Positions 1 to 64,000 of a DNA stretch of 64,000 bases are shown here, piece after piece. Within the stretch, counting starts at the first letter, position 1. Each line of letters opens with the position of its first letter. The stretch is from NCBI GenBank assembly GCA_017451295.1, contig JAFSPW010000033.1, positions 12,990-76,989 of the forward strand, in the 5' to 3' direction. The notes beneath the pieces were generated by a model that was not told the origin of the DNA, did not search any database, and worked only from the letters and a program-made list of their open reading frames with translations. Position numbers and translations under genes: made by a program. The DNA comes from Clostridia bacterium (lineage in GTDB: Bacteria; Bacillota; Clostridia; Christensenellales; CAG-138).

Positions 1-766
1 TAAACACGCCGTCCTTGTCATGTATGCCTTCGGAGACGGCAATCATGCATTCCCCGTTTTTCTCGTCCATAACCCGCTTCACATCGGAAAGGAAGCTATC
101 CATGTCAAAATCCCGCTCCGGCAGGTAGACTAAGTCCGGACCGGAACCCATGGCCGTAGCCACGGCAGAGGAAGCAGCCAGCCAACCGGCATGACGGCCC
201 ATAATCTCCACGATGCAGACGGTGGGGTAATCATATACGGTGGAATCCTGACGAAGCTCCATGCAGCTGGTGATAACGTACTTGGCGGCAGAGGCAAAGC
301 CGGGGCAATGGTCGGTGCCAAACAGGTCGTTATCGATGGTCTTGGGCACGCCCATGACCCGGCAGGGATAGTTGGCTGCCTGCATGAATTTGCTGATTTT
401 ATTGCAGGTATCCATGGAGTCGTTGCCGCCGATATAGAAGAAGTAGCGGATGTTATGCTTTTTGAAGACCTCCAGCAAGCGGCGGTAGTCCGTATCGTCC
501 ACGGCGCTGTCCTTCAGCTTGTAGCGGCAGGAACCCAGGGCGGAGGAGGGGGTGTTCAGCAGATAGGAAAGTTCCTTTTCGTCCTCCAGGTCCATATCAT
601 ACAGTTTGTCTTCCAGAATGCCCTTGACGCCGTGAGCGGCGCCTAACACCCGGGTGATGTTGGGGTTATCCAAAGCGGTGCGAATCACGCCATAGGCGCT
701 GGCGTTGATAACGGAAGTGGGGCCACCGGACTGACCGACCAGGCATGCTCCGATTAGTTGTTCCAT
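1..766 (-). CDS. 6-phosphofructokinase family protein (PPi/ATP-dependent type); N-terminal ~255 aa only, 3' end off window
   Basis: My own minus-strand translation from ATG 766-764 (SD aaggagaaa upstream) gives MEQLIGACLVGQSGGPTSVINASAYGVI...FFYIGGNDSMDTCNKI...MGVPKTIDNDL...VEIMGRHAGWLA. These are the PFK motifs GGP..N, GG.DS, PKTIDND and MGR. It is absent from the ORF track because there is no stop in the window. Confidence 0.85.
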   Translation of the reverse strand, partial: MEQLIGACLVGQSGGPTSVINASAYGVIRTALDNPNITRVLGAAHGVKGILEDKLYDMDLEDEKELSYLLNTPSSALGSCRYKLKDSAVDDTDYRRLLEVFKKHNIRYFFYIGGNDSMDTCNKISKFMQAANYPCRVMGVPKTIDNDLFGTDHCPGFASAAKYVITSCMELRQDSTVYDYPTVCIVEIMGRHAGWLAASSAVATAMGSGPDLVYLPERDFDMDSFLSDVKRVMDEKNGECMIAVSEGIHDKDGVF

Positions 767-800
767 GTTGATTTCTCCTTTAGCTCTTTAACGTTTCGGC

Positions 801-1766
801 TCATTTTACTGTATTGTTATCCGTATTGCAAGGCCCATTGCCATACTTTTTTAAAAAACCTTCCAGACGGGAAAGGTATTCCTCCGTGGCGGCATAAAAG
901 CTGGCACAGTGAGCTGCACCCTCTACGGTGAACATTTGCTTGTCTGTGTGGCATTCGTCATAGTTCCGTTTGCCCATCTGATAGGGAACCAGATTATCCC
1001 CGGTGCCGTGAATGAACAGGAACGGCAAATTCGTTTTATCCAGAGCCTGACGGCTGGTAACCCTGAAATAGCTGTAGCCGGCCAGGACCATGGCCCAGAT
1101 GTTCATCAGCTGCATCATGGGGAAGGTTGGGACCTTGTAGGCGGTTTTGAGCGCAGTTCCCACCACGTCGATGGGGGAATAGTAGGCGGAATCCGCAATG
1201 ATGCCCTTGGTATTCTTCGGCAAATCAAGGCCGGAAGCAAAGATGACCGAAGCACCGCCCATGCTTTGTCCATACAGGAATAAAGGCAAATCCGGGTGCA
1301 GGCGGCTTAGTTCCCATGCCCAGGCGGCAATATCATATCGCTCCTTCACGCCAAAGGTGATATACTTTCCCTCACTCTTTCTGTGGGCACGCATATAGGG
1401 ATAGAGCACCGTATACCCTTGCTCATATAAATACTTGGCAATGGGACCCCATTCCCGGGACGGCCAGGAACGAAAGCCATGAGCAGCCACCACAAGGCCC
1501 TTCGGATTTGGCGCTTCTATCAGCTCTGCCTTTAGCTTTAAGCCATCCTTGCTGATTATTTCCAGCTCCCGTATAATCTGGGATTCATACCATTGCATGC
1601 CAGCTTCCATTCGCTGGCGAAACACCCGACGGCCGGAGGGAGCAACAGAGCTGCTGCGAAAGAGTTCGCTGCGGTCCCTGCGAGTGGAGCCACGCAAAAA
1701 GGCATACAGGCTGGCTGCCAGCAGACAAATGGCCAGCATGGCAAGGGCAATGAGAAAGTAACGCAT
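801..1766 (-). CDS. alpha/beta hydrolase, membrane-anchored
   Basis: 321 aa with an N-terminal hydrophobic helix. It has the nucleophile elbow GQSMGG and a C-terminal HG.GD / H pattern typical of the alpha/beta-hydrolase (S33/BAAT-like) fold. Confidence 0.8.
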   Translation of the reverse strand: MRYFLIALAMLAICLLAASLYAFLRGSTRRDRSELFRSSSVAPSGRRVFRQRMEAGMQWYESQIIRELEIISKDGLKLKAELIEAPNPKGLVVAAHGFRSWPSREWGPIAKYLYEQGYTVLYPYMRAHRKSEGKYITFGVKERYDIAAWAWELSRLHPDLPLFLYGQSMGGASVIFASGLDLPKNTKGIIADSAYYSPIDVVGTALKTAYKVPTFPMMQLMNIWAMVLAGYSYFRVTSRQALDKTNLPFLFIHGTGDNLVPYQMGKRNYDECHTDKQMFTVEGAAHCASFYAATEEYLSRLEGFLKKYGNGPCNTDNNTVK

Positions 1767-1918
1767 GACTGCTCCTTTAGATTCTTTGTTTCATTCTACC
1801 ACAGGTAACTATTATTTCAAAGGTATATTATCTTTTGGCAACATTTCTCCATAATTGACAGCGAATTGGAATTGGGATACTATATTTTCATACCAATATT
1901 TAGAGAAAGGTTTTTCTT

Positions 1919-2305
1919 ATGGACCGGGCAAGGACCAAGAAAGAGTTCTATCATTTGCCGCAGAATGAGAGCTTACGAAAACAGATCAAGGGCTCTGCTA
2001 TTATCTGCTATGTTTGCGGCGGCTATATGCTGTTGATGGCGGTGCTTTCGCACAATTCCTTCTTATTGGTGGATGCTTCCATCGTCGCCCTCTTAGGGGC
2101 AGGTGTGCAGTTCTCCCAAAGCCGCGCGTTTGCCATTGCTCTTGCCGTTTATGCCTTAGGGGATTTAATCATAGGCGTTATCATTAGCGGCTTTCTCAAT
2201 GGCTGGTTCCCCTTGATGTCTGCCGCCTTTGTTTGCTATTCCACCTTTAAGCTGCAGAAAGAATGGAAAGAGTATAGTATGTGCAAGGAGGATTCTCATG
2301 CGTAA
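1919..2305 (+). CDS. small integral membrane protein, function unknown
   Basis: 128 aa with 3-4 hydrophobic segments. Its stop overlaps the start of the downstream nucleoside hydrolase by 8 nt. I recognise no family. Confidence 0.5.
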   Translation: MDRARTKKEFYHLPQNESLRKQIKGSAIICYVCGGYMLLMAVLSHNSFLLVDASIVALLGAGVQFSQSRAFAIALAVYALGDLIIGVIISGFLNGWFPLMSAAFVCYSTFKLQKEWKEYSMCKEDSHA

Positions 2306-3221
2306 ACTATGGATTGACACCGATACCGCCTCTGACGATGCCGTGGCTTTGCTGATGGCCCTTCGGGAACCAAGCGTACAGGTTCTGGGCATCAGCGTGG
2401 TCATGGGGAATGTTAGCCTCGAGCAAGCCGTGAAGAATGCCCTCATCAGCGTGGAGCGGGCGGGAACCTATGCGCCGCCGGTCTATGCCGGTGCCTCAAA
2501 ACCCCTATATCGCAGCACAGATTTTGCAGTGGTTTGCCATGGGGTGGACGGGCTTTCCGATAGGGGGTATCCGGATGCGAAGCTTCAGGCGAAGGGCCAA
2601 AATGCTATGGAGGCCATGCTTCGCTGCGCCAGGGAGAATCCGGGAGAGGTGGAGCTGGTCACTTTGGGACCCTTAACTAATGTTGCCGCCGCTGCCTTTA
2701 TGGACCCGGAAGGTTTCAAGCTATTTAAATCCATCACCATTATGGGCGGCGCTCTTAGGATGCCCGGCAACTGGAGCCCCGTGGCGGAGTTTAACATCAT
2801 CATTGACCCGGAAGCCGCTGAAGCTGTGTTTCATGCCGGTGTTCCCGTCATACTGGCGCCCTTTGAAATCTGCACGGGGGACAGCCTTTTTGCCCAGGAG
2901 GACAGGGACAGACTCGCTGCTGCTTCCCCGACGGGCGCTTTTGCCGTTGACTGCAATTTGGTGCTGATTGAGTACGGCAAGCGTTTGGGTTTAAACGGCC
3001 TGTGCCTTGCGGACCCGGCTGCTATGGCGGTGGTGCTGTGGCCTCAAATCGTCCAGGAGAAGCAGGAAACCTATCTTTGCGTGGAGACGGCGGGGAAATA
3101 CACCACGGGGATGGTAATCTATGACTATATCGACCACCTCCATCGCCCGAAAAACGGCACGGTGATTCAGCGTATAGATGGGAAGGCGTTTAAGGAAAGG
3201 ACCATTCGCTGCCTTTCCTAA
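2298..3221 (+). CDS. nucleoside hydrolase (inosine/uridine-preferring family)
   Basis: Start re-set to ATG 2298, preceded by aaggagg. The N-terminus MRKLWIDTDTASDDAVAL carries the DxDxxxDD Ca-binding signature of IU-nucleoside hydrolases. 307 aa. Confidence 0.85.
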   Translation: MRKLWIDTDTASDDAVALLMALREPSVQVLGISVVMGNVSLEQAVKNALISVERAGTYAPPVYAGASKPLYRSTDFAVVCHGVDGLSDRGYPDAKLQAKGQNAMEAMLRCARENPGEVELVTLGPLTNVAAAAFMDPEGFKLFKSITIMGGALRMPGNWSPVAEFNIIIDPEAAEAVFHAGVPVILAPFEICTGDSLFAQEDRDRLAAASPTGAFAVDCNLVLIEYGKRLGLNGLCLADPAAMAVVLWPQIVQEKQETYLCVETAGKYTTGMVIYDYIDHLHRPKNGTVIQRIDGKAFKERTIRCLS

Positions 3222-3275
3222 AGCGACGAACCGTATAATTCCCCATGTAATTGCAAAACTCCTCCGAATCGTGCA

Positions 3276-3303
3276 TTGACAAGGCAAGGTATTTTGATAC
3301 AAT
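3276..3303 (+). promoter_or_regulatory. sigma-A type promoter (TTGACA-N16-TACAAT)
   Basis: TTGACA at 3276-3281 and TACAAT at 3298-3303. It would start transcription near 3310. Confidence 0.55.
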
Positions 3304-3532
3304 ACACCCACGCCTGCCGGATGAGTCTGGTGAGTCTGGGCAGGATACGAAACAGCCATCAACGCCCGTGGGCGAGGGTGGATATGGCATCGGTGCACGG
3401 AAGGATGTGGATTGCCTCTTCCAGATGATCGCTCAATCACTGGGCCTTTTGCGGCCAATGATGCAGACACGCTTTCTTTGCACCGAGGCCTTTTATAACC
3501 AGAATAGAACGGTATGACACCGTTCTTTTTTT
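3304..3532 (+). ncRNA. candidate stand-alone structured small RNA (~220 nt), family not recognised
   Basis: It is bounded by its own promoter (3276-3303) and an intrinsic terminator (3506-3532). Long complementary segments are 3305-3314/3371-3380, 3391-3404/3472-3485 and hairpin tip 3421-3429/3436-3443. The downstream gene has a separate promoter at 3539-3568. There is no SD-preceded ORF. Confidence 0.4.
3506..3532 (+). terminator. rho-independent terminator
   Basis: agaacggt-atgac-accgttct followed by a T7 run. Confidence 0.8.
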
Positions 3533-3538
3533 CGCCTC

Positions 3539-3568
3539 TTGACGATTCAGCCCTGAAAAAAGTATACT
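3539..3568 (+). promoter_or_regulatory. sigma-A type promoter (TTGACG-N18-TATACT) for the cytidylate kinase-like gene
   Basis: TTGACG at 3539-3544 and TATACT at 3563-3568, about 55 nt upstream of ATG 3625. Confidence 0.55.
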
Positions 3569-3624
3569 ATATGTAAGAAGCGATTCCATTGCTTGAAAAC
3601 AGGCTTTTGAAGGGAGGCATTGTC

Positions 3625-4230
3625 ATGAAAAAGACGATTATCACCATTAGCCGTGAGTTTGGCAGCGGCGGTCGTACCATTGGGCATCTGGTGGCCGAAA
3701 AGCTGGGTTATCCCTATTATGACAAGGAGCTTATCAAGACGGTGGCGGAGAAAACCGGTTTTGATCCCAACTATGTGGAGGAGTACGGCGAGTATTCCCC
3801 CGGCAAAACCCTGCTCTCTCTGCTCTCATCCTATACTGGTTCCCGGGGCACCATGGGCGGTATGAGCATCTATGACTTCCTGTATGTGGTCCAGCGCAAG
3901 GTGATTTTAGAGGTGGCGGACAAAGGTCCCTGTGTCATCGTTGGTCGCTGTGCCGACTATATTCTAAAGGACCGTGAGGACGCCCTTCATGTGTTTATCC
4001 ATGCAGACGAAGCCTTCAAGGAGGAACGCATCGTTCGCCTCTATGGGGAAAGCGAAAAGAAGCCTGCCGAGCGCTTGAAGGAGAAGGATACCAAGCGGGC
4101 AGTAAACTATAAGCACTTTACGGACAGAAACTGGGGCGATGCCAGGAACTATGGCTTGTCTCTGAACAGCTCCACCCTGGGCATCGATAAGTGCGTGGAA
4201 CTGATTTGCGAAGTCGCCAATTTGGATTGA
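3625..4230 (+). CDS. cytidylate kinase-like family protein (P-loop NTPase)
   Basis: Start re-set to ATG 3625 (SD agggagg 7 nt upstream). MKKTIITISREFGSGGRTIGHLVAEKLGYPYYDKELI is the typical N-terminus of the cytidylate-kinase-like (Cytidylate_kin2) family. Confidence 0.75.
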   Translation: MKKTIITISREFGSGGRTIGHLVAEKLGYPYYDKELIKTVAEKTGFDPNYVEEYGEYSPGKTLLSLLSSYTGSRGTMGGMSIYDFLYVVQRKVILEVADKGPCVIVGRCADYILKDREDALHVFIHADEAFKEERIVRLYGESEKKPAERLKEKDTKRAVNYKHFTDRNWGDARNYGLSLNSSTLGIDKCVELICEVANLD

Positions 4231-4243
4231 TTCCAATTTAAGT

Positions 4244-4277
4244 AGCGGTGCTTTCCTGCAGGAGAGCACCGCTTTTG
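4244..4277 (+). terminator. rho-independent terminator between convergent genes
   Basis: 13-bp stem agcggtgctttcc / ggagagcaccgct with loop tgca, followed by TTTT. Confidence 0.75.
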
Positions 4278-4571
4278 TCATTTCTCTATTCTATCCAGTA
4301 TGTCCCCATAGCCTCCCGCACCGTAGGCGAGGCTTTTATTCACCCGTGAAATGGTGGCGGTGGAGGCACCGGTCATCTTTGCCACCTCCGTATAGGTGAT
4401 GCCTTGCCGCAAGAGCTTTGCAACCGTGAACCGTTGGGACATGGCCTTTAGCTCCTGTATGGTGCATAGGTCTTCAAAAAAGCTATAGCACTCTTCCAGA
4501 TTAGATAAGGCAAGGATACCCTGGAACAGGAAGTCTGTTTCTGTTTGATTCATCTTGCTGTTGTTCGTCAT
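4278..4571 (-). CDS. TrpR-like YerC/YecD family protein
   Basis: 97 aa. The sequence ...LCTIQELKAMSQRFTVAKLL..GITYTEVAKMTGASTATISRVNKSL.YG.GGY is the YerC/YecD (Trp-repressor-like HTH) pattern. Confidence 0.8.
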   Translation of the reverse strand: MTNNSKMNQTETDFLFQGILALSNLEECYSFFEDLCTIQELKAMSQRFTVAKLLRQGITYTEVAKMTGASTATISRVNKSLAYGAGGYGDILDRIEK

Positions 4572-4586
4572 TATTCTCTCTCCATT

Positions 4587-5342
4587 TCATTTTGTTATGC
4601 CGGAAAGAAACTCTTTAAGGGCAGGGGAGGAGGGGTTGTCCAAAATGGATGCGGGACCTTCTTCCTCCACCACGCCGTTGAGTATAAACACGATTCTGTC
4701 CGCCACGGATCGGGCAAAGTTGATTTCGTGGGTCACAACAGCCATGGTCATGCCTTCCTCCGCTAAGGTTCGAATCACCTGGAGTACGCTCCCGGTCAGT
4801 AAGGGGTCCAGGGCGGAGGTAGGCTCATCAAAGAACAAAACCTTGGGGTCCATAGCCAGCGCCCGCGCGATGGACAAACGCTGCTGCTCGCCTCCGGAGA
4901 GCTGATACGGATAGGCATCTGCCCGGTGGGATAGATCCATTTTCTTGAGCAGTGCCCGGGCTCGTTCCTCGGCTTCCTTTGCCGTGCGCTTTTTTACATG
5001 AATCTGCGCATCGGTTACATTCTTCAGGGCGCTGAAGTGGGGGAACAGGTTGAAGCTCTGAAACACAAAGCCCATGTTGCTGCGAACTTGTTTCAGCTCC
5101 TTTGGGCCGGCATACACACATTGACCATTTTCCATCCAGGCCACCTTTTTGTCAAGGCAAATCATGCTGCCCTCGTCCATTCTTTCCAGCAGCCCTGCAC
5201 AGCGAATCAGCGTACTTTTTCCAGAGCCGGAGGGGCCGAGAATAGCCACAGTCTCCCCTTCCCGGATGGAAAGGGACACGCCTTTTAGGATAGGCCGTCC
5301 CTCAAAATTCTTTTTCAGGTTGTTGATTGTAAGAACGTTCAT
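4587..5342 (-). CDS. polar amino acid ABC transporter, ATP-binding protein
   Basis: Walker A GPSGSGKST, signature LSGGEQQR, Walker B LFFDEPTSALD. GlnQ/HisP-like. Confidence 0.9.
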   Translation of the reverse strand: MNVLTINNLKKNFEGRPILKGVSLSIREGETVAILGPSGSGKSTLIRCAGLLERMDEGSMICLDKKVAWMENGQCVYAGPKELKQVRSNMGFVFQSFNLFPHFSALKNVTDAQIHVKKRTAKEAEERARALLKKMDLSHRADAYPYQLSGGEQQRLSIARALAMDPKVLFFDEPTSALDPLLTGSVLQVIRTLAEEGMTMAVVTHEINFARSVADRIVFILNGVVEEEGPASILDNPSSPALKEFLSGITK

Positions 5343-5989
5343 CAGCGATAATAACTCAACTTCTTTTCCGCCAGGGCGGAGAGCCTGGCCACAATGAGGT
5401 TAAACACATAATAGAATAATGCGGCAGCGGCAAAGGGAACCATGCTCTTTTGTGCGGCGGCAATCTGCTTAGCCATAGTGAACATCTCCATCACCCCAAT
5501 GGCAAAAGCCAGGGAGGTGTCCTTCACCAGGGTGATAATCTCGTTGGTCATGGGGGGCAGAATCCGCTTGACCGTTTGGGGAAGGATAATCCCAAAAAAG
5601 GTTTGCCCCTTGCTGTAGCCCAGAACCTCGGCAGCTTCGTACTGGGTCTTGGGAATGCTTTCTATGCCCGCTCGATAGATCTCTGCAAAGTAAGCGGCAT
5701 AGTTTAGCACAAAAGCAATGACTACCGCCGTAAACCGATACCCGGTGAGGGGAATATGAAAGACATACCAGGGGGCAAAGTAGACCACCAGCAGCTGCAG
5801 CATCAAGGGTGTGCCGCGCATGATGGAGATATACCCCTGGCACAGAAGGGAGATGGGCCGAAACCGGCTCATCTCTCCAAAGGCCAAAGGCAATGCCAGG
5901 GGGATTGCCCCCAGGAGGGTCAGGCAGAACAATAGCATGGATGTGGCCATACCCTCCCAAAGCTGGCTTGTGATTTGCAGAAAGCTCAT
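5342..5989 (-). CDS. amino acid ABC transporter permease
   Basis: 215 aa, multi-TM, with an EAA-type loop (EAAEVLGYSKGQTFFGIILPQ). Start and stop abut the flanking ABC genes. Confidence 0.9.
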   Translation of the reverse strand: MSFLQITSQLWEGMATSMLLFCLTLLGAIPLALPLAFGEMSRFRPISLLCQGYISIMRGTPLMLQLLVVYFAPWYVFHIPLTGYRFTAVVIAFVLNYAAYFAEIYRAGIESIPKTQYEAAEVLGYSKGQTFFGIILPQTVKRILPPMTNEIITLVKDTSLAFAIGVMEMFTMAKQIAAAQKSMVPFAAAALFYYVFNLIVARLSALAEKKLSYYR

Positions 5990-6802
5990 TTATTTCCCCA
6001 GGATGCACACGTCGTAGCCAAACCAGTTGTTGGAGATTTGGGCAAAGGTGCCGTCGCTGACCATGTTCATCAGCTCCGCCTGGACCTTGTCCCTCAATTC
6101 CGTGTTGCCCAGCTTGAAGCCGATGCCATACTGCTCTGCCTGCAGGGGCTGCTCCAGGATGGCGAAGGCATCGCTGCGGCCTTTCATTTGGAACTTAGCC
6201 ACGCCAATGTCCATGGCGATGGCATCAATGGCCCCGGATTCCAGCTCCATAAAGGCGGTGTTGTAGTTGGCGCACAGCTCCAACGAAGCGAAAGAAGAGA
6301 GCAGGTCGGCGTTCTCCTCCTCCTTTAATGCGGTCTCGGCAGCGCTTTCCTTCTGGGCGGACACCACCTTACCGGCAAGACCGGCAAAGTCCGTGATGCC
6401 GTCTGCCGCACGGGTAATAAACACCTGAGAATTATCCATATAGGCGTCAGTCCAGGTGTACTGATCCTCCCGGCCGTTCATGGTGAAGCCGTTCCAGATG
6501 CAGTCGATGGAACCGGATTCCAGCTCAAAGTCCTTGCTGTCCCAGTCTATGGGAATTAGTTCGATATTCCATCCCAGGCGGGAGCAAAGGGCCTTGGCCA
6601 TGTCGATATCGAAACCCACATAGTCGCCGTTCTCATCCCGATAACCGTAAGGGGGAAATTCGGCATCGAAGCCCAGTTTCAAAGTGAAGACTTCCTGGAT
6701 ATCCTCCGCCGTCTTATTCTCCTTAGAACAGCCGACAAATGCGGTGAACAGCAGCATGGCAGCCAGCAGTACAGCGGCGAACCGAGAAAAGTTGGATTTC
6801 AT
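5990..6802 (-). CDS. amino acid ABC transporter substrate-binding lipoprotein
   Basis: Start re-set to ATG 6802 (SD ggagg). It has a signal peptide plus lipobox FVGC, and a type-3 SBP-like body. Confidence 0.85.
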   Translation of the reverse strand: MKSNFSRFAAVLLAAMLLFTAFVGCSKENKTAEDIQEVFTLKLGFDAEFPPYGYRDENGDYVGFDIDMAKALCSRLGWNIELIPIDWDSKDFELESGSIDCIWNGFTMNGREDQYTWTDAYMDNSQVFITRAADGITDFAGLAGKVVSAQKESAAETALKEEENADLLSSFASLELCANYNTAFMELESGAIDAIAMDIGVAKFQMKGRSDAFAILEQPLQAEQYGIGFKLGNTELRDKVQAELMNMVSDGTFAQISNNWFGYDVCILGK

Positions 6803-6910
6803 TACAGTAACCTCCGTTGTTTTATGCTTTAGCATATTAGCACACTACTACACTAAAGTAAAGAGGTAAATTGAAATAAACCAAACTTTTTTTCAAAAAA
6901 TGCTTTTGCC

Positions 6911-8416
6911 TTAGTTGGCGAAGAAGCGGCTGTCCTTCTGCAGCACGTCGTGAGCGCCGCCTTCCACCATGGAGGCGGGGGAGACCAGGGTGAGCCTTGC
7001 CTTGTCCCGAAGCTCATCAATGGAGATGGCGCCGCAGTTGCACATGGTCGAGCGCACCTTATGCAGGGTCTGTTCCACATTGGTGTGCAGGGAGCCGGCA
7101 TAGGGCACATAGGAATCCACGCCCTCTTCAAAGGTGAGCTTCTTTTCACCGCCGTTATCGTACCGCTGCCAGTTACGGGCACGGGCGCTGCCTTCACCCC
7201 AATACTCCTTCATATAGCTGCCATTGATAAGGACCTTGCTGGTGGGGCTTTCATCGCACCGCGCAAAGTAACGGCCAAGCATACAGAAATCAGCACCCAT
7301 GGCAAGCGCCAGGGTGATATGATAATCTTGAACGATGCCGCCGTCAGCACAGATGGGCACATAGATGCCGGTTTCCTTCAGATACTGATCCCGGGCAGCT
7401 GCCACATCCTGCACGGCGGTGGCTTGTCCCCGGCCGATTCCTTTGGTCTCTCGGGTGATGCAGATGCTGCCGCCGCCGATGCCCACCTTAACAAAGTCAG
7501 CTCCGGCTTCGGCAAGGAAGCGGAAGCCTTCTGCGTCTACAACATTGCCGGCACCGATTTTCACCGAATCGCCGTAGTTCTTGCGAACAAAGTCGATGGT
7601 CCGCTTTTGCCACTCGGTAAAGCCCTCAGAGGAGTCGATGCAAAGAACATCTGCACCGGCTTCAATGAGAGCCGGAATGCGCTGCTCATAGTCCCGGGTG
7701 TTTACACCGGCGCCAACCACATACCGCTTGTGGCTGTCCAAAAGCTCCAGGGGGTTTTCCTTGTGTTCGTCATAATCCTTGCGGAACACGAAGCTGGACA
7801 TGCGCCCATCCTTGGTTATAATGGGCAGGGCGTTTAGCTTGTGCTCCCAAATGATATCATTCGCCTCTTTCAAACTGATTCCCTCATAGGCATACACCAG
7901 GGAGGAGAAGGGGGTCATAAACTCCTTTACGGGAGTATCTAAACTCATGCGGCTGACCCGGTAGTCCCGGCTGGTCACCATCCCCAGCAGCTGGCCGTCG
8001 GGGGTGCCGTCGTGGGTGACGGCTAAGGTGGAGTGGCCGGAAGCCTCCTTCAGCCGAAGCACATCCGCCAGGGTGGAATCGGGGGTCACATTGGTGTCGC
8101 TGCGGACAAAGCCGGACTTATACTTTTTTACCGCTCGAACCATGGCGGCCTGGCTTTCGATACTCTGCGAAACGAAAATAAAGGAAACGCCGCCTTCCCG
8201 GGCAAGGGCAATGCCCATGCGCTCTCCGGAAACGGACTGCATCACGGCGGACACCAGGGGGATGTTCATGGAAAGAGCCGGCGTTTCACCGATTTTGTAC
8301 TTGCACAACGGGGTAACCAAGGACACATTCTGTGGGGTGCATTGTGCAGAGGAATAGCCGGGGACCAGCAGGTACTCGGAGAAGGTTCGGGAGGGTTCCT
8401 GAAAATAGTATGCCAT
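6911..8416 (-). CDS. guaB: IMP dehydrogenase (long, ~500-aa type with CBS pair)
   Basis: Start re-set to ATG 8416 (SD aaggag). [23 protein letters not shown]..., [14 protein letters not shown], catalytic loop [12 protein letters not shown]. Confidence 0.9.
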
Positions 8417-8483
8417 GTTGAGCTCCTTACATAATTTTACACAGTATACATGGTTTTGTTCCAAAAGACAATCCGAAATTCCC

Positions 8484-9488
8484 TTATCTTTTAACACCTT
8501 TTGCCATGATGGAAAGCAGGAAGACATAGATAAGAGAAACGGCAAAACTCAGCAGCAGTCCACCTGCGGTGAGTGTTCTTCTCATCATCTCTTGCCCAGA
8601 TGTAAAGACGGCGGCGGGAATGGGAAACAGAGGAAACACAATATAGCACACCAGAAACACAAGGCACGCCAACAGCAGCTTTTTCACTATATAATTACCC
8701 AATCGCACAGAGGGGAACACGCATACCGTTTGCAATGCCACAGTCATGCCCCCAAAGGCGGCTGCGCCGCATAAAAGGCTGACCTTTACTCTTAGGGGCA
8801 CAGCAAGGCTCGATAGAGCCATGGCGCCAGTACTGACTTCCATGAAAGGTGCAATAATGGGATACAAGGGTGTCAGCAGCGGAAAACTCCGAAGCACCCC
8901 AAGAAGGGAGGAGGCAAAGACTACACAACCGCACACACGCAATATATCCAGCATGCTGTTTTCAATGGCAAGAGAGAAAGCCTTTGCAAAAGGGAGAGGG
9001 ACAGATTGGCGGCCGACAACGGCTTTGCCTTTGTTGATTATCAAAAAACAGCTAAGACAAGCTGCGCTCACCAAGTAAAAACTCATGGAAAAAGGCAAAA
9101 GAATTCTCTTGTGTTCCGGGGTTAGCAATGCTATGATAGAGAACAAAAATGCTGGGCTAACCTGGTTAATATAGGGCAAAAGCCTTTGCGCTTGGGTTGC
9201 CTCTATGGCGCCGTCTTCCACTAAGAGCTGCAGTTGTTTGGCCCCGTTGGGGGCTCCTGCTGCCAGGGAAAAAAGGCATAGTATCGGCAGCTTTCCCTTT
9301 GGGTTTTTGTTGGATAGTATACCCAGGCTTTGGCACAGTTTCAAGCTGATAAAACAGGGGAGCAACGTCGGGAGCAGTCGCTCCTGCCAGATGTTTAGTC
9401 CCTCCTTGGCACCGGCTGTTGCGGCGGCAGGGAAGAGGAGCAGCAGGATAAAAAACAGCAGGATGGCATAGGGCAGCTTATGTTTCAT
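8484..9488 (-). CDS. ylbJ: YlbJ-like sporulation integral membrane protein (nucleoside-recognition-domain type)
   Basis: 334 aa and polytopic. Its N-terminus [22 protein letters not shown] resembles YlbJ, and it is adjacent to ylbK/ylbM homologues as in Bacillus. Confidence 0.6.
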
Positions 9489-10329
9489 GCTCTACTGTAT
9501 TGGAAAGGTCGTGTATTCATTCTTGATTAACGGAAAACGAATCGGGCTCTGTTTAGGCTCAGGCGGCGCAAGGGGCTTTGCCCACATTGGGGTAATGCAG
9601 GTACTAGAAGAAAACCATATTGTTCCCGATATGATTTGCGGCTGCAGCGTGGGCGCTGCCTTTGGGGCGGTCTATGCGGCAGGAACCAACCTATATCTAT
9701 TGGGAAAGTATTTGGGAACTCTGGATTATAGGACCACCGTGGATATGAGCATGCCCACCCACGGAGGCATTCTGAACGGGGATAAGATAGAGGAGTTAAC
9801 CAAGATTTTAACCCACAATCTGACTGCCGAGGAGACAAAGATTCCTTTTTACTGCGTGGCAACGGACTTATTGACCGGGCAGCTGCAGGTGTTTGAAAAG
9901 GGAAGCCTCCATCGTATGGTTCGGGCGAGCATCGCAGTGCCGGGGGTCTTCATCCCGGCGGAGATTGACGGCCATTATTATGTTGACGGAGGGGTCCTTT
10001 CCGAACTGCCCGTTTCCGTCCTTCGGGAAAAGGGGGCGGACATAGTCATCACTTCGGATTTAGGCATAAAGCGGAATCAATTCGACCCGCAGCACTTTTC
10101 CCCCATCGACGTACTGCGCCGCGCTTCCGACATCATGCAGGGCGCCATGACTCAGCGGCAGGCCGACAAGGGAGATGTGGTGATTCGCCCGGATGCCTCC
10201 TTTGTCAAGGGGCTGTTGAGCACCGCTTCATATGAAGAAAGCCTCGAAGCGGGGCGGCAAACGGCCACAGAGGCCCTGCCCCGCATTAAAGAGCTCCTTG
10301 GCATAGAAGATCTTACAGAGGCACTATAG
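9487..10329 (+). CDS. patatin-like phospholipase (YlbK-like)
   Basis: GSGGARG oxyanion motif, GCSVGA (GxSxG) nucleophile, and DGG catalytic Asp region. ATG 9487 touches the divergent ylbJ start, so the true start may be GTG 9511 or TTG 9523. Confidence 0.8.
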   Translation: MLYCIGKVVYSFLINGKRIGLCLGSGGARGFAHIGVMQVLEENHIVPDMICGCSVGAAFGAVYAAGTNLYLLGKYLGTLDYRTTVDMSMPTHGGILNGDKIEELTKILTHNLTAEETKIPFYCVATDLLTGQLQVFEKGSLHRMVRASIAVPGVFIPAEIDGHYYVDGGVLSELPVSVLREKGADIVITSDLGIKRNQFDPQHFSPIDVLRRASDIMQGAMTQRQADKGDVVIRPDASFVKGLLSTASYEESLEAGRQTATEALPRIKELLGIEDLTEAL

Positions 10330-11526
10330 GATAATGGCCGCTTCGCTGTCACGGTGAAGCGGTTTTTTCAGGGCATAGGAGAGCACATCCGTAGACAATG
10401 CATCCACATTTAGGGAAGCCTGGGCTGCAGGGGTGCATTTTAGCAGATCCGAATGGCGCATGATGATGGGCGTTTTGCTGATGCTCGACATGGCGGAAAG
10501 CAGGGCGCGGGCGTCTCGCCGAAGGCCAAGCACCCGAATATACAGGTTGTCATCAGAGGCATACATATCCTGAACCAGGTCGTTGCTGATGCCCAAAAGG
10601 CCGTTCATGGCGATTCGCTTCACTCGGGCCATGGTATACCGCTTGGTTTTAACCGCCTCAAAGAAGGATTCGGCATCCGGGCAGGAGGCGGCGGCTCTAA
10701 GCAGGCTGTTCTCTAAACCCTCCTTCACATCGGGGAGCTTGCGGATGGTTTCGGCGGACATGTTGCGAAAGGCGTACAGCAGCATGGGCCCGATATCGTT
10801 GGCAGTGAGGGGGAACTGAGGGTCAAACTGCATGGCTCCCGAAACAAACAGGGGCATGGCGGATAGGACCTGATGGTTGCCCTCCAGAATGGCATTGCGT
10901 ATGGCGGTAGCAGAGGAGTATTCCCCCGTTAAATAGTCGTCGTTATAGCCGCCGCCAACCCGTTCCACCGGCACGGGCTGGATATGGGGTGCCAGCTTCT
11001 TTAAGGAACGAAGGTACTCCACCGCTAAAATGTTGTTGGGTTTTACCAAATCCGAAAGCACATCCCCGTCTGCTCCCATATCCCGCAGGGCTTCAAATCG
11101 GGCCTTGGGGTAGCTGTCTCCCTCCCTTAGGTGGTATTGAAGATAGCGCTTGAATTCCGGCGGCTCCTCAGCCAAAAACTCTGCCAGCTGACTGAGCTTT
11201 CCAATATCCCCCTGCTCGGCTCCAAAGGCTAAGTCCGTGATAAGCCCCATATTCTTGAGCAGTCGCACGCCCCCCTCGGCAAACCGTTCGGCGGGGGAGA
11301 GGGCAAAGACTGTTGGCAGCTCCACCACCAAATCTGCCCCCGCTTCCAGCGCCCATTGGGCACGGGTAAACTTGTCCGTACAGGCAGGTTCCCCCCGCTG
11401 TACAAAGTTCCCGGACATGACCACCACACAGTAGGCGGCGCCGGTTTTGCGCTTGGCTTGTTCCAGATGGTAGATGTGCCCATTGTGCAGGGGATTATAT
11501 TCAGCAATGACGCCAACGATACGCAT
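10324..11526 (-). CDS. tmcAL: tRNA(Met) cytidine acetate ligase (YlbM/TmcAL family nucleotidyltransferase)
   Basis: MRIVGVIAEYNPLHNGHIYHL (HxGH motif). 400 aa with YlbM-like architecture. Confidence 0.8.
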   Translation of the reverse strand: MRIVGVIAEYNPLHNGHIYHLEQAKRKTGAAYCVVVMSGNFVQRGEPACTDKFTRAQWALEAGADLVVELPTVFALSPAERFAEGGVRLLKNMGLITDLAFGAEQGDIGKLSQLAEFLAEEPPEFKRYLQYHLREGDSYPKARFEALRDMGADGDVLSDLVKPNNILAVEYLRSLKKLAPHIQPVPVERVGGGYNDDYLTGEYSSATAIRNAILEGNHQVLSAMPLFVSGAMQFDPQFPLTANDIGPMLLYAFRNMSAETIRKLPDVKEGLENSLLRAAASCPDAESFFEAVKTKRYTMARVKRIAMNGLLGISNDLVQDMYASDDNLYIRVLGLRRDARALLSAMSSISKTPIIMRHSDLLKCTPAAQASLNVDALSTDVLSYALKKPLHRDSEAAIIL

Positions 11527-11646
11527 GTTGAGGCTCCTTTTTTCGACACAGAAAGGAAGGTCGTTTTTCTTTTGAAAATAAGTATACCATTATTCTTCCG
11601 TTTATGGTAGAATCAATTTATAAATTTGTTAGGAGGGTTCCATTGC

Positions 11647-12660
11647 ATGTCATCATTGATTGAAAGCATCAAAGCAAAGGCAAAGGCAAATAAACAGTAC
11701 ATTCTGCTTCCCGAGGGCACGGAGGAACGGACGGTTCAGGCCGCCGCCATCATTCGCGACCAGGGTATCGCTGATGTGACTCTGTTTGGCAAGGAAGAAG
11801 AGATTCGTGCCGTTGCGGATAAATATAATGTGGATTTAACCGGCATCGGCTTAATCGATCCTGAAACTCATCCGCTGTATGAAGAGTATGTGAACCGATT
11901 CTATGAGATGCGTAAGGCCAAGGGCGTTACCCCCGAAAAGGCTGCCGCCACCATGAAGGATCCTCTGTTCTTTGCCGCCATGATGGTGAAGGACAAGAAG
12001 GGAGACGGCTTCGTCTCCGGCGCCATCAACACCACCGGCAACACCCTGCGGCCGGGTCTGCAAATCGTCAAGATGCGCCCGGGCATCAAGACCGTTTCCA
12101 GCTTTTTCATCATGTCCGTTCAGGACAAGTCATATGGGGAGGACGGCACCCTGCTCTTTGGGGATTGTGCCGTGAACATCAATCCCGATGCGGACCAGCT
12201 TGCCGAAATCGCCCTTTGCACCGCCGATTCCGCCAAGGTCCTTTGCGACTTCAAGGAGCCACGGGTGGCCATGCTCAGTTTCTCCACCAAAGGTTCTGCC
12301 AAGCATGAGAATGTAGATAAAGTCGCCGCCGCCACCGCCAAGGTGAAGGAGCTCAATCCCGAGCTCATGGTGGATGGGGAGCTTCAGGCGGATGCCGCCC
12401 TGGTGGAAAAGGTTGGGCAGCTAAAGTCCCCCGGCAGCCCCGTTGCCGGCAAGGCCAACATTCTTATCTTCCCCGACTTGCAGGCAGGCAACATCGGCTA
12501 TAAGCTGGTCCAGCGCCTGGGGAATGCGGAGGCTATCGGCCCCGTGTGCCAGGGCTTTGCCGCCCCCATCAACGACCTGTCCCGGGGCTGCTCCGTGGAG
12601 GACATCGTCTCTCTGGTAGCCATCACAGCCGTTCAGGCCCAGGGTATGAAGCAGGCATAA
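11647..12660 (+). CDS. pta: phosphate acetyltransferase
   Basis: Start re-set to ATG 11647 (SD ggaggg). 337 aa, Pta-like throughout, and immediately upstream of ackA. Confidence 0.9.
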   Translation: MSSLIESIKAKAKANKQYILLPEGTEERTVQAAAIIRDQGIADVTLFGKEEEIRAVADKYNVDLTGIGLIDPETHPLYEEYVNRFYEMRKAKGVTPEKAAATMKDPLFFAAMMVKDKKGDGFVSGAINTTGNTLRPGLQIVKMRPGIKTVSSFFIMSVQDKSYGEDGTLLFGDCAVNINPDADQLAEIALCTADSAKVLCDFKEPRVAMLSFSTKGSAKHENVDKVAAATAKVKELNPELMVDGELQADAALVEKVGQLKSPGSPVAGKANILIFPDLQAGNIGYKLVQRLGNAEAIGPVCQGFAAPINDLSRGCSVEDIVSLVAITAVQAQGMKQA

Positions 12661-12676
12661 GCGAAAGGAGTCAAGC

Positions 12677-13873
12677 ATGAAAAACATTCTGGTTATCAAT
12701 GCCGGCAGTTCCTCCCTCAAGTATCAGCTCATTGATATCGACAGCCGCAAGGTCATCGCCAAGGGCCTCTGCGAGCGCATCGGCATCGCCGGCAGCATGT
12801 TGACCTATTCTCCCACGGACGGGGAAAAGGTCCAGATTCAGCGGGATATGCCTACACATGAGGTGGCCATTAAGATGGTGCTGGAGATTCTCACCGACAG
12901 TAAGGTGGGTGTTATTCACGACATGGCCGAGATTGCGGCTGTGGGCCATCGGGTGCTACATGGCGGCAGCAAGTTCTCCGATTCCATCGTCATCAACGAT
13001 GTGGTCCTGCAGGCCATTGAAGACTGCATCCCTCTGGGCCCTCTGCACAACACTGCTAACTTGATGGGCATTCGGGGCTGTCAGGCCGCTATGCCCGGTG
13101 TGCCCATGGTGGCTGTGTTCGACACCGCCTGGGGCCAGGGCATGGAACCCTCCCACTTTATGTATGCGCTGCCCTATGATGCCTACGAAACCTATGAGGT
13201 CCGGCGCTATGGCTTCCATGGTACCTCCCATAAGTATGTGACTGGCCGTGCTCTGAAACTCTTAGATAATCCCAAGGCCCGAGTCATCACCTGCCATTTG
13301 GGCAACGGTTCCTCCGTGTCTTGCTCCGTAGCCGGCCGCTGCGTGGATACCTCCATGGGCCTTACCCCTTTGGAAGGTTTGCCCATGGGTACTCGTTGCG
13401 GCAGTATTGATCCGGCTATCATCCCCTTCCTTATGAAGCGTATGAATCTGACCGCCCAGGAGATGGATACCCTGATGAACAAGAAGAGCGGTATGCTGGG
13501 CATCTCCGGCGTGTCCTCCGACTTTAGGGACCTGACCGCCGCTTCCGAAGCCGGGAACGAAAGAGCCAAGCTGGCGCTGGATATGTTCTGCTACGGCGTA
13601 AAGAAGTACATCGGTGCCTATGCTGCCGCCATGGGCGGTGTTGACTGCATCGTGTTTACCGCCGGCGTGGGCGAAAACGACCGGAATGTTCGTGAGTCCG
13701 TGCTCAAGAACATGGAGTATCTGGGACTGGATGTGGACTTTGACTACAACATGACCTGCCCCCGTGGCCAGGAAGTCTGCCTCAGCAAGCCTGACAGCAA
13801 GGTGAAGGTATTCGTCATTCCCACGGACGAGGAAATGGCCATTGCCTTGGATACCGATGAGTTGACTCGCTAA
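12677..13873 (+). CDS. ackA: acetate kinase
   Basis: MKNILVINAGSSSLKYQL..., HRVLHGG, RRYGFHGTSH, VFTAGVGEN. Confidence 0.95.
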   Translation: MKNILVINAGSSSLKYQLIDIDSRKVIAKGLCERIGIAGSMLTYSPTDGEKVQIQRDMPTHEVAIKMVLEILTDSKVGVIHDMAEIAAVGHRVLHGGSKFSDSIVINDVVLQAIEDCIPLGPLHNTANLMGIRGCQAAMPGVPMVAVFDTAWGQGMEPSHFMYALPYDAYETYEVRRYGFHGTSHKYVTGRALKLLDNPKARVITCHLGNGSSVSCSVAGRCVDTSMGLTPLEGLPMGTRCGSIDPAIIPFLMKRMNLTAQEMDTLMNKKSGMLGISGVSSDFRDLTAASEAGNERAKLALDMFCYGVKKYIGAYAAAMGGVDCIVFTAGVGENDRNVRESVLKNMEYLGLDVDFDYNMTCPRGQEVCLSKPDSKVKVFVIPTDEEMAIALDTDELTR

Positions 13874-13896
13874 CTTTAGAATACCGACTTTCCTTT

Positions 13897-13928
13897 GGGC
13901 TTTCTCTCTTGCAGGGAAAGCCCTTTTC
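13897..13928 (+). terminator. rho-independent terminator after ackA
   Basis: gggctttc...ggaaagccc followed by TTTT. It overlaps the ORF-track start of recJ, which argues for the later ATG. Confidence 0.7.
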
Positions 13929-13935
13929 GTTTACA

Positions 13936-15939
13936 ATGGAACCCATGGAAATACTGCGAAGCAACGATTTTATATACGACCCTTCTCGGGTGAATGCGAT
14001 TTGTGATAGGTTCAACGTTCACCCCTTGGCGGCCCGCACCCTTCTGCGCCGCGGCTATGAAACAGATAAACAGATAAACCAATTTCTTCACCCTGAGGAC
14101 TGCCCGCTGCCCACTTGGATGGATATGCCCGGGACCCAGGAAGCGGCTGCCATTATAAAAAAAGCCATTGCTGAGGATAAATCCATCTGCATCTATGGTG
14201 ACTATGATGCGGATGGTGTCTGTGCTTCCGCTATCCTGTATCGCTGCCTGCAAAAGCTGGGCGCAAGGGTAGGCTGCTACATTCCCTCTCGTCATGGGGA
14301 AGGCTACGGCATGAATGAAGCTGCCATTCACACCCTCCATGAAAGAGCTGTGGATTTGATTGTCACCGTGGATAACGGCATATCTGCCGTGTCGGAAGCA
14401 GCTTTGATTAAAAGCCTTGGAATGGGGCTAATTATCACCGATCACCATCGACACGGTTCAGAGCTGCCCCATGCCGATGCCATACTATCCGTCTCTGCGG
14501 GTGACTTTCGGGAGCGGGTGGGGGATATGTGCGGCGCAGGCGTGGCCTGGCTGCTGGCCAGCACATTGGAGAATAGCGACGGCAAAGAGTATCTCTCCTT
14601 AGCAGCCGCTGCTACGGTAGCTGATGTTGTATCACTGACCAAATGCAACCGGGCCATTGTGGCGCAAGGCTTATTGACCGTTAAAGAGCAGACCGGGTTA
14701 CAGGCGCTTTTATCCATAGCAGGGGCAGGAGATATTGATGAAACCGCCCTTGGCTTCATAATTGCACCCCGGTTGAATGCAGCCGGTCGCATGGCGGAGG
14801 CAACCGATGCCTTCGAGCTGCTGATAACTGACGATAAGGATAGAGCGGAAATACTTGCTCAAAAACTATGCCAGCACAACGATGCGCGCCGGAATGAGGA
14901 GAATCGCATTCTGAGCGAGTGCCTGGCTATGGCGCCCGATGGGGGAGAGAATCCCGTTTTGATTCTGCAGGGAGAGGATTGGAATGTGGGCGTGGTAGGC
15001 ATCGTCGCCGCGAGGCTGACGGAGCTGTTCTATAAGCCTGCCATTCTGCTGACACAAGTTCATTCGGGTGTCTATTCCGGTTCAGCACGAAGCATCCCGG
15101 AGGTGGACTTGTTTGCGCTGCTCCTGGAGGCAAAGGATACCATGGTTCGCTTCGGCGGCCATGCAGGGGCGGCGGGGATGACAGTGCTGTCGGACAGAAT
15201 GGATGCCTTTGTGCTCTGTGTGCAGCAAGCCTTTCTTCAGCTGCATCCCCAGGGACTGCCCCATAAACGCATTATGTATGAGGATACTGCCAGCGTGGAG
15301 GAGTGTTCAGCGGAAGCCTGCCAATCCTTGCGGCTGCTGGCGCCCTTTGGGCAGGGGAACCCGGAGCCGGTCTTTCGCATCATGGGACATCTTAGCCAGG
15401 TGTATTACCTCGGACAGGGACAACGGCACCTTTGTGCATACCTATCCATGAACGGCACTCGTCGCCGCCTCGTCGCTTTTGGGCAGGGACGGGAGTATAC
15501 CCGATGGCTGCACACGGATTTATCCCAGGCAGTATGCACCCTAAAGATGGATTTATTCCGTAATTTGGCCTCTTGCGAGCTGATTTGTCAGCATCTTTCT
15601 TCCGTAAAGGACTTGAAATACCAGCCGGAATATTCTATAATAAGAAGTAATTTTTTGCATGCAGTGCAGGATGGCGACGGGGTCGCACTGCGGCAAGCCG
15701 TGAATGACCTGCTGCCATACTTTCCCGTCCGTCTTTCAGAGGATGGGCTGCGGCCTGTGTACGTTCGATTTCTTCGCTGGGCGAAGGAGGGCAAGCTGCC
15801 TGAATCGGTGGAGGATGCAGCGGCGGCGCTGGTGTTTCAGGAACTTGGGTTCTTTGAACCGGCGCCGGAGCTCAAGCCCGTCATTGGCTGCCAGAAGAAA
15901 AGCTGCGCTCAGAGCATACTATATTTGGCCTTAAGCTAA
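13936..15939 (+). CDS. recJ: single-stranded-DNA-specific exonuclease RecJ
   Basis: DHH-family motifs (GDYDADG, TVDNG, ITDHH) and the DHHA1 region GGHAGAAG. Start set to the ATG after the ackA terminator; ATG 13945 is also possible. Confidence 0.85.
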   Translation: MEPMEILRSNDFIYDPSRVNAICDRFNVHPLAARTLLRRGYETDKQINQFLHPEDCPLPTWMDMPGTQEAAAIIKKAIAEDKSICIYGDYDADGVCASAILYRCLQKLGARVGCYIPSRHGEGYGMNEAAIHTLHERAVDLIVTVDNGISAVSEAALIKSLGMGLIITDHHRHGSELPHADAILSVSAGDFRERVGDMCGAGVAWLLASTLENSDGKEYLSLAAAATVADVVSLTKCNRAIVAQGLLTVKEQTGLQALLSIAGAGDIDETALGFIIAPRLNAAGRMAEATDAFELLITDDKDRAEILAQKLCQHNDARRNEENRILSECLAMAPDGGENPVLILQGEDWNVGVVGIVAARLTELFYKPAILLTQVHSGVYSGSARSIPEVDLFALLLEAKDTMVRFGGHAGAAGMTVLSDRMDAFVLCVQQAFLQLHPQGLPHKRIMYEDTASVEECSAEACQSLRLLAPFGQGNPEPVFRIMGHLSQVYYLGQGQRHLCAYLSMNGTRRRLVAFGQGREYTRWLHTDLSQAVCTLKMDLFRNLASCELICQHLSSVKDLKYQPEYSIIRSNFLHAVQDGDGVALRQAVNDLLPYFPVRLSEDGLRPVYVRFLRWAKEGKLPESVEDAAAALVFQELGFFEPAPELKPVIGCQKKSCAQSILYLALS

Positions 15940-15960
15940 GGGCCGTTTAGGAGGATAGCA

Positions 15961-16473
15961 ATGGATCTAAAGGAGTATGTGCGTTCGATACCGGATTTTC
16001 CCAAGCCCGGCATTTTGTTCAGAGACATTACCCCGCTGCTCGGGGATAAGGATGCTTTTCGGGAGATGGTAAACAAGATGGCTGACTATCTGCAAGATAA
16101 GCAGATTGATTTGATTATCGCCCCGGAAGCAAGAGGCTTTATTTTCAGCGCTTCCGTGGCCTATGCCCTGAATGTTGGGATGATTCTTGCCCGCAAGCCC
16201 GGCAAGCTCCCCTATACCACCGTTAGCTATGAGTATGACCTCGAATACGGCACGGATGAACTGCAGATGCATATCGACGCCGTGAAGCCCGGTCAGCGAG
16301 TGGCGGTAGTGGACGATTTGCTGGCAACCGGCGGAACGGCTCTTGCCTGCGCTAAGCTGTGCGAAAAAGCCGGAGCCAAGGTTGCGGCCTGCTGCTTTGC
16401 AATCGAACTTTCTGACCTTCCCGGCCGGGAGACTCTGAAGGACTACGAAGTAGGTACCATCCTGCAATACTAA
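15961..16473 (+). CDS. apt: adenine phosphoribosyltransferase
   Basis: 170 aa. FPKPGILFRDITPLL and the PRPP motif VAVVDDLLATGGT. Confidence 0.95.
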   Translation: MDLKEYVRSIPDFPKPGILFRDITPLLGDKDAFREMVNKMADYLQDKQIDLIIAPEARGFIFSASVAYALNVGMILARKPGKLPYTTVSYEYDLEYGTDELQMHIDAVKPGQRVAVVDDLLATGGTALACAKLCEKAGAKVAACCFAIELSDLPGRETLKDYEVGTILQY

Positions 16474-16536
16474 TTCAAATCAAACATAAGGCATAAGGGA
16501 TCAGCGATTTCGTTGGTCCCCTTTTATACAAACGCA

Positions 16537-18735
16537 ATGGCAAAGGAAGAACTGCTGCAAAAATTCAAGGCCAAGTTTGGCCCCGAAACCGGAAAGGTCA
16601 TGGAGGATGCCGTGGCCTTTGCTACCGCTGCCCATGCGGGACAAAAGCGGGAATCTGGAGAACCCTATATCATCCACCCCATTGCCGTGGCGGAGTATCT
16701 TTTGGACATGGGCATGGATTCTGCAACCGTCATCGCCGGCGTGCTCCACGATACTGTGGAAGATGTGGAAGGGGTTACGGTGGAGGTAATCAGCAAGCGG
16801 TTCTCCCCGGAAGTTGCCCACTTAGTGGACGGAGTATCCAAGCTCACCCGTTCCGGGGAAAAGGAATACGTTACCAAAAAGCAAGCCCATAATGAGAACC
16901 TTGCTAAGCTGTTTCTGGCTATTGCAGACGATGTGCGGGTCGTGATTATTAAGCTCGCTGACCGGCTGCACAACATGCACACCCTGGAATACTGCACCCG
17001 GGAAAAGCAGATTCGCAAAGCCAAGGAAACCTTGGAAGTCTATACGCCCTTAGCTCATCGGTTCGGCATCGGCATTCTACGCAGCGAGCTAGAGGACTTG
17101 TCCTTCAAATACCTGTTACCTGAGGAGTACGAGCGCATTCGCAGCCTCGTCTCACGGCAGCAGGAGGAGCGACTCAAACTCCTGGGCACCGCTATGGAGC
17201 GGATGCGGGAGCTGATGAAAATTAACGGCATCGAAGCGGAGCTTTCCGGCCGTCCCAAGCATCTGTATTCCACCTATCGCAAGATGCAGCGCAACAATGT
17301 GTCCATCGGTGAAATCTACGACCTTATTGCCATTCGGGTCATTGTGAACACGGTGAACGACTGCTATGCGGCTCTGGGCATCATCCATGCGGAGTGGAAG
17401 CCTTTGCCCGGCAGGTTCAAGGACTATGTGGCTATGCCCAAGCCCAACCTGTACCGTTCGCTGCACACCACCCTGATGAATAAGAACGGCATCCCCTTTG
17501 AGGTGCAGATTCGCACCCACGAGATGCATGAGACAGCGGAATACGGCGTGGCTGCCCACTGGATGTATAAGGAAGGCCGCACCGTCCAAACGGAGATGGA
17601 TAAGCGCACCGCCTGGCTCAGGCAGGTGGTGGAAGCCAAGGAATCCTCCGAAAACAATTCCGAATTTGCGGAAAATGTGGTGAAGGATTACCTGGGCGAA
17701 TATGTATATGTGCTTACCCCCAAGGGTGAGATTATTGACTTGCCCATCGGCAGTACGCCGCTGGATTTTGCTTATCGCATCCACACGAATGTGGGGCATC
17801 ACACCCAGCACGCACGGGTCAACGGGAATATGGTCCGCTTGGACTATAAGCTAAAAACCAACGATGTGGTGGAGATTATCACCTCCAACTCCCAGCCGGG
17901 ACCCAGTCGTGACTGGCTGAACATCGTCAAAACCCAATCCGCCAAGAACCGCATCAAGCAATGGTTCAAAAAGGAAAACCGGGAGGAGAATATCCAAAAA
18001 GGCCGGGAGATGCTGGAGGATTCCGCCAAGCGCCAGGCGCTGGATTTAGCCACACTCCTAAAGCCCGAATTCTATAACGACATACTCAAGCGTTTGACTC
18101 TTCCCTCTTTGGAGGAGCTGTATTCCGCCATCGGCTATGGCGGCGTTTCCTCCGGGCAGGTTCTTCATAAATTGGTTGAGGCCAAGCGAAAAGCGGACAA
18201 GCTGGAACAGATGCAGGAACGCCTGCAAACCGCTGCCGCAGCGCCTGCGGAACCGACCCGTCCCGCCCATAAGCCCATCCATAGCACCAGCGGTGTTATT
18301 GTGGCCGGGGATCCGGGCATGGCTGTACACTTTAGCAGCTGCTGCAACCCCTTGCCCGGAGACAAGATTGTGGGCTATGTGACCCGGGGCAGAGGCGTTT
18401 CCATCCATCGTGCGGATTGCCGAAATGTTGGCAGACTGTCTCAGGAACCGGACCGGCTCCTGCCGGTGGAATGGGCCATGAGCGCCAAGGAGGAGTTTTC
18501 GGCCACGGTCTTTATCCATGTGGTGGACAGAACCGGCTCCTTGCTGGAAATCAGCCGCTTGCTGACGACGATGAACATATACATCTCCGACATGAAGGCC
18601 CAGACCAGTTCCGACGGTATGGCTACCATGCTCATCACCTTCGTTGTTTCCGATGCGGAGCAGCTGGACCACATCATGGCTAACCTGCGAAAGCTAAAGT
18701 CCGTCATCGAAGTTCGTCGGGTTACGGGGAGGTAG
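16537..18735 (+). CDS. relA: bifunctional (p)ppGpp synthetase/hydrolase (Rel/SpoT homologue)
   Basis: HD domain (HPIAVA...LHDTVED), synthetase domain (YRSLHT, FEVQIRT), and TGS and ACT regions. ATG 16537 chosen over the TTG at 16513; the SD is weak. Confidence 0.95.
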   Translation: MAKEELLQKFKAKFGPETGKVMEDAVAFATAAHAGQKRESGEPYIIHPIAVAEYLLDMGMDSATVIAGVLHDTVEDVEGVTVEVISKRFSPEVAHLVDGVSKLTRSGEKEYVTKKQAHNENLAKLFLAIADDVRVVIIKLADRLHNMHTLEYCTREKQIRKAKETLEVYTPLAHRFGIGILRSELEDLSFKYLLPEEYERIRSLVSRQQEERLKLLGTAMERMRELMKINGIEAELSGRPKHLYSTYRKMQRNNVSIGEIYDLIAIRVIVNTVNDCYAALGIIHAEWKPLPGRFKDYVAMPKPNLYRSLHTTLMNKNGIPFEVQIRTHEMHETAEYGVAAHWMYKEGRTVQTEMDKRTAWLRQVVEAKESSENNSEFAENVVKDYLGEYVYVLTPKGEIIDLPIGSTPLDFAYRIHTNVGHHTQHARVNGNMVRLDYKLKTNDVVEIITSNSQPGPSRDWLNIVKTQSAKNRIKQWFKKENREENIQKGREMLEDSAKRQALDLATLLKPEFYNDILKRLTLPSLEELYSAIGYGGVSSGQVLHKLVEAKRKADKLEQMQERLQTAAAAPAEPTRPAHKPIHSTSGVIVAGDPGMAVHFSSCCNPLPGDKIVGYVTRGRGVSIHRADCRNVGRLSQEPDRLLPVEWAMSAKEEFSATVFIHVVDRTGSLLEISRLLTTMNIYISDMKAQTSSDGMATMLITFVVSDAEQLDHIMANLRKLKSVIEVRRVTGR

Positions 18736-18738
18736 GGT

Positions 18739-19188
18739 ATGCGTGCTGTTGTACAACGGGTACTTAGCGCCTCCGTTACCATTGATGGGGAACTGACAGC
18801 GGCCATCGAAAAGGGTATGCTGGTCCTTATCAGTGTAGAGGTGGGCGACACAGAGAAGGACGCCAAGTATATTGCCGATAAATGCCTTGGCCTTCGCATC
18901 TTCGACGATGAAAACGCCGTGCCCAACAGAAGCGTTGGCGAGACGGGCGGCAGCATACTGGCTGTCAGTCAGTTCACCCTTGCCGGCGATGCTCGCCACG
19001 GCCGCCGCCCCAGCTATATAGAAGCCGAGCGGCCGGAAAAAGCAAAGCCCTTGTTTGAGCTGACAAAGGCCTATATGGCCTCGGCCGGGGTGCCGGTTCA
19101 AAGCGGCACTTTCATGGCAGATATGAAGGTGACGCTCATCAATGACGGTCCCTTTACCATTCTGCTCAGCAGCCGAAAGGAATTCTGA
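18739..19188 (+). CDS. dtd: D-aminoacyl-tRNA deacylase
   Basis: MRAVVQRV...SQFTL.GD...G.RPS...NDGPFT pattern. 149 aa. Confidence 0.95.
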   Translation: MRAVVQRVLSASVTIDGELTAAIEKGMLVLISVEVGDTEKDAKYIADKCLGLRIFDDENAVPNRSVGETGGSILAVSQFTLAGDARHGRRPSYIEAERPEKAKPLFELTKAYMASAGVPVQSGTFMADMKVTLINDGPFTILLSSRKEF

Positions 19189-19191
19189 TTC

Positions 19192-19830
19192 ATGGAAATC
19201 GTAACCCTTCCCTGCGGCCCGATTCAAGCAAACGCCTATATCGTCTGGGCAAAGGGCAGTTCCGCCTGCGCTGTCATTGACCCGGGAGAGGCCGGGTTGA
19301 TTCTGGATGAACTCTCCCGGCGGCAGCTTACCTGCACCCATATCCTACTGACCCACGGTCATTTTGACCACATGTGGGGAGCGGCGGATTTGCGGCAAGC
19401 TACGGGTGCAAAAATCTATGTTCATCCAAAAGATGCTCCCATGCTGGAGGGCAGGGGACAGGTGATGAATGCCATGAGCCTGGGCATGAAGCCCTGCAAG
19501 GCGGATGTGCTGGTGGCGGATGGAGACATCATCGAAGCCGGCGGCGTTCGTTTCGCTGTTCTGGAGACTCCCGGCCATACTCCCGGCGGCGTATCCTATG
19601 CCGTGCATGAGGAGAAGACCGTTTTTACCGGGGACACCCTGTTCTTTGAGAGCGTTGGGCGAACGGATTTGGGCGGCGATTTACAAACGCTCCTCCATTC
19701 TCTTTTTGATAAACTGTATGCTTTGGATGGATACGCCGTGTATCCCGGCCACGAGGAACCCACCACCATCCATCACGAGCAAGAGTTTAATCCAATGAAC
19801 ATATATAGGAAGCATCCATGGTTCAACTAA
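19192..19830 (+). CDS. MBL-fold metallo-hydrolase
   Basis: HGHFDH motif and TPGHTPG. 212 aa. Confidence 0.8.
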   Translation: MEIVTLPCGPIQANAYIVWAKGSSACAVIDPGEAGLILDELSRRQLTCTHILLTHGHFDHMWGAADLRQATGAKIYVHPKDAPMLEGRGQVMNAMSLGMKPCKADVLVADGDIIEAGGVRFAVLETPGHTPGGVSYAVHEEKTVFTGDTLFFESVGRTDLGGDLQTLLHSLFDKLYALDGYAVYPGHEEPTTIHHEQEFNPMNIYRKHPWFN

Positions 19831-21251
19831 TAACCAATGCAGTCGCATTCAAAAATGACATAGCCGAGGAGATTCGCCTGTTTCTTGGCCAGGTGGACAT
19901 CCAGCCCTATGCTCCCGAAGCGGACCTAAGGCTGTTTGTTTTGCTGTGTAAGGATGAGGCCAAATGTTTGGCCATGCCATCAAAGATAGAACAGATTGTC
20001 CCCGTCGCCCCGGGCTTCGATGCCTTAGACGTAAAGCGCCAGCAGAAGCGGTCCTTGAAGCTGTGCGTCTATCAGGTCATGCAAAAGCTCTATCCGGTGG
20101 CCACGCCCTGGGGTTCTTTGACCGGTATCCGCCCCACCAAGCTGTTTCGGGAAATCTGCCAGCGGCAAGGGGAACAGGAGGCAAAGCGGTCCTTTCGTGA
20201 GTTATTTACCGTCTCTGAGCAAAAGCAAGCCTTAGTGGAGGAGATTTGCTCTATTCAGCAGCCGTATATCCAGGAGGTGGGGCAGAGGAGCGCCAGCGTG
20301 TATCTGCACATTCCCTACTGCCGCAGCCGGTGCCTGTATTGCTCTTTCGGGGTGGAGGTTGCCAAGGGGGAGTGCGTTCTTTCTGACTATGCCGATCACC
20401 TTATCAATGACATACAGCAAGGGGCAAAGCTGCTATGGGAATTGGGCTATTCGTTGCATACCTTCTATTTCGGAGGCGGCACACCAACGGTACTTCCAGA
20501 AAAGGATTTATTGCGTGTCCTTGAAGCTCTGCAGAATGCCTATGCTCCTAATGGCCGTGAGTTTACGGTGGAAGCCGGGCGGCCGGATACCATCACCCGC
20601 GAGAAGCTGAGAATTCTCAAGGATAACGGCGTCACCCGCATCAGCATCAACCCCCAGTCCATGAATGATAGAACCTTGCAGATTATCGGACGCTTCCATC
20701 GGGCTGAGGATATCGAAGACTGCTTTGCCATGGCCCGGGAGGAGGGGTTTGACTGCATCAACATGGACCTGATTGCCGGGTTGCCGGGGGAGGATGTTTC
20801 GGATTTCAATAGAAGCTTAGAATTGGTCTGCGCCATGAAGCCGGAAAACATCACCGTTCATACCCTTGCTATCAAGCATTCCTCTCGCTTAAAAGCTCGA
20901 TTGGAGGAATATCCCTTGCCTTCTGCAGAGGCTGTGGAGCAGATGGTCCGCCTGGGTGCAGAAACGACCCGGGCTTTAGGCATGCGGCCCTACTATATGT
21001 ACCGGCAAAAGTATATGCAGGGGAACCTGGAGAATGTGGGCTATGCCTTGCCGGGAACCGAATGTGTTTATAATATCGACATGATGGAGGAGACCCTTAG
21101 CGTTTTATCTCACGGTGCCGGGGCCATGACCAAGCGGGTGTATGGCTTTGGGCAGCGGGTGGAACGGCTTCCGGCCCCCAAGGATGTGCCCACCTGGTAT
21201 CAGAAGCAGGAACGGCTGTTTGCTGAGAAAAGAAAGCTCTTTTGCGATTGA
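19818..21251 (+). CDS. hemZ: HemZ-type oxygen-independent coproporphyrinogen dehydrogenase-like radical SAM protein
   Basis: CxxxCxxC cluster motif (YCRSRCLYCSF), HemN-like body and an N-terminal extension typical of HemZ. 477 aa. Confidence 0.75.
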   Translation: MVQLITNAVAFKNDIAEEIRLFLGQVDIQPYAPEADLRLFVLLCKDEAKCLAMPSKIEQIVPVAPGFDALDVKRQQKRSLKLCVYQVMQKLYPVATPWGSLTGIRPTKLFREICQRQGEQEAKRSFRELFTVSEQKQALVEEICSIQQPYIQEVGQRSASVYLHIPYCRSRCLYCSFGVEVAKGECVLSDYADHLINDIQQGAKLLWELGYSLHTFYFGGGTPTVLPEKDLLRVLEALQNAYAPNGREFTVEAGRPDTITREKLRILKDNGVTRISINPQSMNDRTLQIIGRFHRAEDIEDCFAMAREEGFDCINMDLIAGLPGEDVSDFNRSLELVCAMKPENITVHTLAIKHSSRLKARLEEYPLPSAEAVEQMVRLGAETTRALGMRPYYMYRQKYMQGNLENVGYALPGTECVYNIDMMEETLSVLSHGAGAMTKRVYGFGQRVERLPAPKDVPTWYQKQERLFAEKRKLFCD

Positions 21252-21276
21252 CAAGGGGAAAAAAGCCAGGTATACT
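21248..21276 (+). promoter_or_regulatory. sigma-A promoter (TTGACA-N17-TATACT) of the hisS-aspS leader
   Basis: TTGACA at 21248-21253 (overlapping the hemZ stop) and TATACT at 21271-21276. Confidence 0.7.
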
Positions 21277-21512
21277 ACAGCAAAAGGCGTTGAACGGAAA
21301 TGTGCTTTTTCAGTCCATACAGCGAATCCGGAGCGGTGCAAGCCGGGTAGGCAACTGAAAAAGCCAAGACATCCGGAAGCCGCGGGCAGGAAATGGCTCG
21401 CCGAGTGGTTCATGTTGCGAACCGAAAGTGAAGCATGACAGCAACTGTCGGCTTAATAAGGGTGGCACCGCGGTAATCCGTCCCTTGGATGAAGCGGAGC
21501 CGTTTTTTTATA
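21277..21512 (+). promoter_or_regulatory. T-box riboswitch leader controlling hisS-aspS
   Basis: T-box sequence AAUAAGGGUGGCACCGCGG at 21455-21473. Stem I helix 21304-21314/21354-21364 with distal GGUGCAA at 21335-21341, a GA/K-turn-like base, and a terminator with a U7 run ending ~21509. Candidate specifier GAC-A at 21368-21371. Confidence 0.85.
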
Positions 21513-21524
21513 GGAGGTAAAGTT

Positions 21525-22799
21525 ATGGCCTATCAGGCCCCTAAAGGCACAAGAGACGTCACTCCGGCGGAAAGCTACCGCTGGCAATATGTGGAGAATC
21601 TGATTCGTCGCACCACGGCAAAATATGGCTTCCTGGAGGCCAGAACCCCGGTTATCGAGCATACGGAGCTGTTTTTACGCTCTGTGGGCGATACCACGGA
21701 TGTGGTGCAAAAGGAGATGTACACCTTCCAGGATAAGGGCGGTCGCAGCATCACCCTGAAGCCCGAGGGTACCGCCGGCACGGTGCGGATGTTTGTGGAG
21801 CACGGTCTGTTTTCCGAAACCATGCCGCTGAAAACCTACTACTTGAACTGCCCCGTATTTCGGTATGAACGCCCCCAGGCCGGACGGCTTCGGGAGCACC
21901 ACCAGTTCGGGGTGGAGCTCTTTGGCGCGCCCCAGCCCAGCGCCGATGCGGAGGTTATCTCCCTGGCCTATGATATCTTTACTTCTCTTGGTGCCACGGA
22001 CCTTACGGTGAAACTAAACTCCATCGGCTGTCCCAAGTGCCGCAGTAACTACCAGACGGCCCTTAAAGCCTATCTGGAGCAGTATAGGGATGAGCTTTGT
22101 GAGGATTGTCGAATCCGCTTGGAGAAGAACCCCCTTCGGGTCCTGGATTGCAAGGTGGAAAGCTGCAAGAAGATAACCGCTATGGCGCCTCACACTATGG
22201 ACTATGTGTGCAACGAGTGCAAAGCCCACATGCACGAGGTGCAGGGCTATCTTTCCGCCGTTGGCATTCCCTTTGAAATGGACCCCATGCTGGTTAGGGG
22301 GCTTGACTACTACACCCGTACCGTGTTTGAAATCGTCTATGATGCGGCTGGTGCCCAGGGCACCTTGTGCGGCGGCGGTCGGTATGATGGTCTGGTGAAG
22401 CAGATTGGAGGACCGGAGGTTCCTGCCGTGGGCTTTGGATTGGGCATTGAACGGCTCTTACTGTATTTAGATCAAACGGGGAAGTCCATTCCCGAGCCGC
22501 CCGCCATGGATATGCTTATCTTTGGCATGGACGATGCCGGGAAGAACAAAGCATTTCAGCTGACGAAGGCACTTCGGGATGCGGGCTATAGCGCCGATAC
22601 AGATCATGTAGGTCGCAGCGTGAAGGCCAATATGAAATATGCCGGCAAGAGCAAGGCCAGATTCGTCTTAATTATAGGCGAAAACGAATTGACAACCGGT
22701 ATTGGAAACGTCAAGAACATGGAAACGGGAGAGCAGGAATCTACCGCTCTTTCCGTAGAAGGGATTATCAATTTGATAGGAGGCAAAGGCAATGAGTGA
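21525..22799 (+). CDS. hisS: histidine--tRNA ligase
   Basis: Start re-set to ATG 21525 (SD aggagg). MAYQAPKGTRD, class II motifs (FRYERPQ.GR, GGGRYD). Confidence 0.95.
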   Translation: MAYQAPKGTRDVTPAESYRWQYVENLIRRTTAKYGFLEARTPVIEHTELFLRSVGDTTDVVQKEMYTFQDKGGRSITLKPEGTAGTVRMFVEHGLFSETMPLKTYYLNCPVFRYERPQAGRLREHHQFGVELFGAPQPSADAEVISLAYDIFTSLGATDLTVKLNSIGCPKCRSNYQTALKAYLEQYRDELCEDCRIRLEKNPLRVLDCKVESCKKITAMAPHTMDYVCNECKAHMHEVQGYLSAVGIPFEMDPMLVRGLDYYTRTVFEIVYDAAGAQGTLCGGGRYDGLVKQIGGPEVPAVGFGLGIERLLLYLDQTGKSIPEPPAMDMLIFGMDDAGKNKAFQLTKALRDAGYSADTDHVGRSVKANMKYAGKSKARFVLIIGENELTTGIGNVKNMETGEQESTALSVEGIINLIGGKGNE

Positions 22800-24585
22800 A
22801 TTGCTGCAAGGCTGGAAACGCAGCTGCTACTGTGCAGATTTATCCAAGAATGAAGTGGGTCAGGAAGTCACCCTCATGGGTTGGTGCAACGTGCGCCGTG
22901 ATTTGGGTGCCCTGATTTTCATCCAGCTTAGGGACCGTTCGGGCTTGATGCAGGTGGTGTTTGACAGCAGTACCTTAAGTAAAGAGGATTACGACCGGGC
23001 ATCCACCATCCGTTCCGAATACGTGTTGGCCGTTCGTGGCACCCTGGAAGCAAGAACCGGCAATATGGTCAACCCCAAGATGAAGACCGGGGAAGTGGAA
23101 GTGAAGGTGAAGGAGTTCAAAATCCTTTCCGTCAGCGACACGCCTCCCTTTGAGGTCAGCGACGACACCAACGCCGGTGAGCTGCTGCGGCTCAAGTATC
23201 GCTATTTGGATTTGCGCCGTCCCACCATGCAGCAGAACCTGATGATGCGGCATAAGATTGCCCACGTCGCCCGGGAATATTTTGCCGAGAACGGCTTTGT
23301 GGAGATTGAAACCCCGGTCCTTACCGGCAGCACGCCCGAAGGCGCCCGGGATTATCTGGTGCCCTCCCGTGTCCATCCCGGCAGCTTCTATGCCTTACCC
23401 CAGAGTCCCCAACTGTTTAAGCAGATGCTCATGGTGTCCGGCTTTGACCGTTATATGCAGATTGCCCGCTGCTTCAGGGACGAGGATTTGCGTGCCGACC
23501 GTCAGCCGGACTTCACGCAGATTGACCTGGAGATGTCCTTCGTAGAGGAGGACGATGTCATGGCCATGAACGAGGGCTTCCTGCGCCGAGTGTTCAAGGA
23601 GTGCCTGAATGTGGATATTCCCAATCCCTTGCCCCGTATCAAGTGGATTGATGCCATGAACCGCTATGGCTCCGATAAGCCGGATACCCGCTTTGGCATG
23701 GAGCTGCAGGATATCACAGATATCGTGAAGGACAGCGGCTTCTCCGTATTCAAAAACGCCGTTGCCGCCGGCGGTTCCGTTCGCTGCATCAACGTAAAGG
23801 GCGGCTCCAAGCACTATTCCCGCAAGGAGATAGATGCGGAGGGTGAGTTTGTGAAGACCTACCGGGCCCATGGCCTGGCCTGGATGAACTATAAGGACGA
23901 GGGCATCCAGAGCCCCATCCTCAAGTTCCTCTCCGAGGAGGAAGTGGCGGCCATCAAAGCGCGCACGAACTTTGAGCAGGGAGACTTGCTGTTCATCGTG
24001 GCGGACGAAAACAAGGTGGTATGGGCCTCTCTGGGCGCTTTGCGCTTGAAGGTAGCCAACAAGCTGAACTTGATTCCCGAAAATACCTATGCCCTGTTGT
24101 GGGTGGTGGAATTCCCCCAGTTCGAATGGAGCGAGGAGGAGGGACGGTTCATGGCCATGCATCATCCCTTTACCAGCCCCATGGACGAGGATTTGGATCT
24201 CATCGAGTCCAACCCCGGCGCCGTGCGTGCCAAGGCCTATGATATCGTGCTCAACGGCAACGAGATTGGCGGCGGCAGCATCCGCATCCATTCCGCCCAG
24301 CTGCAGCAGCGCATGTTCAAGGCTCTCGGCTTTACGGAGGAGGCGGCACAGCAGCGCTTTGGGTTCCTGCTCAACGCCTTTAAGTATGGCACGCCTCCTC
24401 ACGGCGGCTTAGTCTATGGCTTGGATCGGTTGGCTATGCTCATCTGCGGCGCCACCAGCATTCGCGATGTCATCGCCTTCCCCAAGGTGCAGAACGCTTC
24501 CGATCCTTTGACCGGTGCACCCTATCCTGTGGAACAAAAGCAGCTGGACGAGCTGCATATCTCTTTCAAAGATTTGCAAGACTAA
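22792..24585 (+). CDS. aspS: aspartate--tRNA ligase
   Basis: 597 aa. OB-fold N-terminus, QSPQLFKQ, FRDEDLRADRQPEF-like, GGGSIRIH. It overlaps the hisS stop by 8 nt. Confidence 0.95.
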   Translation: MSELLQGWKRSCYCADLSKNEVGQEVTLMGWCNVRRDLGALIFIQLRDRSGLMQVVFDSSTLSKEDYDRASTIRSEYVLAVRGTLEARTGNMVNPKMKTGEVEVKVKEFKILSVSDTPPFEVSDDTNAGELLRLKYRYLDLRRPTMQQNLMMRHKIAHVAREYFAENGFVEIETPVLTGSTPEGARDYLVPSRVHPGSFYALPQSPQLFKQMLMVSGFDRYMQIARCFRDEDLRADRQPDFTQIDLEMSFVEEDDVMAMNEGFLRRVFKECLNVDIPNPLPRIKWIDAMNRYGSDKPDTRFGMELQDITDIVKDSGFSVFKNAVAAGGSVRCINVKGGSKHYSRKEIDAEGEFVKTYRAHGLAWMNYKDEGIQSPILKFLSEEEVAAIKARTNFEQGDLLFIVADENKVVWASLGALRLKVANKLNLIPENTYALLWVVEFPQFEWSEEEGRFMAMHHPFTSPMDEDLDLIESNPGAVRAKAYDIVLNGNEIGGGSIRIHSAQLQQRMFKALGFTEEAAQQRFGFLLNAFKYGTPPHGGLVYGLDRLAMLICGATSIRDVIAFPKVQNASDPLTGAPYPVEQKQLDELHISFKDLQD

Positions 24586-24606
24586 ATAACAAAAAGGAGA
24601 CTACTT

Positions 24607-24936
24607 ATGGCAAACGAAAACGTGATTCACATCGGTTCCGAACAAGCCTTTGATGCCATCATCAACGGCGACACTCCTGTGCTGGTGGACTTCTGGGCCA
24701 CCTGGTGCGGTCCCTGCCGCATGGTTGCCCCCATTGTGGAGGAGCTGGCCAATGACTATGCCGGTAAAGCCATGGTGCTGAAGGTGGACGTGGATGAACA
24801 GCCGGAACTGGCCGAGCGGTATCGGGTCATGAACATCCCCACTCTGCTTGTCTTCAAGGGCGGTCAGGTGGTGGACAAGGCCATCGGTGCCCGGCCCAAG
24901 GCGGCTCTAATGCAGATGCTGGACAAGGCCCTGTAA
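24607..24936 (+). CDS. trxA: thioredoxin
   Basis: 109 aa with the WCGPC active site. Confidence 0.95.
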
Positions 24937-26079
24937 TTGGAACGGATATATTTAGACAACGCTGCCACGGCTCGCCTTTCCCGGCAAGCTTTGGCGGCTA
25001 TGCTGCCTTTTTGGGAGGGGGAGCAGGGGAATCCCTCCTCCCTGCATAGCTATGCCCGGGAAAGCCGAAAAGCTATGGAAGCAGCCAGGGGGAAAATTGC
25101 CGGTATACTGGGAGCCAAGCCGCAGGAAATCTTCTTCACCTCCGGCGGCAGCGAGGGCAACAATCTGCTGCTTCGCGGCAGTATTGAGGCTAATGGGAAA
25201 AAGGGCCGTCATGTCATCACCTCGGCTGTGGAGCATCCATCGGTTCTTGGCACTCTGCAGGACATGATGCAACGGGGTCAAATTGAGCTTACCATACTGC
25301 CTGTAGACGAATATGGTCAGGTCTCCGTTTCCTCCTTAAAAGAGGCCCTTCGCCCCGATACGGTTCTGGTGAGCATCATGACCGCCAACAACGAAGTTGG
25401 CACCCTGGAACCTGTTGACGAAATTGGTACCATTTGCAAAGAAAATGGCAGCATTTTCCATTCCGATGGAGTTCAGGCGGTAGGCCATATCCCTGTGGAC
25501 GTCAAAGAGAGCAAGTTAGGTTTGCTTTCCCTTTCCGCTCATAAATTCCATGGTCCAAGAGGCGTGGGGGCGGTGTACATTCAATCCGATACAGCCGTTC
25601 ACCCCCTGATTACCGGCGGCGAGCAGGAGCATCATCTGCGGGCCGGAACACAGAATGTTCCCGGTATCGTCGGCATGGCAGAGGCATTGGCAGAGGCTAT
25701 GGAGGAGTATCCTGCTGTACATGCACGCTTGCAGTCCTTTCAAAGCAAACTTGTTCAGGCTGTTTTATCCAATGTCCCCAACAGCCGCTTGACGGGCCAT
25801 CCCACAGAGCGCTTGCCCGGCACCGTCAGCTTCTTATTCGACGGTGTCTCCACAGACGAGCTGTTGGCGATGCTCGATATGAACGGAATTGCCGCCTCTG
25901 CAGGTTCTGCCTGCACCGCCGGTTCCCATCAACCCAGCCATGTGCTTTCTGCCATGGGTTTACTTAATTCTGCCCACAAGGCACCGCTTCGCCTCTCCAT
26001 GAGCCGATACACTACGGAGGATGAGGTGAACAAAGTGATTGCCATTCTCCCCGATATCATTGCTCGCCTTCGGGGGTGA
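24937..26079 (+). CDS. cysteine desulfurase (NifS/IscS class)
   Basis: TTG start directly after the trxA stop. YLDNAAT, PLP-lysine context SAHKFHGPRG, and active-site region GSACT. Confidence 0.9.
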   Translation: MERIYLDNAATARLSRQALAAMLPFWEGEQGNPSSLHSYARESRKAMEAARGKIAGILGAKPQEIFFTSGGSEGNNLLLRGSIEANGKKGRHVITSAVEHPSVLGTLQDMMQRGQIELTILPVDEYGQVSVSSLKEALRPDTVLVSIMTANNEVGTLEPVDEIGTICKENGSIFHSDGVQAVGHIPVDVKESKLGLLSLSAHKFHGPRGVGAVYIQSDTAVHPLITGGEQEHHLRAGTQNVPGIVGMAEALAEAMEEYPAVHARLQSFQSKLVQAVLSNVPNSRLTGHPTERLPGTVSFLFDGVSTDELLAMLDMNGIAASAGSACTAGSHQPSHVLSAMGLLNSAHKAPLRLSMSRYTTEDEVNKVIAILPDIIARLRG

Positions 26080-26179
26080 AGGGCATTATTGCCTGTATGA
26101 CCGACGCGCTATTTAGCGATACTATGCTTTGAAGAAGAAAACAGCTTCTTCCATCCCATAGGAAAGGCGGTATTACAGA

Positions 26180-26332
26180 ATGAAATCCCTGGATATCGGT
26201 TTAGGCATGGTAGGCGGCATGGCCGTGGCGGTCACGGCGGTAAACGCTCTGTATCCGGATGTGTGGCGCCGCATGAAGCGCGACGGCAAACGGGCCATAA
26301 AATCCATCCAACACAGTCCCCTGCTAAAATAA
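26180..26332 (+). CDS. possible 50-aa single-pass membrane peptide
   Basis: MKSLDIGLGMVGGMAVAVTAVNALYPDVWRRMKRDGKRAIKSIQHSPLLK: one TM helix plus a basic tail. It is below the ORF-track cut-off. The SD is weak (ggaaagg, 12 nt away), but a strong terminator follows. Confidence 0.35.
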   Translation: MKSLDIGLGMVGGMAVAVTAVNALYPDVWRRMKRDGKRAIKSIQHSPLLK

Positions 26333-26335
26333 ACC

Positions 26336-26373
26336 AAGCTCCCCCTGCCGAATTGGGCAAGGGGAGCTTTTAT
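26336..26373 (+). terminator. rho-independent terminator
   Basis: 9-bp stem aagctcccc/ggggagctt (extendable inward), followed by a T-run. Confidence 0.75.
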
Positions 26374-26376
26374 CTC

Positions 26377-26405
26377 TTGACGAAGGCTGCATAATGTCGT
26401 AAAAT
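26377..26405 (+). promoter_or_regulatory. sigma-A promoter (TTGACG-N17-TAAAAT) for yajC
   Basis: Hexamers at 26377-26382 and 26400-26405. Confidence 0.6.
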
Positions 26406-26431
26406 CAAACTTGAAATTCAGAAAGGAACTG

Positions 26432-26788
26432 ATGTACATGTTTGGTTTTGTGCTTCCCCCCATGGCGGCTGCCGTTTCCGAAGGTTCTGCCGGTGCCCTT
26501 ATGTCCACCTTGCCCCTGATTCTTTTGATGGTGGCTTTGCTTGCCTTCATGATTATCCCCCAGCGTAAGCGGGATAAGAAGGTGAAGGAGATGCTCGCCT
26601 CCCTGAAGCCCGGCGACAGAGTTCGTACCATCGGCGGTATCTATGGCACCATCACTTCCGTCAAGGAAGATTTCGTGGTGCTTCAGTCCGGCCCCGATAA
26701 AATTCGTCTGGTCTTCGCCCGCGGCGCCATCTCCCAGATCGAGGAGAAGGGTGCGGAGAACACCATGAACGAGTCCGTGGTGGAATAA
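26432..26788 (+). CDS. yajC: preprotein translocase subunit YajC
   Basis: TM helix followed by PQRKR.K....ML.SLK.GD.V.T.GGI.G.I. The start is ATG 26432 or 26438 (SD gaaagga); the ORF-track TTG 26411 sits at the predicted TSS. Confidence 0.85.
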   Translation: MYMFGFVLPPMAAAVSEGSAGALMSTLPLILLMVALLAFMIIPQRKRDKKVKEMLASLKPGDRVRTIGGIYGTITSVKEDFVVLQSGPDKIRLVFARGAISQIEEKGAENTMNESVVE

Positions 26789-26802
26789 AACTATTTTGAG
26801 AT

Positions 26803-26830
26803 TGCCGATCCTGCGGGGTCGGCTTTTTCA
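26803..26830 (+). terminator. rho-independent terminator after yajC
   Basis: gccgatcc-tgcg-gggtcggc followed by TTTTT. Confidence 0.7.
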
Positions 26831-26882
26831 TTTTTCTGGACTTCCCTGAATAGGATGCTGTATCACATATGGGAGGTCCAAT

Positions 26883-27296
26883 ATGAAAAAACGGACAAGG
26901 CGGGGAAAGGGTCTATTCTCCATGAGGCTAATAACGGGAGCACTATGGGGCTGTGGCGCAGCTTTAGCGGGGCTGCTGCTTCTTTCGCTGGTGCTGTACA
27001 GAGGCATGGGGAATGAAAACTGGGTGGCCATCGTTAACGGTGTGCTAAAGGTGCTTTGCCCTTGCGTGGCCGGTTGGTTTGCCGTCAAGGCCGGGGAGGA
27101 GAAGCAGGGCTTGAAGGGCGCTATTGCCGGAGGCTTGTTTGACTGCTGTATGGTGCTGCTGCTCTGTGTTTTCTTAGGGGAACCTTTGATTAGCTGGGCC
27201 CTGTGCGGCGATTTTCTGATTAGCGTTGCTTCCGGTGCCGCAGGTGCCATGATAAAAGGCTTGCTGCCGGGTGCACAAAAGATGCAGAAGCGCTGA
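26883..27296 (+). CDS. TIGR04086/YrzE-like small membrane protein
   Basis: 137 aa with four hydrophobic segments and SD gggagg. Gly/Ala-rich TM helices are typical of this family; the assignment is tentative. Confidence 0.55.
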   Translation: MKKRTRRGKGLFSMRLITGALWGCGAALAGLLLLSLVLYRGMGNENWVAIVNGVLKVLCPCVAGWFAVKAGEEKQGLKGAIAGGLFDCCMVLLLCVFLGEPLISWALCGDFLISVASGAAGAMIKGLLPGAQKMQKR

Positions 27297-27301
27297 AAAA
27301 G

Positions 27302-27330
27302 TTGCATTTCGTCAAAAACATGTGTATACT
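27302..27330 (+). promoter_or_regulatory. sigma-A promoter (TTGCAT-N17-TATACT, TGTG-extended) for plsX
   Basis: Hexamers at 27302-27307 and 27325-27330. Confidence 0.65.
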
Positions 27331-27359
27331 ACTCCTAAAGAAAAACAGGGAGAGCATAC

Positions 27360-28367
27360 ATGAAACTTGCTTTGGATGCCATGGGTGGCGATCACGCCCC
27401 GCAAGCAGTAGTAGAAGGGGCTTTGCTGGCCTTAGATAAACTGGATACAGATGTCAGCATCTGCCTGTATGGCCAGGAAGACAGGATAAAAGCCTGTCTG
27501 GATGGAAAGACTTATCCTGCCGACAGACTGTCTATTTGCCACTGTGAGGAGGTCATCGGCTGCGACGAAGCACCAGCCGTAGCCGTGCGGCGCAAGAAAA
27601 ACTCCTCCATGGTCATGGCCGCCAAGGCCGTGGCGGATGGGGAGGCGGATTGCTTTATCAGCGCCGGCAGCACCGGTGCGGTCCTCTCCTGCGGGACGTT
27701 GGTGATTCGCCGCATCAAGGGCGTGCAGCGCCCGGCGTTGGCTCCCTTGATTCCAAACCTGCAGGGCAGTCATACCATGATCATTGATGCCGGTGCCAAT
27801 GTGGATTGCAAGCCCCTGTACCTTACCCAGTTTGCCCAAATGGGCAGCGCCTATATGGAACTGGTCGAGGGAATCAGGGAACCGGCTGTGGGCCTTTTGA
27901 ACAACGGAGAGGAAGCGGAGAAGGGGAACGAGCTTTCCAAAGAGACCTATCCCTTGCTGCAAAACCTGGCGGGCATTCACTTTGTGGGCAACTGCGAAGC
28001 GCGGGAGCTGATGAGCGGTGATTTTGATGTGGTGGTCACCGATGGCTTTGCCGGCAATGTCCTCTTAAAGAGCACCGAGGGAACGGCCAAAGCGGTCACC
28101 GCCATGCTCAAAACGGAGCTTATGGGGTCCCTTCGAGGCACCATTGGTGCCGCCATCGCAAAACCCGCCTTTACGGCGTTGAAAAAGAAGATGGATTATA
28201 CCGAAGTGGGCGGTGCGCCCTTGCTGGGTGTCAACGGGGGTGTGATTAAAGCGCACGGCAGTTCCAACGCCAAAGCCTTTTACAATGCCATTTTGCAAGC
28301 GGACCGCTTGGTTAGATTCGGCGTTACCGATAAGATTGCATCTGCCGTTCAAGCGGAAGAAGTATAG
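27360..28367 (+). CDS. plsX: phosphate acyltransferase PlsX
   Basis: MKLALDAMGGDHAP..., 335 aa. Confidence 0.95.
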   Translation: MKLALDAMGGDHAPQAVVEGALLALDKLDTDVSICLYGQEDRIKACLDGKTYPADRLSICHCEEVIGCDEAPAVAVRRKKNSSMVMAAKAVADGEADCFISAGSTGAVLSCGTLVIRRIKGVQRPALAPLIPNLQGSHTMIIDAGANVDCKPLYLTQFAQMGSAYMELVEGIREPAVGLLNNGEEAEKGNELSKETYPLLQNLAGIHFVGNCEARELMSGDFDVVVTDGFAGNVLLKSTEGTAKAVTAMLKTELMGSLRGTIGAAIAKPAFTALKKKMDYTEVGGAPLLGVNGGVIKAHGSSNAKAFYNAILQADRLVRFGVTDKIASAVQAEEV

Positions 28368-28386
28368 AAGTTATCGGAAAAAACAG

Positions 28387-28415
28387 TTGACATATTTGTG
28401 TGACTGCTTTACAAT
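28387..28415 (+). promoter_or_regulatory. consensus sigma-A promoter (TTGACA-N17-TACAAT) for acpP
   Basis: Hexamers at 28387-28392 and 28410-28415. Confidence 0.7.
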
Positions 28416-28463
28416 TAGCAAGGATTTTTAGTTATTTTTTGCATTTTCATGGAGGTTTTTCAT

Positions 28464-28685
28464 ATGGATTTTGAAAAGGTACGTTCTATCATTGCCAAGC
28501 AGCTGGACATCGATCCGAACACCATCACCCCTTCCAGCAACCTTATCGACGATTTGCATGCCGATTCTCTGGATATCGTAGAGCTGGTGATGGATATGGA
28601 GCAGGAGTTTGATGTGGAGATTCCCGATGAGGTCCTGCCCAACATCAAAACCGTTGGCGACGTGGTTGGCTATCTTTCTAAATAA
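28464..28685 (+). CDS. acpP: acyl carrier protein
   Basis: Start re-set to ATG 28464 (SD ggagg 8 nt upstream). [13 protein letters not shown] contains the phosphopantetheine-attachment DSL motif. Confidence 0.95.
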
Positions 28686-28707
28686 TCTCTGTATTCATAC
28701 ATGTGTC

Positions 28708-28738
28708 TGCCCGCACCATTGGGTTGCGGGTCTTTTTA
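28708..28738 (+). terminator. rho-independent terminator after acpP
   Basis: cccgca-ccattgggt-tgcggg followed by TCTTTTT. Confidence 0.7.
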
Positions 28739-28750
28739 TAGGAGCGTATC

Positions 28751-29446
28751 ATGCAGCGTTTGGATGGGTTTATGGATAAGCTTGGTTATTCGTTTAGGGA
28801 CGAAAGCCTGCTTCGTCGTGCCTTAACTCACTCTTCCTGGGCGGTTGAACAGCACCGCATGGGGGAGGACAACGAGCGCCTGGAGTACCTGGGCGATGCC
28901 GTCTTAGAGTACCTGGTCTCCATGCGGCTGTATGATGCACATCCCGATATGAGAGAGGGGGCCTTGACGAGGCTTCGGGCGAAGCTGGTCTGCGAAGGGG
29001 CATTGGCCCATGCGGCAAGGAGCATTCAGCTGGGCGACTATCTGCTCTTAGGCCGCGGGGAGGAGCAATCCGGCGGCAGGGACAAGGATTCCTTGCTGTG
29101 CGATGCTTTTGAAGCCACTCTTGCAGCCGTATATTTGGATGGCGGTTTAGAGCAGGCGCAACGACTCGTGGATACCCTGGTGCTTACAAAGGAAGCGGAA
29201 GCGGCGCAAGTATCCACGAAAGACAGCAAAACCGCCTTTCAAGAGCTGGTGCACGCTGACCATACCGGAAAAACCATTCGTTATGAGCTCGTGTCCGAGG
29301 ATGGACCGGATCACAGCAAAACCTTCACCATGCGTGTCATGGTGGACGATATCCAATGGGGCATCGGCTCCGGACAATCCAAGCAGGCTGCCGGTCAGGC
29401 GGCGGCCAAGATGGCCATCGAGGCTTATTTGAAAGCATGCGATTAA
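28751..29446 (+). CDS. rnc: ribonuclease III
   Basis: NERLEYLGDAVL signature and a C-terminal dsRBD. 231 aa. Confidence 0.95.
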   Translation: MQRLDGFMDKLGYSFRDESLLRRALTHSSWAVEQHRMGEDNERLEYLGDAVLEYLVSMRLYDAHPDMREGALTRLRAKLVCEGALAHAARSIQLGDYLLLGRGEEQSGGRDKDSLLCDAFEATLAAVYLDGGLEQAQRLVDTLVLTKEAEAAQVSTKDSKTAFQELVHADHTGKTIRYELVSEDGPDHSKTFTMRVMVDDIQWGIGSGQSKQAAGQAAAKMAIEAYLKACD

Positions 29447-32400
29447 CAAAGCTGGAAATGCAGGGATTCAAATCCTTTGCAAAAAAAACAGAACTTCAAT
29501 TCGGCAACGGTATCACCGCCGTTATCGGTCCCAACGGCAGCGGCAAGAGCAACATTTCCGATGCCATTCGCTGGGTTTTGGGCGAACAGAGCGCCCGTGC
29601 CCTGCGGGGGAGCAAAATGGAGGATGTCATCTTTAACGGCACCCAAAAGCGTCGTCCCCTTGGCATGGCAGAGGTTGTCCTCACCTTCGACAACAGCGAC
29701 AAAACCCTTCCGGTGGAGTTTTCGGAAGTGGCCGTCACGAGGCGTGTCTATCGCAACGGGGACAGCGAATATGCCATCAACGGAAAAGCCTGCCGTTTAA
29801 AGGATGTTTTGGAGCTGTTTCGGGATACAGGCATCGGCAAGGACGGCTATTCCATCATCTCTCAGGGCAAGGTGGATGAAATCCTATCCAACAAATCCTC
29901 GGACCGCCGAACGGCTTTAGAGGAAGCGGCGGGCGTTATGCGCTATCGTGTTCGCCGCACCGAAGCGGAACGCAAGCTGGAAAGCACAGAGGACAATATG
30001 GAGCGCATTGCCGATATTCTGCATGAGCTTCACGGCCGCTTAGGTCCCTTGCATCAGCAAAGGGATAAAGCCTTGGTGTATCAACAGACCAAAGAGGAGC
30101 TCAAAACCCTGGAAGTGAACCTGTTCCTTCACGAGATGGAGAAGGATCAGGTTAAGATTTCCGACTTAAAGAGCGCACTCAATGCCATTCAAGAAAAAAT
30201 TGACCAGACCGCCGCGGAAGACCGGGTGATTCAAGAGGCGGGAAGGGCGTTGGAAGATGAAGTTCGTCTGCTGGATGAGAAGATGACCCAGGGGCAAAAC
30301 CGCCTGCTGGATTTGCTGTCCCAGGTGGAAGGCCATCAAGGGGAGGAAAAGGTTCTCTTGGCCCGTCAGGAATCGTTACATACCGAGCATGAACGGCTTT
30401 GCAAGGAAACGGAGGATAGACAAGCGGAGATAAAAGAGCTCCAAGCCGCTTTACAGCGCCTGTCTCTCTTTTCCACGGAGGAGAAAGGAACCCTGGAGGT
30501 TCAGATTGAAGAAGCGAACCAGGCTCTCTGTCAATTAAACCAGACCTGCCAAACCGCGGAAGCCGCTCTTGAAGAAAAGAAGAATCGAATCATGGAGGAG
30601 CTTAACCGCCTCTCCGACAAGAAGAGCAGCATATCCCGTCTTTCCGCCATGGAACAGGCTGTTATTGAAAGAATGGAGGCATCCAAAGGGGATGCCGACG
30701 AAGGCGATGCCCGACTTCAACAGCTGCAGGCGGAAAAGGACTCTGCCGTTTCCCTTCATAACGAGCTGCTGGCGCAGCGGGATAACCTTAGGGAAACGCT
30801 GGCCTTTGCCCGGGAAAACAACGCTGCCCTAATTTCAAAACAGGAAAAAGCGCTGAACGATTTGCACGATGCCGAGCAGCGTTCCAATACCATCTCCTCC
30901 CGGCTGCATGTTTTGGAGGAACTGGCCCGAAAGAGGGAAGGGTACCAGAACAGCGTTCGTCTGATTATGGAGCAGGCCGATAGGGATATCGAGCTTAAAA
31001 AGCGTATCTTAGGCGTGGTTGCCGAGCTTATCCATGTGCCTAAAGAGCTGGAGATTGCCGTTGGAACCGCCCTGGGAGGCGCTCAGCAGAACCTGGTGAG
31101 CAGAACCGGTCAGGATGCTAAATACATCATCGACACCCTGCGTCGGAACGACTTTGGCCGCTGCACCATTCTGCCGCTGGACTTGCTGAACGAGAATACC
31201 GTCAAGGATAAGGACCGCCACTTCGTGGAGGAGCGGGGTGTTCTGGGCCTTGCTTGTGAATTGATTCAATGGGAACCCGGCATCGACAAGGCGGTGGAGT
31301 ACCTTTTAGGCCGCACGCTGGTTGTGGAGAATCTTTCCGTTGGCGTGGACTTAAAGGTGCGTTCCGGCGGCACCTTCCAGATTGTCACCCTTAAAGGGGA
31401 TTTGATTACCCCCGGCGGCGCTATGACCGGCGGCAGCACCCAAAAGAAGAACTTCTCGTTGCTGGGTAGAGAGCGGGAAATCAGCGAGCTAAAGGAGCAG
31501 TACAAGCTTTCGGAACAAAAGCGCACTGAGTCGGAGGAGAATGCGACCCTCCTAAAGCAGCAGGTGGCTCAATCCGCCATTCAGGTGGATGGTCTTATCA
31601 TGGCCCTGCATGATAAGGATATTGAACTGGAAAAACACAATGAACACCTGTCCATCATCGACAGGGACATTCAAACGGCCATCAATGCCCGTGAATCTAT
31701 AGAGGAGCAGCGGGCTTTGGATGAGGAAAACCTTCGTTCCATTCGTGAGCGCATGGAGCAGCTTAGCCACGAGCAGTCCGATATGGAGGCGCAAGATTCC
31801 ATCAGCCGGCAGGAGGTAGTGGAGGAGTCGAAGGCTCTGTATGCCTTGCGGCATCGGCGGGATGAACAGGCGGAGGCGTTGACGGAGCTTCGCCTTCGGT
31901 TCACCGCCCTTGAAAAGGAAGCCAATGCCCGTGAAGCGGAAAAAGCGAACCTAATAAAGCAGATGGATCGGGCCGATGAAAAGATTGCATCGGATAGGGT
32001 GCAGATGGAGTCCATACAGTCTCAGCTGGAGCTGGCTTACAAGCAGAGAGAAGCCGTTCTGCAATCCGTTGCCGGAGGGAAGGAGCTTTTGGAGCAGGCG
32101 CAAAGTGAGCAAAAGCAGTTGGAGGAACAGCGCCTTGCCCAATCCGAAGAATTGCGGCTTCGTCGAACCAGACGGGAGGAGCTTTTAGCTCAGTCCAGGG
32201 ATTTGTTTGACCAGCGCACACGCACGGAGATGGCCTTGGGAAAACTGCAAACCTCCCTGGAACAGCAGCAGGATAAGATTTGGCAAAACTATGGTCTCAC
32301 CTATGAGAATGCCCTTGCCTTGAAGGAGGAGATTCCCATCACCTCCAGCAGCCAACGGGCCGCAAAACTGCGGGAAACCATTCGCTCCCTTGGTTCCGTG

Positions 32401-32991
32401 AATGTGGATTCCATAGAGGAGTATGAGCACGTCAGCAGCCGCTATGAGGCGCTGAACACCCAGTATGAGGATTTGGACAAGGCCGCCAAGGACCTGCACG
32501 TGTTGATTGATAAGCTGACCCATACCATGGAAAAGGTCTTTGCCACGGAGTTTGAGAGGGTGCAGACTGAGTTTAAGCAGGTGTTCGTGGCCCTCTTTGG
32601 CGGAGGACAGGCGGAGCTTCGACTCGGGGATCCCAAGGATGTGCTGAACTGCGATATCGACATCATCGCCCAACCACCCGGAAAAAAGCTGCAGCTGCTT
32701 AGCCTTATGTCCGGCGGCGAACGCGCGCTTACAGCCATTGCCCTGTTGTTTGCCATGCTCCGCGTGAAAAGCCCCGTGTTCTGCTTTCCGGACGAGATTG
32801 AAACCAGCTTGGACGAAGCAAATGTCAGCCGCTTTGCCGAGTTTGTTCGCGACTATGGTCAGCAGACCCAGTTCATTCTTATCACCCATCGCAAGGGCAG
32901 CATGGAAGTGTGCAACACTCTGTACGGCGTGGCAATGGAAGAAAAAGGCGTCAGCAGTATTGTATCGGCTAAATTTGAGGAGGCAACCTAA
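29437..32991 (+). CDS. smc: chromosome segregation protein SMC
   Basis: Start re-set to ATG 29437 (10-nt overlap with rnc). MRLTKLEMQGFKSFA...GPNGSGKSN, long coiled coils, a hinge, and the C-terminal LSGGE...D-E motif. 1184 aa. Confidence 0.95.
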   Translation: MRLTKLEMQGFKSFAKKTELQFGNGITAVIGPNGSGKSNISDAIRWVLGEQSARALRGSKMEDVIFNGTQKRRPLGMAEVVLTFDNSDKTLPVEFSEVAVTRRVYRNGDSEYAINGKACRLKDVLELFRDTGIGKDGYSIISQGKVDEILSNKSSDRRTALEEAAGVMRYRVRRTEAERKLESTEDNMERIADILHELHGRLGPLHQQRDKALVYQQTKEELKTLEVNLFLHEMEKDQVKISDLKSALNAIQEKIDQTAAEDRVIQEAGRALEDEVRLLDEKMTQGQNRLLDLLSQVEGHQGEEKVLLARQESLHTEHERLCKETEDRQAEIKELQAALQRLSLFSTEEKGTLEVQIEEANQALCQLNQTCQTAEAALEEKKNRIMEELNRLSDKKSSISRLSAMEQAVIERMEASKGDADEGDARLQQLQAEKDSAVSLHNELLAQRDNLRETLAFARENNAALISKQEKALNDLHDAEQRSNTISSRLHVLEELARKREGYQNSVRLIMEQADRDIELKKRILGVVAELIHVPKELEIAVGTALGGAQQNLVSRTGQDAKYIIDTLRRNDFGRCTILPLDLLNENTVKDKDRHFVEERGVLGLACELIQWEPGIDKAVEYLLGRTLVVENLSVGVDLKVRSGGTFQIVTLKGDLITPGGAMTGGSTQKKNFSLLGREREISELKEQYKLSEQKRTESEENATLLKQQVAQSAIQVDGLIMALHDKDIELEKHNEHLSIIDRDIQTAINARESIEEQRALDEENLRSIRERMEQLSHEQSDMEAQDSISRQEVVEESKALYALRHRRDEQAEALTELRLRFTALEKEANAREAEKANLIKQMDRADEKIASDRVQMESIQSQLELAYKQREAVLQSVAGGKELLEQAQSEQKQLEEQRLAQSEELRLRRTRREELLAQSRDLFDQRTRTEMALGKLQTSLEQQQDKIWQNYGLTYENALALKEEIPITSSSQRAAKLRETIRSLGSVNVDSIEEYEHVSSRYEALNTQYEDLDKAAKDLHVLIDKLTHTMEKVFATEFERVQTEFKQVFVALFGGGQAELRLGDPKDVLNCDIDIIAQPPGKKLQLLSLMSGGERALTAIALLFAMLRVKSPVFCFPDEIETSLDEANVSRFAEFVRDYGQQTQFILITHRKGSMEVCNTLYGVAMEEKGVSSIVSAKFEEAT

Positions 32992-33885
32992 ATGGCAAGT
33001 TTCTTTTCTAAACTGAAGGAAGGGTTGAAAAAGACCCGGGATACTTGGTTTGATTCCATCTTTGGCGAGGACAGAATCAGCGATGAATTCTATGATGAGC
33101 TGGAAGAAAGCCTGATTTTGGCTGACATGGGCGTGGAGGCTTCCACCGGCTTGGTTGAACAGCTGAAAGACAGAGTGAAGGAGCAAAAGCTCAAGAACAG
33201 AAGCGAAGCTAAAGATGCCCTTGTGCAGCTTATTGCAGAGCAAATCGCCCCCAAGGAACCTTTTATGCTGGATACCCAAAGCGGTGTTATACTGATTGTG
33301 GGTGTAAACGGAGTAGGGAAGACCACTTCCATTGGCAAGATTGCCCATGAGTATAAGAGTCGGGGACGAAAGCCCATGCTGGCCGCTGCCGACACCTTCC
33401 GTGCCGCCGCTGCGGAACAGTTGGGTATCTGGGCGGAACGAGCACAGGTGCCCATGGTTCGCCATCAGGAGGGCTCCGACCCGGCGGCGGTGGTCTTCGA
33501 TGCCATCGCTTCCTATAAGGCCAAGGGCTGTGATCTGCTGATTGTGGACACGGCCGGTCGGCTCCACAACAAAAAGAATCTGATGAACGAGCTAACTAAG
33601 ATTCGCAAGGTCATCGACCGAGAATTGCCCGGCATGCCCTGCCAGGTGCTCTTGGTTCTGGATGCCACGACGGGTCAAAACGCCATCGCGCAGGCCCTTG
33701 CCTTTAGAGAAGCCAGCGATCTAAACGGTGTCATCCTCACAAAGTTAGATGGTACGGCCAAGGGCGGCGTGGTGGTGAACATCTGCAACACGTTGCACGT
33801 TCCCGTCCGCTTTGTGGGCGTAGGGGAGGGGATAGACGATTTAAAACCCTTCGATGCCCAGGATTTTGCCCGAGCATTGTTTTAA
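32992..33885 (+). CDS. ftsY: signal recognition particle receptor FtsY (short form)
   Basis: NG domain: [24 protein letters not shown]. 297 aa. Confidence 0.95.
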
Positions 33886-33896
33886 GCGACAACAGA

Positions 33897-33932
33897 AAGG
33901 AGCAGCCGCAAATGTGCTGCTCCTTGTTGTTT
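33897..33932. terminator. bidirectional rho-independent terminator (ftsY / clpE convergent)
   Basis: 10-bp stem aaggagcagc/gctgctcctt, with an A-run on one side and a T-rich run on the other. Confidence 0.75.
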
Positions 33933-33939
33933 GGTTCGA

Positions 33940-36252
33940 CTATTTTCCCTGCACCGTCAGCTTATCGTTTCGACAGCCAACAGAGATATGGCTGATTTGG
34001 CCTTGACTGCTCATAAGCAAGTCCACAATTTTATCCTCCACTTCAGTTTCAATATAGCGCCTGAGGTTTCTTGCTCCAAAGGCCTGGGAGTAGGAGGAGA
34101 GGGCCAAATGCCTGGCAGCGGCATCGGACCAGGTGAGCGAAAGCCCCTTGTTGGCCATGGAGGCTTTCAGCTCCTTAAGCAGAATGTGGGCAATGCCGGT
34201 CATGCTCTCTTGGCTAAGATGAGAGAAGCAGATGATGTCGTCCAAACGGTTCAAGAACTCGGGACGAAGGAAGGATTTCAGGGCGTTCATAGCCTTTTCC
34301 TTGGTGCTTTCCATGCTGCTTCTGCTAAAGCCCACGGTACCGGAACCCTTCTCCTCGGATCCGGCGTTGCTGGTCATGATGAGGACGGTGTTGGCAAAAT
34401 TCACCTTGCGCCCATGGGCATCGGTGATATGGCCGTCGTCCAGAATCTGCAACAGGATGTTCATCACATCCGGATGGGCCTTCTCTATCTCATCAAAGAG
34501 AATGACACAGTAGGGACGGCGGCGCACGGTCTCCGTCAGCTGTCCGGCCTCATCATAGCCCACATACCCCGGAGGGGAGCCAATGATGCGGGAGACGGCG
34601 TGCTTTTCCATGAACTCGCTCATATCGAGGCGAACCAGCGCTTCCGGCCCGTCAAAGAGTTCCCGGGAAAGCTGCTTCACGAGCTCCGTCTTGCCTACGC
34701 CGGTGGGGCCGATGAACAGGAAGGAGATGGGCCGACGGGAATCGGAGATACCGGCCCGACGGCGCTTGATGGCGGCACATACCGCATCTACCGCCTGGTC
34801 CTGGCCCACGATACGGCCTTTGAGCCTGTCGGACAGGGCAGCTAAGCGCGTAAACTCCTGCTCCCGAATCTTCCCGGCGGGAATCTTTGTCCAAAGCTCG
34901 ATGATGCCCGCCAGAGAATCCACCGTCATGGTGGGCAAGCCCTGCTCCGTGAGCTCCTGTAGTCTGCCATCCAGCACATCTGTGCTCTCCTTGATAGCGG
35001 CCAGCCGTTCCTCCGTCTCGGGAGAAACCTCGCCCATCAGCAGGGAGGAGGCCTCTGCCTTCAGAGCGTTCATCTCTTGATGAATGCTTTCCATCTCCCG
35101 GCAGATAGGACTCTTCAAATTCAAATCCGCCGCCGCTTCATCGAGCAGGTCGATGGCTTTATCCGGGAGGAACCTGTCCGTGATATAGCGCTCGGACAAC
35201 AGCACCGCCTGCCGGGCCATGGCCTTGGGAATGACCACGGAGTGGTATGCTTCATAATAGTGTGCCACGCCCGAGACGATGGCGATGGAGTCCTCAATGG
35301 AGGGTTCCTCCACGGTGACCGGCTGGAACCGACGCTCCAAGGCCGTGTCCTTTTCAATATGCTTGCGATACTCCGTAAAGGTAGTGGCGCCGATAACCTG
35401 AATGTCCCCACGGGAAAGGGCGGGCTTTAGGATGTTGGCAGCGTTCATGCCGCCTTCCGCATCTCCGGCGCCGACGATGGAGTGGACCTCGTCTATGAAC
35501 AGAATGATGTTGCCAAGACTCTTAATCTCGTCTAACAGGCCCTTCATCCGGCCTTCCATCTGGCCGCGGTACTGGGTCCCGGCCACGAGGGAAGTCATAT
35601 CCAGCTGCCAAATCTCTTTATCCAGGAGCTTATAAGGGGCTTTCTTTTGGACAATCCGCTGCGCCAAGCCCTCTACAATGGCGGTTTTCCCCACGCCGGG
35701 TTCGCCAATCAGGCAAGGATTGTTTTTTAGCCTCCGGTTCAAAATCTGCATGGTGCGCTGCAGCTCCGTTTCACGGCCGATAAGGCCGTCCATCTTGCCA
35801 GAGGCGGCCTTGGCGGTTAAGTCGATGCAGAAAGCGTTCAGATACTTCTTTTCCGGTTCCTGCCGCTCGGCCGAGCGCCGCTGCTGACGGGTTTGACCGG
35901 CAGAAGCCTGTCCGTTCCCCTTCTGTTCACGGTTATCTCTGCGCGCGGCACCGGGAAACAGATTCCCGTACAGCCGCCGAAGAATGCTGTCTGTGCCGGT
36001 TTCGCCAATGTTGTTGGTGTCATCATCCACATTCATCAGCTCTCCGCCCAGAACCTCGTTGGCTTGCTCGCAGATAGCGTCCAGGTCCTCCTCACGAAGA
36101 CCCAGATTATTGAGCACATCGTCAATGGGCTTTAAGCCCAGCTCCTTGGCACATTTTAAGCAATAGCCTTCACTCTTCATCTCCCCGTTTTCCATCCGGG
36201 AGACAAAGAGCACGGCTTGATTTTTTTTGCACTTTGCACAAAGCGCCGCCAT
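33940..36252 (-). CDS. clpE: ATP-dependent Clp protease ATP-binding subunit, ClpE type
   Basis: 770 aa with two AAA+ modules (GEPGVGKTA; GPTGVGKTE). It has a short coiled-coil linker and a VGF ClpP-docking tripeptide. In place of a Clp_N domain it has an N-terminal CX2CX22CX2C zinc ribbon (C5,C8,C31,C34), the ClpE hallmark. Confidence 0.85.
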   Translation of the reverse strand: MAALCAKCKKNQAVLFVSRMENGEMKSEGYCLKCAKELGLKPIDDVLNNLGLREEDLDAICEQANEVLGGELMNVDDDTNNIGETGTDSILRRLYGNLFPGAARRDNREQKGNGQASAGQTRQQRRSAERQEPEKKYLNAFCIDLTAKAASGKMDGLIGRETELQRTMQILNRRLKNNPCLIGEPGVGKTAIVEGLAQRIVQKKAPYKLLDKEIWQLDMTSLVAGTQYRGQMEGRMKGLLDEIKSLGNIILFIDEVHSIVGAGDAEGGMNAANILKPALSRGDIQVIGATTFTEYRKHIEKDTALERRFQPVTVEEPSIEDSIAIVSGVAHYYEAYHSVVIPKAMARQAVLLSERYITDRFLPDKAIDLLDEAAADLNLKSPICREMESIHQEMNALKAEASSLLMGEVSPETEERLAAIKESTDVLDGRLQELTEQGLPTMTVDSLAGIIELWTKIPAGKIREQEFTRLAALSDRLKGRIVGQDQAVDAVCAAIKRRRAGISDSRRPISFLFIGPTGVGKTELVKQLSRELFDGPEALVRLDMSEFMEKHAVSRIIGSPPGYVGYDEAGQLTETVRRRPYCVILFDEIEKAHPDVMNILLQILDDGHITDAHGRKVNFANTVLIMTSNAGSEEKGSGTVGFSRSSMESTKEKAMNALKSFLRPEFLNRLDDIICFSHLSQESMTGIAHILLKELKASMANKGLSLTWSDAAARHLALSSYSQAFGARNLRRYIETEVEDKIVDLLMSSQGQISHISVGCRNDKLTVQGK

Positions 36253-36292
36253 TTGGCACCTCCGTTACTTGTTTGATTCTATGAGATTCGTA

Positions 36293-36631
36293 TTACTCTG
36301 ATTCCTCTGCCAATAGACCGGCAATCAGCGACAGCAGCATATCGTTGATGGAAGAAAGCCGCATCAGCACCTCCGGCATGGCCTCAGGGCGCACCTCCAC
36401 GCGGCACACCGTCATATCGTTGGCAGGGCGCAGATACCCCACGGAATAGGTATCCGTCACCAGCCCGTTGACATGCAGCAGGGCATGCATCATCTCGTCA
36501 ATCTGGGCCATGCGAACACGAGTCTGCTCGCTTATGCCACGACGCATCATCAGCAGACGAGAGGTGTTCATGTTCTGCGAGACGGTAAGCCAGGCCATTT
36601 GCAAGGCCTTATCCATATTCATTCTATCCAT
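36293..36631 (-). CDS. hypothetical 112-aa protein, first gene of the clpE transcription unit
   Basis: Start re-set to ATG 36631 (SD gggaggg 6 nt upstream). It ends 40 nt before clpE with no intervening terminator. I recognise no family. Confidence 0.55.
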   Translation of the reverse strand: MDRMNMDKALQMAWLTVSQNMNTSRLLMMRRGISEQTRVRMAQIDEMMHALLHVNGLVTDTYSVGYLRPANDMTVCRVEVRPEAMPEVLMRLSSINDMLLSLIAGLLAEESE

Positions 36632-36765
36632 ATGAAACCCTCCCTTCCGTATGCTGACATACAGCCATACATCTCTGCTGATAGCATACGCTTTCCATTG
36701 TAAAAATGTCAATCCATTTGTCGATGAATTCGATTTCCTGTTGCACGAAATTCACAATGTAAAAA

Positions 36766-36796
36766 GGAGGCTGCCAGGAACGTCCTGCCAGCCTGG
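36766..36796 (-). terminator. rho-independent terminator (minus strand)
   Basis: Read on the minus strand: ggctggcagga-cgt-tcctggcagcc (10/11 bp) followed by TCCTTTTT. Confidence 0.7.
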
Positions 36797-36843
36797 ATGG
36801 ATGACAAAATAGTGGACTTTCCTCGCAGCCCTGCCTTGGATTG

Positions 36844-36962
36844 CTTCTGTCTGTGATGTATGACAGTCATGACGGTCATTTCCAAAACTTTTTTTAGATA
36901 GATATTTTAAAAACGCCCTATACTAGTTTTTAGTATTGACTGTCATGACTGTCATAGATGGG
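36844..36962. repeat. 119-bp hairpin/palindromic element, copy A
   Basis: 20-nt arms tATGACAGTCATGACGGTCA (36859-36878) and TGACTGTCATGACTGTCATa (36937-36956) are fully complementary, with one G-T pair. The 57-nt AT-rich core contains aaaaacgccctatactagtttt. It is homologous to copy B at the same length. Confidence 0.85.
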
Positions 36963-37006
36963 GGCAGGGGAAGCCGTTTTTCGGCTGCCTTCTAAACGGC
37001 TAAAAC

Positions 37007-37033
37007 AAAAGGGGCTATCTGGCCCCTTTGTTT
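37007..37033. terminator. bidirectional terminator-like hairpin between the two repeat copies
   Basis: aaaaggggc-tatct-ggcccctttg, with an A-run and a T-run flanking. Confidence 0.6.
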
Positions 37034-37034
37034 C

Positions 37035-37153
37035 CTTCTGTCTGTGATGTGTGACGGCCGTGACGGGCATTTCCTAAAACTATTTTAGATTAAGAATTAA
37101 AAAACGCCCTATACTAGTTTTATGTATTGGCCGTCACGCCCGTCACACATGGG
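37035..37153. repeat. 119-bp hairpin/palindromic element, copy B
   Basis: Arms tGTGACGGCCGTGACGGGCA (37050-37069) and TGGCCGTCACGCCCGTCACa (37128-37147) pair at 18/20 positions. It shares the 15-nt left flank and the core 22-mer with copy A. Confidence 0.85.
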
Positions 37154-37202
37154 TGTAGGTAAGCTCGCTTCTCGGTCGAAGACCGTAGTTTCAGCCAGTA
37201 GC

Positions 37203-39035
37203 TTATCCGTTGTTTTCCGGTTCGTTTTCAGGAGCTTTTTCCGTCGGTGCCTGCGTGGGGGTCTTGGTGGCAGAAGGGGTGTTTTGCTCCGGCTCGGCGA
37301 CAGGGGTGCTCTCCGGCTTGGGAGTGACGGCAGGCGTGCTCTCTGGCTTCGGCGTGACGGCAGGCGTGTTCTCCGGTGCAGGCGTGGATTCCTCCACAAC
37401 CAAGGTTCCCTCCGTCACTTCGTTGGGGAACATCCTGTAGGTGGAAACGCCCAGGTCGATGGAGTTCACCAACTTGCCGTTCTTATAAAACTCCTTATAG
37501 GTTCGATAGGTATAGCCGGTGCTGCCCTTTTTATCCACCTTCCGGTAGGTAACAGGCTTGGTATCATCATATGTAATCTTGTCCTCGATAGCGGTGGTAC
37601 CCGTTCTCTTGGTGCGAATGCGGATTTCATCATACTCCTCTGTGTCCATGGGCAAACCATAGATCTGCATGGTCAAGGTGTTGCCGCTGGTGAAGGCGAT
37701 GATGATGATGTCCCCGTCCGTATCGTTCTCGAACTTAAAGTCAATCTCATTGCCGACGGAGTTGATGGTTGCATCCCGGCCCTTGTCTACATAGTGCACG
37801 GGCATGCTGTGGTTGCGCCGTTCCACAATCTTCAAATCCGCCATAAGCACCGCATTATAGAGGGTGGAGGACAGCTGGCACACGCCGCCGCCGGCCTGCT
37901 GGACCACTTCGCCGCCCTCATAGGCACCGGCGCTCTTCCAGCCGTTGGCCTTCGTCCGCTTGCCCAGGGTCTGGTTGGCGGAAAAGACCTCACCGGGTTT
38001 TAGGACGGTCCCGTTGATCTTCTCTGCGCCGAAGCGAATGTTGTACTTTCGATTGCTGGTGCTGCCGGAGAAGCTGGTGCTAAAGCCAGGTCCCCGCATG
38101 GTGTACTGCCCTTGCAGCATCTGCTTGGTGATGGGGGCAGTCAGCTCCGTCATAGGAATGTCGATAACCGTTCCGGAGGTGGGGTCGGTAGCAAGGATCG
38201 TGTTCACCAGGGCCGTTTGGTCCACGCCCCGGCCGTTGACTTCGTCCACATAAACAATGGCGTTGTTCTCCATGCTAAGCGTAGCATTCTTCGCAGGCGT
38301 ATCAATGGCGTTTGCGAGGAACGCCACAAAGCCGGTGACGGAATCCTTGTCATACTGGGGCCGAGCGGCCACATCATAGCCTGCGGCAATCTGTTGCACC
38401 TGCGCCATAAACGAATCATAGTCGAGGGTTCTATCGCGCATAAGGCCGAAAGCGGTATCAATGGCCTCATCTACATCAAACACCAGACGAATGCCGATAT
38501 CGTTGGAAGCAGCGGCACCAGTTTCCGCTTCCTCCTCCTCGGCAGCAGCCTCCTCGGCCGCCATCATTTCCGGATCCACCTCGTCCTCGTCCTCTTCTTC
38601 GATTACGGAGGCGGTGTTGTTCTTGGCAGCTTCTTCAATTCCTTCTGCGGTGCAGGGATACACCTTGGTGCCGTCCCTAAACTGCAGATTCGCTTGCTGG
38701 GCCGCCGAAAGGGCAGCAGTAGACAAAGCGGCTTTTGCCTCGTCTTTGGTCATGCCGCCAACATTCACGCCCAAAATGGCCGTGCCGGGCAGCATGGTGG
38801 TACGCAGGGTGATGGCATCTATCTCGGCCTGATGCTGTTGCTGCAGCTCGTCCACCTGGGGTAAGGAGACCTCCAAATCCTTCGGCGCAATGGTTGCCTG
38901 TTGAACCGCAGGCGTGATGGCAGGGGTATTCCCGCTCAATAAAATGGCGCACAGACCGCCGGCCAAAACGAGAACGCCGGCGCTTGCGCCCAGTATCCAA
39001 GTCAAATTCTTTTTGCCCATAAGAGCCCTCCTCAT
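37203..39035 (-). CDS. VanW-family cell-wall-associated protein with G5-like domain and Pro/Thr-rich tail
   Basis: 610 aa with an N-terminal TM anchor. VanW core (...GGGVCQLSSTLYNAVL...ERRNHS), a G5-like segment (TYDDTKPVTYRKVDKKG...), and the C-terminal repeat PESTPAVTPK x2-3 encoded by a 30-bp tandem repeat at 37308-37387. Confidence 0.85.
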   Translation of the reverse strand: MRRALMGKKNLTWILGASAGVLVLAGGLCAILLSGNTPAITPAVQQATIAPKDLEVSLPQVDELQQQHQAEIDAITLRTTMLPGTAILGVNVGGMTKDEAKAALSTAALSAAQQANLQFRDGTKVYPCTAEGIEEAAKNNTASVIEEEDEDEVDPEMMAAEEAAAEEEEAETGAAASNDIGIRLVFDVDEAIDTAFGLMRDRTLDYDSFMAQVQQIAAGYDVAARPQYDKDSVTGFVAFLANAIDTPAKNATLSMENNAIVYVDEVNGRGVDQTALVNTILATDPTSGTVIDIPMTELTAPITKQMLQGQYTMRGPGFSTSFSGSTSNRKYNIRFGAEKINGTVLKPGEVFSANQTLGKRTKANGWKSAGAYEGGEVVQQAGGGVCQLSSTLYNAVLMADLKIVERRNHSMPVHYVDKGRDATINSVGNEIDFKFENDTDGDIIIIAFTSGNTLTMQIYGLPMDTEEYDEIRIRTKRTGTTAIEDKITYDDTKPVTYRKVDKKGSTGYTYRTYKEFYKNGKLVNSIDLGVSTYRMFPNEVTEGTLVVEESTPAPENTPAVTPKPESTPAVTPKPESTPVAEPEQNTPSATKTPTQAPTEKAPENEPENNG

Positions 39036-39160
39036 AACGATGGTTTCATTGTATAGTTTTTTTTCTTAATTACCATACCTTTAGGGGAGGCTTTACAACA
39101 AAGTTACAAATTTATGACAATAATCTGTTCAAACGACAGCTTTTATGCTATTCTTTTCCT

Positions 39161-39649
39161 ATGAAAAAAACTGCTGCACAATCTGTACCCGCCAACAAAA
39201 GTCCCATGGATGCCGCCCTCGGATATTTAACTGCCCGTATGCGTACCGTCCGGGAGGTGGAGGAGTATTTAGATAAGCTCCAATACGGGGAAGGCGATAT
39301 CATTCTTACCGTTGCAAGGCTCAAGGAACTAGGCCTATTGAACGATGAACACTTTGCACAGGAGTTCGTCAGGACCAGACTCAATACCAAGCCCGTGAGC
39401 CGCAATAAGCTCAATATGGATTTGCAGGCGCACAAGGTGCCGGAGGATATAATCGACGAGACTTTGTCCCAGCTTCCGGCTGACACGGAACGAAACAACG
39501 CCCTTGCCGTTGCCGAAAAGTTTTGGCGGCAGATGAGCGCTCTCGATGACAGTACGCGGCGGGAGCGGGTGTTGCGGCGACTTATGAGCCGAGGCTTTTC
39601 TACCGAGGCAAGCCTTGCTGTCCTGCGGCAAATCGAGGAAAAACAATGA
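39161..39649 (+). CDS. recX: recombination regulator RecX
   Basis: 162 aa. AL.YL..R.RT..EV...L and the three-repeat helical pattern of RecX. Confidence 0.8.
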   Translation: MKKTAAQSVPANKSPMDAALGYLTARMRTVREVEEYLDKLQYGEGDIILTVARLKELGLLNDEHFAQEFVRTRLNTKPVSRNKLNMDLQAHKVPEDIIDETLSQLPADTERNNALAVAEKFWRQMSALDDSTRRERVLRRLMSRGFSTEASLAVLRQIEEKQ

Positions 39650-40983
39650 TTCCCGTATTTGGGGAAAAAGAGTACAATGAAGCTGTACGCATATACTCGC
39701 CGGAAGCTATCGCCAGGGAAGCGGTTGCATTGATGGGAAGCCGTGACCGGGAAGTGCTCGTCGTGTATGACGATAGCCTCTGCGGACAGGTTGGACAGGC
39801 TATCGCCCGCCTGCTTTTGGAGGCAGGGGTCAGCTGTCGCTCGATTCACGCTTTTTCGGAGTCGTTTCCCAAAACCTTCTCCGGTCGTATTCTCGATTGT
39901 TTGATGGAGCAAAGGGAGGAGGCCCCCGCCTTGATTGATGCAATGGAAGGGCTTGCCTGTCCCATCATCAGCCTGTTTATTCCCTACGGCCTTTCTTTGA
40001 ACAATGGATTTGTTTTCAGCAAAGCCGTTCATGCAGAGAGTACGCTCTCATTTGGCGGGTGTTTGCAAGGCTTATTTTTAGGCGAAGGCCTTGCCCATTG
40101 CGGGAAAATAGTGCCCTTTTATTCCCTGCATCAGGAAACTATTCTGCACTTGCCCCAATGGTTTTCTCAAGAAGATGCCAGGCGCTGTTTGCCGCCTAGA
40201 AAGCGAACCGCCCATAAAGGCACTTGTGGCAAGGCACTGCTGTGCGTAGGCTCGCCTGAATATGTGGGGGCTGCCATTCTTGCTTGTAAAGCGTGCCTGG
40301 CGGCGGGCTGCGGCATACTGTATGCAGCCTGTCCCCAAATCGTTCGGCAAGCGTTATTCACTTTACCGGAGGCCATCACCATCGCTGTCGGTGAAGAATG
40401 GTCCATGGATGCCGCCGCTGTCGCCGCCAAAGCCATGGAGAATAAAACAGCCATCGGCATAGGCTGTGGCCTTGGCAAGGGAGAATTTGGCCCCCTGCTC
40501 GAGGCGGCTCTGCGCCTGCAGGTGCCCATGGTTTTGGATGCGGACGGGATAAACTACTTAAGCCGGCACCGGGAGCTATATTCCCTGCTGCATGAAAAGG
40601 TTATTTTAACACCGCACCCGGGTGAAATGAGCCGACTGACGGGAACGCCCATAGCGGCAATTGCCGATGACCCCATAGGTTCCGCCTCGTCCTTTGCCAA
40701 GAAATGGAACTGTACGGTATTGCTAAAGGGCACCGCTACGGTGGTAAGCGATGGGAAGCAGACCCGAATCATAGCCGAAGGGAATGCCGGCCTTGCCAAG
40801 GGCGGCAGCGGAGATGTGCTGACGGGAATCATTACCGGGTTGCTGGCACAGGGCATAGGCACCCTGGATGCCGCTTGCTTGGGAAGCTGGCTGCTGGGTG
40901 TTTCGGCAGACAAAGCCATGCAGCTGCTGGGCGAGCGAATGCTTCGGGCAACAAATGTGATTGAAGCCTTAGAACAGATTTAG
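39646..40983 (+). CDS. nnr: NAD(P)H-hydrate repair protein Nnr-like (YjeF C-terminal dehydratase domain intact; N-terminal domain divergent)
   Basis: ATGA overlap with the recX stop. The C-terminal half has HKGTCGKALLCVGS..Y.GAA and GGSGDVLTG. The N-terminal ~170 aa lack the usual GNNGGDG loop. Confidence 0.8.
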   Translation: MIPVFGEKEYNEAVRIYSPEAIAREAVALMGSRDREVLVVYDDSLCGQVGQAIARLLLEAGVSCRSIHAFSESFPKTFSGRILDCLMEQREEAPALIDAMEGLACPIISLFIPYGLSLNNGFVFSKAVHAESTLSFGGCLQGLFLGEGLAHCGKIVPFYSLHQETILHLPQWFSQEDARRCLPPRKRTAHKGTCGKALLCVGSPEYVGAAILACKACLAAGCGILYAACPQIVRQALFTLPEAITIAVGEEWSMDAAAVAAKAMENKTAIGIGCGLGKGEFGPLLEAALRLQVPMVLDADGINYLSRHRELYSLLHEKVILTPHPGEMSRLTGTPIAAIADDPIGSASSFAKKWNCTVLLKGTATVVSDGKQTRIIAEGNAGLAKGGSGDVLTGIITGLLAQGIGTLDAACLGSWLLGVSADKAMQLLGERMLRATNVIEALEQI

Positions 40984-40993
40984 AATTAGGAGG

Positions 40994-41950
40994 ATGAACA
41001 TGCTTCGACTGGGAATCGATGTAGGCGGCACGTTTATAAAAGCCGGTGTTGTGGATGAAAACTATACCATTCTGGAAAAGGTGAGCATACCCACGGGTGC
41101 GGATCAGGGCTTTATCAGCGTGGTAAACACCATTGCCCGCACCGCCCGATTGGCCGCAAAAAAGGTTGGCCGCCCGCTGGAGGATTTTGCCTGCATTGGC
41201 TTTGGCATCCCCGGACTCATCAACCCGAAGAGTGGTGTGGTGGTCCTCGCGCCTAACCTGGAAGGTTGGAAGGATGTGCCTTTTTTAACGGAGATTCAAA
41301 AGCTGCTGCCGGTTAGTGTCTATGCCGGAAATGACGCCAACTGTGCCGTGGTGGGGGAGACCCTGGCCGGTGCCGCCAAGGGATGCAAGGATGTGGTGAT
41401 GTTGACCCTGGGCACCGGCGTAGGCGGCGGTGTCGTCTGTGACGGCAAGCTGTTTACCGGCGGACAGGGCTTAGGGGCAGAGCTTGGGCACATGGTCCTT
41501 TCCATGGACGGCAACACCTGCGGCTGTGGCATGCAGGGCTGCATCGAAGCCTATTGCTCTGTCACCGCCTTTGTTAAACAGACCAAAGCCGCCATGGCGG
41601 CTTATCCAAAATCTCTGATGCATGCCTATGCAAAGGAGGCGGGGGAGGTGGACGGCCGTACCGCCTTTGAATGCTCTAAGGCGGGGGACTTAGCCGCCCA
41701 GACCGTGGTCAATACCTATTGCCGCTACCTTGCCAATGCCATCGGTTCCCTGGTCACCATTTATCGTCCGGAAACCGTACTCATCGGCGGCGGTCTCTCC
41801 AATCAGCGGGAGTATCTGATGGATAAGCTCAACGCCCTTTTGCCCAAGTATACCTTTGCTTCGGGAAGTATCGGCGTTCCCCCCGTTTGCCGTGCGACCC
41901 TTGGAAACGATGCCGGCACCATCGGCGCCGCTTACTTAGACATAATGTAA
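40994..41950 (+). CDS. ROK-family glucokinase
   Basis: GIDVGGTFIKAGVV, a zinc motif ...CGCGMQGCIEAY, and GGG near the C-terminus. 318 aa. Confidence 0.85.
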   Translation: MNMLRLGIDVGGTFIKAGVVDENYTILEKVSIPTGADQGFISVVNTIARTARLAAKKVGRPLEDFACIGFGIPGLINPKSGVVVLAPNLEGWKDVPFLTEIQKLLPVSVYAGNDANCAVVGETLAGAAKGCKDVVMLTLGTGVGGGVVCDGKLFTGGQGLGAELGHMVLSMDGNTCGCGMQGCIEAYCSVTAFVKQTKAAMAAYPKSLMHAYAKEAGEVDGRTAFECSKAGDLAAQTVVNTYCRYLANAIGSLVTIYRPETVLIGGGLSNQREYLMDKLNALLPKYTFASGSIGVPPVCRATLGNDAGTIGAAYLDIM

Positions 41951-41962
41951 GGAGGAATACCC

Positions 41963-42526
41963 ATGGATGTTCAGTCTTATCTGCAGGTGATGCACGTTGC
42001 CGAACGGTTGAAGGATGCCTTGCGCCACGGAAATTCCAGCCATGGCCGAAGGGAAAGCGTGGCCGAACACAGCTGGCGCATCACCCTCATGGCGTTTTTC
42101 ATGGAGGATGAATTCCCCGACGTGGACATGCACAAGGTCATGGAAATGTGCCTCATTCATGATTTAGGGGAATGCTTTACCGGAGATATTCCTACTTTCC
42201 CGAAAACCGATGCGGATGAAAAGACGGAGGCGCAGCTTCTCGGGGACTGGGTTTCGTCTCTGCCTGCACCGTATAACCAAAAGCTCCATGCCTTATATGA
42301 GGAGATGGATGCACAGCAGACCATGGAGGCAAAGATCTACAAGGCCCTGGACAAGATGGAAGCCGTGCTTCAGCACAATGAGGCGCCGTTATCCACCTGG
42401 ATTTTGCGGGAGTATGATTTGAATCGAACCTATGGCTTTGAACAGGCAGCCTGTGCACCGTATCTCATGGAATTAAGAGAAGCCATGCTGCAGGACACAT
42501 TGAAAAAGATTGAAAGCGGTGAATAA
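41963..42526 (+). CDS. HD-domain phosphohydrolase (YfbR-like 5'-nucleotidase family)
   Basis: RESVAEHSWR...IHDLGE (H...HD...D). 187 aa. Confidence 0.8.
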   Translation: MDVQSYLQVMHVAERLKDALRHGNSSHGRRESVAEHSWRITLMAFFMEDEFPDVDMHKVMEMCLIHDLGECFTGDIPTFPKTDADEKTEAQLLGDWVSSLPAPYNQKLHALYEEMDAQQTMEAKIYKALDKMEAVLQHNEAPLSTWILREYDLNRTYGFEQAACAPYLMELREAMLQDTLKKIESGE

Positions 42527-42530
42527 AAAA

Positions 42531-42551
42531 CGGGAGGGGTTATCCCTCCCG
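42531..42551 (-). terminator. rho-independent terminator (T-run on minus strand)
   Basis: cgggaggg-gttat-ccctcccg, with the A6 run on plus equal to a T6 run on minus. Confidence 0.75.
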
Positions 42552-42565
42552 AATTGCTATTTAAG

Positions 42566-43081
42566 TCAGAACATATAGGGCATGTTTTGCGCCCAGTTGG
42601 AAAATAAATCCTGGCCGTATCTGCCCACGCCGAGCAGAAATAGTCCAATGAATACCAGCACGACAATCACCAGCAGAACGAGCCGCAGGGCGCTGATGAT
42701 GATGCCGGCAATGGAAAGGCCCCGCCCATTCTTCTCCTGGGTCTTCTTGGCCTTGTTCAAGCCGATAATGCTGAGAATCAAGCCGGCGATGGCGGTAAAG
42801 GGGCTAAGCAGCATCGGCCAGAAAACCAGGGAGCAGATAAACCCGGCAATAGAAAAACCGTTGGTCTTTCCGGCGGATGCAGAAACGGTGCTGTCGTAGT
42901 TGGGGTTAGAATAGGAGGGAGGCAGTTGCGCCGCAGCAGCCCTATACCCCTCTGACGGCTCGAAGGTGGTTTTCTCCTGGGTATTCACATCCGGTTCCTG
43001 AGCAGGGGCGGCCGGTGCCCCACAGTTGGTGCAAAAATTGGCCCCTTCTGGAAGAAGTGTTCCGCAGCAGGTGCAATGCAT
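42566..43081 (-). CDS. zinc-ribbon plus DUF4190-like membrane protein
   Basis: N-terminal MHCTCCGTLLPEGANFCTNCG (CxxC...CxxC), a low-complexity linker, and two C-terminal TM helices. Confidence 0.7.
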   Translation of the reverse strand: MHCTCCGTLLPEGANFCTNCGAPAAPAQEPDVNTQEKTTFEPSEGYRAAAAQLPPSYSNPNYDSTVSASAGKTNGFSIAGFICSLVFWPMLLSPFTAIAGLILSIIGLNKAKKTQEKNGRGLSIAGIIISALRLVLLVIVVLVFIGLFLLGVGRYGQDLFSNWAQNMPYMF

Positions 43082-43208
43082 TCCTATTATCCTCTCTTTC
43101 CTTTGGGAATGACTATACTATACGCATTCCGCTTTTTTATGTCAAGCATTGAAAACCCATGTTCAAAAAGGGCGAAACATGGTAAAATACGAAAAAAAGG
43201 AGGTGCCT

Positions 43209-44240
43209 ATGAGCAAGTATACCTTTCCCAAAGTGGATCTGCATTTGCATTTAGACGGTTCTGTCCTTCCCGAAAGCGCCTGGGAGATGGCGGCGCAGCG
43301 GGGGATTGCCTTGCCTGCCGATAATCTGGAGGACTTTCGGAAGTTTATCGTCGTCACCGCCGATTGCCGCAGCGTAAACGAATACTTGAAACGCTTTGAA
43401 ATGCCGTTGCAAATCCTCCAGGATGCGGAAGCTTTGCAGCGGGTGGCCTATGAACTTGTTTGCCTCCTGTCTTCTCAGGGCCTTCGCTATGCCGAGATTC
43501 GCTTTGCTCCCCAACTCCACCTGAGAAAAGGGCTCACGCAAGGCGATGCCATCGAGGCGGTGCTCCAAGGCGTGCAAAAGGGTATGGCAGAATGCCCCTC
43601 CATCGACATCGGCGTGATACTGTGCGCCATGGTGTTTGGGGAATGCGGCATAAATATGGAGCAAAATCTGCAGACCGTTCGGGAGGCAGCCAAATATTTG
43701 AATACTGGCGTTGTTGCGGTGGACCTTGCCGGAGCAGAGGGACTGACACCGCTTAGCACCTTTGCGCCTGTTTTTGATTTGGCAAAGGAGTTGCATGTAC
43801 CCTATACCTGCCATGCCGGGGACAGCCAGGGGTCGGAGACGGTGCTCGATGCCCTGAACTTTGGCACCAAACGCATTGGGCACGGTCATCACATCTTTGA
43901 GGATAAGGACCTGTGTGCAAGGGCCATTGCCGAAGGGGTCACCCTGGAGGTTTGCCCCACCAGCAACATTCAATGCAGCACGCGACCGAGCTATGAGGAG
44001 CACCCCTTAAAGAAACTGATAGATATGGGTATCAGCTGCACCATCAACACGGACAACATGATTCTATCCGACATAGACTTGGATAAGGAGTACGACCGCT
44101 GCTTAAGCCAGATGGGCCTTACCCTGGGGGATATTATCCGCTGCAATATCAACAGTGTCAAAGCCTCCTTTATGGCACCCGAAAAGAAACAGCCTTTGAT
44201 TCGTGAGCTTATCGACGCCCTTTGGGGCTTGGATGCCTGA
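43209..44240 (+). CDS. add: adenosine deaminase
   Basis: Start re-set to ATG 43209 (SD aaggagg). KVDLHLHLDGS, HAGE-like CHAGD, and TINTDN. Confidence 0.9.
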   Translation: MSKYTFPKVDLHLHLDGSVLPESAWEMAAQRGIALPADNLEDFRKFIVVTADCRSVNEYLKRFEMPLQILQDAEALQRVAYELVCLLSSQGLRYAEIRFAPQLHLRKGLTQGDAIEAVLQGVQKGMAECPSIDIGVILCAMVFGECGINMEQNLQTVREAAKYLNTGVVAVDLAGAEGLTPLSTFAPVFDLAKELHVPYTCHAGDSQGSETVLDALNFGTKRIGHGHHIFEDKDLCARAIAEGVTLEVCPTSNIQCSTRPSYEEHPLKKLIDMGISCTINTDNMILSDIDLDKEYDRCLSQMGLTLGDIIRCNINSVKASFMAPEKKQPLIRELIDALWGLDA

Positions 44241-44248
44241 ATTGGGGT

Positions 44249-44277
44249 TTGACTTCTCTTGTGAAGAGGTCTATACT
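44249..44277 (+). promoter_or_regulatory. sigma-A promoter (TTGACT-N17-TATACT) for ddh
   Basis: Hexamers at 44249-44254 and 44272-44277. Confidence 0.65.
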
Positions 44278-44307
44278 GTTTGAAAAATATATAATCAGGA
44301 GCTTGAC

Positions 44308-45288
44308 ATGATACGCATTGGAATCGTTGGCTATGGAAATGTGGGTCGAGGGGTGGAGGCTGCCATTGCTCAAAATGAGGATATGTCCCTTGTCGGCATC
44401 TTCACTCGCCGTGATGTTGGCACGGTGCACCCTGTCTTTTCCGACACGCCAGTTTATCCCATTTCAGACTTGGAGGAGGGTAAGGCGGATATAGATGTGC
44501 TGCTGCTGTGCGGCGGCAGTGCCACGGACCTCCCCGTTCAAACGCCCTCTTTTGCGAGGAAATACTCCGTGGTGGATACCTTCGATACCCATGCCCGCAT
44601 ACCGGAGCACTTTGCCGCCGTTGACAAAGCCGCTACGACTGCCAGCACTACCGCCATCATCAGCACCGGTTGGGACCCGGGTCTATTCTCCCTCATGCGC
44701 CTTTTGGAGCAGGCTTCCTTGCCCGTGGGCAGCGGAGATGCCTTCTGGGGTCCGGGAGTAAGCCAGGGCCATTCCGATGCCGTGCGCCGCTTGCCCGGTG
44801 TAGCCGATGCCAGGCAGTATACCATTCCCGTACAGAAGACGGTGAACGCCGTCCGCCAGGGCCAGGGCGGCTTTACCGCCCGGGAAAAGCATACAAGGGA
44901 AGTTTATGTGGTGCTCAAGGAAGGGGCAGACCCGCAAAAGGTGGCCCAGGACATCATCACCATGCCCCATTATTTTGACGAATACGATACCACGGTGCAT
45001 TTTATCACTGCCGAGGAGATGGCAGCAGAGCATACCGCCATGCCCCATGCGGGCTTTGTTATCCGCAGCGGTCGGGTGGGCGCCGAGCAGGAGCACAAAT
45101 CCTTGATGGAGTTTAGACTGGAACTGGAATCCAACCCGGAGTTCACCGCTTCCGTTATGGCAGCCTTTGCCCGTGCCTGTTATCGCCTGCACCAAAGCGG
45201 CTGCTTCGGCTGTTTCACGCCCTTTGATGTCCCGCTGGGATTGCTTTCGCCCCTTTCCGCCGAGGAACTGCGGCGCACGCTCTTGTAA
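44308..45288 (+). CDS. ddh: meso-diaminopimelate D-dehydrogenase
   Basis: MIRIGIVGYGNVGRGV..., STGWDPG.FS, FWGPGVSQGHSDA.RR. It is collinear with Corynebacterium-type Ddh. 326 aa. Confidence 0.9.
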   Translation: MIRIGIVGYGNVGRGVEAAIAQNEDMSLVGIFTRRDVGTVHPVFSDTPVYPISDLEEGKADIDVLLLCGGSATDLPVQTPSFARKYSVVDTFDTHARIPEHFAAVDKAATTASTTAIISTGWDPGLFSLMRLLEQASLPVGSGDAFWGPGVSQGHSDAVRRLPGVADARQYTIPVQKTVNAVRQGQGGFTAREKHTREVYVVLKEGADPQKVAQDIITMPHYFDEYDTTVHFITAEEMAAEHTAMPHAGFVIRSGRVGAEQEHKSLMEFRLELESNPEFTASVMAAFARACYRLHQSGCFGCFTPFDVPLGLLSPLSAEELRRTLL

Positions 45289-45310
45289 TAGTTTAGGAGG
45301 AACACGCCTG

Positions 45311-46042
45311 ATGCTGCTCACCGGTAAAGAACCGGCACAAAAGCTATATGAAACCTTGCCTAAAAGGGAGGAAATGCCCGGCCTGCTCGCTATGTATGAC
45401 CCAAAGGACGTGCCGGCCGGATGGTATGTAAAGACCATTCTTCGGGAGGGTAACGCCCACGGCATACCGGTATATGCTTGTCCCTTTGGGACGGATTGTC
45501 CCGTTCCTTTGGAAAGATTGGGGGGCATGATTCTTTTGAGCAAGCCGCCCTATCCCATCTGTATTCCGGAAAAGCTCGATGTGGACGGCATGGGCACCGG
45601 CGGCTATGCTGCCCTGTATGCAGGGCAAAAAGAGGGTTTCCCGAAGAACACCCCCTGCACGGCAGAAGCCTGTGTCCGTTTGCTGGATTACTATAGTATT
45701 CCGGTTTCGGGCAAGCATGTGGTCATCCTTGGACGCTCGCTTACGGTAGGTCGTCCGTTAGCCATGCTGCTGATGAGTCGGGATGCCACCGTCACCATCT
45801 GCCACAGCAAAAGCCAGCATCTTTCTGAGCTTTGCCAATCCGCCGATATCCTCATTTGCGCCACCGGCAAGTCGGGCTTAGTCGGCAGGGAACAGGTGTC
45901 TCCCTGGCAGACGGTCATCAACATCGGCGGCGAGGTGATAGAGGAGGAGGTCCAGCCACTGGTCCAAAACTTTTGCCCCCTAAGAGGCGGCATCGGCGCC
46001 CTTACCACCGCTGTGCTCTTTAGGCATGTGGTGGGCAATTAA
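45311..46042 (+). CDS. FolD-like methylenetetrahydrofolate dehydrogenase/cyclohydrolase, short divergent form
   Basis: Start re-set to ATG 45311 (SD aggagg). The C-terminal NAD(P) domain is conserved (GKHVVILGRSLTVGRPLAMLL..., ATG.., GGIGALT). The N-terminal catalytic domain is ~40 aa shorter than canonical FolD. Confidence 0.65.
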   Translation: MLLTGKEPAQKLYETLPKREEMPGLLAMYDPKDVPAGWYVKTILREGNAHGIPVYACPFGTDCPVPLERLGGMILLSKPPYPICIPEKLDVDGMGTGGYAALYAGQKEGFPKNTPCTAEACVRLLDYYSIPVSGKHVVILGRSLTVGRPLAMLLMSRDATVTICHSKSQHLSELCQSADILICATGKSGLVGREQVSPWQTVINIGGEVIEEEVQPLVQNFCPLRGGIGALTTAVLFRHVVGN

Positions 46043-46929
46043 AACAGCTTTCCCGCCAAATGCGTGACCAACCCTAAAATACCGCCCAGGAGCGCGCCCA
46101 GCCATTCGATGGCGGCCAGCTCCTTTTTCATTACCTCTTTTAGCAGAAGATTGAGCTCCTTCGGATCTAAGGAATTGATGCGGCTTTCGGTGAATCGGGC
46201 AATCTCGCCGGAGCCAAGAAGCTGGGGCACCGCTTGCATCAGGCCCTTTTGAAGCATGTCCTTTATTTTACCTTTCCAGGTGGGCCATTGATTAGATTCC
46301 TTACCGAGAATCACGGCAAGCGGCTTATGCAATACGATTTCTCCTTCTTTTTGAATCACATCCTGCAAAATACCGGGCAGGGATTGAGAAAGCTCCCTGT
46401 CTATGGTCTTTCCCAACGTGCCCGCATATACGTTAACTAAGCCGATATCCTTTAGAATTGGCAATTTCTGCTCTGTGCGCTGGGCCATATGCCGTGCCAG
46501 CATCTGTCCGGGGTTGCTTTGTTCAATCTTTGTAAGGCAGAATGAATATACAGCATGCTCTATCTTTTCTTTCTGCATACTATACGTTTCCTCGCCCAGG
46601 GTAGATTTTAGCAGTTCTTCAGGTGACTTTTCAGACGAAGCAGCTTTTTGGTACAGTTCCTCCAGCCACTTTTCCATGGCCGTCCCCATCTGCTCAGAAG
46701 CAATCACTTCCTGCAAGGCGGCGGGGGAGAAGAGCTGCGTTTCAATCAGATTCCCCAAACTTTTGGCTATCCGCGCCTGCTCCTTGGGTATCAGCCCCGG
46801 GGTAAACGGCAGCTGCCATTTGCCGATAAACTTGGGATAAAAAGGCCGAAACAGCATCTCCACCGCCAGGGTATTGGTGCCGTAGCCGATGAGCGCTCCC
46901 ATAAAAACGGAAAACAATAAGGATAGCAT
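46039..46929 (-). CDS. DUF445-family membrane protein
   Basis: GALIGYGTNTLAVEMLFRP...LPFTPGLIPK N-terminus and a C-terminal TM helix. 296 aa. Confidence 0.7.
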   Translation of the reverse strand: MLSLLFSVFMGALIGYGTNTLAVEMLFRPFYPKFIGKWQLPFTPGLIPKEQARIAKSLGNLIETQLFSPAALQEVIASEQMGTAMEKWLEELYQKAASSEKSPEELLKSTLGEETYSMQKEKIEHAVYSFCLTKIEQSNPGQMLARHMAQRTEQKLPILKDIGLVNVYAGTLGKTIDRELSQSLPGILQDVIQKEGEIVLHKPLAVILGKESNQWPTWKGKIKDMLQKGLMQAVPQLLGSGEIARFTESRINSLDPKELNLLLKEVMKKELAAIEWLGALLGGILGLVTHLAGKLF

Positions 46930-47150
46930 GGCTTTATCGTTTCCGTCCTGTGGCCTGGTTATGCTTTATTCTATCGGAACAAGTGCTGACAGTTATCATT
47001 TGTATCCCTTCAACTCCATCATGTATCTTCTTGATTGGATTCGAGTATAGCATAGCCTTACAAATCCTGGCAACCGAATGATTGAAAGTTTATCCATCTG
47101 GACATGCTGAAGCTATCAGGGGGAAAAAACTTTTTGAACGAGGTTGTGTA

Positions 47151-47918
47151 TTGAAAAAAGTTGTGATTTGCGGTGTGGACACATCCACGCTGCCCACCCT
47201 AAGCCATGAAACCATGCAGCGCCTTTTAATTCAAGCCCAGGCCGGAGACACAGAGGCCCGGGAACAGCTCATAACCGGTAATCTTCGTTTGGTACTATCG
47301 GTTTTGCAGCGGTTCAACAATCGAACGGACCAGGCCGATGATTTATTTCAGGTGGGCTGCATAGGGCTGATGAAAGCCATTGACAATTTTGACACCACCC
47401 ATGATGTCCGCTTCTCTACCTATGCGGTGCCCATGATCATCGGTGAAATCCGGCGGCATCTGCGAGACTATACCTCCCTGCGCGTTTCCAGATCCCTGCG
47501 TGACTTAGCCTGTAAAGCCTTGCAGGCAAAGAAACAGTTGACGGACAAGCTCAATAGAGAACCCACCACAGCGGAGATAGCTCAGGTTCTTGGGATAAAA
47601 GAGCAGGAAGTAAACACGGCGCTGGATGCCGTTGTGGATCCGGTCTCCCTTTATGAGCCGGTTTTCCGGGAGGACGGAGATGCCTTGTATGTTATCGACC
47701 AAATTCGAGACGAAACGACAGGGGAGAATCGATGGCTGGATTCCATTGCTTTACAGAAGGCCATGGAACGACTCAACGAAAGGGAGAAGCGGATTGTGCA
47801 GCTTCGGTTCTTTCAAATGAAAACCCAAATGGAGGTCAGCCGCGAAATCGGTATCTCTCAAGCCCAGGTGTCCAGATTGGAAAAAGGTGCCTTGCAACGA
47901 ATGAAAAAATACATTTAG
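47151..47918 (+). CDS. sigG: sporulation sigma factor SigG
   Basis: TTG start 47151 (SD gaggt). KVVICGVDTSTLPTL..., GNLRLVLSVLQRFNNR, FSTYAVPMIIGEIRR, TQMEVSREIGISQAQVSRLEK. It is near-collinear with B. subtilis SigG as I recall it. Confidence 0.85.
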   Translation: MKKVVICGVDTSTLPTLSHETMQRLLIQAQAGDTEAREQLITGNLRLVLSVLQRFNNRTDQADDLFQVGCIGLMKAIDNFDTTHDVRFSTYAVPMIIGEIRRHLRDYTSLRVSRSLRDLACKALQAKKQLTDKLNREPTTAEIAQVLGIKEQEVNTALDAVVDPVSLYEPVFREDGDALYVIDQIRDETTGENRWLDSIALQKAMERLNEREKRIVQLRFFQMKTQMEVSREIGISQAQVSRLEKGALQRMKKYI

Positions 47919-47978
47919 CTTGTAAATCCGCACCGCTTACGCTACAATCAAGGCATATTTTATTTGAGGTGCCTTTGG

Positions 47979-49130
47979 ATGAAAGCGCTGCATTTAGTTT
48001 TGCCGGCGTCGCTAACTATGGCCTTGGATGCGAAGGTCAAACAGATGATTGCAGACGGCAATCCCATCATCAACCTGACGGCCGGCCAAGTGGATGTACC
48101 TATGCCGGAGGCTGGCAAAGCAGCCATTGTTTCTGCCCTGAACGAGGACAAGACGGGCTATATTCCCGCCACCGGTTCCCCCGCCCTACAGCAAGCGATA
48201 CGCAGCAGCATGTTCTGGCAGCAGGGACGGGTGCTGGTTTCCGCCGGAGCAAAGCCGTTGGTCTCTGCCGCCATACAGGTTATCTGTAAAGCAAATGACC
48301 AGGTGCTTTTGCCCACCCCCTGTTACACCAGTTTTCCGCCAATGATAGAAGCGGCGGGGGCAGAATCGGTTTTCGTTCCGGGCCGATTTGAAAATGGATT
48401 CAAAGCTACCGCAGCGGAACTTTTGGCAGCCACTACCCCATCCACAAAAGTAATCCTGCTCAATAATCCCGTGAACCCAACCGGATCGGTTTATTCCCGG
48501 GCTGAGCTGCAAGCCATAGCCAATTTCGCTATGGAAAAGGATCTATACGTCATTGCAGATGAAGTATACAGCAGCTTTGTATACAACGGTTCCTTCTGCA
48601 GCCTATACGATTTCCCACAGATACGGGACCGTTTGGTTGTCGTGAACAGCACCTCAAAGACCTTCGCCATGGCTGGATTACGCATCGGATACTGTGTAGC
48701 GCCGGAGCCCATTGGGGCGGCAATGGCAGGCTATCTTAGCCATACGCTGGGGTGCCCCTGCTCCCTTTCCGAGGCGGCCGCTCTGGCGGTCTTACATGAG
48801 GAGAAAACGTATGTGCAAGAGCTGCAGCGCATCTTTTCTTCCCGCAAAAAAGCGGTGCTGTCCGCTCTGTCAAAGATAGACGGTATTCGATTTGCCGAGC
48901 CGGATGGAGCCTTTTATGTTTGGATAGATATTGCCGCTGCCGGCATGGACGACATGCGCTTTTGCAGCGAGCTGCTGGCCAGCCAGAAGGTGGCCCTTAC
49001 ACCGGGCAGCGCTTTTCAATGCCCCGGGTATGTTCGCTTAGCCTATACAAAAGAGGAGGAAACCCTTTTGGAGGCGATTTGGCGGCTTGGACGCTTCATT
49101 CAAAGCAAGTCTTCCGCCGATAATAGTTGA
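47979..49130 (+). CDS. PLP-dependent aminotransferase (class I, aspartate aminotransferase-like)
   Basis: Start re-set to ATG 47979 (SD gaggtg). NNPVNPTG, the PLP-lysine context NSTSKTFAMAGLRIGY, and the C-terminal RL.Y. Confidence 0.85.
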   Translation: MKALHLVLPASLTMALDAKVKQMIADGNPIINLTAGQVDVPMPEAGKAAIVSALNEDKTGYIPATGSPALQQAIRSSMFWQQGRVLVSAGAKPLVSAAIQVICKANDQVLLPTPCYTSFPPMIEAAGAESVFVPGRFENGFKATAAELLAATTPSTKVILLNNPVNPTGSVYSRAELQAIANFAMEKDLYVIADEVYSSFVYNGSFCSLYDFPQIRDRLVVVNSTSKTFAMAGLRIGYCVAPEPIGAAMAGYLSHTLGCPCSLSEAAALAVLHEEKTYVQELQRIFSSRKKAVLSALSKIDGIRFAEPDGAFYVWIDIAAAGMDDMRFCSELLASQKVALTPGSAFQCPGYVRLAYTKEEETLLEAIWRLGRFIQSKSSADNS

Positions 49131-49678
49131 ATCGGCGGCAGCTGATTGTCGATGCAGAGAAAAGAAACAGCATAATCCCGGCAAACAGTGGTGTGAAAGT
49201 GATACGTTTCACCTTCCCAGAAAAAGTCCTTCGTCGTATCTATTGCATCCATAGGCAATAAGAACCCCAAACCCGTAAGCTTCATGGCGCACTCCTTCCG
49301 GGTAAAGACCGTGAAGAAATCCCGGTTCCTCTCGGAAGCAAGGCAAACCCTGTTTCTAGCAGCCTGTGAAATCGGCCTGTCCATACGCTCAATATCCGCA
49401 CCGACGGGGGCTTCATCCACAGCGAGCAGCACTTGATTATTGCTGTGTGAAAGGCTGAAAAACTGGTGCTGTTTTGTTAAAAACGGCTTTCCATGCTGTC
49501 CGCAGCGCAAATCTTCATCGGCATGCACACCGAGTTTCTTGGCAAGCAGAAGCCCGGCGCCCAAGGTTTCCAAAGAATGCGTGTGCAAAAACCGTTGCCG
49601 CCTGTTTTCGCAGACCAGCGGCAAAGCTTGTTCTATATGGTTTTCTAAACCTTGGGTGGACAGCAGATACACATTCAT
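49100..49678 (-). CDS. 4'-phosphopantetheinyl transferase, Sfp type
   Basis: Start re-set to ATG 49678. ...GKPFL....FFSLSHS...L.AV...PVGADIE... and F..KEC..K..G are Sfp/EntD motifs. There is no SD, and a GC-rich hairpin sits just upstream. Confidence 0.75.
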   Translation of the reverse strand: MNVYLLSTQGLENHIEQALPLVCENRRQRFLHTHSLETLGAGLLLAKKLGVHADEDLRCGQHGKPFLTKQHQFFSLSHSNNQVLLAVDEAPVGADIERMDRPISQAARNRVCLASERNRDFFTVFTRKECAMKLTGLGFLLPMDAIDTTKDFFWEGETYHFHTTVCRDYAVSFLCIDNQLPPIQLLSAEDLL

Positions 49679-50028
49679 GTGAAATAGAATACCAAAGAAC
49701 GCACCGGAAAGCAAGGAGGGGAGAAAAACCGGTGCGTTCGTTATATTGGCCGCCTGCTGCTCTTTATGGGAGAAAGAGGATGGCGGAGAATTAGTAGGCT
49801 GCCTGTTTTGCAACGTTACGTAATCGTTGAGGGCCAGGCAGTTGCCCAGTGTATCTATGCATGGGATTCTTTAGCTGTGAGCGTTGCCTCCTTTCCCTTT
49901 CGGATGGGTTCAGTATAGGGGGTAATTGGGGCAAGAGTATGATTATCTTGCAACAAGAACGCACTTTCTCTGTAAACAAGCCGTGAACAGAGCTGGTAAG
50001 AATTACAAGGCTGTGATACTATACAGCC

Positions 50029-51141
50029 ATGAAAAAGAGATTTATATTTCTATTCGCCGCCGCTTTGGCGCTGTGTGCCTGTGTACAGCAGAATCCCGAG
50101 GAAACCTCTGTTCCTGAGCAAACGCCCCTGACGGTGGAAATCAGCATTCCAGCGGCTACCGCTTTGCCTGCGGTGGAGCAAGAGCATAGCCCTGTCCCTG
50201 TATCCGCATCGCCTTCGCCCACAGAAACTCCTTTGCCGGAACCTACCGAAGGGTATGAAGCGCCGGCAGGGGTACAGACCGTGGCTTGGCTCACGGATAC
50301 CCAGCACTATTCCAACACTTTCCCCGAAATTTACCCTATCATGACCGGCTTTCTAAGGGACAACGCCGAGAAGATGAACCTTGTCTATGTGGTACACACA
50401 GGAGACCTGGTCCATCGCAACGCCAATATTGACAACTGGGAAGTAGCCCGTGCCGCCCAGGACTTGATTAATGATATTCCAAACGGCGTTCTGGCGGGGA
50501 ACCATGACATGGAGCCCAGCACCGGCGGATATGAAAACTATTATACGTACTTTGGAAAGGATAAGTATGACTCTCAGCCCTGCTATGGGGAGAGCTTCCA
50601 GAACAATCGGGGACACTATGACTTGGTGACTATATCGGGACGGGACTATATCTTCGTCTACATGAGTCATGCCCCGGACGAAAAAGCCCTTTCGTTTATA
50701 CGAGACAGCTTCAACAAATATCCGGACCGTCCCGGCATCCTGTGCCTGCATGATTTCATCACCACGGAAGGAACGCTATCCGAAGCGGGAGAGGAGATTC
50801 GGCAAAAGGTAGTGGCTCAATGTCCCAACATCTATATGGTTCTCTGCGGCCATCGGTATGGGCTATATACTCTGGTAGATGCCTTTGATGACGATGGGGA
50901 CGGGGTGCAGGATCGAACGGTGTATGAGATTATGATGAACTACCAAGCCGCCGGAAAGGAAGGCGGCAGCGGATACCTGCGACTGATGCAGTTTGACGAA
51001 GGCAGGGGAGAGGTGCGCTGCATCAACTACTCCCCGTACCTAAACGACTATAACTGGCTGGACGACCCAAATCACAAGGAACCCCGGTATGAGATGGACG
51101 ATAAAAGCGAGTCCTTCGTGCTGCCCATGCCTTGGAAATAA
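50029..51141 (+). CDS. metallophosphoesterase lipoprotein
   Basis: Signal peptide with lipobox LALCAC, a Pro/Glu/Thr linker, then calcineurin-like motifs (HTGDLV, GNHD, GH). Confidence 0.8.
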   Translation: MKKRFIFLFAAALALCACVQQNPEETSVPEQTPLTVEISIPAATALPAVEQEHSPVPVSASPSPTETPLPEPTEGYEAPAGVQTVAWLTDTQHYSNTFPEIYPIMTGFLRDNAEKMNLVYVVHTGDLVHRNANIDNWEVARAAQDLINDIPNGVLAGNHDMEPSTGGYENYYTYFGKDKYDSQPCYGESFQNNRGHYDLVTISGRDYIFVYMSHAPDEKALSFIRDSFNKYPDRPGILCLHDFITTEGTLSEAGEEIRQKVVAQCPNIYMVLCGHRYGLYTLVDAFDDDGDGVQDRTVYEIMMNYQAAGKEGGSGYLRLMQFDEGRGEVRCINYSPYLNDYNWLDDPNHKEPRYEMDDKSESFVLPMPWK

Positions 51142-51147
51142 AGGGCG

Positions 51148-52398
51148 TTATTTACTTTCTTCCAGCTTCTCCACGTTTTTCAGCTTGTTTTGAATCTGCC
51201 TGGTGCGAACCCCCACCAGCTTGTCCAGGTCTCCGGAAACCATTTGCAGGTGCCGTTGAGATGCTTCCAGCACCTCTCCAAAGGACTCAAACTCTGTTCG
51301 CACCGAACGCAGCACTTCCCATACCTCTCCGGAGCGTTTTTCAATGGCCAGGGTTTTAAAGCCCATCTGCAGGCTGTTCAATAGGGCTGCCATGGTGGAG
51401 GGACCGGCGATGTTCACCTTGTACCGCCGCTGCAGTTCTTCCACCATGCCCCGGTTCACCGCCTCTGCATAGAGACCCTCGAAGGGAAGGAACAGGATGG
51501 CAAAGTCGGTGGTACTGGGTGGGGCAATATACTTCCCGGAAATATCCTTGGCCTCCTGTTTAAGCCTGGCCGTTAAGGCAGCCGCGGCAGCCGTCACCTG
51601 GGCGCTGTCACCGGAATCATAGGCATCCATCAACGCCCGATAGGTGTCCCCCGGGAATTTGGCATCAATAGGCAGATATACGGTCCCCTCGCCATTTCCG
51701 GGGAGCTTTACCGCATACTCCACCCGATCGCTGCTGCCGGGGCGAGTGGCCACGTTTGTATCGTATTGCTCGGGGGAAAGAATCTGTTCCAAGATGGCAC
51801 CTAACTGAATCTCGCCCAGAATACCCCTGGTCTTCACATTGGACAGAACCTTCTTTAGGTCCGTCACTCCCACGGCCACCCGCTGCATTTCGCCCAAACC
51901 TTTGTACACTTCTTCCAGCTGCTTGCTGACCATCTCGAAGCTCTTGCTGATGCGGTTTTCCAGGGTGCTTTGCAGCTTCTCATCCACCACCTGCTGCATA
52001 CGTTCCAGATGCTTGTTGTTGTCCTCCTGTAGGGCGCCGATGCGCTTTTCCATGGTTTGGCGAATGCCCTCTAACTTTTCCGAATTGGTGCGTTCAAAGG
52101 AGTCCATTCGTTGAGAATTGGCTCGTTCAAAGGCATCCAAACGCAGCTCCACGCTGTGCTGGAAGGTGACCTGATTATCGTTCTGCTGTTTGGAAAAGCT
52201 GCGCTGGCTGTCGTTCATCAATTGACCGTAACCGTTAAGCGCTCCATGAATGGAGTCGTTCAACTCTCGCCGCTGGTCAGACAGTTTGTCCAGAATATCC
52301 TCATAGTGATCCCCCTGGCGGCTTTGCAGATTCAAAACCACCAGAATGGCCAACAGCACCAAGCACAGAGCGCCGATTATCAAAAGAGCTATCTGCAT
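51148..52398 (-). CDS. rmuC: DNA recombination protein RmuC
   Basis: N-terminal TM helix, a long coiled coil, and a C-terminal RmuC nuclease-like region (FAILFLP.E). 416 aa. Confidence 0.85.
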   Translation of the reverse strand: MQIALLIIGALCLVLLAILVVLNLQSRQGDHYEDILDKLSDQRRELNDSIHGALNGYGQLMNDSQRSFSKQQNDNQVTFQHSVELRLDAFERANSQRMDSFERTNSEKLEGIRQTMEKRIGALQEDNNKHLERMQQVVDEKLQSTLENRISKSFEMVSKQLEEVYKGLGEMQRVAVGVTDLKKVLSNVKTRGILGEIQLGAILEQILSPEQYDTNVATRPGSSDRVEYAVKLPGNGEGTVYLPIDAKFPGDTYRALMDAYDSGDSAQVTAAAAALTARLKQEAKDISGKYIAPPSTTDFAILFLPFEGLYAEAVNRGMVEELQRRYKVNIAGPSTMAALLNSLQMGFKTLAIEKRSGEVWEVLRSVRTEFESFGEVLEASQRHLQMVSGDLDKLVGVRTRQIQNKLKNVEKLEESK

Positions 52399-52463
52399 AC
52401 AATACTCCCCTGTCTAATGATTGCAGTTTATTGTATCGCCGTTGAACGGTATTTGCAAGAAGA

Positions 52464-53513
52464 CTATTCAAAGCTGATGCAGATGGCATCATGCAGGCTT
52501 CTATCCTTGCTGGGGGAATTGATGATTTTGTCCTTCCAAAACATCCGTGCCGTTGCCCCGCCGTCCAGATTGTACGCCCGTACACAGCCTAAGTCATACA
52601 TAAGCAGGCTAAGCTCCTTCATATTGAGTCCCTGCGAATACTTTCTCTGCCGCCCGTCCACGACGACAAAGCAGTAGTGTCCCGGTTCATAGTACCCAAT
52701 GGCGGCTCGGGGGTTTCTGCCCCCAACGCTCGTATTGAACTTTGTTTTTGGCTGTCCATTGTGATCGAGCAATTCTGGTCCAAAATGCCAGCTCTGCCAG
52801 GGGTCCCCGGCTAAAACCTCATCGGGAGTGATGGTGCCCACCTCGTATGTTTCCATAATCCCGTCTGAATACAGGACACAAAGGTCCGAAGTGCACTTAG
52901 ACTTTCGATACACCTCCCCGTTTCTCACAATAACTCCGTTGCTGTGATACAGGGCATAGTCACCGGAAATAGCCAACACACAGCGGTTAGCTTTAGCAAT
53001 CGTCTCCATGCTTTTTACGCCTCTGGTATTGAAAGCACCTTTGGCAAAAACGGTTTGAATAAGGGACACGTCATCCACCAGAATATCCGCCACATAATAG
53101 ACTATTTTGTTGGAAAAGGAGGTTTTGTCCTCATACTTTTCCCAGCTGATGGACACGTCCTTTCTACTATAGCTCTGATTGGTTATAATTTCCGCATCGG
53201 TAAACTTCCAACGATACTTGCCCTGGAGCAATCCTTCGCTGTCATCTTTCTGGTTGGATACCGGAAGAGGGGACAGGGAAGGGGCAGGGGAATACAGCCT
53301 GTACCCATCCCACGTAGGGACGGGCGTAGGCTCATACTGCCGCGTGTATGTCGCAGCGGTCTCATTGCCCCTCATAAGCATAACGGCTAAGCCTGCGTAC
53401 ACTAAAGCACAGCAAATCAGTAAACCGAGGCAGACAACCGATGAGTATTTAGAAAAAAATGCTTGCAGGCGTTTCAAACCCAAACATGCTCCTTCTCTTT
53501 TTTGTGATATCAT
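52464..53513 (-). CDS. phosphodiester glycosidase (DUF2233) family protein, membrane-anchored
   Basis: TM anchor. The C-terminal ...PR.AIGY...G.Y.FVVVDGRQ..YS.G....EL......LG...AYNLDGG.S pattern is typical of this family. Confidence 0.75.
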   Translation of the reverse strand: MISQKREGACLGLKRLQAFFSKYSSVVCLGLLICCALVYAGLAVMLMRGNETAATYTRQYEPTPVPTWDGYRLYSPAPSLSPLPVSNQKDDSEGLLQGKYRWKFTDAEIITNQSYSRKDVSISWEKYEDKTSFSNKIVYYVADILVDDVSLIQTVFAKGAFNTRGVKSMETIAKANRCVLAISGDYALYHSNGVIVRNGEVYRKSKCTSDLCVLYSDGIMETYEVGTITPDEVLAGDPWQSWHFGPELLDHNGQPKTKFNTSVGGRNPRAAIGYYEPGHYCFVVVDGRQRKYSQGLNMKELSLLMYDLGCVRAYNLDGGATARMFWKDKIINSPSKDRSLHDAICISFE

Positions 53514-53634
53514 AGTATATCATGTAAATGCTATTCATGCCCATATTCATCAAAAATTGACATTTACATTATCACACTTTACATCTCCAAGTTTTTGGTT
53601 GTATACTGAACAAAAGATTTTGAAAGGCAGCCCT

Positions 53635-54426
53635 ATGAAACGAGTGTTAGGCAGCATCCGCCGTGCGGATGAAAGGTATCATTTAATCGAAAACGGAGAC
53701 AAAATCTGCATCGGTGTGTCCGGCGGCAAGGACTCTCTGCTGTTGATGGAAGCCCTGCAGCTGTATCAGCGCTTTGCACGAACCGACTTTCAGGTGTGCG
53801 CCGTAACACTGGATTTGGGCATACGGGAGCAGAACTGGTCCGATGTGGAAGCCTTTGCACAGCGAATCGGCATGGACTATCGGGTTTTGAAGACCGACAT
53901 AGGCGACGTGGTTTTCAACATTCGCAAGGAACCCAACCCCTGTGCCCTCTGCGCTAAACTCCGCCGCGGTGCATTGAATAACGCCGCCAAGGATTTAGGC
54001 TGCAACAAAGTAGCCCTCGGCCACAATCGGGAGGATGTCATCGAAACCTTTTTGATGAGTCTTCTGTATGAAGGCCGTGTGAACACCTTCGCCCCCGTCA
54101 CCTATCTGTCGAGGTCTGATGTAACCCTGATTCGCCCCCTGGTCTTTCTGCCGGAAAAGCATGCACTCTCTGTTGCCACCCAGCGGAACATGCCCATTCA
54201 AAAGGCGAACTGCCCCGCCGCAGGGCACACCAAGCGGGAGGAGGCAAAAGAAATCATTCGGTATCTTTCCAAATATGTTCCCGATATTGAGCAGCAGATG
54301 ATTCATGCCATTGCCAATACGGACAAGTACGGTCTTTGGGACCGGATGCGGCTTCGTTATGATCATCCCCTATTTACCGGGCCTATCACCGAAAAGAACC
54401 GTCCGGCATCTTTTACGGAGGAATAA
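53635..54426 (+). CDS. TtcA-family tRNA 2-thiocytidine/PP-loop ATPase
   Basis: Start re-set to ATG 53635. It has the PP-loop SGGKDS, C..C (NPCALCAKLRRG) and a late CP motif. 263 aa. Confidence 0.85.
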   Translation: MKRVLGSIRRADERYHLIENGDKICIGVSGGKDSLLLMEALQLYQRFARTDFQVCAVTLDLGIREQNWSDVEAFAQRIGMDYRVLKTDIGDVVFNIRKEPNPCALCAKLRRGALNNAAKDLGCNKVALGHNREDVIETFLMSLLYEGRVNTFAPVTYLSRSDVTLIRPLVFLPEKHALSVATQRNMPIQKANCPAAGHTKREEAKEIIRYLSKYVPDIEQQMIHAIANTDKYGLWDRMRLRYDHPLFTGPITEKNRPASFTEE

Positions 54427-54435
54427 ACACCAACA

Positions 54436-54460
54436 AAAAAGGACCCGAACGGGTCCTTTG
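54436..54460. terminator. bidirectional rho-independent terminator
   Basis: aaaaaa-ggaccc-gaac-gggtcc-ttt between convergent genes. Confidence 0.75.
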
Positions 54461-54474
54461 CTGCTGTAAGGGGC

Positions 54475-55335
54475 TTAACCGATGGGGGTATCCGTGGGCT
54501 CTGCCGTGGGCGTGATGGAAGCCTTGGTGGGCACGGTGCCATCGGCCTTTACGAACTGGGCGGACATATAGCCCTTTTCTTGGGTACCGGCAACGAGCAC
54601 ATAATAGTAGTCGCCTTCTAAATAGTAGATGTATACCTTCTTGCCTTCATTATACTGACCAATGGACTTTGCCGTCACCGCCGGGCCTTCCCGCAGGTTC
54701 ATAACGCTGGAGGTGATGATGCCGACGATGGTGCCTTCCGGCTGGTCGCTGCCATCGGAAGTCTCCCCAAGGACGGAGTTCAGCTTCACAAACTTCTTGG
54801 CTATATAGCCATATTTCTTGGTCTCATTCACCATCAGGAAATAGAAGTCCCCATCCTCTGCATACACGGTAAGCTTCGTGCCGGTCTTAAGTCCCGTAGC
54901 GAGAATTGTCGTGCTGGTGCTGGGGCCCTGCCGCATGTTCACACCGCTCTTGGTCAGCACGCCCTGGGCAGCGCCGGCAATCATCTTGGCGGTGGGTTCC
55001 GTCAACGCATTGGGGTCATCGGCAAGGGTGATGGTGGGAGCAGGGGTATCCGAAGGCGCAGGAGTAGCTTGCTGAACGGGATCCTGCTCCAGGACAACGG
55101 GCGTTTCGTCCGGCTCATCCGTGGGCGCTGCGCTGGGGGCATCATACATGACCGTGGGGCCAGGCTCGTTGGTCTGGGCGACGGCATCGTCCTTAGCACA
55201 GGCGCCGAAGCACTTGGTTGCAAACAACAGCACAATAAGAGCGACAATCAAGAAGCCAATGGCCGCCAAGAGAATATACCCTTCACGGCTGATTATCAAT
55301 TTTTTACGTTTTGCCATACGCTGCCTTCCTTCCAT
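54475..55335 (-). CDS. membrane-anchored protein with two bacterial SH3 domains
   Basis: TM anchor and a Pro/Thr/Asp linker. Two repeats of the form GV.N.R.GPS....I......G.K..VY...GD.Y.......KGY. are SH3b-like. Confidence 0.7.
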   Translation of the reverse strand: MEGRQRMAKRKKLIISREGYILLAAIGFLIVALIVLLFATKCFGACAKDDAVAQTNEPGPTVMYDAPSAAPTDEPDETPVVLEQDPVQQATPAPSDTPAPTITLADDPNALTEPTAKMIAGAAQGVLTKSGVNMRQGPSTSTTILATGLKTGTKLTVYAEDGDFYFLMVNETKKYGYIAKKFVKLNSVLGETSDGSDQPEGTIVGIITSSVMNLREGPAVTAKSIGQYNEGKKVYIYYLEGDYYYVLVAGTQEKGYMSAQFVKADGTVPTKASITPTAEPTDTPIG

Positions 55336-55406
55336 ATATTATCTGTACAGTAAGTATACTATAGGTTTTGCGCTTTTGAAAGGATTATTTTCAAAAAATG
55401 TAAAAT

Positions 55407-56723
55407 TTAGTGTTCTTTTTTCCAGGCCTTGATTTCTTCCAGCCGCATTTTATACTTAGCTTCCAAGCCTTGCTCCGTAGGTATGTAGTATTCTCTGCCC
55501 AATAAGGACTCCGGCAAGCAAGTCATGCTGGTCATTTTTTGTGCATAGTCGTGGGCATATTGATAGCCGCTTCCATACCCCAGCTCCTTCATGAGCCTGG
55601 TGGGTGCATTTCGAATATTCATGGGGACAGGCTCATCCAATTGCTCAAGCGCATCCTTTTTTGCGGCCATATAGGCTACTTCCATGGCATTGGATTTAGG
55701 CGCCATGGACAGATACACCACGGCCTCCGTTAGATTCACCGTGCATTCGGGCATGCCGATATAATGGCAAGCCTGATAGGCGGCAACAGCAATCTGCAGG
55801 GCATGCGGGTCCGCCAGTCCCACATCCTCGCTGGCAAAACGGATAACCCTCCGGGCAATGTACAGCGGCTCTTCTCCCGCTTCCAGCATCCGCGCCAGCC
55901 AGTAAACCGCGGCATCGGGGTCAGAGTTTCGCATGGACTTATGCAAAGCCGAAATCAGGTTGTAGTGCTCTTCGCCGCCCTTATCATACAGCAGCGACTT
56001 CTTGGATGTGCACTGCTCCAAGGTCTCCTTGGTAACGGTGACGACGCCGGCTTCATCCACATCTCCATTGAGCACCACCATCTCGAGCGTAGACAGGGCC
56101 ATGCGCGCATCGCCGTTGGAAAAGACGGCAATGCTGTGCAGCATCTCATCGGAAATGTTCACCTGCATCCTGCCAAAGCCGCGCTCATCCTCCATGGCTC
56201 GGCGCAGCAGAACCGTCATATCCGCCGGTTCCAAAGCATGCAAAACAAAGACCTTGCAGCGAGAGAGCAGAGCCCCGTTTATCTCAAAGGAAGGATTTTC
56301 CGTGGTAGCGCCGATCAACACAATGCTGCCCTTCTCCACAAAGGGCAGAAAGGCGTCCTGCTGGGCTTTATTGAACCGGTGAATTTCATCCACAAACAGA
56401 ATGGTCCGCTCTCCATAGCGGCGGTTATCCTCCGCCTGCTGCATGACGACACGGATTTCCTTTATTCCGCTGGTCACGGCAGAGAAGTCGATAAAAGCGG
56501 ATTTGGTTCGATTGGCGATGATTCTTGCCAGGGTGGTTTTCCCTACGCCCGGTGGTCCCCAAAAGATCATGGAAGAAACCTGATCGCTTTCAATCAGGCG
56601 GCGCAACACCTTGCCCTGACCCAACAGATGAGTCTGGCCAACAAATTCGTCTAAGTTTCTTGGTCTGAGCCTGGCGGCAAGAGGCTGGGGTGCTTCTTCG
56701 GTAAACAAGGAATACTGTTCCAT
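55407..56723 (-). CDS. rarA: replication-associated recombination protein A (RarA/MgsA)
   Basis: Start re-set to ATG 56723 (SD ggagg). PLAARLRPRNLDEFVGQ, GPPGVGKTT, FVDEIHRFNK, and the MgsA C-terminal domain. Confidence 0.9.
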   Translation of the reverse strand: MEQYSLFTEEAPQPLAARLRPRNLDEFVGQTHLLGQGKVLRRLIESDQVSSMIFWGPPGVGKTTLARIIANRTKSAFIDFSAVTSGIKEIRVVMQQAEDNRRYGERTILFVDEIHRFNKAQQDAFLPFVEKGSIVLIGATTENPSFEINGALLSRCKVFVLHALEPADMTVLLRRAMEDERGFGRMQVNISDEMLHSIAVFSNGDARMALSTLEMVVLNGDVDEAGVVTVTKETLEQCTSKKSLLYDKGGEEHYNLISALHKSMRNSDPDAAVYWLARMLEAGEEPLYIARRVIRFASEDVGLADPHALQIAVAAYQACHYIGMPECTVNLTEAVVYLSMAPKSNAMEVAYMAAKKDALEQLDEPVPMNIRNAPTRLMKELGYGSGYQYAHDYAQKMTSMTCLPESLLGREYYIPTEQGLEAKYKMRLEEIKAWKKEH

Positions 56724-56798
56724 ATCTATCCTCCAAAGCAAGTATACCACACAAAAAGAAGCCGGGGAAGACACCCGGCTCAAGAAATGAAAAGAATC

Positions 56799-57068
56799 TT
56801 ATTTAACCAATTCCTTCAGGTTTTTGCTGGCCTTGAAGTAGGGAACATTGGCAGCGGTGATGCTGACCATTTCGCCCGTGCGGGGATTCTTGCCTTCCCG
56901 TGCCGTCCGCTTTTTGCAGCCGAAGGTGCCAAAGCCGGAAAGGGAAACGGTTTCCCTCTGAATGGTATCGGAAATAATGTCCAAAGCTGCAGAGACCACA
57001 GCAGAAGCATCTTTTTTGGTAAGGCCTGTTTTTTCGGACACCGCCTTAATGAACTGAGTTTTATTCAT
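56799..57068 (-). CDS. hup: HU-family DNA-binding protein
   Basis: Start at ATG 57068 (SD aaggag). MNKTQFIKAVSEKTGLTKKDA...GFGTF....R.AR.GKNPRTGE. Confidence 0.95.
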   Translation of the reverse strand: MNKTQFIKAVSEKTGLTKKDASAVVSAALDIISDTIQRETVSLSGFGTFGCKKRTAREGKNPRTGEMVSITAANVPYFKASKNLKELVK

Positions 57069-57094
57069 GTACAAGCTCCTTTCAATTTTGGCTC

Positions 57095-57123
57095 ATTATA
57101 ACACCAACAACAGGCCTTGTCCA
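57095..57123 (-). promoter_or_regulatory. sigma-A promoter (TGGACA-N17-TATAAT, minus strand) for hup
   Basis: On plus, attata at 57095-57100 and tgtcca at 57118-57123. Confidence 0.65.
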
Positions 57124-57222
57124 TAGAAAAATCCCTAAATTAAAGTAAAAAGTAAAGATTAACAATCAAAAGTTGATATATTTAGTATATTTGACTACTA
57201 TTATATCGAATGGTTCGAGGCA

Positions 57223-58191
57223 TCAGATATCAGATTCGCTGCCTTGACTTCCTCTTTTGAAAAAGTCTTCCAGTTCCTTTTTCCAAGGTCCGCTTCTTCC
57301 GCCTCGATGGTTTACACACCAGGCTCCGGCGGCACAGGCAAGGGCATTTGCTTCCTCTATGGCCGTATTGGATTGTATTGCAGAAAGAAAGGTACCGTCA
57401 TAGACATCCCCGGCGCCGACCCTGTCGACCACCTGCACTGTAAAGCCATCACAAGAGTGCTTCGCGTCTCTATCATAAACGACCGCCCCTTTTTCTCCTC
57501 GGCGCATAACAACAATAGGCACATGCTTTTGCAATAATCTGGCCGCTTCATCGGGATTGCTTGTGCCAGCCAAGGCGCAGATTTCACTTTGTTCCGATCC
57601 AAACAGTATATCACAATACGCTAAGGCCGATTTTAGATTGGAGGCAAAGGTCTCGTTTCCATCGGATTCCAGCCGGGCATTGATGTCCAGCGAAACGGGG
57701 ATACCTCGCTCCTTGCATCGCTGCATGAGGTAAAGCTGGGTGCTGGCTGCCGGTTCCTCCCGTAAGGTCATGCCGGAGGAGTGCATCCAGCCGATTCTGT
57801 CTAAAATGTCGTCAGGAAGCTGGTTTAGTGTAATCTGGTGCTGGCTGGCTCCCTGCGCCGGATAAGCGAACGGCACTCTCTCTCCATGCTCATCTAAGAC
57901 CAGCAGCACCATGGTGGTCATGCAGTCCTCCCGCAAAGACAGCAGGGAGGCATCCACTCCCTCGGCGATTAACTGTTGCTTTAATTGCCGACCGAAGTAA
58001 TCCTGTCCTGCCGTCCCTAAAAACATCACCGGTGTATGGAGCCTGGCAAGCGCCACGGCGGTGTTAGCCACACTTCCACCATGGGAGAAAGCCACCGTCG
58101 GGGTTTCAAGAGGATTCAGTTTGCTGACGGCCTGGCCGTATGGAATCAGAAGGTCTGCGCATATATCACCGAAGCAAAGGACTGGAAGCAC
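57223..58191 (-). CDS. PfkB-family carbohydrate kinase
   Basis: Start re-set to GTG 58191 (SD gggagg 8 nt upstream), because the ORF-track N-terminus overlaps the divergent nfeD promoter. It has GG..N.A (GGSVANTAVALA) and the C-terminal DRVGAGD motif. Confidence 0.8.
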   Translation of the reverse strand: MLPVLCFGDICADLLIPYGQAVSKLNPLETPTVAFSHGGSVANTAVALARLHTPVMFLGTAGQDYFGRQLKQQLIAEGVDASLLSLREDCMTTMVLLVLDEHGERVPFAYPAQGASQHQITLNQLPDDILDRIGWMHSSGMTLREEPAASTQLYLMQRCKERGIPVSLDINARLESDGNETFASNLKSALAYCDILFGSEQSEICALAGTSNPDEAARLLQKHVPIVVMRRGEKGAVVYDRDAKHSCDGFTVQVVDRVGAGDVYDGTFLSAIQSNTAIEEANALACAAGAWCVNHRGGRSGPWKKELEDFFKRGSQGSESDI

Positions 58192-58263
58192 TTGTTTATC
58201 CTCCCGAAACACTTTTAACAAATTATACCATGTTCCTTTATCGACTGCAATCGGGGAAGGGTA

Positions 58264-58292
58264 TTGCATTTTACGGCCGATTGGGGCATAAT
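58264..58292 (+). promoter_or_regulatory. sigma-A promoter (TTGCAT-N17-CATAAT) for the nfeD-floA cluster
   Basis: Hexamers at 58264-58269 and 58287-58292. Confidence 0.6.
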
Positions 58293-58328
58293 GAAATATA
58301 TTAAAGAAACATATAGAGGAGGTCACCT

Positions 58329-58823
58329 ATGTTCGCTGTGCTTGGTCCCTTGGCGGTGCCCTGTATCCTTTGTTTTTTGTTTGGCATTCTGATGTTCGTG
58401 GTGGAGATGTTCACTCCCGGCTTCGGCGTTGCGGGTGGCTTAGGCATCGCCGCCTTTGCCGCCATCATCGTGATGCAGTTCTCCGCTAATTCTCTCAGCG
58501 CTGCTCTGACGGTTTCTGCGGTGCTTCTGCTGCTGCTTTGTGTCATCATCGTTCTGTTTTTGCGCTCCTTCCAAAAGGGCGCTCTGTCAAAGTCCAAAAT
58601 TGTCAACGCCTCTGCTGTGGAAGGGGAGTCCTCCGCCGCAACGAAGCAAGTCGGACGAGAGCTGATGGGGAAGTCCGGAACCGCCATCACCCCCCTTCGG
58701 CCCACCGGCGTTGCCGAAATAGAGGGGGAGCGGGTAAATGTTTCCACCCGGGGTTCCTTCATCGATGCCGGCAGTCAGGTAACCGTCATCGCCTTGGAGG
58801 GACTAAATGTCATCGTAAAATGA
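58329..58823 (+). CDS. NfeD-family membrane protein (short form)
   Basis: Three or four N-terminal TM helices and a C-terminal OB-like NfeD domain (GKSGTAITPLRPTGVAEIEGERVNVSTRGSFI..G..V.V). Confidence 0.85.
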   Translation: MFAVLGPLAVPCILCFLFGILMFVVEMFTPGFGVAGGLGIAAFAAIIVMQFSANSLSAALTVSAVLLLLLCVIIVLFLRSFQKGALSKSKIVNASAVEGESSAATKQVGRELMGKSGTAITPLRPTGVAEIEGERVNVSTRGSFIDAGSQVTVIALEGLNVIVK

Positions 58824-59017
58824 AATACTGTAAACAGTGCGGTGTTCTCTATAGCACCGATGTGTGTCCCAAATGCGGCATTGTGGAGCCGGAACCTAAA
58901 CCTGCGCCCGAAGCCGACAAAGCCGTTATCACCCGCCAATGGGTTGCGCTGCTGGTGGGCGTTCCCCTGTTTATCATGGCTATCTATGTGGTTATCCACA
59001 TGATATACGGCAATTAA
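58820..59017 (+). CDS. 65-aa zinc-ribbon plus single-TM protein
   Basis: [20 protein letters not shown]... followed by a TM helix. Its ATG overlaps the nfeD stop (ATGA). There is no good SD, so translation would rely on coupling. Confidence 0.5.
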
Positions 59018-59046
59018 AAACAAACTATCAGGAGGTAAACGAATTC

Positions 59047-60021
59047 ATGTTCCCAGCCGTCGTTATCATCGTACTTATCATCATCTTCCTGTCCCTGCTG
59101 TTTAGCTTTGTACCTGTCGGTCTGCTGATTTCGGCCAGCGCTTCCGGCGTGAAGCTGAGCATCAGCACCCTGGTCGGTATGCGCCTTAGGAAGGTGGTAC
59201 CGGCTCGCATCGTCAACCCCCTTATCAAGGCCACTAAAGCCGGCATTTCTCTGCCGCTGAACAAGCTGGAAGCCCACTATATGGCCGGCGGCAACGTGGA
59301 CCGTGTGGTCAACGCTCTTATCGCCGCCATGCGGGCCGGTATCCCCCTGGATTTTGAGCAGGCCTGCGCCATTGATTTGGCTGGCCGCAACGTGCTGGAA
59401 GCCGTGCAGATGAGTGTCAATCCCCGGGTTATCGAAACTCCTGTCATCGCTGCCGTTGCTATGGACGGTATTGAATTGAAAGCCAAGGCAAAGGTTACCG
59501 TTCGTGCCAACATCGATCGTCTGGTGGGCGGCGCCGGTGAGGAGACCATCATTGCCCGTGTCGGCGAAGGTATCGTTACAACCGTCGGTTCCTCCCGCAG
59601 CCATAAGGAAGTTCTGGAGAATCCCGACTCCATCTCAAGGACCGTTTTGGATAAGGGCTTGGATGCGGGCACTGCCTTTGAGATTCTCTCCATTGATATT
59701 GCCGATGTGGACGTGGGTCGAAACGTCGGCGCTCAGCTGCAGATTGACCAGGCCGAAGCCGACAAGCGCATCGCTCAGGCAAAGGCCGAGGAGCGCCGTG
59801 CCATGGCCGTGGCTCAGGAGCAGGAGAATGTGGCCGCTGTGGCCGGCATGCGGGCAAAGGTAATCGAGGCGGAGGCCGAGGTGCCCATCGCCATCGCTCA
59901 TGCCTTCCGTGACGGCAAGCTGGGTGTAATGGATTATTACAACATGAAGAATGTTATTTCCGACACCGATATGCGAAACGCCATCTCCCACGCTGCCAAT
60001 CCCACCCCTGACACTAAATAA
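59047..60021 (+). CDS. floA: flotillin-like protein FloA (UPF0365/YqfA)
   Basis: Start re-set to ATG 59047 (SD aggagg). It has a TM helix followed by ...[20 protein letters not shown]...I.A.KAG. 324 aa. Confidence 0.9.
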
Positions 60022-60039
60022 GACGGAAGGGAGCTTTTT

Positions 60040-60507
60040 GTGCAAGCTATATTTCTGCTTCTTGTGATTGTAGGCTTTATCGGCTCTCTCGCAAGCAAAA
60101 AGAATATGCAAAAAAGCATGCAGAAGCGTATGCCCGATGAGCTGCAGCAGGCAAAGGAGGCTGCCCACAAAGGGAATGCAGTGCCTGCCGCTAAGCCTGC
60201 TGCGCCCCGGGTATCCCCTCCTGTTGCGCCCAGAGTCGCCCCTACGAAACTAAAGACACCCGCCTATGGCGGAACGCCAAAGTATACCCACATTGTTACC
60301 AGCACGCTGGAAGGCGGGCACAGTCATACGGAGTCCAGCATGACGGGGGAGCAGGTCTGTCCTCCAACCAACGCAGACAAAGCTGCCAATGCCATTTTGA
60401 AGCCGCAGACTTCCAATCCCGTTTTCCCTTTGCTTCTATCCTCTGACAACGTGGTTCAGGGCCTGCTGTTTGCAGAGATTTTGGGAAAGCCCAAGGCTAT
60501 GCGCTGA
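60040..60507 (+). CDS. hypothetical membrane-anchored Pro/Ala-rich protein
   Basis: GTG start (SD gggag). One N-terminal TM helix, a PAAKPAAPRVSPPVAPRVAP low-complexity stretch, and the conserved-looking C-terminus LLFAEILGKPKAMR. Confidence 0.5.
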   Translation: MQAIFLLLVIVGFIGSLASKKNMQKSMQKRMPDELQQAKEAAHKGNAVPAAKPAAPRVSPPVAPRVAPTKLKTPAYGGTPKYTHIVTSTLEGGHSHTESSMTGEQVCPPTNADKAANAILKPQTSNPVFPLLLSSDNVVQGLLFAEILGKPKAMR

Positions 60508-60514
60508 CTATCGT

Positions 60515-61915
60515 ATGCAGCGCAACGACATTGTAAAAACCATATTCACCATCTTGCCATTGACCGTATTGTGCACACTGTACGGTCTTTGGCTTGTTGT
60601 TGAACCGCCTGAGCTTGTGGAAAGCGTTCTCGTTGCCGGCGTTGCGTTGCTTCTGTTTGTCCTTTTGTATGTCCGTGCTGTTCCCAGGCTGTTCGAATAT
60701 GCCTTAGATGGTGACAGAGAGCAGGCCACGACTGCGGTCCATCGCACGGGTATTCTGGGGGGCAGGGAAGTGCTGCGGCTTCTTTTGGTGCTGGTTATTG
60801 CCCGCGGCATATATATGGTGGGTGCATTTGTATGGAGCCTGTATCTTAACGGATATTCCGAAACCATTCTGGATATCCAACATATCTGGGCCGATCATCT
60901 CTTTGCGCCGCGATTTATTTCCATCGCCAATAATGGGTATAGAACGGAAGTGCCCGGGTACCCTGGTGCCTATATCAACCTTCTGTTCCCGCCCCTGTAT
61001 TCCCTGATTATCCGCTTCATCAGCCCCTTTTATCTTAGCAGCATCCGAGCCGGGTTCTTTGTGGCGAACCTGAACTATCTGTTGTCCGGTATCGTTCTGT
61101 ATGCCCTGGTTTTAATGGATCAGGATCGCCGGTCTGCCGTCCGCTGCCTGTGGTTCTATGTGATTTTGCCCCCCAGCTTCTTACTTGGCTGCACCATTTC
61201 CGCCAGTACATTTTTGCTTCTATCCTTGCTGTGCATGTATTGCGCTCGCCGCAAATGGTTTGTACCCGCAGCCGGCTTCGGGTTCCTGGCCGCCATCACC
61301 GAACGCACCGGCTTATTGCTGGTTGTGCCAGTACTCATGGAGTTTTTGAGGAGCATGACGATTGAATATCGCTCCCTTAAAGCGGTGAGCTGGCAGTTTT
61401 ATGTGAAGAAAAGCCTTCAGGGCTCTGCTCTCATCCTTATTCCCTTAGGCTTTCTTCTCTACTTGCTGATTAACCGCAACGCCACGGGCAATTTCTTTGC
61501 CTATGCAGAGTATTTGAAAGCGTATTTTTCCAGTCAGCAAGCCCTATTCTACCGGGTAGCGGCTGCTGTATGTGAAAGATCATTTCAATCCCATCTTTTG
61601 CAGGACACTCAGACCCTCCTTGGCATTTGTATTCCCAACTTGATTGCTTTGTTTGCCGCCTTCGAGATGCTGCTTCTTACCTATAAACAGCTGCGAGCAA
61701 GCTATCTGTGCTATGGAATTCTAATGGTAGCCGTCATCTATAGTCAAACCGGAATACTGGATGGCCCCCGGCAATTGTTCTGCTGCTTCCCATTGCTGAT
61801 TGCACTTACTGCTGTAGCGAGGAACCATTGGATAAACCTGTTGCTGTCCCTGCTTTGCATTGCGGGGTCTATCGCCTATTTGGGAATGTATGTGGCCGGC
61901 TGGCCCGTTGTGTGA
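60515..61915 (+). CDS. polytopic membrane protein, GT-C / PIG-V-like mannosyltransferase family (tentative)
   Basis: 466 aa with more than 10 TM segments. FISIANNGY......NLLFPPLYSLIIR resembles the IA..GY...FFPLYPLL motif of bacterial PIG-V-like glycosyltransferases. Confidence 0.5.
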   Translation: MQRNDIVKTIFTILPLTVLCTLYGLWLVVEPPELVESVLVAGVALLLFVLLYVRAVPRLFEYALDGDREQATTAVHRTGILGGREVLRLLLVLVIARGIYMVGAFVWSLYLNGYSETILDIQHIWADHLFAPRFISIANNGYRTEVPGYPGAYINLLFPPLYSLIIRFISPFYLSSIRAGFFVANLNYLLSGIVLYALVLMDQDRRSAVRCLWFYVILPPSFLLGCTISASTFLLLSLLCMYCARRKWFVPAAGFGFLAAITERTGLLLVVPVLMEFLRSMTIEYRSLKAVSWQFYVKKSLQGSALILIPLGFLLYLLINRNATGNFFAYAEYLKAYFSSQQALFYRVAAAVCERSFQSHLLQDTQTLLGICIPNLIALFAAFEMLLLTYKQLRASYLCYGILMVAVIYSQTGILDGPRQLFCCFPLLIALTAVARNHWINLLLSLLCIAGSIAYLGMYVAGWPVV

Positions 61916-61919
61916 GAAT

Positions 61920-62447
61920 ATGCTGGAACTGTACATAAGTTTTTTGAAAATCGGTGCTGTTATGTTCGGGGGCGGATACTCCATGCTGCCCTTGCTCATT
62001 CGTGAATTGGTGGACAACAAGCATTGGTGCACGGAGGAGGAGGTTTTGGACTATTTCTCCTTGGCCCAATGCACGCCTGGGGTCATTGCCATCAACTCCG
62101 CCACCTTCGTCGGCTATAAGCGGGGTAAGGTCTGGGGCGGAATCATCGCCTCCCTGGGAGTGGTCACGGTGCCGATCATCATCATCACCGTCATCGCCGC
62201 TGTCCTGCAAAATCTAATGGCGTATCCCTTGGTGCAGCATCTGTTTGCCGGTGTTCGAATTGCCGTAGCCGCGCTCATGACCATCACCATCTTCCGGCTT
62301 GTGAAAAAAGCCTGCAAGGATGGCATCAGCGTAGGGATTGTTATCGTTTCCTTTGCTTTGCTTGCCGTATTAAAACTGAATTCCGTTTGGCTGGTGTTAT
62401 TGGCTGCCGTATTCGGCATTGCATACGGAAGGTGGTTCAAAAAATGA
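61920..62447 (+). CDS. chromate transporter (CHR) family protein, half-size
   Basis: Start re-set to ATG 61920. FLKIGAVMFGGGYSMLPLL......W......D...LAQ.TPG. Confidence 0.85.
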   Translation: MLELYISFLKIGAVMFGGGYSMLPLLIRELVDNKHWCTEEEVLDYFSLAQCTPGVIAINSATFVGYKRGKVWGGIIASLGVVTVPIIIITVIAAVLQNLMAYPLVQHLFAGVRIAVAALMTITIFRLVKKACKDGISVGIVIVSFALLAVLKLNSVWLVLLAAVFGIAYGRWFKK

Positions 62448-63022
62448 TTAAGACCATACTGCTATTGATTTTTGAATTTATGAAAACCGGCCTGCTTGCC
62501 GTCGGCGGTGGAATGGCAGCCATACGCTTTTTGCAGGACATGATGGCACAGTATGGTTGGATTACCGCCGAAGAACTGGCTAACATTATCGCCGTGGCTG
62601 AGTCCACTCCCGGGCCAATCGGCATCAACGCCGCTACCTATATGGGGTATTCCGTTCTATCCAACTATGGAATGGGTTGGGGCATCCTTGGCGGAATCAT
62701 AACTACACTTTCGTTGATCACTCCCCAGATTGCCGTAATCGTCCTGGTGGCAAGAGGGCTGGAAAAGTACCGCAGCTCCAAGCTGGTCAACGATGCATTC
62801 TCCGCCTTGCGGCCTGCCGCCGCTGCTCTGGTTGCCTCTGCCGGTTGGTCTGTGGTGCATTCCACGCTGGAAATATCCGCTCAGCCTCTTTCCATAAACC
62901 TAACCTCCTTTATAATCTATGCCTTGCTTCTTACGGCCATGGCCCTGCCGAAGCTAAAGAAGCTGCACCCGGCGCTGTTTCTCTTGATTGGCGGAATCAT
63001 CGGCATCCTTTTCCAGCTTTGA
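62444..63022 (+). CDS. chromate transporter (CHR) family protein, half-size partner
   Basis: ATGA overlap with the upstream half. FMKTGLLAVGGGMAAI.....W.......I.VAESTPGP. Confidence 0.85.
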   Translation: MIKTILLLIFEFMKTGLLAVGGGMAAIRFLQDMMAQYGWITAEELANIIAVAESTPGPIGINAATYMGYSVLSNYGMGWGILGGIITTLSLITPQIAVIVLVARGLEKYRSSKLVNDAFSALRPAAAALVASAGWSVVHSTLEISAQPLSINLTSFIIYALLLTAMALPKLKKLHPALFLLIGGIIGILFQL

Positions 63023-63067
63023 TTATTGACAAGGACCATCTTTTCAGCTTACAATAACAAAGGTTTT

Positions 63068-63150
63068 GCGGCTGTGGTGGAACGGCATACACAACAGACT
63101 TAAAATCTGTCGGCGAAAGCTTGCGGGTTCAAATCCCGCCAGCCGCACCA
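63068..63150 (+). tRNA. tRNA-Leu (anticodon UAA), CCA encoded
   Basis: Acceptor stem GCGGCTG/CAGCCGC. Anticodon stem-loop acaga-CTTAAAA-tctgt. Long variable arm (cggcgaaagctt). T arm gcggg-TTCAAAT-cccgc. 3' ACCA. Confidence 0.9.
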
Positions 63151-63151
63151 T

Positions 63152-63193
63152 AGAAGGACTCTAATTTGGAAACAATTAGGGCCCTTCTTTTTT
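63152..63193 (+). terminator. rho-independent terminator after tRNA-Leu
   Basis: 15-position stem agaaggactctaatt / aattagggcccttct (one mismatch, one wobble) followed by a T6 run. Confidence 0.75.
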
Positions 63194-63310
63194 ACACCCC
63201 TCCCATGTGAAAAAGACCTTATATTATGGGCTTTTTAGGCTTCTCGCACACGAATACCTGCTCGAGCTGTCTCTTCATTCATGCTCATCCAGTCGATTTT
63301 CGACCACTTA

Positions 63311-63358
63311 CAGCAAAACACCCATCTCGACCGACTCTGAAATCGTGTGCGAGATGGG
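63311..63358 (-). terminator. terminator-like hairpin downstream of the TetR gene (minus strand)
   Basis: 9-bp stem cccatctcg/cgagatggg with a 20-nt loop, followed on minus by TGTTTTG. Confidence 0.5.
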
Positions 63359-63379
63359 CGACAGAGATCGTCAATTGAG

Positions 63380-63967
63380 TTAAGATTGCTTTCCGAACTT
63401 GATGTTCAAATCTTCGTTTAATGTCCGTGCAACGCCTTTTTTGATAATACCGTCACCGATCTTATAGGTAAACTCATCGGGGATTATCTCACTGGACATC
63501 TCATACAGCATTATTTCTACCAATCCGGCCAGAACACAATTTGCCACGTCATTTTTTACATCATTGCCTGTTTTGTAATCCAAACCGATATCTTCTGCAA
63601 AATGTTCTTTGATGTATTCTCGATAATTTACGGCAAACGCACCACCACGCTGCTCCAAAACCAATGGGATGAGATACTTTCGATTCTCTTGGAACATCTC
63701 CCGCATTTCAATCATGACCTGCTGAAAGTCGCCCTTATCTCGATTTTTGCTCTCAATCGCAGAGACAAGAAGATTCATCATCCTTGTTTTTATTTCTGTC
63801 AGAACATCGTCGACCCATTCATAGTAAAAATAAAACGTGGACTTGTGAATACCAGCCTTCTCAATGATTTTCTTTACCGTTATCCGCTCATTCTTTATCA
63901 TCAGATCCCAGTAAGCATCTTCGATCTTAGCCTTCGTGCGCTCTCTGGCTTCTTTATATTGACTCAT
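63380..63967 (-). CDS. TetR/AcrR-family transcriptional regulator
   Basis: 195 aa. N-terminal HTH ...ITVKKIIEKAGIHKSTFYFYY... The gene is AT-rich compared with the rest of the window. Confidence 0.85.
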   Translation of the reverse strand: MSQYKEARERTKAKIEDAYWDLMIKNERITVKKIIEKAGIHKSTFYFYYEWVDDVLTEIKTRMMNLLVSAIESKNRDKGDFQQVMIEMREMFQENRKYLIPLVLEQRGGAFAVNYREYIKEHFAEDIGLDYKTGNDVKNDVANCVLAGLVEIMLYEMSSEIIPDEFTYKIGDGIIKKGVARTLNEDLNIKFGKQS

Positions 63968-64000
63968 GGAGGAAACTCCTTATGTATAGTTGTGTTTATT

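Follow-up and report, generated by a model that had tools for sequence, protein, structure and literature searches.

Two tandem orphan units in a clostridial vanW locus resemble a post-primase module of temperate Firmicutes phages and are probably captured phage origin modules

Results and discussion

The whole stretch of DNA analysed here (64 kb, hereafter the window) carries on its minus strand the gene order recX, vanW, a conserved gene for a protein of 112 aa, and a gene for a Clp-type ATPase. Behind the vanW stop codon and ahead of the ancestral vanW terminator lies an insertion of about 400 bp, which holds two similar units, here termed A and B. The following features were assigned (coordinates refer to the window):

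33940 to 36252, minus strand: gene for a Clp-type AAA+ ATPase (context)
36293 to 36633, minus strand: conserved small gene, 112 aa, without a Pfam family and with its own promoter at 36712-36683 (context)
36760 to 36796, minus strand: ancestral vanW terminator, a hairpin (36768-36794) plus T-run, -19.4 kcal/mol, followed by the conserved motif 'cattgtgaa'
36797 to 37202, minus strand: unit-bearing insertion, about 400 bp, with units A and B
36814 to 36831, minus strand: weak terminator-like hairpin after unit A, positional counterpart of the hairpin at 37008-37029
36844 to 36962, minus strand (the best-scoring one): unit A, orphan module of phage type and putative origin, recognised by phage-only profiles
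36860 to 36877, plus strand: iterons 1 and 2 of unit A, ATGACAGTC and ATGACGGTC
36878 to 36937, no strand assigned: AT-rich core of unit A, putative DNA-unwinding region, aligning with the family consensus ...CCCTTTAGGGC-A/T spacer-...AGTTTAGGAAAT
36909 to 36930, no strand assigned: invariant 22-mer in unit A, equivalent to the first inner box of the family (minus strand ..CTAGTATAGGGCG..)
36938 to 36955, minus strand: iterons 3 and 4 of unit A, ATGACAGTC twice, inverted
37008 to 37029, no strand assigned: bidirectional intrinsic terminator between the units, -17.0 / -16.5 kcal/mol with T-runs on both strands, inside the 191-bp repeat
37035 to 37153, minus strand: unit B, orphan module and putative origin with the other iteron variant, recognised by phage-only profiles
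37051 to 37068, plus strand: iterons 1 and 2 of unit B, GTGACGGCC and GTGACGGGC
37069 to 37128, no strand assigned: AT-rich core of unit B, containing the invariant 22-mer (37100-37121)
37129 to 37146, minus strand: iterons 3 and 4 of unit B, GTGACGGCC and GTGACGGGC, inverted
37203 to 39035, minus strand: vanW-family gene (Pfam VanW 8e-51, PG_binding_4, G5), context outside the element

Seven orthologous recX-vanW-small gene-clp loci (L005, L006, L040-L044) kept the synteny and lacked the block of about 400 bp. Their spacer between vanW and the small gene consisted of the terminator, the sequence 'tgtgaaaaac' and the promoter only, the terminator and the motif behind it being arranged as in the window. 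Likewise, the module profile introduced below did not match any of the seven loci. The long vanW-clp spacer of L044 was considered as a counterpart of the element and rejected, its sequence being unrelated. Since the block is missing from all seven orthologous loci, it is a species-specific insertion within an otherwise housekeeping locus. Two metagenome contigs of the same species (L003 and L004, 99.8% identical) carried both units, and the orientation of the units was the same in all three samples of the species. An exact look-up of the VanW protein of the window gave no match, so that related loci were located via its homologues; two named VanW matches of about 58% identity mark the host as Clostridia-like. 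Unit B is located in the 3' untranslated region of vanW, with the vanW stop codon on one side and a terminator on the other.

The initial annotation had described two direct-repeat copies of 119 bp offset by 191 bp, and the sequence matches that description, with 72 bp between the copies. Each unit of roughly 120 bp comprises two 9-bp repeats, an AT-rich core of about 57-60 bp and two inverted 9-bp repeats. The similarity between A and B is longer than 119 bp; it spans 151 nt (36834-36984 vs 37025-37175, 77% identity) and thereby continues for some 25-35 nt outside the inverted repeats. The left flank cttctgtctgtgatgt, already noted as identical in the two copies, is shared over 16 nt, and the invariant 22-mer AAAAACGCCCTATACTAGTTTT occurs exactly twice in the 64 kb (at 36909 and 37100; 0 expected by chance). 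Over its inner 40 nt the core has 25% GC, compared with 53% for the window. The arms are built from the 9-nt block RTGACNGNC, as had been proposed; within the window its double-unit pattern is confined to this locus (0.08 expected), and 11 of all 29 single matches fall inside one 400-bp bin. Of the minus-strand terminators that had been assigned to the two copies, those at 37008-37029 and at approximately 36768-36794 proved real, with the refinement that a weaker hairpin (36814-36831) lies nearer to unit A. A terminator-like hairpin thus follows each unit about 25 nt downstream on the minus strand, so that the 191-bp repeat combines a module with a terminator; it arose by local duplication or was taken up from a single source.

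The arms of unit A pair with one G-T and those of unit B with two mismatches (C.C and G.G), in line with the earlier description, and the predicted folds gave z-scores of -5.7 to -8.5 on either strand relative to shuffled controls. The exchanges between A and B had been interpreted as drift that preserves pairing. This interpretation did not hold: unit A has ATGACRGTC and unit B GTGACGGSC at all four places, and the mismatches in the B hairpin coincide exactly with the position that separates its two word variants. As the four words of a unit change together, the seemingly compensatory exchanges between the two units do not count as evidence for base pairing, and the 'covarying arms' would thus be protein-read iterons that change in concert.

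Searches with the element itself retrieved little. The exact core (18-20-mer) gave only two chance matches within coding sequence, in a spirochaete and a Thorarchaeote, among about 185,000 species-representative genomes, and nothing in scans of IMG/VR and of the JGI metagenomes. The 400-bp block had no blastn match in phage or plasmid collections, and neither the arm pattern nor the left-flank pattern was found in IMG/VR. A pattern for the arm architecture (two words, a gap of 45-75 nt, two inverted words) was more productive: in metagenome contigs it identified 23 loci, with an estimated chance expectation far below one. In nine of them the element begins -3 to +56 nt from the stop codon of a primase-helicase gene with D5_N, DUF5906 (SF3 helicase) and Pox_D5 domains. 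Since the arm-pattern search was blind to neighbouring genes, this association is no selection artefact. Seven of these loci are of Firmicutes type (L009, L012, L014, L018, L020, L026, L029) and continue with VRR-NUC and SNF2 helicase genes, a set that is a phage replication module; the other two, L007 and L015, are distant and GC-rich. Some cores resembled that of the window as well, L014 sharing GTCatttccaaaac and L018 having aaaaacgccctatagagagtttt. One further locus, L019, was considered as a second chromosomal orphan and rejected, as it sits in another mobile-element context.

A tblastn search with the L014 protein revealed homologues in 693 phage records. We selected ten named phages that were reached through the protein alone, without use of the module for retrieval: Ca. 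Heliusvirales phages (Oscillospiraceae, Lachnospiraceae, Ruminococcus, Anaerosphaera and C. innocuum phages) and the Streptococcus phages phi1207.3, phi-SsUD.1, Javan638, Javan244 and Javan269. All ten had the module in the spacer 3' of the primase-helicase gene. The iteron word differs from phage to phage (GTGGAGGTC, GTGCAGGTC, GTGTAGGTC, GTGGAAGTC, GTGACACTC and others) and matches within each module, while the inner boxes are common to the ten phages (CCCTTTAGGGC, an A/T spacer, CTATAnAG, then ..GTTTAGGAAAT). A larger IMG/VR set comprised 80 contigs, again found via the protein, 79 of which had usable downstream sequence. The profile matched in 63 of these 79 contigs, starting at a median of 12 nt from the stop codon (range -9 to +147), and there was no second match elsewhere in the 63 loci of about 8 kb. 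Most of the contigs missed by the profile still had an inverted repeat with an AT-rich centre, many with (G)GTGNNGGTC-type arms. Relative to the gene, the asymmetric core was canonically oriented in 51 cases and inverted in 12. We use the term family here for the post-primase module of phages of the Heliusvirales/Streptococcus-prophage type, as defined in this analysis.

Profiles built exclusively from phage modules led back to the window. The three best window matches of the ten-phage profile were two in unit A (E = 3.4e-7 and 3.4e-4) and one in unit B (E = 2.8e-3). A profile of 69 phage modules, run over the 64 kb, matched the minus strand of unit A (E = 6.1e-13) and of unit B (E = 2.3e-11); the next match had E = 0.25. 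As a phage-only profile finds A and B and nothing else of significance, we regard the homology of the two units to the phage post-primase module, judged from these profiles, as well supported. The reading as a protein-bound operator or iteron module, one of those listed in the initial annotation, thereby gained support from homologous phage modules beside primase-helicase genes. The plus strand of the window had been considered as the canonical orientation and was rejected on the basis of the 69-module profile; a weak profile match at 32.46-32.51 kb turned out to be ordinary coding sequence. Ranked among the 63 phage modules by the unbiased ten-phage profile, unit A comes at the 11th percentile and unit B scores lower than every one of them; the second inner box is degenerate in both units. 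A and B are each other's closest relatives: the whole units score 58 against each other vs at most 42 against any phage module, and their cores 39 vs at most 25. Both iteron variants are in use among phages, RTGACRGTC in many and GTGACGGMC/GTGACGCCC in L049, and iteron type stands in a partial relationship only to the identity of the helicase C-terminus. Short likenesses of the flanks to primase 3' ends and to the RBS region of the next gene were also seen; they are suggestive and too short to count.

A tblastn search of the 64-kb window for homologues of the primase-helicase, VRR-NUC and SNF2 proteins found none, and the genes flanking the units are housekeeping genes. Since the window has no primase-helicase gene, both units are orphan modules.

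The phage primase-helicase matched PDB entry 7OLA, the fused primase-Rep self-loading helicase PriRep5 of SaPI5, across the ATPase and C-terminal domains (E = 5e-11); the C-terminal profile alone gave E = 0.17 against the 7OLA CTD. An SF3 helicase with a C-terminal DNA-binding domain homologous to PriRep is present in the phage proteins, and none is encoded in the window. SaPI origins have an AT-rich centre and iterons immediately downstream of the rep ORF, with at least two iterons per side in opposite orientation that are read by the C-terminal winged helix of Rep (PMC9371898). The window units share this layout with two plus two iterons around the AT-rich centre, and their phage homologues lie immediately 3' of the pri-rep ORF of an initiator homologous to PriRep5. 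In SaPIs as in the phages, the iteron sequence varies between elements and would thereby confer specificity. In contrast, SaPI iterons measure 5-6 bp, vs 9-10 bp and only two plus two per module here; no SaPI counterpart has been described for the inner boxes CCCTTTAGGGC ... CTATAnAG; and the window units follow vanW, with no rep gene within 64 kb.

A second parallel is the pRN1 origin, a 100-bp stem-loop (21-nt stem, 58-nt loop) located 3' of a primase/SF3/winged-helix gene, which is necessary for replication and works when relocated; its authors pointed to a comparable stem-loop behind the replication gene of phage BIP-1 (PMC4234260). The window units likewise form an inverted repeat of about 100 bp, with 20-nt arms and a 57-60-nt core, and the pRN1 stem, too, varies in sequence among relatives while keeping its symmetry, which this type of origin requires (PMC4234260). 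On the other hand, the pRN1 authors saw no iterons in the stem, whereas each arm here is one word given twice; the pRN1 protein has a prim-pol primase domain, and the window copies are orphans rather than neighbours of a replication gene. Phage P4 encodes the SF3 primase-helicase alpha, which binds origin repeats via its C-terminal winged helix (PMC2777425, PMC4234260). Different from the present case are its DnaG-type primase and the retention of the initiator gene in cis. The P4 crr region contains two direct repeats of about 120 bp, some 60 bp apart, with octamer iterons in both orientations near the alpha gene, and would thus resemble the two 119-bp units of the window with their spacing of 72 bp; the P4 iteron word TGTTCACC is different from the window words. 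Finally, origins of Streptococcus phages have been predicted downstream of the replication module (PMC13575424). Judged by architecture, position and initiator homology, the phage module is most likely a phage replication origin, although it could instead serve the primase-helicase operon as a terminator or for autoregulation. The module family is best read as iteron origins of SF3 primase-helicase initiators, a kind already known.

We consider it probable that units A and B are origin modules captured from phages, which would act in trans only and lack a dedicated role in the host. Each unit would be a copy of the cis-acting module 3' of the fused primase-helicase gene in a large family of temperate Firmicutes phages. 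There, the C-terminal winged-helix domain of the PriRep-type initiator, a protein with D5_N, an SF3 helicase domain and this C-terminal DNA-binding domain, may read the 9-10-bp iterons; one hexamer would be loaded on each side of the module, and the AT-rich centre would be melted and then primed. Because no initiator gene accompanies the window units, they could function in trans only, that is, they would be bound only when an incoming phage supplies a matching initiator. One module with its terminator would have been captured from phage DNA and duplicated as the 191-bp repeat, with an effect on the host presumably limited to the added terminator and the 3'-UTR hairpin. Several observations support a relic: the element occurs at one site in one species, the profile scores are low, and the second inner box is degenerate. 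Moreover, two of the three L003-specific SNPs hit the most conserved box of unit B, in its core (37106 and 37112), and this location suggests relaxed constraint. Against a purely neutral relic counts that A and B are sister units and yet all four iterons have switched together. Neutral drift does not predict such a concerted four-word switch, which may result from selection for a second specificity or from conversion by a second phage. It is unusual to see orphan modules in tandem, with two specificities, within a housekeeping locus.

The concerted switch is also among the arguments for another function, namely that the host keeps the orphan modules as phage-responsive DNA. They would then act as decoys, titrating the primase-helicase of an infecting phage or causing it to misfire, or, in a variant of the idea, as sites where phage initiators trigger local over-replication. 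Such decoys would correspond, on the chromosome, to the engineered strategy of origin-derived phage-encoded resistance (PER), in which a phage origin in a host without the phage leads to resistance to phages using that origin (PMC8965321, PMC3530524). A PER phenotype has been obtained from cloned phage origins in lactococci (PMC8965321), and the approach is counted among engineered strategies (PMC3530524). Both units retain the complete four-iteron architecture with family-typical spacing, and with both variants in use among real phages their two specificities would cover two phage types. However, PER constructs are engineered, plasmid-borne and multicopy. PER depends on copy number, and the locus is single-copy. 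The confinement to one species and one site, the unit scores that are low relative to phage modules and the signs of relaxed constraint in unit B argue against this explanation as well, and the literature searched contained no natural chromosomal orphan origin used for defence. We therefore judge a protein-free immunity by origin decoys, acquired by copying a piece of phage much like a CRISPR spacer, to be unlikely, and retain captured origin modules as the preferred reading.

That the units act as RNA, as mRNA-stabilising or mRNA-terminating long hairpins in the vanW 3' UTR (unit B) or in a read-through transcript (unit A), or as small plus-strand RNAs from a TAGATA-N18-TATACT promoter, is very improbable. 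The very stable predicted fold and the position of unit B between the vanW stop codon and the terminator would fit such a role. The promoter proposed in the initial annotation was recovered as a 9/12 consensus match in unit A only; its TATACT -10-like box is not conserved in the phage homologues and is altered in L003. Furthermore, the units belong to no Rfam family: a search in evalue mode gave only generic miRNA-precursor hairpins far below threshold. Across 19 modules the non-Watson-Crick arm positions comprised 12 G.T, 7 A.C and 22 others, without a G.U bias. Streptococcus phages pair only the outer 10-12 nt of the arms, and in these phages as well as in L014, L031 and L037 extra, unpaired words lie beyond the hairpin. 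Each arm repeats one word, a feature not needed for pairing; the asymmetric core takes either orientation relative to the phage gene, and the orthologous operons function without the element. The suggestion of paralogous structured RNAs is thus not sustained.

A MITE-like palindromic mobile element, also suggested at the outset and here taken to have inserted twice, is very improbable. In its favour are a resemblance to terminal inverted repeats, the restriction of the insertion to one lineage and the variable core orientation among phages. However, the 64 kb contain no more than two copies, which stand in tandem; apart from the two chance matches, the core was not found in the genome, metagenome or viral collections; no target-site duplication is visible; the similarity between the units runs past the inverted repeats; and across more than 80 phage loci the homologues always sit at the same syntenic position. 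Equally improbable is that the arms are host transcription-factor operators (CtsR-like, or for the 112-aa protein) of the clp operon or form an invertible promoter switch. The units do adjoin the Clp ATPase operon, with repeats symmetric about a promoter-like core that is inverted in some phages. A search for the CtsR consensus, the tandem heptad RGTCAAA-NAN-RGTCAAA, with up to three mismatches found no box near 36-37.5 kb (8 matches in the window vs 5.2 expected), which agrees with the previous statement that this is not a CtsR operator. In addition, the same operon with its own promoter lacks the element in seven related lineages, and a strong terminator stands between the units and the clp-operon promoter. 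A switch is further disfavoured by the lack of an adjacent recombinase gene and by the constant orientation in the three samples of the species.

Conclusions

The observation that started this analysis is real and now largely explained: an unexplained 'covarying hairpin' has become a defined object, which we read as an iteron origin module of PriRep-type phages. We delineated the module in more than 80 phage genomes, covering Ca. Heliusvirales gut phages as well as the Streptococcus Javan, phi1207.3 and phi-SsUD.1 prophages; to our knowledge, the genomes carry no annotation of these putative origins. The profile could be used for origin annotation and for predicting initiator-iteron specificity groups. 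The case also calls for caution in covariation-based RNA discovery, as protein-binding words in inverted arrays look like compensatory base changes. The orphan chromosomal copies provide a concrete test case for natural phage-origin decoys, an idea that so far comes only from engineered dairy strains. If the decoy reading were true, the two units would constitute a natural protein-free immunity against the self-loading primase-helicases of two phage types.

Small gene between vanW and the Clp ATPase gene

The interval separating vanW from the Clp ATPase gene, which also holds the tandem units A and B, contains a small gene with no Pfam family:

36293-36633, minus strand, 112-aa gene

This gene occupies the same position in those orthologous loci that reach far enough (L005, L006, L041, L042 and L044), all of which lack units A and B, and is also found in the same-species metagenome contigs L003 and L004. 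The product measures 107-112 aa; partial ORFs were detected in two further orthologous loci, L040 and L043. The 112-aa gene has its own promoter (TTGACA-N18-TATGCT). A search of the window revealed no CtsR box. The product of the gene might regulate the Clp ATPase or serve as its adaptor.

Variation in unit B and the vanW tail

Comparison of the window with both same-species contigs revealed three positions unique to L003 versus the window and L004. Two of the three, at 37106 and 37112, fall within the unit B copy of the otherwise invariant 22-mer, which reads ..acGccctaTac.. in the window and L004 and ..acCccctaAac.. in L003. One G present in both L003 and L004 is missing from the window at 37302, in the vanW 3′ region, and the VanW C-terminus is therefore in another reading frame. 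The protein comprises 610 aa with its end at 37203 in the window, versus 597 aa in P0001. Either a genuine frameshift polymorphism or an error in sequencing the repetitive Pro/Thr-rich tail of VanW could account for the missing G. The same coding tail carries a 30-nt tandem repeat in which GTGACGGCA occurs twice (37324-37332 and 37354-37362), about 170-210 nt from unit B and differing by one base from the unit B iteron GTGACGGCC. This iteron-like word may be a coincidence in a codon repeat.

Orientation and tandem copies of the module in phages

In a minority of phages (L009/L012, L020/L026 and 12 of the 63 IMG/VR loci), the asymmetric module core was inverted relative to the primase-helicase gene, which suggests that the core is occasionally flipped via recombination between the inverted iteron arms. 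Tandem modules are likewise found natively in phages, as concluded from the following sites:

L014, ~4447-4495
L031, ~4837-4928
L032, L035, L036, L038 and L039, Streptococcus phage spacers

One contig was suspect: in L018 (2 kb, low coverage), the C-terminal 265 aa of a primase-helicase and its module are fused to an internal gyrA fragment, and this contig is probably a chimeric assembly.

Iterons outside the primase-helicase context

A member of the module family without an adjoining primase-helicase was detected in the metagenome locus L019 (1640-1880 and 1984-2078; E=5e-10). Its neighbours are four direct repeats of ~60 nt, an RHH-like small gene, a DndB-like gene and a cluster of four tRNA genes, and L019 seems to represent a different type of mobile element with the same iterons. 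On a 2.7-kb metagenome contig (L022, 921-1024), we observed arms identical to those of unit A (ATGACAGTCATGACGGTC ... GACTGTCATGACTGTCAT) around a different core; an HTH_3 (XRE-type) gene is located downstream of this element, which gives a weak profile hit (E=2e-3).

The same 9-mer also occurred in longer arrays on GC-rich metagenome contigs. GTGACTGTC is repeated about seven times adjoining deaD in L010 (~523-600), while arrays of ATGACGGTC in both orientations occupy the 3′ end of a 722-aa ORF in L011, L025 and L027, and ATGACCGAC follows a 410-aa ORF in L013 and L016, neither ORF having a Pfam match. These arrays may represent origins of other initiator families.
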